NCBI GenBank assembly: GCA_029856045.1
Contig: JAHQWG010000031.1
Coordinates: 1-29,262, forward strand
Length of the DNA stretch: 29,262 nt
Direction: 5' to 3'
DNA from: Promethearchaeia archaeon
GTDB taxonomy: Archaea; Asgardarchaeota; Lokiarchaeia; Sigyniarchaeales; SOKP01
Both the position numbers and the translations under genes were made by a program. Below are positions 1-29,262 of the stretch, in pieces. Within the stretch, counting starts at the first letter, position 1. Each line of letters begins with the position of its first letter. The notes beneath the pieces were generated by a model. That model was not told where the DNA came from. It saw only the letters and a program-made list of their open reading frames with translations, and ran no database searches.

Positions 1-2
1 GA

Positions 3-827
3 AAATATTATGGTCCCAATAATAACGGATTACATATGGCGTTTTTATTCGAATTTACATCTGCACCGTTCAAACCTCAAAAATATTCCCAAATAATTAG
101 AAGTATCGAGAATGCTTTACCATTCCCCTATACTCCCACTTATGTTTATGGTAATCACGACCGAATGAGATTTATAACCCGATTAAATCATGATTTTAAA
201 AAAGCAAAACTCGCTGCAACTATGCAATTAACTTTGCGTGGTGTCCCATTCATTTATTACGGCGAAGAAATTGGTATGCCAAATACTAAATTCAAGCTTA
301 AAACGAGTCAAGACCCAATTGGTCGGAAATTATCATGGGTACCAATTTCCCAAATTAAAGGCTTGGGATTTTCTTTAACACGTGATGGATGTCGAACTCC
401 CATGCAATGGAACGACGGACCTAATGCCGGTTTCTCTTCGGATCTCAATATAAAAACGTGGTTGAGAGTATCTAATTCGTATAAAAAAATTAATGTTGCT
501 AGAGAAATAAAAAATCCCGGGTCATTGTTAAATTGTTATAAGAGATTATTGAAAATTAGAAGAGAAAATATCATATTACAAGAAGGAAAATTTGAATTTA
601 TTGAAATGAAAAATTTAAAAAAGAAGTGTTTAGCATACCGTAGAATTCATAATAATCAAGAAATATTTACATATCTCAATTTTTCAAAAGATTTATTGAA
701 ATTAGATTGTCCTGTAAAAAAACCTACATTATTATTTTCCACATTGGCTAATAGGGTTGCATTAAATGTGAATTCCAACAATAATATTATGAAATTAACA
801 CCATTTGAAGGAATAATTTTCTCCTAA
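3..827 (+). CDS. GH13 alpha-glucosidase/oligo-1,6-glucosidase-like, C-terminal part (5'-truncated by window)
   Basis: Frame is open from nt 3 (KYYGPNNNGLHMAF...). GH13 motifs YGNHD, PFIYYGEEIGM, RDGCRTPMQW and the C-terminal beta domain (LAYRR...LNFS). Confidence 0.9.
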   Translation, partial: KYYGPNNNGLHMAFLFEFTSAPFKPQKYSQIIRSIENALPFPYTPTYVYGNHDRMRFITRLNHDFKKAKLAATMQLTLRGVPFIYYGEEIGMPNTKFKLKTSQDPIGRKLSWVPISQIKGLGFSLTRDGCRTPMQWNDGPNAGFSSDLNIKTWLRVSNSYKKINVAREIKNPGSLLNCYKRLLKIRRENIILQEGKFEFIEMKNLKKKCLAYRRIHNNQEIFTYLNFSKDLLKLDCPVKKPTLLFSTLANRVALNVNSNNNIMKLTPFEGIIFS

Positions 828-953
828 TTATTATTATCAATAAAAAGATTTTAAATAAGTTATTTACAATTATTTCGTCAAATCTAAACAAATTATAGTG
901 TATTTTTCTTTATATAATTAATAATTCTAAATAAAAATCTTTTCGATGTTATT

Positions 954-1730
954 ATGGATAAGCAAGCAGTTTTAATATCTGTCGCTAAATTAGCAGAAAT
1001 GATAATCGAGGCAAAACATACAACCGTTTTGACAGGAGCTGGCATTTCAACTGAAAGTGGAATCCCAGACTTTCGAAGCCCAGGGGGTCTATGGGAAAAA
1101 TATGCTCCAGAGATTTATGGTAATATTCATAGTTTTTTAAAAGACCCTACGAAATTTTGGGAGATGGCAGAAAAAATAGCTCCAAACATTTTTAACGCTA
1201 AACCCAATCCTGCCCATTATGCATTAGCAGAGCTAGAAAAAATAAACATGATTAAAGCCATTATCACACAAAATATTGATGGACTTCATCAAAAAGCTGG
1301 ATCTGTTATAGTTTATGAAGTTCATGGAAATATCGAGCGCCTTATTTGTTTAGGTTGTAGATCTTCTTATCCCAAAAAACAAGTCATAAAGCAACTTAAA
1401 AAAGAAAAGAATTATCCTCCAATATGTGATATGTGCGGAGCTCCTTTAAAGCCTTCAGTCGTTTTATTTGGAGAGGACTTGCCTAAGTTTGAATTTTATC
1501 AATCTCATTCACTTTCTGAAAAATCAGATTTAATGATTGTAGCAGGTTCTTCCTTAGAAGTTGCACCTATAAGTGAATTGCCAAATTTAACTATTAAATA
1601 TGGAGGCAAATTGGTAATTATCAATGACATGCCAACACATATGGATAAAAAAGCTGAATTGGTTATTATAGGTAAATTAGGCACCATTCTTCCACTTGTT
1701 GTTAAAAAAGTTAAGGAAAAGATTTTTTGA
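954..1730 (+). CDS. cobB: NAD-dependent protein deacylase, Sir2 family
   Basis: GAGISTESGIPDFRS, ITQNIDGLHQKAG, EVHGN, Zn ligands CLGC/CDMC, LKPSVVLFGE, GSSLEV. Confidence 0.96.
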   Translation: MDKQAVLISVAKLAEMIIEAKHTTVLTGAGISTESGIPDFRSPGGLWEKYAPEIYGNIHSFLKDPTKFWEMAEKIAPNIFNAKPNPAHYALAELEKINMIKAIITQNIDGLHQKAGSVIVYEVHGNIERLICLGCRSSYPKKQVIKQLKKEKNYPPICDMCGAPLKPSVVLFGEDLPKFEFYQSHSLSEKSDLMIVAGSSLEVAPISELPNLTIKYGGKLVIINDMPTHMDKKAELVIIGKLGTILPLVVKKVKEKIF

Positions 1731-1836
1731 GCGGAAGTGGATGCAGAGTTTCACCGTATCCTTATATGCTTCATAGAAATATTTTAAATCGTTCTTTTTA
1801 ATTTAATTAAAGATGAGAAATATTATTTGATTTTAT

Positions 1837-1960
1837 AGAGTTATGTCCGATTTCCACTGGAGAAAGATTAAGCAGAGAGGAAACATTTAAGAGGAGAATG
1901 AGGTTTCTGAACCACTCAGAGAAATGCTCTGGGAAACTCCCGAACATAAATCTTCTCTGT
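1837..1960. other. GC-elevated structured intergenic island (possible ncRNA, MITE or IS-end relic)
   Basis: About 41% GC (49/120 at 1841-1960) in very AT-rich flanks. Imperfect inverted ends TTATGTCCGA(TTTCC) / (GGAAA)..CCGAACATAA; stem CAGAGAGGA/TCTTCTCTG; hairpins TCTGA-accac-TCAGA and GGGA-aac-TCCC. Confidence 0.3.
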
Positions 1961-2044
1961 TTAAAAATTTGTTTTCAAATCCTTTAAATTTATCAATCGA
2001 CTTTTTACTTTCTTTAGGATTATTTTTTTTGTTTTGTATAAAGT

Positions 2045-2060
2045 AAAAAAAAAAAGGATT
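2045..2060 (-). terminator. oligo(T) archaeal terminator downstream of 2093..2416
   Basis: Minus strand reads AATCC followed by T11 about 35 nt after the stop. The same AATCC-T10 motif follows the 6870..8291 gene. Confidence 0.5.
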
Positions 2061-2092
2061 TATTTTTTTAATTCAGGAGATTCCATAATTTT

Positions 2093-2416
2093 TTATTCTG
2101 GCATCTTGAGACCTATCATTGGCATAGCTTCTACTCCTGAGAAAAAGGTTTCTACTCTGAATTTCATTCCTTCGATATCTCTATAAAGTAATTGCTGTTC
2201 TGTAGCCCTTTTTATTACTTCTTCATATTTACCTTCTTTAACTTCTGTTATGCCTATTGATTCAATTTCATCATCTATTATCCTAGCAGCCAGTCGAACA
2301 ATAACCTTTTCTAAAGATCTATCAGGAGGATATTTTTTTGCAACTTCAATGAATCTTTCTGATACTTCTTTCGCTTTACTTACTGGAAAACGAGTAATCG
2401 ACATAATCAATACCAT
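2093..2416 (-). CDS. small hypothetical protein (107 aa), probable alpha/beta ferredoxin-like fold
   Basis: Clean ORF with AGAGGA SD-like element, upstream TTTATATA box and downstream T-tract. Alternating beta/alpha pattern. Confidence 0.75.
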   Translation of the reverse strand: MVLIMSITRFPVSKAKEVSERFIEVAKKYPPDRSLEKVIVRLAARIIDDEIESIGITEVKEGKYEEVIKRATEQQLLYRDIEGMKFRVETFFSGVEAMPMIGLKMPE

Positions 2417-2483
2417 GATTTTAATCCTCTATTTTTTAATTCTAAAATTGAAATTGGAGCCAATCATAATGATCATACTTTAC

Positions 2484-2491
2484 TATATAAA
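2484..2491 (-). promoter_or_regulatory. putative archaeal TATA box for 2093..2416
   Basis: Minus strand TTTATATA preceded by purine-rich AAAAGTAAAGC (BRE-like), about 70 nt upstream of the ATG. Confidence 0.4.
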
Positions 2492-2803
2492 GCTTTACTT
2501 TTTTGTCATTAATTACTAAAATGCTATTTCTAACTATTATAAAAAAATTTAGAAATGAAATAAAGAAAAATCGAGATAGCCATCATATCTTTTTAATTAT
2601 TGTCTGCTTTGATTGCATAATTTGAGATGACTAATCTTATTAAATCAACCTAATTTTCTCTTGATGGGAGTCTGATCAATTTAAAACCAATATTTTCTCC
2701 TATACTTTGATTAAATTCTTCTATAAAATGTTAATTTAAATTTGTTTGGTTATTATTAGTTATTATAAAGATTAACGTTAGTTTAGAAAGGTTTTATTCG
2801 AAC

Positions 2804-2974
2804 ATGCCTATAAATCTAAGCATTATATTGACGGCAATTATGGGGTTTTTTCTATTCGGACTGGCTTACTCTAATTACGGTATAGTTAAATCGGATCCGA
2901 GTAAGAGAATATTTACCTACGCTTTCAATATCGAGAATTTGGCAAATATATTAAAATGTAAAAAAGAGGATTAA
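2804..2974 (+). CDS. putative small membrane protein (56 aa), not in ORF track
   Basis: MPINLSIILTAIMGFFLFGLAYSNYGIVKSDPSKRIFTYAFNIENLANILKCKKED*; one N-terminal hydrophobic segment; ends 16 nt before the radical SAM start. Confidence 0.35.
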   Translation: MPINLSIILTAIMGFFLFGLAYSNYGIVKSDPSKRIFTYAFNIENLANILKCKKED

Positions 2975-2990
2975 AGTCAATAATATTATA

Positions 2991-4661
2991 ATGGAATATC
3001 TTGTTGAAGAGCAAAATATTGCTAAAAAAGATTGGAGAACAATAAAATTATCATTTGCTTTAATATATCCGAATGTTTATCGCATTGGAATGTCTAGTTA
3101 TTCTATACATCTCATTTATTCATTATTAAATTCAAGAGAAGATATTGTATGTGAAAGATTTTTTCTACCTGAAAATATTAGATACCCTGCTTCTCAAGAT
3201 AATAACGTAAATATGGGGAGAATTTTCAGTATAGAAAATCGAATTTTATTAAAAGAGTTTGATATTTTAGGATTTTCAATTCAATTTGAAAATGATTATA
3301 GAAATCTTCTTTGGATTTTGGAAGCAGCAGGAATTCCTCTAAGAACCAAAGAACGTCGTGAAGAATTTAAAGAAAAGGGAACAATTTATCCTTTAATAAT
3401 TGCTGGTGGACCTTGTGCGACTTCAAATGCAATGGTTTTGTCGGAATATATTGATTTATTTTTTATTGGTGATATTGAGCCAAATTTAAATGAGTTTTTA
3501 GACTTAACAATAGAAATAAAAGAAAAATTTGTAAATTTGAATAATGACTTAGAAGTTTTTCGAAAAATCAATGGCATTTTTATCCCTTTGATAAAAAATA
3601 ATTGCAAAAGAACAATCTTAAAAAATTTAGATGAATCAAAAACGCCTTTATTACAAATTAAATCAATTTTTGATCTGCCAATAACCAATCGAAAAGGTGG
3701 CAAGAAACAAAAGGGATTAGCTTTTGGTGATACATATCTACTGGAAATAAATCGTGGATGTCCATTTAATTGTAAATTTTGTATCTCATGCCATCATAAC
3801 ACACCCTTTAGAAACAAGAGTTTTGAAGATATTATTAAAACGATTGACAAAGCCAGAGAACTGCAAAAGATAAAAAAAATTACTTTTATTGGCTCCTGTG
3901 TGACAAGTCACCCGAATTTTATTGAGATCTGTAATTATTTATTGAAAAATAACATAGAATTTATGATACCATCAATTAGGATTGATCATATTACCAAGAG
4001 ATTAATTGGGATTTTAGAGAAAGGAAATATCAAAACAATAACAATAGCTCCTGAAACTGGTTTCAATAATCTTAGATATTCTATAGGAAAAAAAATTTCT
4101 AATGAACAAATAATAGAAGCGGTTAAAATTATAAGAGATTCAATTATTAGGAATATAAAATTTTATTTTTTAATTGGCTTACCAGGCGAACAAGAGGATG
4201 AGGCCGATGCGATTATGGAGTTAATGACAACTATTAATGAATTGGGTTTTGAAAAAGATTCTTTAAAAGTAAATTTAAATCCATTTATCCCAAAATTAAA
4301 TACTCCTTTTCAAATCTACACAGATTTTTTTTTAGAAACTAATTTAAAGAACCTAAAAAATAAATTTGAAAAAATTCAAAATGGAATTAGTAAAATGCCT
4401 TCAGTTAAATTAAAAATAAAAAATATAAAAAAAATAATTAATGAAGCATTGATACAAACTCTATTTTCTGTTGGAGATAATGAAGTTTCAGGGCTATTAT
4501 TCGATTATTATCATTATGGTGCAACCCTAGGGGCGTTAAAGAAGGCAGCAAAAAAAATTAATTTTTCATTTGACACGTATTTTAAGCAAATAAGAGATGG
4601 TTATAAACCACTGCCACCTTCTTGTTCAATTTTATTACAAAAATCATTAAAAGATATTTAA
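2991..4661 (+). CDS. radical SAM protein with N-terminal B12-binding-like domain (TIGR03960-like architecture)
   Basis: CxxxCxxC motif EINRGCPFNCKFC; N-terminal YPNVYRIGMS...CERFF, DILGFSIQFE, IIAGGP; TIAPETG; YFLIGLPGE; PFIPKLNTPFQ. Confidence 0.88.
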   Translation: MEYLVEEQNIAKKDWRTIKLSFALIYPNVYRIGMSSYSIHLIYSLLNSREDIVCERFFLPENIRYPASQDNNVNMGRIFSIENRILLKEFDILGFSIQFENDYRNLLWILEAAGIPLRTKERREEFKEKGTIYPLIIAGGPCATSNAMVLSEYIDLFFIGDIEPNLNEFLDLTIEIKEKFVNLNNDLEVFRKINGIFIPLIKNNCKRTILKNLDESKTPLLQIKSIFDLPITNRKGGKKQKGLAFGDTYLLEINRGCPFNCKFCISCHHNTPFRNKSFEDIIKTIDKARELQKIKKITFIGSCVTSHPNFIEICNYLLKNNIEFMIPSIRIDHITKRLIGILEKGNIKTITIAPETGFNNLRYSIGKKISNEQIIEAVKIIRDSIIRNIKFYFLIGLPGEQEDEADAIMELMTTINELGFEKDSLKVNLNPFIPKLNTPFQIYTDFFLETNLKNLKNKFEKIQNGISKMPSVKLKIKNIKKIINEALIQTLFSVGDNEVSGLLFDYYHYGATLGALKKAAKKINFSFDTYFKQIRDGYKPLPPSCSILLQKSLKDI

Positions 4662-4672
4662 AACCACAATCT

Positions 4673-5164
4673 TTATGTTAATTTAAAATGAAATTTACAT
4701 ATATTATCTCCTAATCCCATAAATTTATCTCTTTTTATTTGAATTTTAGGATTAAATGATTCAATAGCACTCTTATAAAGAGGAATACATATTTTCTTGC
4801 ATATTTGAGAGATTACATGGTGACGTTCTTCATTTCTATCCATCATTGCTTTATAAGGACACTTTTTTAGTTCGATATCTGCCTCTTTCTCCTCATTTTT
4901 GACAATTTCATACTCCCAACCTTCACAACTCCATCTAAATGAGAGAATTTCCACTAAATCTTTAACAGAATCTGATTTAATATTTAAATAACGTTTTATC
5001 CGGCCAAGTATTATCTTTAAAAATCTTTTCCATACTACTAAATCGATTTTTAGTGCTGTATCAAAATCTGTTTGATTCTCAATCTCTACTACAAATAAAC
5101 CGTCAAGTGTAAAAAAATTCCTTTCAAAATAGAATAATTTATCCTCTATACTTACATCCTTCAT
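4673..5164 (-). CDS. DUF6125 / V4R-ATC-hydrolase-like small ligand-binding protein
   Basis: DGLFxxxxE N-terminal motif; conserved Cys pattern CP..C...C..C ending in C-x-F-x-F. Confidence 0.7.
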   Translation of the reverse strand: MKDVSIEDKLFYFERNFFTLDGLFVVEIENQTDFDTALKIDLVVWKRFLKIILGRIKRYLNIKSDSVKDLVEILSFRWSCEGWEYEIVKNEEKEADIELKKCPYKAMMDRNEERHHVISQICKKICIPLYKSAIESFNPKIQIKRDKFMGLGDNICKFHFKLT

Positions 5165-5229
5165 TTAAATTCAAATTTATTTATTTTCATTAATTTAATT
5201 AAAATAATATAAAGAAATCAGTGTTAAAG

Positions 5230-6654
5230 TTATTTTTTTTTACTCTTATATTTATAATATATACCCTGATCATAATTTTCTTTTTTTCTAGAATGCAAAT
5301 TCAATAAATCGGTGTGCAATTTGTTAAGAGATTCGCCATGATATGGAAAAAAATATATGAAAATTAAACTAATTGCGTGCATCACAGAAGGTGCTAAGAA
5401 TAGGAGGATTTTAATCCCAATGATAGCTTCTGCAGATTGTGATGGGGCATCCCTAAGGAAACCAAAAATAAGTAAAACGCTTGTTGCAATAATTGGTCCT
5501 ATACTTTCTGCTGGTTTGAATATAAGGGAACTAACCCCTTGGAAGATACTCTCCCGTCGACTTCCATGTTTAATTTCATCTTCATCTATCGCCAATGTTA
5601 AAAGGGTGAAATCAAAAATTACAAATCCTGAAAATAATGAGCTAATAGATATACAAATCCAAATAATTGGAACTGAATCGGTATTAAAAATTATTGCAAA
5701 ACAAATTAAATTAACAATAATAAGAGCACATTTAAGAATAATAATTACCTTTCGTATTCCCCATTTCTTAGCAACTTTCATATAGATAACTTGTGAAATA
5801 TATCCAAGACCCATTGTAATTATCATAAACAACATTGGTACAATCGGACCAGTCCCTAAGATGAATAAAAAGGCAAATAAAAATGATAATCCCATAGATC
5901 TTGCTATAACATTAAAAAAGAGATAGCCACTTCGTGTTAAAAACGCTCTTGACTTAAGAACATCTTTCATCACTTGCAAAAGGTTATAATCCTCCTCAAT
6001 CCTTAATTCAGGTCTTTCTTTAAGAATCCGAACTGCAATAAAGTATAAAATTATTGAGATTATTGCTATAATACCATTCAAGATTTGAAATGCTTGTAAA
6101 CTGTTTTCAAACAATGGCTGTGCAAGGAATACAGGAACTGCAGCAAAAATTTGTGAGAGATTAAAAATAAAATATAATTTATTACGCATTTCAATGCTAT
6201 CAGTCATTTCTGCCATTAACGACATATATAATCCTATTACAATAGAGAGGAGGGTATCGAAAATACATATACTTAATATAAAATGAATGAATATTACTAT
6301 TTGATCGGTATAACTCCAAGGAAACCACATTAAAAAGTAAAGTATTGCCCATATTGGTCCACACCATTTTATATATATCAGTCTCCGACTCCCCCATTTA
6401 TCAATATTAGTACGATCACTTAAATTCCCGGTTATTGGATCATTAATTGCATTTATTGTTGCATAAATCACCTGTCCAATGATAAAAAGAGTTTGATTTA
6501 AACCCAAAAAGTTCCAGAAAAAATTTACATACATCAAAGTAAATATTCCTGCCATCATAAAACTTGGGGATGCTCCAAATCCATAAGTAAATACCTGTTT
6601 TCGAGGCAACTTTTCGATTATTGATAAATTTTCATTTTTTAACGGCTTTTCCAT
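5230..6654 (-). CDS. MFS transporter, GPH (MelB-like glycoside:cation symporter) family
   Basis: About 12 TM segments; NAINDPITGNLSDRT...WGSRR; AIDEDEIKHGSRRESIFQG. Confidence 0.9.
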   Translation of the reverse strand: MEKPLKNENLSIIEKLPRKQVFTYGFGASPSFMMAGIFTLMYVNFFWNFLGLNQTLFIIGQVIYATINAINDPITGNLSDRTNIDKWGSRRLIYIKWCGPIWAILYFLMWFPWSYTDQIVIFIHFILSICIFDTLLSIVIGLYMSLMAEMTDSIEMRNKLYFIFNLSQIFAAVPVFLAQPLFENSLQAFQILNGIIAIISIILYFIAVRILKERPELRIEEDYNLLQVMKDVLKSRAFLTRSGYLFFNVIARSMGLSFLFAFLFILGTGPIVPMLFMIITMGLGYISQVIYMKVAKKWGIRKVIIILKCALIIVNLICFAIIFNTDSVPIIWICISISSLFSGFVIFDFTLLTLAIDEDEIKHGSRRESIFQGVSSLIFKPAESIGPIIATSVLLIFGFLRDAPSQSAEAIIGIKILLFLAPSVMHAISLIFIYFFPYHGESLNKLHTDLLNLHSRKKENYDQGIYYKYKSKKK

Positions 6655-6845
6655 TTAATTCACTTTTCTTCAATTTTAATCATCATATTTCAAATTTACG
6701 GAAAAAATTAGGCATTATATTAAAAATATTATTATTTATGGATAATAATAGTTTTTAAAATTAATCAGTATTGAACAATGTTAAGTTTTAGTTTCTTTTG
6801 AGTACAACATCTCTTTATTAAAATTAAATCTTATTTAGTATTTTT

Positions 6846-6860
6846 AAAAAAAAAAGGATT
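6846..6860 (-). terminator. oligo(T) terminator after FrhB-TrmB fusion gene
   Basis: Minus strand AATCC + T10 about 10 nt after the stop codon. Confidence 0.5.
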
Positions 6861-6869
6861 GCTTTTAAA

Positions 6870-8291
6870 TTAAATCAAATCCATAAATCCTTTGTATCCC
6901 ATATGCATGAGATTATTTTGAATAAAGAGTTTCTCTAAATCAATTATACCATCCGATTTGAGTTTTTTAATGTTTTTCTGGAACTTATATATTTCACTCT
7001 TGATAAGCTGAGTTGGATTAATCGGATTATAAACACCTTTAGTTTTTAATATCCATTCTCGTTGCTGTAGCGTATTAAGAACATTATTAATCTCTGTTTC
7101 CTCTACTTTCATTACCTTACTTAACATCGAGATATCTGCATATCCTAAAGACATAAGGGTCGTATAAGTTTTTGCCTCGATCTCGGATACATTTAAAAGT
7201 TGGATAGCGGATATTACTTTCTCATCCATTTTGGTTAATTTCGACTTTTTTCTTAGAGACTCTTTCTCGACTTTCGAGAGATCAATTGTATCAGCAACGG
7301 TTATTTTCCCAGCAGTTACTGCATCATTAAATAGTTTTACACCAATATCAGAGCGTATGATTACACTATTCCAATCATCTGCAGGAGCACCGACACTTCC
7401 TACTGATATATCTGCAAACTCAGCAGTGTAGTCCTTACAGTATTGGCAACTAGGCCAATTATGTACTTTGGTCTCTTTTATTGGAATTTCTTTAACCGAC
7501 CCATCTTTCTTATAGGCTAAGAATTTACCACGTGAAATGTCAATTTTCTTTACATCATTTATTGGTATTCTAAGTTCTTCTTGAACAGTTTTTCTCATTA
7601 AATTATATGAATAGTTTGAGGAACAATAAAGTCCAATGATTAGTTTAAATTTACCAAGTTTATCTGAGAGAGGTGGCCACAATTGGAGTTTTCTTGCCGC
7701 TTGGATTTGGCAGGGCATGCCAACAAAAGCAAGGTTTTCGAGTTCATATTCATATATTGCTTCTTTATATGTTAATAAACTTGACGCAATAGTATAACGG
7801 GAGCCCGCTGCAGTCAAAACTTCTTCTGGTGTTCTTGCAATAAAGGGTTTCGGATGCCAATTTTCATCCCTACCAGTAAGAAGGGCTCCATCAATTAATC
7901 CTGTATTTAGAGCGTGAATAAGTAGTGTAGAAACCACTCCACCATTTTGAGCTACCTTTAAAATTGCTTCATCTGTGCTTTTTGCAGCATTAGCTTTTTG
8001 ATAATATCCCAATAAAGAATTATTACGAGTTTGACCATTGAAAAATTCTTTCTCAGCCTCTTCTTCTGGAAAATAAGTTCTTGCGCAGTATTTAAAGCAC
8101 ATTGAACACTCAGGATCGTATTCTAGAAGTTTTGGTTCTTTATCCTTTATATCAATGCGAGGACAAAGTGAAACGCATGTTCCGCAAAGGACACATAGAT
8201 CTTTATCTAAAACGAAATCATGCAAGTCTCGAAATCCTATACCTTCAATACAAGATTGTAAATAATCAATAATTGGCTCTTTTATTTCCAT
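6870..8291 (-). CDS. coenzyme F420 hydrogenase/dehydrogenase beta-subunit (FrhB/FpoF-like) protein with C-terminal TrmB-type winged HTH
   Basis: N-terminal CVLCGTCVSLCP and D-x2-CSMCFKYC ferredoxin motifs; AQNGGVVSTLL, AAGSRYT, VGMPCQI, IGLYC, CQYCKDYTAEFADISVGSVG. Residues ~355-473 read LLNVSEIEAKTYTTLMSLG...INNVLNTLQQREWI...YNPINP. Confidence 0.88.
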   Translation of the reverse strand: MEIKEPIIDYLQSCIEGIGFRDLHDFVLDKDLCVLCGTCVSLCPRIDIKDKEPKLLEYDPECSMCFKYCARTYFPEEEAEKEFFNGQTRNNSLLGYYQKANAAKSTDEAILKVAQNGGVVSTLLIHALNTGLIDGALLTGRDENWHPKPFIARTPEEVLTAAGSRYTIASSLLTYKEAIYEYELENLAFVGMPCQIQAARKLQLWPPLSDKLGKFKLIIGLYCSSNYSYNLMRKTVQEELRIPINDVKKIDISRGKFLAYKKDGSVKEIPIKETKVHNWPSCQYCKDYTAEFADISVGSVGAPADDWNSVIIRSDIGVKLFNDAVTAGKITVADTIDLSKVEKESLRKKSKLTKMDEKVISAIQLLNVSEIEAKTYTTLMSLGYADISMLSKVMKVEETEINNVLNTLQQREWILKTKGVYNPINPTQLIKSEIYKFQKNIKKLKSDGIIDLEKLFIQNNLMHMGYKGFMDLI

Positions 8292-8557
8292 TTTTCAATC
8301 CTCTGTTATTTTTTGTTAACTTATTTGATTTTGTTTTTTCTATAATCGTACATGTAATATAACCAAAATGAAAATTTAAGTTTTTATAGTTGATAATCCT
8401 ACATACGATCTGTAATATATAATCTATGATCTTGATAATAGAACCTATCAAATTAAAAAATCTTATGAATTTTATAGATAACGTGATTTAAAAGGAACCA
8501 TTTACTGATTTATTAAAAGAACTATATTATTAAATTATAAACCACTTAACGATTGAA

Positions 8558-9085
8558 ATGAGAAAAAATAGAAAATTAATAGTATTTATGCTTATTCTGG
8601 AATTTTTTTTCTCAATATATATTATAAACTCCAAGGATTTTAAACCAAATTCAAAAATATTAAAAATAAAAATATTGGATGAGGATGATATCTTTGGAGA
8701 ATTTACAGTAATTAGTCCAAATAGTCTTGATGTATTAAGAATGGGGGAAAATTTCACTATAAAGTGGAATTTTATGGGTGACGTTAAATATGTCTCGATT
8801 GCATTATATAAAAGTATGGAATTTATAGATTCAATTGCCATTACTGCAAAAAATGACGGAGAGTATAAATGGAGTGTTGGACAATATGAGGAGGGAATAG
8901 ACTATTCAATTCGCATATGGGATTACAATAATTACCAAACTGGTGATTTTAGCGATTATTTTCAAATTAATTCTAATAGTGGCAATCATTTTGAACCGAT
9001 TATTAAATTATTCATAATCATTGGGATTTCAGTTGGAATAGTCTTTGTAATTATAATTTTTCTAAAAAAAGAGATATTTTCCTAA
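8558..9085 (+). CDS. secreted, C-terminally membrane-anchored Ig-like protein (Kre9/Knh1-like 'Ser-Thr-rich GPI-anchored' family domain)
   Basis: N-terminal basic + hydrophobic signal; VISPN...GENFTIKW...VSIALYK...NDGEYKW...YSIRI...SDYFQI; C-terminal TM followed by KK. Confidence 0.75.
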   Translation: MRKNRKLIVFMLILEFFFSIYIINSKDFKPNSKILKIKILDEDDIFGEFTVISPNSLDVLRMGENFTIKWNFMGDVKYVSIALYKSMEFIDSIAITAKNDGEYKWSVGQYEEGIDYSIRIWDYNNYQTGDFSDYFQINSNSGNHFEPIIKLFIIIGISVGIVFVIIIFLKKEIFS

Positions 9086-9207
9086 AGAAAATCAAGATAT
9101 GATTTATAATTTAAAGGATCAAATACAAAGCTTTAGTGAGTTCAGTGATACGGGGATCCCCTGTAAGAGCGAAAAGACACAATTAGAATCTGAATTCATT
9201 GAACAAA

Positions 9208-9477
9208 TTAGGGTTTTTTAGTTTCAAATTCTATTTTATTACCAGGAAGTCCCCATTCAATCCATAATTCTTTACAATACGGACATACAAGTGCGAGAAA
9301 GTCGCTTCGCATTGCTTCAACTGCTTTATTTACAATTTTTTTACAAAAATTGCAACGAACCTTTTTACCAAGTAATTCTGTAAATTCCTTCTCTTTATTA
9401 TCTTGTATACATAAAGCTACTCTTGCTACTAATTCCGAATAATCCATAACTCCTGCATCAAGATGTTTTATTGTCAT
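9208..9477 (-). CDS. small zinc-ribbon protein (89 aa)
   Basis: Two CxxC pairs (CNFC, CPYC) about 20 aa apart; TATA-like TATATATA just upstream. Confidence 0.65.
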   Translation of the reverse strand: MTIKHLDAGVMDYSELVARVALCIQDNKEKEFTELLGKKVRCNFCKKIVNKAVEAMRSDFLALVCPYCKELWIEWGLPGNKIEFETKKP

Positions 9478-9756
9478 AATTCTAATATTAAATCTTATTA
9501 TATATATAACTATTGGTAATGTATTCTTTTCATTTACTTTATTAGAAATATCTTTTTACTTCCAATTATCCAATAATTAAAGAGTTATTATAATCCTCCG
9601 AAAATCTTTAATTTATTAAGAGATATTTTAAAACTGGGTTCATAAATATAATCTCAATATAAAAAAATGGAATAAATGAAATTACATCCAAAATATAATA
9701 AAAAAATTATAAACTAACAGTTATGTAAAATTGATAGAAAATTTAACTATTATGAA

Positions 9757-10581
9757 TTATATAGGTTTTTTGCCAATGCATAGTAGGTAGCCAACATAAT
9801 CCCTACATTTTCTAAATCCAGATTTTACCCTTCCCACACTTCTTAGTTTTTTTCCTAGAGGACCCCTTGTCATAGTATAATACAGAATCTTAAAGCTTAA
9901 TTTCGTAAATTTCCATTTTCCACCGACCGAACTGACCATTTCTTTAAAATCTTGCTTAGGTTCACACTCTATTGCCGAAATGTCAACTAATCCCGCTTTC
10001 TCAAAAAAAGCTTTCCATTCTTTAGGTGTCAAGATAGGAAAATCAAGAAGAGTAACTTTTTCATAAGTCTCTTCCACTTCCTTTAGCTTTTCATCAACTT
10101 CAGGAGGTCTTTCATTAGATTTAAAAATCTCATTAATACCTACAAACCCGCTTGGTTTTAATACTCTTGCGTATTCTTTAAAGGCCTTATCCTTATCCTT
10201 TATGAATATTGATACGAATTCCGTGATAACTATATCAAATATATTATCATCGAATGGAATGTTTATGGCATCACCATACTGGAACTCAACTTTCTCATCC
10301 AAATTTAAATTCTCGGCACGTTCTTTCGCCCAATTTACCATATTTTCAGCAATATCTACTCCTACTACTTTACACCCATACTTTTTTGCAATATGGAAGG
10401 CTTGATACCCGCTCCCGCAACCTACAATTAAAACAGATTTAGTTTCGTCAACTTTACACATTTCGATTAATTCGTCCGTAGCTTTCAGCCCTCCCCAATT
10501 AAAGAAGGGAATACCGAGATGAGCCATGGCATCGTAATATCCCATCTCTTTTACATTAACTTTTTGCTTCGTCATAATCAT
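9757..10581 (-). CDS. class I SAM-dependent methyltransferase
   Basis: GGLKATDEL, VLIVGCGSG, VVGVDI, GDAINIPFDDNIFD, RVLKPSG. Confidence 0.92.
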   Translation of the reverse strand: MIMTKQKVNVKEMGYYDAMAHLGIPFFNWGGLKATDELIEMCKVDETKSVLIVGCGSGYQAFHIAKKYGCKVVGVDIAENMVNWAKERAENLNLDEKVEFQYGDAINIPFDDNIFDIVITEFVSIFIKDKDKAFKEYARVLKPSGFVGINEIFKSNERPPEVDEKLKEVEETYEKVTLLDFPILTPKEWKAFFEKAGLVDISAIECEPKQDFKEMVSSVGGKWKFTKLSFKILYYTMTRGPLGKKLRSVGRVKSGFRKCRDYVGYLLCIGKKPI

Positions 10582-10611
10582 TTTTTTTATTAAATTATTT
10601 TAAATAAAGAT

Positions 10612-11463
10612 TTATGGTTTTTTTCCCACACACAAAACACACCCTATATATTTTTTAGCTTCTTTATTTCTAAATAATTTTTTTTTTGCTTTGCTTAATA
10701 AACCGATTCTTTTTCTGAGTTTTTTACTTTTCCATGCATATTTTATAATTCGTCCCAGCACTTTCAATAAATATTTGAATCCTCCAATATCTTTTATTAG
10801 CTGTTTCATTGAGATGTTTTTATATGGCAATTCCTCTAATTTTATATCTATTAATGAAGCTTCTTCAAATGCTTTTTTCCAATAAGTGGGAGTATACAAA
10901 GTAAGTGGTAGTTCAGTAGCATCTCGAAGAGAATTTACTCCTTCTTCAATTTTTTCTGCAACAATTTCTGGTATTTCATCAGATTTATACATTTCATTAA
11001 TTCCGAGATATCCACTAGGTTTTATTACTCGTAAAAATTCTTTAAAAGCTTTTTTTAAATCTAAAAATTGGGACACGAACGATGTGATAACCACATCAAA
11101 AGAATTATCCTCAAATTGCAAATTATAAGCATCACCAACTTTAAATTCTACTTGACCTGTAATCTCTTCTTTTTCTGCGTTTTCCTCAGCTTTTAGTATC
11201 ATTCCTTCAGCAATATCAACCCCAACAACATAACAATCAAAGTTTTTTGCCAAATAAATTGAATTCGTTCCTGTTCCACACCCAACTGACAGGACTCTTT
11301 TTCCTTCACTAATTTTACACATTTCAGCTGTTTGATCTAAGGAACTAAATCCCCCAAGATTAAAAAAAGGAGCATTCATATGAGCCATAAAGTCGTAATA
11401 TTCTAGATTTTCAATTTCCTCAATTGTAAGCTTTTCTTTTTCTTCTTTTTTTTCATTTCCCAT
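10612..11463 (-). CDS. class I SAM-dependent methyltransferase (tandem paralogue of 9757..10581)
   Basis: VLSVGCGTG, VVGVDI, GDAYNLQFEDNSFD, RVIKPSG; colinear with neighbour (YYDxMAHxxxPFFNxGG ... CxGKKP). Confidence 0.92.
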   Translation of the reverse strand: MGNEKKEEKEKLTIEEIENLEYYDFMAHMNAPFFNLGGFSSLDQTAEMCKISEGKRVLSVGCGTGTNSIYLAKNFDCYVVGVDIAEGMILKAEENAEKEEITGQVEFKVGDAYNLQFEDNSFDVVITSFVSQFLDLKKAFKEFLRVIKPSGYLGINEMYKSDEIPEIVAEKIEEGVNSLRDATELPLTLYTPTYWKKAFEEASLIDIKLEELPYKNISMKQLIKDIGGFKYLLKVLGRIIKYAWKSKKLRKRIGLLSKAKKKLFRNKEAKKYIGCVLCVGKKP

Positions 11464-11477
11464 TTTTATTCATCCTT

Positions 11478-11562
11478 TTTTCATAAAATTTGAAATTTAA
11501 GAATTTCAATATTATTTAGCTAAATAAAATATAAAAAGGTTTTCATAAAATTTGAATTTTAA
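11478..11562. promoter_or_regulatory. operator array in divergent promoter
   Basis: Exact 17-nt direct repeat TTTTCATAAAATTTGAA at 11478-11494 and 11540-11556 (each contains TTCA-N7-TGAA); inverted repeat TTGAAATT-taag-AATTTCAA 11490-11509; perfect palindrome TTATTTAGCTAAATAA 11512-11527. Confidence 0.6.
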
Positions 11563-11603
11563 AAAAATGTTTTTATATGAAAAAGATTATAATTTAAGTA
11601 GGA

Positions 11604-12173
11604 ATGTCTAGAGAAGAAAAATCGAATCAAGGATATATTTTTGAAGGTAAAATTCGAGAATATGAAATACGCTTGATTGAGTTAATTTCAGAAATGGGTG
11701 AAATTAGAAATCAGACACCAATTTTTTCTCCAATAATTGGATATTTGATATTTCATGGAAGATTAACCCAGAAACAATTAAAGCATTTAACTGGTTTTTC
11801 AATAGGTTCGATATCTACAACATTAAATGCAATGACGAGTGTAGGAGCTACTGAAAAAAAAATGATTAAGGGAACACATACTTTTGAATATTCTTTCGGG
11901 GGAGATCTTTCTCAAATCTTATCCAGAACGTCTTTTTTTAAGTATGAAGTCAATACAAATGCAATAAAATTTGTGCAAGCAAAAATAAACGAATTAAATA
12001 AGAAAGAAAATGAAAATAAAAAAGGCAATAAAGTCCTTTTAAAAAAGATGGTTGATATGATGAACTTTCTAAGTATCCACAAGAAAATACTTGATATGAT
12101 TACAAAATCTGAAATAGTTGAGAAATTAATCAAAACTAATATAAAGGGGGTTGAACGAAATAGCGCAATTTGA
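11604..12173 (+). CDS. GbsR/MarR-type winged-helix transcriptional regulator
   Basis: IIGYLIFHGRLTQKQLKHLTGFSIGSISTTLNAM...HTFEY winged HTH plus C-terminal helices. Confidence 0.8.
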   Translation: MSREEKSNQGYIFEGKIREYEIRLIELISEMGEIRNQTPIFSPIIGYLIFHGRLTQKQLKHLTGFSIGSISTTLNAMTSVGATEKKMIKGTHTFEYSFGGDLSQILSRTSFFKYEVNTNAIKFVQAKINELNKKENENKKGNKVLLKKMVDMMNFLSIHKKILDMITKSEIVEKLIKTNIKGVERNSAI

Positions 12174-12663
12174 TGAAGAAATGATAAAAATTGAGGATGA
12201 AATAATACAATTTCTAATTGACTTTCCTCTATTTATAGGGCAAAAATCTATTTTTTTAACGATTCAAGCGTATTTTATAACTAGAGGAAACCTTACTCAA
12301 AGTGAGCTTAAGGAGTTAACAGGTTTGTCGTCAGGAGCAATATCTCAAGAATTAAGAAAATTAATCGATTTTGGCTTAATCGAGATAACTAAAACAACAA
12401 GTACTGGTAAAAAAATATATTCAATGAAATCAGTAACATCGGCTCTTCTGACGATGTATGTGGAATCTCTCAAAGATGCATCAAAATGGGAAAAAGAACT
12501 TCAAGAAATTAAATTAAAATTGGAGGAGAATAAAGAAGAATTAAAGTTATTAAATGGATATGATATAATTTATCGATGGGTAAACCTCTTTTTACAAGCA
12601 ATGCCACTTACTAAATTAATAATAAATCTTATGGAAGAAGAAAAAGCCGCTTTAGAGAATTAA
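12151..12663 (+). CDS. GbsR/MarR-type winged-helix regulator (paralogue; start uncertain: TTG 12151 or ATG 12181)
   Basis: IQAYFITRGNLTQSELKELTGLSSGAISQELRKLIDFGLI...GKKIYSM. Confidence 0.8.
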   Translation: MNEIAQFDEEMIKIEDEIIQFLIDFPLFIGQKSIFLTIQAYFITRGNLTQSELKELTGLSSGAISQELRKLIDFGLIEITKTTSTGKKIYSMKSVTSALLTMYVESLKDASKWEKELQEIKLKLEENKEELKLLNGYDIIYRWVNLFLQAMPLTKLIINLMEEEKAALEN

Positions 12664-12693
12664 AAAAACTAATAGTCGAAAATTTTAAATTAT

Positions 12694-13875
12694 TTATTCA
12701 ATAGAGTCCATTGGAGGGAGTGGAGGCACAATATGATCTTTCCATTCAGTAATTACAGGAAATTCCCACCAATGTGCAGGAATTTCGGAATATACACTAT
12801 ATTTTTTAAGTCCCCGTTCAAATGCCCTAGTGTTTTTTCTCGAGGTTTTAATCACATCTGGTTGAGGGTAGAAATAAGCTCCAAATCCACCTTCCTTAGT
12901 ACCAAGATTCCTAACCATATGCCACACTTCTCGCTCACATTCTTCTGGTGTTCCTTGCGAATATATTGATTGTATATTCACACACCCCCATATCATAATT
13001 TTACCTCGATAAGGTTTTAAGTCAGGATAACCACTCATTCTTGGACTGTCAAGTTCAATTGCATCCAAACCCCATTCAACTAAAGATGGTATTAATCGAT
13101 CTATTTTACCACAGCAATGAATATGGTACTCACATCCCAAGTTATGTGCCTCATCAAAAAGAGTACGATAAAATGGTTCGTAGAATTTGTTAAAAAGTTT
13201 TGGACTAAAGAAAGGACCTAACTGCTCACCCAAATCATCACTTAACCAAAAGCCATGAGGTTCTAATCCATATTTAAAACTCATTTTCATAACTTTCAAA
13301 TGATATTCTGTTAAGTATTCCAGTAATTTTTTTAATTCTTGGGGATGTTTTTGATGATCCATCAAATAATTAGTAAAACCTCTAATTTTAGAAGCTAATT
13401 CAGAAAGCCCAAAAGTATTAATAAACATTCTGTATTTATCGTTGTCAAAAGATTTTTTCAGGGTATGAGCAAATAAATATCGACTTTTTTCATCAGGATC
13501 GGGATAATATTTTGAAATATATTCTTCATAATTATTCCAATTAGTTAATACTGCTCTTCCTGGGTGGCCCATATTATCTCCGCGCCCTGACATGTTCCAA
13601 ATGCAGCCCCATTCATCTATATCCTCCCGGGGCAGATGACGCCATTTATTTCCTTCATATTTGGGGTTTTCTTTTACCCATTCTGGTTTATCCCATTTAA
13701 ATTCTACTCCCGCATGTGGAAATAATCCCTCTTCATTTTTATCCCACCCTGGTCGCCATTTTTTTGATGGAATCATTAGCAAGGGTAAAATATCTCCTTT
13801 AACACCATTAAAAATAGGTGCTCGATCAGGATTTTTAAAGTAGATCGCTGCCTTAACACGCTCAATCGAATTCAT
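12694..13875 (-). CDS. uroporphyrinogen decarboxylase-family protein (MtaA/CmuA-like corrinoid methyltransferase fold)
   Basis: MNSIERV...PDRAP, DEWGCIW, RGFTNYLMD, SDDLGEQLGPFFSP, HIHCCG, WGCVNIQ, GTPEEC. Confidence 0.85.
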   Translation of the reverse strand: MNSIERVKAAIYFKNPDRAPIFNGVKGDILPLLMIPSKKWRPGWDKNEEGLFPHAGVEFKWDKPEWVKENPKYEGNKWRHLPREDIDEWGCIWNMSGRGDNMGHPGRAVLTNWNNYEEYISKYYPDPDEKSRYLFAHTLKKSFDNDKYRMFINTFGLSELASKIRGFTNYLMDHQKHPQELKKLLEYLTEYHLKVMKMSFKYGLEPHGFWLSDDLGEQLGPFFSPKLFNKFYEPFYRTLFDEAHNLGCEYHIHCCGKIDRLIPSLVEWGLDAIELDSPRMSGYPDLKPYRGKIMIWGCVNIQSIYSQGTPEECEREVWHMVRNLGTKEGGFGAYFYPQPDVIKTSRKNTRAFERGLKKYSVYSEIPAHWWEFPVITEWKDHIVPPLPPMDSIE

Positions 13876-14024
13876 TATGTCACATTTTAATATCTTTTTT
13901 TTTATTTAAATTTCATATACTTTTATTCGTTAGACATTAGTATTAATTTAAGAAAAAATATTTTTACTGATGAAATTGTTTAATATATAAAAACTCAAAT
14001 CTCAAATTAACTGAATGTGGAATC

Positions 14025-15986
14025 ATGAGACAAAATAAATATCCAATTCAAACCATATCTTTTACTAAAGTCCAAATTATAGATAAATTCTGGGCGCCTA
14101 GAATTGAGACCAATCGTAAGGTAACAATTCCTCTTGCATTTAAGAAATGTGAAGAAACTGGTCGCATTAAGAATTTTTCAAAAGCAGCTGGATTAATTGA
14201 TGATGATATAGTGCCCTTCTTTCCCTTTGATGATTCTGATGTATATAAAATCATTGAAGGTGCAGCTTATTCATTAAAAATGAGACCAGATTCCGAGCTT
14301 GAAAAATATGTTGATGATATAATTGAAAAAATTGCAGCGGCACAAGAAAAAGATGGGTATCTTTATACAACTCGAACAATTAATCCTATAAAGCCCCATT
14401 ATTTGGCGGGAAAAAAGCGTTGGGAGTGGGTTTCACTTCAAAGTCACGAATTATATAATTTAGGTCATCTTATAGAGAGCGCTGTTGCGTATCATAAAGC
14501 GACAGGTAAGCGTAATTTATTAGATGTTGCTATCAAAAGTGCTGATCTAATAGGAAAAGTTTTTGGACAAGGTAAAAATGAAAGCGCACCTGGGCATCAA
14601 GAAATTGAGATGGCATTAGTAAGCCTATATCATGTGACCGAAAATGAAAAATACTTGAAATTAGCGAAATTTTTTCTGGATATTCGTGGTTCTAAAGATG
14701 CAGCTGGTTATGATGATTATGTAAAATTAGCAAAATCTCAATTTGTTAAATGGGGAGATAAATACCTTCAATATAATCAAACTCATAAAAAAGTAATAGA
14801 ACAGGATGAGGCAGTTGGACACGCGGTTCGTGCGACATATATGTATTCTGGGATGGTAGATATTGCAGCACTAACAAGTAATAAAAATTATATTGAAGCT
14901 ATTGATCGTATTTGGGAGAATGTTGTCTCTAAAAAGATTTACATAACAGGTGGTATTGGGGCTAAAGCTCACGGTGAAGCATTTGACCGAAATTACAAAT
15001 TACCAAATTTGAAAGCTTATAATGAAACTTGCGCTGCAATTGGAAATATTTTCTGGAATCATCGTCTTTTCTTATTACACGGGGATTCTAAATACATAGA
15101 TGTTATGGAACGAACGCTTTATAACGGTTTTCTTTCAGGAATCTCTTTAGATGGGAAAAAATTTTTCTATTCTAATCCGCTTGCTTCAAGTGGTTATCAC
15201 GAAAGAAGTGAATGGTTTAAGTGTGCTTGTTGCCCTTCAAATATAGTGCGTTTCATCGCCTCAATTCCTGGTTATGTATATGCACAACATGATGATACAT
15301 TATATATTAATCTTTTTGTTAGTAATACTACCACAATTTCTCTTGCCGAAAATATTGTATCAATTACTCAAGATACGGAATATCCCTGGGATGGGTTAGT
15401 TAAAATGACGATTAATCTTCAAAAAGAGACAGATTTTAATATAGCAGTTCGAATACCAGGTTGGACGCAGAACAAACCAGTGCCTAGTAATTTATATCGT
15501 TATTTAAAAAAAAGTGATGTACAAGTGAGCCTTAAAGTTAATGGCAAACCATTTGAAATTATTTGTGAAAAAGGTTATACCCACATTTCACGTACGTGGA
15601 AGGATGGGGATATAATTGAATTGGACTTTCCTATGACCATTAGGCGTGTATCGGTACATGAAAAAGTTAAAGAAGATAATGGAAAAGTTGCCTTTGAACG
15701 CGGTCCGATCGTCTATTGTGTTGAATGGGTAGATAATAAGGCAAAATATTTACGAAATTTGTTTATTGATGATGATCTCGAACTTGCATCTGAATATCGT
15801 GAAGATATGCTTAATGGGATTGTTATTATTACAGGTACTGCTCATTATCTTAAACATACTAAAGATAGGAAAGAAATTATGAAAAATAAACAAAATTTTC
15901 TTTCAATACCTTATTATGCTTGGGCACATCGCGGAAAGGGTGAAATGATAGTGTGGATGCTACGTGATTTAAAGGGTTTTAAATAA
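14025..15986 (+). CDS. GH127 beta-L-arabinofuranosidase-like glycoside hydrolase
   Basis: DSDVYKIIE, HELYNLGH, GHQEIE, GHAVRA, YNETCA, WFKCACCPSN (Zn/Cys catalytic site), IPYYAWAHRG. Confidence 0.93.
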   Translation: MRQNKYPIQTISFTKVQIIDKFWAPRIETNRKVTIPLAFKKCEETGRIKNFSKAAGLIDDDIVPFFPFDDSDVYKIIEGAAYSLKMRPDSELEKYVDDIIEKIAAAQEKDGYLYTTRTINPIKPHYLAGKKRWEWVSLQSHELYNLGHLIESAVAYHKATGKRNLLDVAIKSADLIGKVFGQGKNESAPGHQEIEMALVSLYHVTENEKYLKLAKFFLDIRGSKDAAGYDDYVKLAKSQFVKWGDKYLQYNQTHKKVIEQDEAVGHAVRATYMYSGMVDIAALTSNKNYIEAIDRIWENVVSKKIYITGGIGAKAHGEAFDRNYKLPNLKAYNETCAAIGNIFWNHRLFLLHGDSKYIDVMERTLYNGFLSGISLDGKKFFYSNPLASSGYHERSEWFKCACCPSNIVRFIASIPGYVYAQHDDTLYINLFVSNTTTISLAENIVSITQDTEYPWDGLVKMTINLQKETDFNIAVRIPGWTQNKPVPSNLYRYLKKSDVQVSLKVNGKPFEIICEKGYTHISRTWKDGDIIELDFPMTIRRVSVHEKVKEDNGKVAFERGPIVYCVEWVDNKAKYLRNLFIDDDLELASEYREDMLNGIVIITGTAHYLKHTKDRKEIMKNKQNFLSIPYYAWAHRGKGEMIVWMLRDLKGFK

Positions 15987-16021
15987 ATAATTTAAAAGAT
16001 AAGGTTGATATTAAGAAATAC

Positions 16022-17404
16022 TTAAAATTGAGGGAGCCACTTAGCTTCAGCTTCAAACATTTCATCGACCATTATTCGAATTTCTTCTGGGGAACACACA
16101 CTAGCAGTATTTGGGTCAAGTAGCACAGCTTGATAAATTTTTTCCCGGTCTAGTTCGAGAGCTCCCTCGACTGCGGCTTTTTGTACCATAATATTTGAGA
16201 TACATAGTGCTTGACAGATGGTTGGTAAGGTAATTCCGCCTTGTGGATGTATTCCATGACTATCCGCAAAAACCGGTACTTCCACACAACATTCCTTAGG
16301 AAGGTTAGTAATTAAACCCATCTCTTTATTTATAACATTTCCATTAAATCGAAATGGTTTGTTTGTTTCCATAGCATTAATAATGTGTGAAGCGTATTCT
16401 CCTGATGGTTTTTCTTTGTATGGAAGTTTTTTGCGTTTGAGTTTTCTCTGGAAATTTTTATCTATTTTTCCTTGAAATATAATTTGCTGGTTATAATCTG
16501 AAGCCTGCTCTAAGTTAGAAAGCCAGTGCAGGTTGCTTTTAAATTTCTCCAAAAGTTCAGTTCGTTTTCGATAATACGGAAGATATTCACTCAGATGCCC
16601 TGAGGATTCTGTCATAAAATATCCACCTGTTGCCTTCATCATATCATAACGCACTTTATCTAATTCGATTAAATTGGGGTTATCTTGAATAGCTTTCATA
16701 ATTAATGGGTAAGCATTTTGCCACGTTGAATTGGACTTATTTGAGTCTTTATACCAAACCTCGAGAAACCAAGCCATATGGTTAATCCCTGCGCATAAGA
16801 AACTGAATTCTTCCGGTTTTACTCCGATACAACCACGTAAAATTGCAGCTGTAGCTTGAACACCATGACAAAGACCAACCGTAGAATCTGGAACGAGTGA
16901 ATTACAATACCATGTATTCATAGCCATTGGATTAGTATAATTGAGTAACAACGGTTTTATTCCATTATTTCCTACATTATATCCAATTTCTTGAATATCT
17001 TCTAAAAGTGATTTAAAAAATGGTGTTGTTCGGAGGAAACGAAAGATTCCTCCTGGTCCCAATGTATCACCAACAGTTTGGGACACGCCATATTTAAAGG
17101 GTATTTCAACATCTAATTTAAAAGCCTCAAGCCCACCTATATGGACTGTATTGATAATATACTTCGCATCCTCAATTGCTTTCTTCTGATTTGTAGTTTT
17201 CTCGAAAGTAATTCTCTCTAGCTCTTGAGAATAATTATCCTTATATTTTTGCATGTAATTAAACATTAAGTCTAAACGATGAGAATCTAAATCTTCGAGA
17301 CAAATTATAGTATCCTTCTGAAGCGCAGGAAATGTAGTAATATCAGTGAGTAAATTTTGCCCAAATACTAAAGATCCAGCACCAATAAATGCTATTTTTA
17401 ACAT
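16022..17404 (-). CDS. melA: GH4 NAD+/Mn-dependent alpha-galactosidase (MelA-like); start re-assigned to ATG 17404
   Basis: KIAFIGAGS Rossmann motif directly after Met28 of the ORF track; QTVGDTLGPGG, NYTNPMA, GLCHGV, GINHMAW, TESSGHLSEYLPYY, DPNTA. Confidence 0.88.
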   Translation of the reverse strand: MLKIAFIGAGSLVFGQNLLTDITTFPALQKDTIICLEDLDSHRLDLMFNYMQKYKDNYSQELERITFEKTTNQKKAIEDAKYIINTVHIGGLEAFKLDVEIPFKYGVSQTVGDTLGPGGIFRFLRTTPFFKSLLEDIQEIGYNVGNNGIKPLLLNYTNPMAMNTWYCNSLVPDSTVGLCHGVQATAAILRGCIGVKPEEFSFLCAGINHMAWFLEVWYKDSNKSNSTWQNAYPLIMKAIQDNPNLIELDKVRYDMMKATGGYFMTESSGHLSEYLPYYRKRTELLEKFKSNLHWLSNLEQASDYNQQIIFQGKIDKNFQRKLKRKKLPYKEKPSGEYASHIINAMETNKPFRFNGNVINKEMGLITNLPKECCVEVPVFADSHGIHPQGGITLPTICQALCISNIMVQKAAVEGALELDREKIYQAVLLDPNTASVCSPEEIRIMVDEMFEAEAKWLPQF

Positions 17405-17432
17405 AATCAGTGGATTGAATTTTTTCTGATTC

Positions 17433-18509
17433 TTAATATTTTCCATATTTTTGTGCTGCAGCCATAAAAGTTTTGATATTTTCAAGTGGAATTTCCTTAA
17501 AAATAACTGTACTGGGGCCTAATACAAAATGTCTGTTTTCCTTTAGTGCTTCCATTAATTCTTTAACATGAGCATCAACTTGGTCAGTTGTACCGAATGG
17601 AAGAACATCACTGACATCTCCAAAGCCAATTACTACAAAATCAGGAAAATGCTCATTTATATAAAAAGGATCACAGCCACCTTCCCAACCTTGTAAACCT
17701 TGAAAACCAGCTCTCTGAAAAGAAGATATCATTTCTGTTGCATTACCGTCTGTATGAGCTTGAGGAATCATTCCAGCATCTGTGATTATTGAATTAATTT
17801 CTTTATAATGAGGTAAAAAATCCTGATTCCAATGCTCAGATGAAATCATTGTTCGACCCTTGTATGCGATATCATCTAAAAGATTTAAGATCTTTCCTCT
17901 TCCATCCGTTGCCTCGATTAAACCTTCAATATTTAATCTCGCTATTTCTGCATAGAATTTTATCAATTCTCTGTAGAGTTTTGTTTTTTTTCGGAAATGA
18001 TGGCTAAATACAGACATCCCCATGCTCCTCCATACTTTATCAAAAATACCATCAATTATCAATACTGGAAATATAGAAGGATATAACTTTTCATATCGTG
18101 TGATCATATCTCTAATTTGCTTGCTTCTATCAATTTGCTTTAAATTTGCTCGAAGCCTATCCAAAATCTCCAATGAATGTATATATCCTCCTTGATAATA
18201 AGAAGAATCACTAAATACAGCTTCTCCGTTTGCATTAATCCTAACTTTATTGCCTTTACTATCTTCTATCGTAATTGATTTGATTTTAACACTTGAAGGA
18301 AATGGCGCAAAAATTGCATCAAATCCTAAAATAAACGGAATATCAAAATATAGATTATTAAATAATTGCCCTTTATAGTTTTCTAACAATATATTTTTAT
18401 GTTGGATAATAAACTCATTTCTTATGTATTGTACAAGGGTGGGAACGCGATCTAATTTTTTTCTTTTATCATCATTATAAACAGCAAGATATCGCTCACT
18501 GGCATTCAT
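17433..18509 (-). CDS. uroporphyrinogen decarboxylase-family protein; probably co-transcribed with the GH4 gene
   Basis: MNASERY...DRVP, DDIAYKGRTMIS, HTDGN, FGDVSDVLPFGT, FVLGPS. 28-nt gap to the GH4 start. Alternative start at 18527. Confidence 0.82.
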   Translation of the reverse strand: MNASERYLAVYNDDKRKKLDRVPTLVQYIRNEFIIQHKNILLENYKGQLFNNLYFDIPFILGFDAIFAPFPSSVKIKSITIEDSKGNKVRINANGEAVFSDSSYYQGGYIHSLEILDRLRANLKQIDRSKQIRDMITRYEKLYPSIFPVLIIDGIFDKVWRSMGMSVFSHHFRKKTKLYRELIKFYAEIARLNIEGLIEATDGRGKILNLLDDIAYKGRTMISSEHWNQDFLPHYKEINSIITDAGMIPQAHTDGNATEMISSFQRAGFQGLQGWEGGCDPFYINEHFPDFVVIGFGDVSDVLPFGTTDQVDAHVKELMEALKENRHFVLGPSTVIFKEIPLENIKTFMAAAQKYGKY

Positions 18510-18825
18510 GATATTTCCCCATTTCATAATTAGTTTTCTACTTGTATTTCTAAATTATTAATAATAAAAAGATGAGAGCAATTACTAAATATATAATTAA
18601 TATAATATCCTCTAAATTTAGAACTTATTTTAATATTATTTAATTCTTCCATAGAAAATTGATAATTAGATATTAATTTAATAAGATAAATATCATTTTT
18701 TAAAAATATCAATCTAAAAAAAAAGTAGATGTTAGACGACTTTCCACTTTAATAAAATAAAATATAAATAAATAGAATTTAATTTTATTTATTTTATTGA
18801 AAACATATTTAAGTGATTTCTAATT

Positions 18826-19896
18826 GTGAGTTCAGACTATACAAAAAAAAAGATGGCAAAGGATAGATTAAGATTTTTTATTTATGAAATTTCAATATCG
18901 TTTATTTTTATATTATTACTTATGATTGTCGTTTGGGGATTACTTACTTTTATTGTAGATATTGATTCAATTTTTTATGGGCCATTATTTTATTTAATAA
19001 GAGCTCTAATGACATTTTTCGCAATACCATTAATTTTATTATTTTCTTCTAAATTTTTATTAGGATCTGAAAGTAGAAATACAATTTTAGAACAAGATAT
19101 TTCTCCTTCTGTTGGGCATTTGAGACTTTATAAAATAACAAAAAATAATTACAAATATCAGATAATAGATGGGATTTTAATTTTTTTTTTAGTCTTTTTA
19201 CCAATAGATTTTCTTACATATATCTTAGTTCCCGAAATGATTGAATATCAAGCCTACGCATTAAGTCTTTATGCACAAAATTCTTATTTATTATTGGATA
19301 ACTATTTTCTATTTTTAATATCTGTAATTATTATTCAAATCTCTATTTCAATCTCTGAAGAAACAATTTGTAGAGGTCTTCTTACTAAAAGAGGGAGTGA
19401 GCATTTTCATAAAATGTCAGCTGTTATAATCTCATCTTTATATTTTGGATTAAATTATTTCACTTATTATTTTGAACCTTTAAGTAGATTTTATCCATTT
19501 TGGTTTCCATTCATTTGGTTTTTAGAAGCATTTATAATAGGAATAATTCTTTCCCTAATATTATTAAGAAAGAAATGGTTATTACCGGCGATTTTCGCAC
19601 ACTCATTAAATAATATAATTTCAATACATACAATTTGGAATTTCTTGCAAGGAAATGAATTTATTGTCGTATTTTTATATCTTTATCTTCCTTTATTAAT
19701 TATCAGCTGTATTATATTCATCTGGCAACTTCCTAGAATTAAAAAAAGTGTGTCTTTAGGATTTAAAATTTTTAAAACGTATTTTAAAAATGAAGATCTC
19801 GTCCCAGAATCTAATAGTAATAAATTTTTTCGCATGTTTATTGATTTACTTATCGCAATTCTAGCTTTTTTAATAGGTTTCTTGATCACAATATAA
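18826..19896 (+). CDS. CPBP (Abi/CAAX protease-like) intramembrane glutamic endopeptidase family protein
   Basis: Multi-TM; EETICRG (EExxxR) and HSLNN (HxxxN); GTG start. Confidence 0.82.
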   Translation: MSSDYTKKKMAKDRLRFFIYEISISFIFILLLMIVVWGLLTFIVDIDSIFYGPLFYLIRALMTFFAIPLILLFSSKFLLGSESRNTILEQDISPSVGHLRLYKITKNNYKYQIIDGILIFFLVFLPIDFLTYILVPEMIEYQAYALSLYAQNSYLLLDNYFLFLISVIIIQISISISEETICRGLLTKRGSEHFHKMSAVIISSLYFGLNYFTYYFEPLSRFYPFWFPFIWFLEAFIIGIILSLILLRKKWLLPAIFAHSLNNIISIHTIWNFLQGNEFIVVFLYLYLPLLIISCIIFIWQLPRIKKSVSLGFKIFKTYFKNEDLVPESNSNKFFRMFIDLLIAILAFLIGFLITI

Positions 19897-20045
19897 AAGA
19901 AGTTATGACTTATTGAAACTTGGGATTATGTCTAAAGTTCTTAGATTTTTATATTAAAATTATTAATCGAAAAATTCTAGAATTATAATAATAAAAATAA
20001 ATGGAAGAAAAATTATTTTTTTTAAAAATATTGAAGGCAATTATT

Positions 20046-20885
20046 ATGGATATACAAGTATCAAAATTACGAGAAAAGTTTAAGGGAAAACACTATTTAC
20101 TCACCACATCAGATAATATCACTTTGTTTTTAAGAGTATGGGAACCTCCTAAAAAATCTAATAAGGCAATTCTGATTCTACATGGTATAACGGCTCATAG
20201 TGGTCCATACGAAATGATTGGTAAACCCTTATCAATGTTGGACTACAACGTATTTGGGTTAGATTTGAGAGGACATGGATTATCAGATGGAAAAAGAGGT
20301 GATTATCCAAGTATAAAGAGATTAATTATGGATCTTACTGAGACAATAGCCTTTTTAAAGCAGAAATTTTCAATATTAATCTTATTAGGTCATAGTTTGG
20401 GTGTGTTATTAGCCTTCATTGCTGTTAATTATTGTTTAGAAGATATTAATGGCCTAATACTTATGAGTGCAGGAACGGAGAGAAAACCTGGAGTATATAA
20501 CCCATTGTCAACTAAAGAAAAACTAAAAATTCTATTTAGTTCAATTTTTTCCCCAAGTAAGCCAGTTATATCATATAAACGCGATGGTATGATTGGTTTA
20601 GATGATCCACTATTCAATTTTAAGTATACACTTCGCTTTATGAAAATATTAAAAGTTTTTGATGTAAAAAGTCTAAAAACGGCCGAGAAATTAAAGATTC
20701 CTTTAATTCTTGGAGTTGGCGATCAAGATCAAATTTTTACTGTTGAATCGGCTCAGAAATTATTAAATGAGATTCCTGGCGATAACAAAGATTTTTTTGT
20801 AATATCAGGTGGAACTCACACTGATTTTCCCGAAGAAGGGTTTGTACCTCTTATAAATTGGTTAAAAAAAATTTTTAATGAATAA
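20046..20885 (+). CDS. alpha/beta hydrolase (monoacylglycerol lipase/lysophospholipase-like esterase)
   Basis: LHG, DLRGHGLSDGKRG, GHSLG nucleophile elbow, GDQD, GGTH. Start at 20001 or 20046. Confidence 0.9.
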   Translation: MDIQVSKLREKFKGKHYLLTTSDNITLFLRVWEPPKKSNKAILILHGITAHSGPYEMIGKPLSMLDYNVFGLDLRGHGLSDGKRGDYPSIKRLIMDLTETIAFLKQKFSILILLGHSLGVLLAFIAVNYCLEDINGLILMSAGTERKPGVYNPLSTKEKLKILFSSIFSPSKPVISYKRDGMIGLDDPLFNFKYTLRFMKILKVFDVKSLKTAEKLKIPLILGVGDQDQIFTVESAQKLLNEIPGDNKDFFVISGGTHTDFPEEGFVPLINWLKKIFNE

Positions 20886-20923
20886 ATCAAGTAAAAGTTT
20901 TACAGATAATTTTATTTTTATTT

Positions 20924-22480
20924 TTATTTTTTATTTAGTTTTAGAACTGTAACTGAATGTGCAGGTAATTTAATCATCATTTTAGGTTTGATATTGTCCT
21001 CTTTCTTTTGTTTTAGTTTAATTTTATTTCGATTTTCTATTGTATTATAATCAAATGGAGATTGGCTGTTTAATTCAATAATATTTCCCTGTTCTTTAGG
21101 CACAAACCCATTTATTTCGAGTTCGACGTTTAAATCATCCGTAAAATGTTTATTAATTAACATTATCGATAGTTTATCACCTTCATTGCTAATAGTGGCA
21201 ATAGATTCAATATAAGGAATATTAAAAGCTTTCAGGATACGTCCAAACTTATTAGAATTAAATGTTTCACACTCAATATCCAAACCAGTTATTAAATTAT
21301 TATACGTATGATCGACAAAGAGTTTAAACGCCAAATAAACAGGAGTCAAGATTAAACCATCGGGATCTGTTTGGATAGTACCTATACAATTAATAAGTTG
21401 TGCCCAATTAGCCATTGGGCATTTATTTGACATTTTTTGGAAAGTCATTAAAACTATTGCCGTCCAGATTCCATCTTGCAAGTTATAATTAGTCTTTATT
21501 ATATCTTTATATAAATACCATACACCCCATTCGTCAAATGTAATACGAACATGGGTATTCTTTCCTAAAATCGCAATTAAATCTTCCCAAGTATTATTAA
21601 TATAGTTTTCAATTAAAGATTTGGATGCCATCAATGCATGATAACACCTTTGATTATCTGGGTGTTTTTTTCCAGAACCTTTTCCTTCAAAATACGGAAA
21701 ATATCGATGGATACTTAAGTAATCAACCCATTCTTCTCCAATATTTTTTAGAACGATTTGATTCCAATTCGAATTTTCATAACCACATGCTACCAATTTA
21801 ATTGTGGGATCTTTTTCTCTCATCTTTTTTGCGAATTTGATATATTTTTTTGCGTAATTTTCTGGAATTTTTTCGTATCCTTTTTCCCAGAAGCCATAAA
21901 TCTCATTGGCAATACCCCAAATTTGGACATTATAAGGTTCTTTTCTTCCATTTTTAGCTCTTAAAGCGCCATATTTTGTATCAATAGAACCATTACAATA
22001 TTCAACCCAATCTGCTGCCTCTTCGGGAGATCCCGTTCCATAATTCACATTAAGATATGGTTTAGCACCAATTTCTTCACATAAATTTAGGAATTCATCT
22101 GTGCCGAACTGATTTTCAATATCAGGTTCTAAACTCTTATCATAGATTTTTCCCCAATGCAAATTTTTAATAATTTTCCGTGAATTTCTAGGGCCAATTG
22201 CATCTTTCCAGTGATATACATCAGAATAACAGCCCCCAAACGCTCTTAGGACCGTGAGTTTTAAGTTCTTTACAGCTTGTAAAACATCTTGTCTTAAACC
22301 CACTAAGAATGGATTTCCCTCAACTAAAGGAACATTAACTGGATCATATGTCCATAATCCATTATGAATACACTCCCCTAAGTGCTCAATGAAATTACTA
22401 TATATCATAGGATCTATACTTTTTTTTAGCGAATCTACATTAATACTGATTTTATTTCCATTAATCATTACTAATCGCAT
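20924..22480 (-). CDS. abfA: GH51 alpha-L-arabinofuranosidase
   Basis: FIEHLGECI, GGCYSDVYHWKDAIGP, NQFGTDEF, WVEYCN, WGIANE (acid/base), FDEWGVW (nucleophile), AQLINC, LPAHSV. Confidence 0.93.
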   Translation of the reverse strand: MRLVMINGNKISINVDSLKKSIDPMIYSNFIEHLGECIHNGLWTYDPVNVPLVEGNPFLVGLRQDVLQAVKNLKLTVLRAFGGCYSDVYHWKDAIGPRNSRKIIKNLHWGKIYDKSLEPDIENQFGTDEFLNLCEEIGAKPYLNVNYGTGSPEEAADWVEYCNGSIDTKYGALRAKNGRKEPYNVQIWGIANEIYGFWEKGYEKIPENYAKKYIKFAKKMREKDPTIKLVACGYENSNWNQIVLKNIGEEWVDYLSIHRYFPYFEGKGSGKKHPDNQRCYHALMASKSLIENYINNTWEDLIAILGKNTHVRITFDEWGVWYLYKDIIKTNYNLQDGIWTAIVLMTFQKMSNKCPMANWAQLINCIGTIQTDPDGLILTPVYLAFKLFVDHTYNNLITGLDIECETFNSNKFGRILKAFNIPYIESIATISNEGDKLSIMLINKHFTDDLNVELEINGFVPKEQGNIIELNSQSPFDYNTIENRNKIKLKQKKEDNIKPKMMIKLPAHSVTVLKLNKK

Positions 22481-22525
22481 AAATTGATTTTTACTAAATA
22501 AGTATTTAATTTAATAGATTTTAAT

Positions 22526-23020
22526 TCAAGAAGTTATTAGATTAGAAATATCATCTGAGAGATGATCGATGCCTTCAAATTCTCTTACAACTATTAAAGT
22601 AATTTTTTTTTGTAAAAGCGGTTTGATATGAGTACAGACCATCTCTTTCTTTCCACCAATACTCTCACAGTCATCCTCAATAAGAATATTAGGTAATATC
22701 CGTTCAGCAACAAGACCATAGTGTTCTCCTGGTTTTCGAAAAAATAATTGTCCTTCCGGGAATCCATTTCTTATAAGAACTTCTTTTATCTGTGCGACCT
22801 CATGTTCTGTTGTTCGTGAAGTTAAATATAGGATTTCTGCGCCTTGTTCTTTCCAAGTTTGAAGTTTATTTAGAGAATTGCCTATTGGAATGTAAGTCTT
22901 CCAATCTCTGAGGGATGGGTTAATAGCCTTACGACTTTGTCTTACAATCTCTTCTCTTGAATTGCCTTTGGCATATGTATGCATAATGATTGTTCCTTCC
23001 GTGAAAATTAACAATTTCAT
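22526..23020 (-). CDS. HAD-superfamily-like hypothetical protein
   Basis: LIFTEGT (motif I-like), YLTSR (motif II), LIEDD (motif IV). Confidence 0.65.
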   Translation of the reverse strand: MKLLIFTEGTIIMHTYAKGNSREEIVRQSRKAINPSLRDWKTYIPIGNSLNKLQTWKEQGAEILYLTSRTTEHEVAQIKEVLIRNGFPEGQLFFRKPGEHYGLVAERILPNILIEDDCESIGGKKEMVCTHIKPLLQKKITLIVVREFEGIDHLSDDISNLITS

Positions 23021-23182
23021 TTTATTAAACCTTTTTGTTCATGATTATTTCTAATTCAAACATTGATAAATTTGTATAGTTATTTTAAGATTTTAATTTT
23101 CGAAGTTATCTAAAGATTGTAAGAAAATAAAACGAGAAACAATAAGTTATTGAGATTAAGGAATTACAAAAAATTCCTAATT

Positions 23183-23788
23183 TTAATCTTTATTAATAGC
23201 CTTTTTTTCTACCAAGATTCTTAATTCGGCGAGTAGCCAGCAAATTTCTTCATATGTTGAGGAAGATTTATAAATCGCCTTAGTTTTTTTCTTAATTTCT
23301 GCTTCTGAAGCTTTACCCTTACCTTTTAAGATAATTAATTGTGTCCTAGCAAGTTCTTCACATAATTCTTCATAAGTTTTTTTCTGTTGAGAAAGGTTAT
23401 GTGCTGCAACAGTTATTTCAGCTTCGAGATCTGGGTCTAATCCCGCATCAATAAGTTCCATCGTATCTTCTATTTCAATATTTAACTCGGGACGTTTTTT
23501 ACTGGGAATATTTTGCTTTATACCTTTTTTTAAAATATCCATCATCGCAAGAAAAGCGCCAAATTCTTTATTTTGGTTTATTATTTGTAATTTGGCAGTA
23601 TTTTTCCTTTTATCGTGTAAAATATTCGCCTTTTTTATACCAAAATTCTTTTTCTTTTTAGTAGCTTTTAGTCCAACCCACAAATATATTGTCTTTAAAT
23701 CATCAATTAAATAAACTTTATTTTCAGCAAAATCAACTTTGATAATTTTTCTTAAAGCTCCATTTTCACTTACACTATACAGTTGCAT
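23183..23788 (-). CDS. gelsolin-domain protein with C-terminal duplicated helical 'X' domain (1DGelX-like; eukaryotic signature protein)
   Basis: Gelsolin core F-x3-KVYLIDDLKTIYLWVG...A...IINQNKEFGAF; two C-terminal repeats EITVAAHNLSQQKKTYEELCEELA / EIKKKTKAIYKSSSTYEEICWLLAE. Confidence 0.8.
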   Translation of the reverse strand: MQLYSVSENGALRKIIKVDFAENKVYLIDDLKTIYLWVGLKATKKKKNFGIKKANILHDKRKNTAKLQIINQNKEFGAFLAMMDILKKGIKQNIPSKKRPELNIEIEDTMELIDAGLDPDLEAEITVAAHNLSQQKKTYEELCEELARTQLIILKGKGKASEAEIKKKTKAIYKSSSTYEEICWLLAELRILVEKKAINKD

Positions 23789-23913
23789 TGTATTTCTCTA
23801 TTTAGTTTGTGATAATAATATAGTAAAACTAAATAATTTAATATTATTAATATTAGCTTTTCGTTTTTTTTATTAAGAGGGCTATAAATCTTTAACTTTG
23901 ATTTGGTTGACTT

Positions 23914-25152
23914 TTATTTTTTATATTTTAGAATAATTTGTTCAAATTCAGGTTCTGTGACAAATTTCTTTTTTGAAATAATATCTCGGAGTTCCTGTTT
24001 GATATTATTAATGTATTTCTCATATTCATCAAATTTTAATTCTTCACATTTAAACCTAATTGCATCTCCATGCAATGTTGTAGGCCCAAAAATTAATTGT
24101 TCCCTTTGTCCTACAACCTTATCTTTATACGGTGTGAAACACATCCAAAATTTATCTTTTTTGATAGCACTCATTACATGTAGTTCACTTTCATGCAAGA
24201 AAGTATTTTCACCAACCACTGGTTTATTTGGGGGTATTTTTATTCCAGATTTTTCTTCAACAAGTTTAGAAAGTTCATAAAGTTTTGAAAGATCAATTCC
24301 CGTGTCGATTCCATATAAGATTTTTAAAGAAACAACAACTTCTTCTAGTGATGCATTACCAGCCCGGTCACCTAACTGATTCACGACAAGATCCATAAAT
24401 TCTGCCCCTTGTTCGACTGCTGCAATAGAAGATGCTGTCGCAAGACCGAAGTCATCATGGATATGAATTCCTAATGGAATATCTCCACAAATTGGTTTAA
24501 TTTCCTTAATCATATAGGAAATTGCACGAGGATGACATGCTCCCACCGTATCATATAAAAGAACCTTTTTTACTCCATGTTTTATACCCCTTCTAATTGC
24601 CTCTTTTAACAGAGTTAAATCTGATCTTGTTGCATCCACACAATCCAATATAGCAGTTCCACCATATTTTCTGATTTTTCTTAAAGTTAAAGAGATGATA
24701 TTTAACATAACTTGGGGTGAAACTCTACTATCCCCTGTAAATAATTCTAATTGCCATGGGGTTAAAACAATTCCATAACCGATATAATCAACCTTGGCAT
24801 CTAATGCTTTTCGTATTTCTTCATCCCATTTTATTGGATTGGAGCTAAGATGGCAATATGTTTTAATTTTTAATCCCAATTCTTTAATTTTATTAGCTAA
24901 ATCCCATTGTTCTTGAACTCTTCCAATGTATCCAACATCAATGTCGCCAACTCCGATTTCCTCTAGTTTTTCGACAATATCAATTTTATCCTCTAATGTA
25001 TAATAAACACCCGGTGTTTCTTCTCCTTCACGAATGGTACTATCACGGACATAAACTTTTTTAGGAAAATTAAAATCTTTTAAAACATTTTCACTAAAAT
25101 TGAGAGGAGAAATCCACCACTTATCAGTGAACCATCTATTATATTCTGACAT
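23914..25152 (-). CDS. DRE-TIM metallolyase, homocitrate/2-isopropylmalate/citramalate synthase-like (no C-terminal regulatory domain)
   Basis: DSTIREGEETPG, YDTVG, HIHDDFGLA, LGDRAGNA, PPNKPVVGEN, HESELH. Confidence 0.88.
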   Translation of the reverse strand: MSEYNRWFTDKWWISPLNFSENVLKDFNFPKKVYVRDSTIREGEETPGVYYTLEDKIDIVEKLEEIGVGDIDVGYIGRVQEQWDLANKIKELGLKIKTYCHLSSNPIKWDEEIRKALDAKVDYIGYGIVLTPWQLELFTGDSRVSPQVMLNIISLTLRKIRKYGGTAILDCVDATRSDLTLLKEAIRRGIKHGVKKVLLYDTVGACHPRAISYMIKEIKPICGDIPLGIHIHDDFGLATASSIAAVEQGAEFMDLVVNQLGDRAGNASLEEVVVSLKILYGIDTGIDLSKLYELSKLVEEKSGIKIPPNKPVVGENTFLHESELHVMSAIKKDKFWMCFTPYKDKVVGQREQLIFGPTTLHGDAIRFKCEELKFDEYEKYINNIKQELRDIISKKKFVTEPEFEQIILKYKK

Positions 25153-25156
25153 ATTA

Positions 25157-25171
25157 AATCGTTAAACGATT
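25157..25171. promoter_or_regulatory. palindromic putative operator in divergent promoter
   Basis: AATCGTT-A-AACGATT, perfect 7-bp arms, 4 nt upstream of the minus-strand ATG. Confidence 0.45.
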
Positions 25172-25269
25172 CGTATATTTTTTAAAATTAGTATTTAATA
25201 TAATAATTAATACTATCTAATGCTATAAATGTTTAATATAGTCAAAAAATAAAATCCAAATGATTAATT

Positions 25270-26487
25270 ATGTGGGTAAATCCTTGGGCATATATGAGAA
25301 TGGATAAAAACCAACGTTGGTGGAGTTTTGAATGGAATTTTATTGACCGTGTTAGAAACCAGATGAATTTGCCACAAAAGGTAATAATTAAAGATGATAC
25401 ATTAAGAGAAGGGGAAGAAACTCCTGGAACATATTTTACAATAGACCAAAAAGTAGAAATTGCTAAAATTCTTGAAGAAATGGGAATCCCAGAAATTGAA
25501 GTAGGATATGCTGCTGGGATTAAAGAACATGCTGAAACTTTTAAAGTATTAAAAAAAGAAGGAATAAAGATGAAATTATCTTCCCATGCACGACTATATG
25601 CAGAGGATGTTATTAAAGAAGTTGATGATATAATTGCTGCAGAAGCGGATATAATAAACTTTTTACTTGTACCTGATCCCGAATTAAAGAGTAAAAATGA
25701 TGTTTTTAACAGAATCACTGAAGGTATTGAATATGCAAAATCACAATCTGCTTATGTAGCATTTGGATCAGGGCGTGTAGCTCCGCGTTATTGGGATAAG
25801 TTTTGCAATCTTGCATTGGATGCTGGTGTTGATAGAATAGTAGTTTATGATGGAAATGGATGTGTCCTTCCTACAGCTTTTAGAGACCAAGTAGCATTTA
25901 CTAAGAATATTGTTAAAGAAACTCCAATAGAAGTCCATTGTCATAATGATCTGGGGTTGGCTGTCGCAAATACACTTGCGGGAGTAGAAGGAGGTGCAGA
26001 AATAGTTGATGTTGTGTTTAACGGTCTTGGGGATAGAGCGGGAAATGCAGCTACTGAAGAAGTAATTATGGGACTTGAAATTCTATACGGAATAGATTTA
26101 AATTTAAAACTTGACAAAATTATGGAAATTTCACAAATAATTGAGAAATACAGTAAAACCAAATTACAGCCACATAAAGCTATTGTGGGAAAAAATTGTT
26201 ATATTCATGAATCAGATTTACACGTAGAACAAATCTTAACGGGTAATTGGGTTACTTGGGAATTAATTCAACCACATGTTATAGGACAAACTCGAAAATT
26301 GATATTTGGTGCTACGACACTTCAATCTCGAGCAATAAAAGCAAAATTGAGTAAAATGGGATTAAACCCAACTGATAAAGAAATTCAAACTCTACAAACC
26401 GAAATCAAAACCTTAATTAAGACCAAGGAATTTATTTCTGAAGAAGAATTTGAGCAATTAGCAAAAAAAATTGAAAAAACAGATTAA
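25270..26487 (+). CDS. DRE-TIM metallolyase, homocitrate/isopropylmalate synthase-like (divergent paralogue)
   Basis: DDTLREGEETPG, IEVG, HCHNDLGLAVAN, NGLGDRAGNA, HKAIVGKN, HESDLH. Confidence 0.88.
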   Translation: MWVNPWAYMRMDKNQRWWSFEWNFIDRVRNQMNLPQKVIIKDDTLREGEETPGTYFTIDQKVEIAKILEEMGIPEIEVGYAAGIKEHAETFKVLKKEGIKMKLSSHARLYAEDVIKEVDDIIAAEADIINFLLVPDPELKSKNDVFNRITEGIEYAKSQSAYVAFGSGRVAPRYWDKFCNLALDAGVDRIVVYDGNGCVLPTAFRDQVAFTKNIVKETPIEVHCHNDLGLAVANTLAGVEGGAEIVDVVFNGLGDRAGNAATEEVIMGLEILYGIDLNLKLDKIMEISQIIEKYSKTKLQPHKAIVGKNCYIHESDLHVEQILTGNWVTWELIQPHVIGQTRKLIFGATTLQSRAIKAKLSKMGLNPTDKEIQTLQTEIKTLIKTKEFISEEEFEQLAKKIEKTD

Positions 26488-26626
26488 AAAAATTTCCTAT
26501 CGTGCATTCGCCAGACAATATTATTCCACTAAATAAAGCAATTCAAAAATATGGGAAGAATTAAATATCCATAGAATCAAACTTAGAATATATTATTATT
26601 TGATAATAAACTGAGATGATCTCTCT

Positions 26627-27349
26627 ATGGATGATGAAATACTCAATAAACTTATATTGTTGGCGGTAATTTTTATTGTTATTTCAGGAATAACTCATGT
26701 TATTGAGGGTTTCTTAGCAATTGGGTTATTAGATCTTTCGGTAACGGTATTTATATATAGTTTCTTTCTTATTCCTATAGGTTTTAGGCTATTAATGCTA
26801 TTAAAAAAACAGGAATTAGATGAGAAAAAACACACTATAATTTTCGCGTCAGTTGTTATTTTTCTTAATGGATGCGCATCCTTAATATTTTTAATCACAA
26901 CAGATGTAGGGCAAAAATTCTTTCTTTATGGTTTTATAGTATGGCATTTAATAGTAGATATTTATGTATTTATAGTTCTATTTATCTCTAATACTATTCT
27001 CGATAAAATGGATACTGATGAAAAAATTGGATATTTCTCAAATATTTTAATAAGAGGTTTAGGTTTAAACTATCTTTTTCAAATTCTAGCACAAATTCTT
27101 CCTGGATTATATTACATGATTGTTTATTTGTTAATTTTTGGAATAATAAATTTGATTATAGGGAATATGTTGTATTTGAAAAAAGAGAACAAACAGATTC
27201 AGATTTTGGGTATAATTCTTCTTACAATTGGTGGAATTATAGCATCAATATTACTTATCATCAATCCCACACCAAATTTAATTTTGTTTGTTATCTTTCA
27301 TGTTATAATACTTGTTATTAGAATTTATTATATCAAGAGAAAATTTTAA
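26627..27349 (+). CDS. polytopic membrane protein of unknown function (about 8 TM, two 4-TM halves)
   Basis: Hydrophobic segments throughout; weak internal similarity between halves (SG.TH...IG..L vs GL.Y...FG...IG..L). Confidence 0.75.
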   Translation: MDDEILNKLILLAVIFIVISGITHVIEGFLAIGLLDLSVTVFIYSFFLIPIGFRLLMLLKKQELDEKKHTIIFASVVIFLNGCASLIFLITTDVGQKFFLYGFIVWHLIVDIYVFIVLFISNTILDKMDTDEKIGYFSNILIRGLGLNYLFQILAQILPGLYYMIVYLLIFGIINLIIGNMLYLKKENKQIQILGIILLTIGGIIASILLIINPTPNLILFVIFHVIILVIRIYYIKRKF

Positions 27350-27361
27350 ATTAATAAGATA

Positions 27362-27955
27362 TTAAGAAAAAATTCCACTTAATTTATTTAGTAGAGCAAT
27401 AGCTCTTGTGGGATTAAAAATTCCGCACACACAAGGTTTTGATAATTTTTTTGCTGCATTTTCAACAGAAATTTTTCCACTTTTAATTAATTCCACGTAA
27501 TATTTTACAGATTGGGGAGATACACAATGGTGACCACACATAGTAGTAATTTCTAATATTTCTTCAGAAGGTAAAAGTTCTTTTCTCCCGAATGTACCTA
27601 ATGAAAGATGTATAGTATGCATTTTTAAACCAGTTTCTTTGACTGCTTCTTGGATTTCGGAAATTAATCCACTAATTACTATCGAAACACCCAAATCTTC
27701 TTGTATAAGAGTTTGTATAACATTCTTAACCATTTCAATATCAATAAAGGTTGCTGTAATTACTGGAGAAATCTTCCATGCAGGTTTCGGTATAATATTT
27801 ACAGGATTATTTTGATTTAATATTTCAGCTACTCGTAATAATTTTTGTTTTGCATCCGGGTATTTATCGTTTATCCCAGCTGCAAGCATTGCTAAGATAA
27901 TGTAATCACTCTTTAAATCGTTTATTTTCCCCGTTCTATGTAAAGAATGTGTCAC
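27362..27955 (-). CDS. conserved hypothetical Cys/His metal-binding protein, partner of adjacent 4Fe-4S protein
   Basis: GTG start with GGAGGA SD; MTHSLHR N-terminus, HTIHLSLG, TMCGHHCVS, CVCGIFNPTRA. Confidence 0.8.
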   Translation of the reverse strand: MTHSLHRTGKINDLKSDYIILAMLAAGINDKYPDAKQKLLRVAEILNQNNPVNIIPKPAWKISPVITATFIDIEMVKNVIQTLIQEDLGVSIVISGLISEIQEAVKETGLKMHTIHLSLGTFGRKELLPSEEILEITTMCGHHCVSPQSVKYYVELIKSGKISVENAAKKLSKPCVCGIFNPTRAIALLNKLSGIFS

Positions 27956-27976
27956 ATCCCTTGATCCTCCGTAAAT

Positions 27977-28678
27977 TTATACCTTGCCTAAACCTATATT
28001 AACTTTAGCATTTGGTCTTACTGAAAATCCCTGTTGAGTTAGTAAATCAAGTATTGGAATCGCCCCATTTTTCATTACTTGGGAAATAACACCTACTGTA
28101 AATACGGTATCAATAGTTTTTTCTATTTGTTTTATCGCTTGTAAGACCAAAATCGCTTTATTTAAAGGCACTTTAAATTCAATAATTGCAGAAAGAACAC
28201 GTTCTTCTTTTATATCTTTCTTAATATGCCCACTATCATCAATTAAAAGTGCTGAAACAGGACTTTCCCTTTCAAAATTTACACCAATAGATGTTAATTT
28301 CGTTGTGAATAATTCTATATTTCCAAGATGAGTTCCTACTCCAGGTCGTCCAATTTCAATAGAAAAACCGATTTCATCCACACCAAAACGATTGGTTACA
28401 TCGTTAGTTTTCATCTCTTCTGTCCCTCTTCCGGGTATTCCTGTTAGTTTATGAGTAGAAATTACATCACTAAAGGGACTTCTAATCACTCGAGGCCATT
28501 TTAATCGTCTGGATCTAATTGCATTGACGAGACAATCAGCATTCCTTTTACAAATAGAACATTCTACACAGAGAGTCTTATCTATAACTGCAATATTATC
28601 AATTAATTTGATCGCCTGAACGGGACAAATAATGACGCACTGTCCGCACCCTATACAAAGATCAGCTTTTATTTCCAT
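27977..28678 (-). CDS. 2x[4Fe-4S] ferredoxin-domain protein with conserved C-terminal domain
   Basis: CIGCGQCVIICP and CVECSIC...C; GRGTEEMKTNDVTNR, EIGRPGVG, VLSAIIEF, RPNAKVNIGLG. Confidence 0.85.
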   Translation of the reverse strand: MEIKADLCIGCGQCVIICPVQAIKLIDNIAVIDKTLCVECSICKRNADCLVNAIRSRRLKWPRVIRSPFSDVISTHKLTGIPGRGTEEMKTNDVTNRFGVDEIGFSIEIGRPGVGTHLGNIELFTTKLTSIGVNFERESPVSALLIDDSGHIKKDIKEERVLSAIIEFKVPLNKAILVLQAIKQIEKTIDTVFTVGVISQVMKNGAIPILDLLTQQGFSVRPNAKVNIGLGKV

Positions 28679-28689
28679 TGCACTAATTC

Positions 28690-29262
28690 CTATTCTTGCT
28701 TTACTTCTTTCTCTTTCTTCTGTCCAGATTTAATTTTATCTATGTCACGAGGCAAAAATTTAAAAATTGGAATTAAAAGTAAATTACTTAATAAAGCCAT
28801 AATAGCTAATATAACGTAAGCAGGTCTATATTGATTATTAAAAAATACAAATAGTTGTCCAACAATCAATAAACTTATACTTCGACCAATGGTGATTGTT
28901 AATAAATAATTTAGTGAATAAATAGTTGATCTAATTTGAGGAGGATTAATTTCTCCGAGCGTCGCTTGAGTAAGTGGATCTATACCCCCAAAAAAGAAAG
29001 CACCTGAAATTGTAAGAAGAAGGAATATAATTACCATTAAAATTTCAGTAGATGTAAAAACCAATGAAAAAGCTACAATATAAAAAAGTGATCCGGTTAT
29101 GAGACAAACCAGAACCATTTTCATTCTTCCTTTTTTGTTTTTTTCATAGCTTTTATCACCGATATATCCGAAAAGGGGACCACTCGGAATTTGACTTCCA
29201 AAAATTATAATTAAAAAGATCGTTGCAATTGTGGAGCTAAATTGGTAATCATTTTTCAACAT
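28690..29262 (-). CDS. MFS transporter, C-terminal half (truncated at window end)
   Basis: GPLFGYIGDK...KKGR (motif A repeat), EINPPQIRST, about 5 TM segments. Confidence 0.85.
   Translation of the reverse strand: MLKNDYQFSSTIATIFLIIIFGSQIPSGPLFGYIGDKSYEKNKKGRMKMVLVCLITGSLFYIVAFSLVFTSTEILMVIIFLLLTISGAFFFGGIDPLTQATLGEINPPQIRSTIYSLNYLLTITIGRSISLLIVGQLFVFFNNQYRPAYVILAIMALLSNLLLIPIFKFLPRDIDKIKSGQKKEKEVKQE

Follow-up and report, generated by a model that had tools for sequence, protein, structure and literature searches.

A TrmB-type winged helix at the C-terminus of an FrhB-type F420-reductase module in Asgard archaea: a candidate soluble dimeric ferredoxin/F420 oxidoreductase

FrhB-type modules are universal adaptors that couple enzymes to the F420 pool, and some members of the FrhB/FdhB/FpoF superfamily (HCAR, BciB) do without F420. 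The closest solved enzyme relative of the fusion protein described here is 8RIU_B (35% identity over aa 21-366, phmmer E 5.8e-62, Foldseek E 4e-31), the CODH zeta subunit of Ca. Ethanoperedens thermophilum (PMC11493965). Both this subunit and FwdI of the F420-reducing formylmethanofuran dehydrogenase of the same organism (8RJA_E) resemble our protein in combining a 2x[4Fe-4S] ferredoxin domain, an FrhB-type FAD/[4Fe-4S] F420-reductase domain and a C-terminal extension. In 8RIU_B, the equivalent ferredoxin domain anchors the subunit to its partner enzyme, while the short extension (residues 350-370) forms a homodimer interface (PMC11493965); in our alignment, this is the position where the tail of the fusion begins. 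However, the zeta extension has only some 20 residues, whereas that of the fusion has about 120 and comprises a complete TrmB winged helix and a long helix; moreover, zeta is encoded with and bound to CODH, while the fusion gene is solitary. The solved FrhB chains (4OMF/3ZFS/4CI0, 6QII and 9R51) are 38-41% identical to aa 93-355 of the fusion and have its fold and cofactor motifs, but FrhB possesses neither a ferredoxin domain of its own (the clusters come from FrhG) nor a C-terminal domain, and it is encoded in the frhADGB operon. FpoF/FqoF, the subunit by which Fpo/Fqo takes in electrons through oxidation of F420H2, has the same architecture, a ferredoxin domain followed by FrhB domains, except that FpoF has no TrmB tail. 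For soluble FpoF/FqoF, a role as ferredoxin:F420 oxidoreductase has been suggested (PMC10667645), which matches the role that we propose below.

As for the tail, TrmB and TrmBL2 (PF01978; 3QPH, 5BPD/5BOX) have in common with it the fold of a winged helix plus dimerisation helix. TrmB dimerises through its long helix, and dimers of both TrmB and TrmBL2 have been solved. However, in TrmB the domain stands at the N-terminus, ahead of an effector (sugar-binding) domain, whereas in the fusion it is C-terminal with nothing after it; ordinary relatives of the tail are 245-290 aa long and match it at residues 2-118. Rex, an NADH sensor which is not an enzyme and carries an N-terminal wHTH, and PutA, a flavoenzyme and repressor of the ribbon-helix-helix type, show no homology to the fusion and would be functional analogues only if the latter were a sensor. 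An analogy of principle is offered by DsrD, which, like the tail of the fusion, is a winged helix attached to or C-terminally fused to a redox enzyme. Long presumed to bind DNA, DsrD acts on the enzyme itself, and its winged helix, fused to DsrB in Bilophila, is an allosteric enzyme activator rather than a gene regulator (PMC8794893). There is no sequence relationship, however, DsrD being small, Z-alpha-like and devoid of a coiled-coil helix.

The window analysed here, 29,262 nucleotides of contig JAHQWG010000031.1 from a Promethearchaeia archaeon (assembly GCA_029856045.1), contains an open reading frame of 473 aa plus stop codon, in which a 2x[4Fe-4S] ferredoxin domain, FrhB_N, FrhB_C, a TrmB-type winged helix and a long helix follow one another (Table 1). 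An earlier sequence-only reading had described this gene as standing alone with an SD-like element and a T-tract, and so it does: GAGG lies ahead of it, a T10 tract that is likely an archaeal transcription termination signal lies behind it, and no Frh, Fdh or Fpo partner genes were found within ~5 kb. The same reading had considered such a fusion uncharacterised, and no description of an FrhB-TrmB fusion was found in the searchable literature.

Table 1. The fusion gene, its parts and its flanks, in positions of the window
Feature	Position	Strand	Basis and remarks
Whole CDS (P0001)	6870..8291	-	ORF and Pfam/subfamily profile matches; ferredoxin domain, FrhB domains, TrmB-type tail
N-terminal 2x[4Fe-4S] ferredoxin-like domain, aa ~20-85	8037..8234	-	Pfam, conserved Cys; resembles FrhG C-terminal ferredoxin part
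FrhB_FdhB_N, aa 102-172	7776..7988	-	Pfam; invariant flavin-site motif Q115-N116-G117-G118
FrhB_FdhB_C, aa 185-335	7287..7739	-	Pfam; invariant C194, C223, C282, C285
TrmB-type winged helix-turn-helix, aa 356-425	7017..7226	-	Pfam, AF2 model, PDB profile search, Foldseek
Long helix aa 426-463 and short terminal helix	6873..7016	-	AF2 model; TrmB dimerisation-helix equivalent
Intergenic region upstream of fusion gene	8292..8557	.	~20% GC; SD-like GAGG 8300-8303; inverted repeat 8432-8451
T10 tract	6846..6855	-	15 nt past stop codon; sequence seen, function inferred

The enzyme part is the best conserved part of the fusion protein. Pfam places Fer4 at aa 27-44(70), and the matches to FrhB_FdhB_N (PF04422) and FrhB_FdhB_C (PF04432) reach 86.4 and 145.4 bits against cut-offs of 22 and 23.3, respectively. 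Positions 146-228 of the FrhG model align to aa 2-82, a stretch that includes ferredoxin motif 1 (C33-x2-C36-x2-C39-x3-C43-P) and motif 2 (D59-x2-C62-x2-C65-x3-C69). Among 38 orthologues, the cysteines of both motifs, Q115-N116-G117-G118, P193-C194-Q195, G220..C223 and C282..C285 are invariant or nearly so. The replacement of the first Cys of motif 2 by Asp, pointed out in the sequence-only reading, is real and conserved, D59 being kept in at least 90% of these orthologues. All 11 cysteines, D59 and QNGG are conserved; QNGG aligns with 8RIU_B and FrhB, as do C194, C223, C282 and C285, the putative [4Fe-4S] ligands. The FrhB fold is recovered in the AF2 model (pLDDT 86), for which Foldseek gives 8riu_B with E 3.8e-31 and TM(target) 0.84 and 9r51_B with TM(target) 0.85. 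Judged by these motifs and profile matches, the enzyme module is complete and intact, as that reading had maintained. In the source genome, the profile matches for CofH (453 bits) and CofE (271 bits) both exceed their cut-offs. An F420-dependent Mer was not established there, TIGR03555 yielding sub-threshold LLM-family matches only.

The TrmB-type tail with a helical end has likewise stood up to profile and structure comparison. PF01978 matches aa 366-424 with 35 bits against a cut-off of 25.6, and with 38.3 bits if aa 340-473 are taken alone. In the AF2 model, the tail consists of three helices (357-364, 370-382 and 387-394), the 'recognition' helix (398-410), a beta-hairpin wing (414-423) and the long helix (426-463). 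A profile search of the tail against the PDB retrieved TrmBL2 (5bpd, E 2.4e-4) and TrmB (3qph, E 3.4e-4), both matches spanning the wHTH and the beginning of the long helix, and Foldseek gave TrmBL2 as the best structural match (116 columns, rmsd 2.5 A). P426, E433, L452 and N459-N460 (QNN) are invariant in the C-terminal helix region. Overall, we conclude that the tail truly is a winged helix of the TrmB type, complete with dimerisation helix.

Its recognition helix, EETEINNVL, is indeed acidic and without the TrmB R/Y, as the sequence-only reading had cautioned. The fused family has the consensus K-x-E-E-x-x-V-x-N-A-L, variable at the exposed positions, and N-G instead of basic residues at the tip of the wing. 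Some orthologues have basic recognition helices (e.g., K/R-rich in P0053, P0091 and P0081). Net charge of the wHTH was discarded as a case against DNA binding: it ranges from -4 to +8 in the orthologues, but a TrmB-like control regulator also has -4. This control, a free-standing 265-aa protein and a bona fide TrmB-like regulator, was compared with the fusion in four genomes that have both. Among them, it shows 82% identity over its whole length; the wHTH alone reaches 96%, the recognition helix 100% and the remainder 76%. Its recognition helix GVPYSRIYNIL is invariant in 20 of 20 genomes, and SRPSRY is invariant as well. In the fusion, by contrast, which lacks the canonical S-R-x-Y and the basic wing, both invariant in the control, the enzyme part, wHTH, recognition helix and long helix are 64%, 49%, 37% and 52% identical, respectively, values of which only the ranking within the protein is robust, since the comparison may mix paralogous fusion copies (some genomes hold two). 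The recognition helix is the least conserved segment of the fusion protein and is more variable than random position sets (entropy 2.01 bits, P=0.017); the exposed wHTH surface as a whole differs between orthologues. At the same time, the tail is under purifying selection, with dN/dS of 0-0.18 in comparisons between relatives at 96% identity.

Homodimer prediction for the tail gave a score of 0.48 versus 0.00 for the best of three controls, passing a mark which 20 of the 30 proteins solved as one-chain pairs reach, along with one of the 23 solved as single chains; this pass may reflect memory of the solved TrmB/TrmBL2 dimers. Contact agreement between the runs was at least 71%, and partner pLDDT at least 76. 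The predicted interface is formed by aa 358-367, 377-383 and 423-459, with the wing and both recognition helices left outside and free. Interface columns are better conserved than random position sets (entropy 1.20 vs 1.58 bits, P=0.0013). The caveat of the sequence-only reading, that the domain may serve dimerisation, fits these data better than its headline of a regulator, the conserved residues of the tail lying in the predicted interface.

The fusion is carried by about 50 species-level Asgard genomes and by the ethane oxidisers Argoarchaeum and Ethanoperedens. It is real, old and conserved rather than an assembly chimera, which absence from related genomes would have indicated, and it is not Asgard-specific. 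On a quick tree, the fused forms compose one group, apart from the other FrhB paralogues of the source genome. They are among the more conserved FrhB paralogues of Loki-, Hod-, Borr-, Sif- and Hermodarchaeota and occur in the ethane-oxidising Methanosarcinales too; the 471-aa fused copy of the ethanotrophs is a paralogue different from CODH zeta. A scan of the phylum found strong tail matches in ~24 of 251 genomes, a figure that may be an undercount with 16 candidates scored per genome. Candidates for stand-alone or split forms of the tail were rejected, as the short strong matches in the representative library start within FrhB sequence and are truncated gene calls. In a paralogue 59% identical to the fusion, a polyferredoxin stands where the tail would be, and the tail position therefore accepts modular add-ons. 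As for further paralogues, the C-terminal extension of a 497-aa FrhB protein in the source genome has no Pfam match and no visible likeness to the tail, nor did Pfam match anything in the first 150 aa of the 484- and 493-aa paralogues.

We consider it moderately probable that the fusion is a soluble ferredoxin/F420 oxidoreductase which forms dimers by means of a co-opted TrmB module. The gene product would be a soluble, self-contained F420-reductase module of the FrhB, FpoF or CODH-zeta kind, in which electrons would pass between a low-potential partner and F420 via the two N-terminal [4Fe-4S] clusters, the FrhB [4Fe-4S] cluster and FAD. The partner would most likely be ferredoxin, or else an enzyme that docks at the N-terminal ferredoxin domain. 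Winged helix and coiled-coil helix alike, the DNA-binding domain of TrmB would have been co-opted mainly for homodimerisation and as a scaffold, and not for sequence-specific reading of DNA; as the surface that would read DNA lacks conservation, the likeliest role of the tail is to pair two copies of the enzyme. Our computations show the architecture, the fold, the conserved cofactor ligands, genes for F420 biosynthesis, the way in which conservation is spread over the tail, and a predicted dimer interface; we infer that the substrates are F420 and ferredoxin, that the protein dimerises in vivo and that it does not bind DNA specifically. Against this explanation, it must be said that dimerisation and DNA binding are compatible, that the recognition helix of a regulator co-evolving with its operators could also be variable, and that the full wHTH fold has been kept very long, although a single helix suffices for pairing. 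Such retention beyond the needs of pairing suggests that the wHTH surface binds something. One might also take the protein for the FrhB of an F420-reducing hydrogenase or the FpoF of an F420H2 dehydrogenase, a canonical subunit with its partners encoded in other parts of the genome. It scores 277.9 bits with the FrhB subfamily model PRK09325 (cut-off 269), shares 38-41% identity with the solved FrhB chains, and comes from a genome with [NiFe] hydrogenase large-subunit genes. However, the FrhB equivalog TIGR03289 fails (261.4 vs 331.5 bits) with no frhA/frhG near the gene, both FpoF models fail badly (NF040616, 175.8 vs 475 bits; PRK09326, 172.5 vs 444 bits), the hydrogenase genes are unlinked to the fusion (one is Mvh-type, beside HdrA-MvhD), and the FrhG-like ferredoxin domain, unlike anything in FrhB, as well as the separate position of the fused family on the quick tree, also make a canonical subunit very improbable. 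The label 'FpoF/FqoF-like' of the sequence-only reading is thus apt for the architecture but not for the family, the closest proteins being FrhB and the Ethanoperedens CODH zeta.

That reading's main proposal was a one-component redox sensor comparable to Rex, to which PutA may be added: the FrhB part would read the F420/F420H2 or ferredoxin state, and the TrmB dimer would bind or release DNA accordingly. It is right in that the tail is a genuine TrmB DNA-binding domain, wHTH and dimerisation helix included, which is kept under purifying selection and has its recognition helices free in the predicted dimer. The gene mostly stands alone under its own promoter, a frequent arrangement among autoregulated regulators, several orthologues are divergent from Hdr, Mvh or FrhB genes, and PutA is a precedent for a flavoenzyme doubling as a repressor. 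However, no segment is less conserved than the recognition helix, which is without the R and Y invariant in the co-resident regulator, the wing tip is not basic, and conservation is strongest in the enzyme part, as one would expect of a catalyst rather than of a mere sensor domain. Nor is there a conserved operator: 7-9-mers common to nine orthologue promoters were not above shuffled controls, and the sole inverted repeat upstream of the gene, TTGATA-N8-TATCAA, is restricted to genomes of the same genus and is at chance level (at least one match in 36 of 100 shuffles). Clustering of the ORFs from 52 loci (+/-3 kb) revealed no universal neighbour that could be a target; the commonest, another FrhB paralogue, occurs in 16 of the 52. 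We therefore regard a sensor as unlikely. In its strongest form, the protein would be an enzyme-regulator for the deazaflavin pool, comparable to PutA and Rex, that truly binds DNA in response to the redox state of F420 (or ferredoxin). The engagement of its TrmB dimer with DNA would be set by the FAD/Fe-S redox state, perhaps with relaxed or lineage-specific sequence preference, and it would form with MvhD-HTH-FrhB and wHTH-HdrA-MvhD proteins an Asgard redox-enzyme set wired directly to DNA. This form seems slightly less likely still. It is also conceivable, if rather unlikely, that the winged helix is a docking adaptor that recruits the F420 module to wHTH-bearing redox proteins (MvhD-HTH-ferredoxin-FrhB; DUF7347-HdrA-MvhD) or tethers the enzyme non-specifically to the nucleoid, as TrmBL2 binds chromatin. 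Indeed, Hdr-, Mvh- and Frh-type subunits repeatedly carry domains of the wHTH type: 620-640 aa proteins built as MvhD-HTH(DeoR-like)-Fer4-FrhB adjoin the orthologue divergently in ~10 of the 52 loci, the source genome has a DUF7347-HdrA-MvhD gene directly upstream of an MvhA-like hydrogenase gene, and one Hodarchaeal locus groups the fusion with HdrD, HdrA, MvhD and two further FrhB paralogues. Besides, modules of the FrhB type are known to plug into many enzymes (PMC11493965, PMC9012536), TrmBL2, to which the tail is closest among solved proteins, is a chromatin protein, and the DsrD precedent would fit here too. Yet in most genomes, the source genome included, no such redox partner adjoins the gene, the solved homologue docks by its N-terminal ferredoxin domain and not by its C-terminus, and the variable exposed wHTH surface speaks equally against one conserved protein partner and against one DNA site.

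Asgard archaea are the closest prokaryotic relatives of eukaryotes, and, to our knowledge, it is largely unknown how they balance the electrons of F420, ferredoxin and heterodisulfide. If the tail of the fusion is a co-opted dimerisation module, it would show clearly how the DNA-binding domain of a transcription factor can be recruited as a scaffold for an enzyme, and would caution against calling every HTH fusion a regulator. If, on the other hand, the tail still binds DNA, the protein would be the first F420-responsive one-component regulator. That HdrA, MvhD and FrhB proteins of these genomes repeatedly carry wHTH-type domains suggests a principle of wider reach.

The sequence-only reading had described a gene standing alone, in which an F420-binding FrhB/FpoF-type module is followed in frame by a TrmB-type winged helix. 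All of this description was found in the DNA: the open reading frame, its Pfam and NCBIfam domains (both FrhB models, N and C, match the N-terminal part), an SD-like GAGG 8 nt upstream of the ATG, a T10 tract downstream of the stop, and the neighbours. With the isolated stretch aa 340-473 as query, the TrmB score rises to 38 bits. In NCBIfam, the FrhB subfamily model PRK09325 is passed over aa 93-354 (278 vs 269 bits), and aa 2-82 are similar to the C-terminal ferredoxin part of FrhG. Two other identities were rejected, the scores being below the cut-offs for the FrhB equivalog (261 vs 331.5 bits) and for FpoF (176 vs 475 bits).

Coordinates of the fusion gene, the parts of its product and the loci discussed in the text
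Feature	Position	Strand	Details
Fusion ORF	6870-8291	minus	473 aa
4Fe-4S ferredoxin motif	aa 27-44(70)		Pfam
FrhB_FdhB_N	aa 102-172		Pfam, 86 bits
FrhB_FdhB_C	aa 185-335		Pfam, 145 bits
TrmB (PF01978)	aa 366-424		Pfam, 35 bits vs gathering score 25.6
Tail helices	aa 357-364, 370-382, 387-394		AlphaFold2 model
Recognition helix	aa 398-410		AlphaFold2 model
Beta-hairpin wing	aa 414-423		AlphaFold2 model
Long helix, then short terminal helix	aa 426-463 (long helix)		AlphaFold2 model
MFS_2/GPH-type sugar transporter	window 5230-6654	minus	215 nt downstream of fusion gene, same strand
Paralogue with polyferredoxin	L107:2812-4578	+	588 aa, 59% identical to fusion enzyme part
MvhD(FlpD), DeoR-like HTH (aa ~200-245), 2x[4Fe-4S], FrhB_N/C proteins	L090:918-2801; L083:457-2364	-; +	similar ORFs in L091, L096, L099, L114, L075
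DUF7347 (wHTH-type)-HdrA-like FAD/Fe-S-MvhD (FlpD) protein	L063:618-3149 = C52:7417-9948		843 aa; own genome, outside window
Rrf2/HrcA-type regulator genes	L035:6224-6754; L036:1055-1585	+; +	176 aa

The fusion is a genuine and ancient one, and it has been conserved. Among 5.8 billion proteins searched there were more than 120 full-length relatives with 55-90% identity, nearly all of them carrying PF04422, PF04432 and PF01978, under the source names Promethearchaeota, Lokiarchaeota, Thor-, Heimdall- and Hodarchaeota. In a scan of species-representative genomes, the full-length fusion was found in approximately 50 genomes of Promethearchaeota, Borr-, Hod-, Sif- and Hermodarchaeota, and hence is present in related genomes; the nearest relatives devoid of the tail (33-38% identity) come from Hydrothermarchaeota, Hadarchaeota and Bathyarchaeia. 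Within the phylum, the distribution is patchy, with a strong tail match in ~24 of 251 sampled genomes, a count that may be too low. Only 20 matches below 1e-10 were obtained with a tail-only profile among 1.84 billion representatives, all being fused proteins or truncated gene calls, while the weaker matches were ordinary TrmB-like proteins of 245-290 aa with the domain at the N-terminus. Ca. Argoarchaeum ethanivorans and Ca. Ethanoperedens are the source of one divergent cluster of fused proteins (471 aa); therefore, the fusion is not limited to Asgard archaea. On the contigs of these ethanotrophs (GoM-Arc1), the fused homologue stands between a gene for a winged-helix regulator of the Rrf2/HrcA type, which precedes it on the same strand, and a DsrE-like gene on the opposite strand after it.

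In a quick maximum-likelihood tree of the enzyme region, all 31 fused forms fell into one group (SH-aLRT 83), the first branches of which were the ethanotroph lineage and two further ones. The sole unfused sequence nested there, from locus L107, carries a polyferredoxin with several Fer4 motifs (aa ~428-560) where the tail would be. Such a topology fits a single origin of the fusion with one putative later replacement of the tail.

The model of the fused protein was confident (pLDDT 86.3, pTM 0.85), and its top structural match was zeta, the F420-reductase subunit of Ca. Ethanoperedens CO dehydrogenase (8RIU_B; 35% identity, 361 columns, E 4e-31), followed by FrhB of three methanogens, FwdI of the F420-reducing formylmethanofuran dehydrogenase and Fsr. 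Among the residues invariant in 38 orthologues are C33/C36/C39/C43, C62/C65/C69, Q115-N116-G117-G118, P193-C194-Q195, C223 and C282/C285, and D59 is kept in at least 90% of them. In the genome of the window (3.34 Mb, reported as 100% complete), genes for CofH (453 bits) and CofE (271 bits) both score above cut-offs, so that F420 is plausibly made by this archaeon. The genome also encodes approximately ten FrhB-family paralogues, among which only the fusion bears a TrmB domain. One of them (497 aa; L003:946-2439, plus strand, contig C44) has a C-terminal extension of ~160 aa that gives no Pfam match and, to the eye, seems rich in beta strands; the gene immediately after it (L003:2518-3429, plus strand) encodes a small GTPase of the Gtr1/RagA family, and two further FrhB paralogues lie within 7 kb on this contig.

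As regards the tail, the claim of a TrmB-type winged helix was right. The C-terminus modelled by AlphaFold2 shows the winged-helix topology of a TrmB DNA-binding domain with its dimerisation helix; a PDB-sequence profile search matched TrmBL2 (E 2.4e-4) and TrmB (E 3.4e-4), the aligned region covering the wHTH and the first part of the long helix; and Foldseek superposed TrmBL2 on the tail with an rmsd of 2.5 A over 116 columns. Our matched control was a free-standing TrmB-like protein of 265 aa from the same Asgard family, taken from 20 genomes (L038-L057). Its HTH and wing, ELSEASGVPYSRIYNILTQLEK ... SRPSRYFAKSP, are fully invariant across the 20 genomes, including the recognition helix GVPYSRIYNIL, in which the canonical R and Y are present, and the basic wing SRPSRY; presumably, this protein is a core regulator whose operator is fixed. 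In the four genomes holding both proteins, the control is 82% identical over its whole length, with its highest values in the recognition helix (100%) and the wHTH (96%) and a lower one in the rest (76%). The fusion followed the reverse order: its enzyme part is the most conserved (64%), ahead of the long helix (52%), the wHTH (49%) and, last, the recognition helix (37%); some genomes have two fusion copies, and the absolute values may thus mix orthologues with paralogues, leaving the ranking within the protein unaffected. In the 38 orthologues, the recognition helix follows the pattern K-x-E-E-x-x-V-x-N-A-L, in which nothing is fixed but the hydrophobic, buried L405 and L408, together with R411 and W413 on its flank; the wing tip is N-G. 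The net charge of the wHTH is uninformative, since that of the control is itself negative.

Homodimer prediction for aa 345-473 gave a score of 0.48 vs 0.00 for the best of three controls. This is above the pass mark, which in calibration was reached by 20 of 30 proteins solved as homo-pairs and one of 23 solved as single chains; the pass may in part be memory of solved dimers on the side of the predictor, because those of TrmB and TrmBL2 have been solved. The runs agreed in at least 71% of contacts, with pLDDT of at least 76. The predicted interface (aa 358-367, 377-383 and 423-459) leaves out the recognition helix and the wing and includes the invariant P426, E433, L452 and N459. Compared with random sets of tail positions, its columns are significantly more conserved (P=0.0013) and the recognition helix is more variable (P=0.017). 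Among relatives 96% identical, both enzyme and tail are under purifying selection (dN/dS ~0.1-0.2), so the tail is maintained rather than decaying.

In most genomes, the fusion gene is solitary, and its neighbours change from lineage to lineage. Within ~5 kb in the window there are an MFS_2/GPH transporter, a DUF6125 protein, a radical SAM enzyme, a Kre9/KNH-like Ig protein and two SAM methyltransferases. The transporter pairing is absent from more distant orthologue loci and is probably local synteny rather than a regulon. Clustering of all ORFs within 3 kb at 52 loci revealed no universal neighbour; the commonest one was another FrhB paralogue (16 of 52 loci), which in ~10 cases is 620-640 aa long, has its domains in the order MvhD, HTH, ferredoxin, FrhB and is often divergently transcribed. 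In Borrarchaeota-like genomes, a second FrhB paralogue follows the fusion gene on the same strand, with related genes of 321-333 aa in L068-L070; at L067:4673-6934 (plus strand), this second paralogue (753 aa) also contains an FAD-linked oxidase of the GlcD type and might be an F420-coupled 2-hydroxyacid dehydrogenase. On one Hodarchaeal contig, the fusion lies among HdrD, HdrA, MvhD, two more FrhB paralogues and a DUF7347-HdrA-MvhD gene. The window's own genome also encodes, on contig C52, such a DUF7347-HdrA-MvhD protein, a further redox subunit bearing a winged helix, with an MvhA-like [NiFe] hydrogenase large-subunit gene (C52:10814-12007) directly downstream. On contig C35, the same genome encodes a 709-aa protein (L064:648-2777) that begins with a DUF7347 wHTH and also contains an ATP-cone and a domain similar to anaerobic ribonucleotide reductase (NRDD); this protein looks like an NrdR-type regulatory head fused to its usual target enzyme.

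Overall, we lean towards the most economical reading, in which the fused protein is a ferredoxin/F420 oxidoreductase module of the FpoF/zeta kind, soluble and homodimeric, with a co-opted TrmB domain. In zeta, residues 1-83 form a ferredoxin domain by which the subunit is anchored to the CODH core, residues 84-349 are the F420-reductase domain, and the C-terminal extension, residues 350-370, promotes the homodimeric interface (PMC11493965). Where zeta has this short extension, the fused protein has a whole TrmB-type domain, which would stand in its place and would now act mainly as a dimerisation and scaffold element. DsrD offers a precedent: this winged helix on a redox enzyme, presumed to bind DNA, acts on the enzyme instead (PMC8794893).

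The proposal of an F420-redox-sensing one-component regulator keeps its genuine TrmB winged helix, but the regulatory role has become less likely, the recognition helix being the least conserved part. That the protein is a redox-responsive DNA-binding one we consider unlikely. In its favour, the whole wHTH fold is retained and the recognition helices are exposed in the predicted dimer. No shared motif was found upstream of the orthologues, and 8292-8557 has a single inverted repeat, which is expected by chance and confined to one genus. A modest chance may be given to a docking adaptor toward the nucleoid or toward other wHTH-bearing Hdr, Mvh or Frh subunits, some of which do occur beside the fusion gene, none of them universally. 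A canonical Frh or Fpo subunit, as the match to FrhB might suggest, is very improbable; within ~5 kb of the fusion gene in the window, no Frh, Fdh or Fpo subunit was found.

Full-text literature searches returned no description of an FrhB-TrmB architecture. Reviews and comparative studies do point to many unexplored FrhB paralogues (PMC9012536, PMC11493965, PMC8498797), including numerous uncharacterised frhB homologues in ethanotroph genomes (PMC11493965). The fusion is a conserved and uncharacterised protein, relevant to the redox biology of Asgard archaea.
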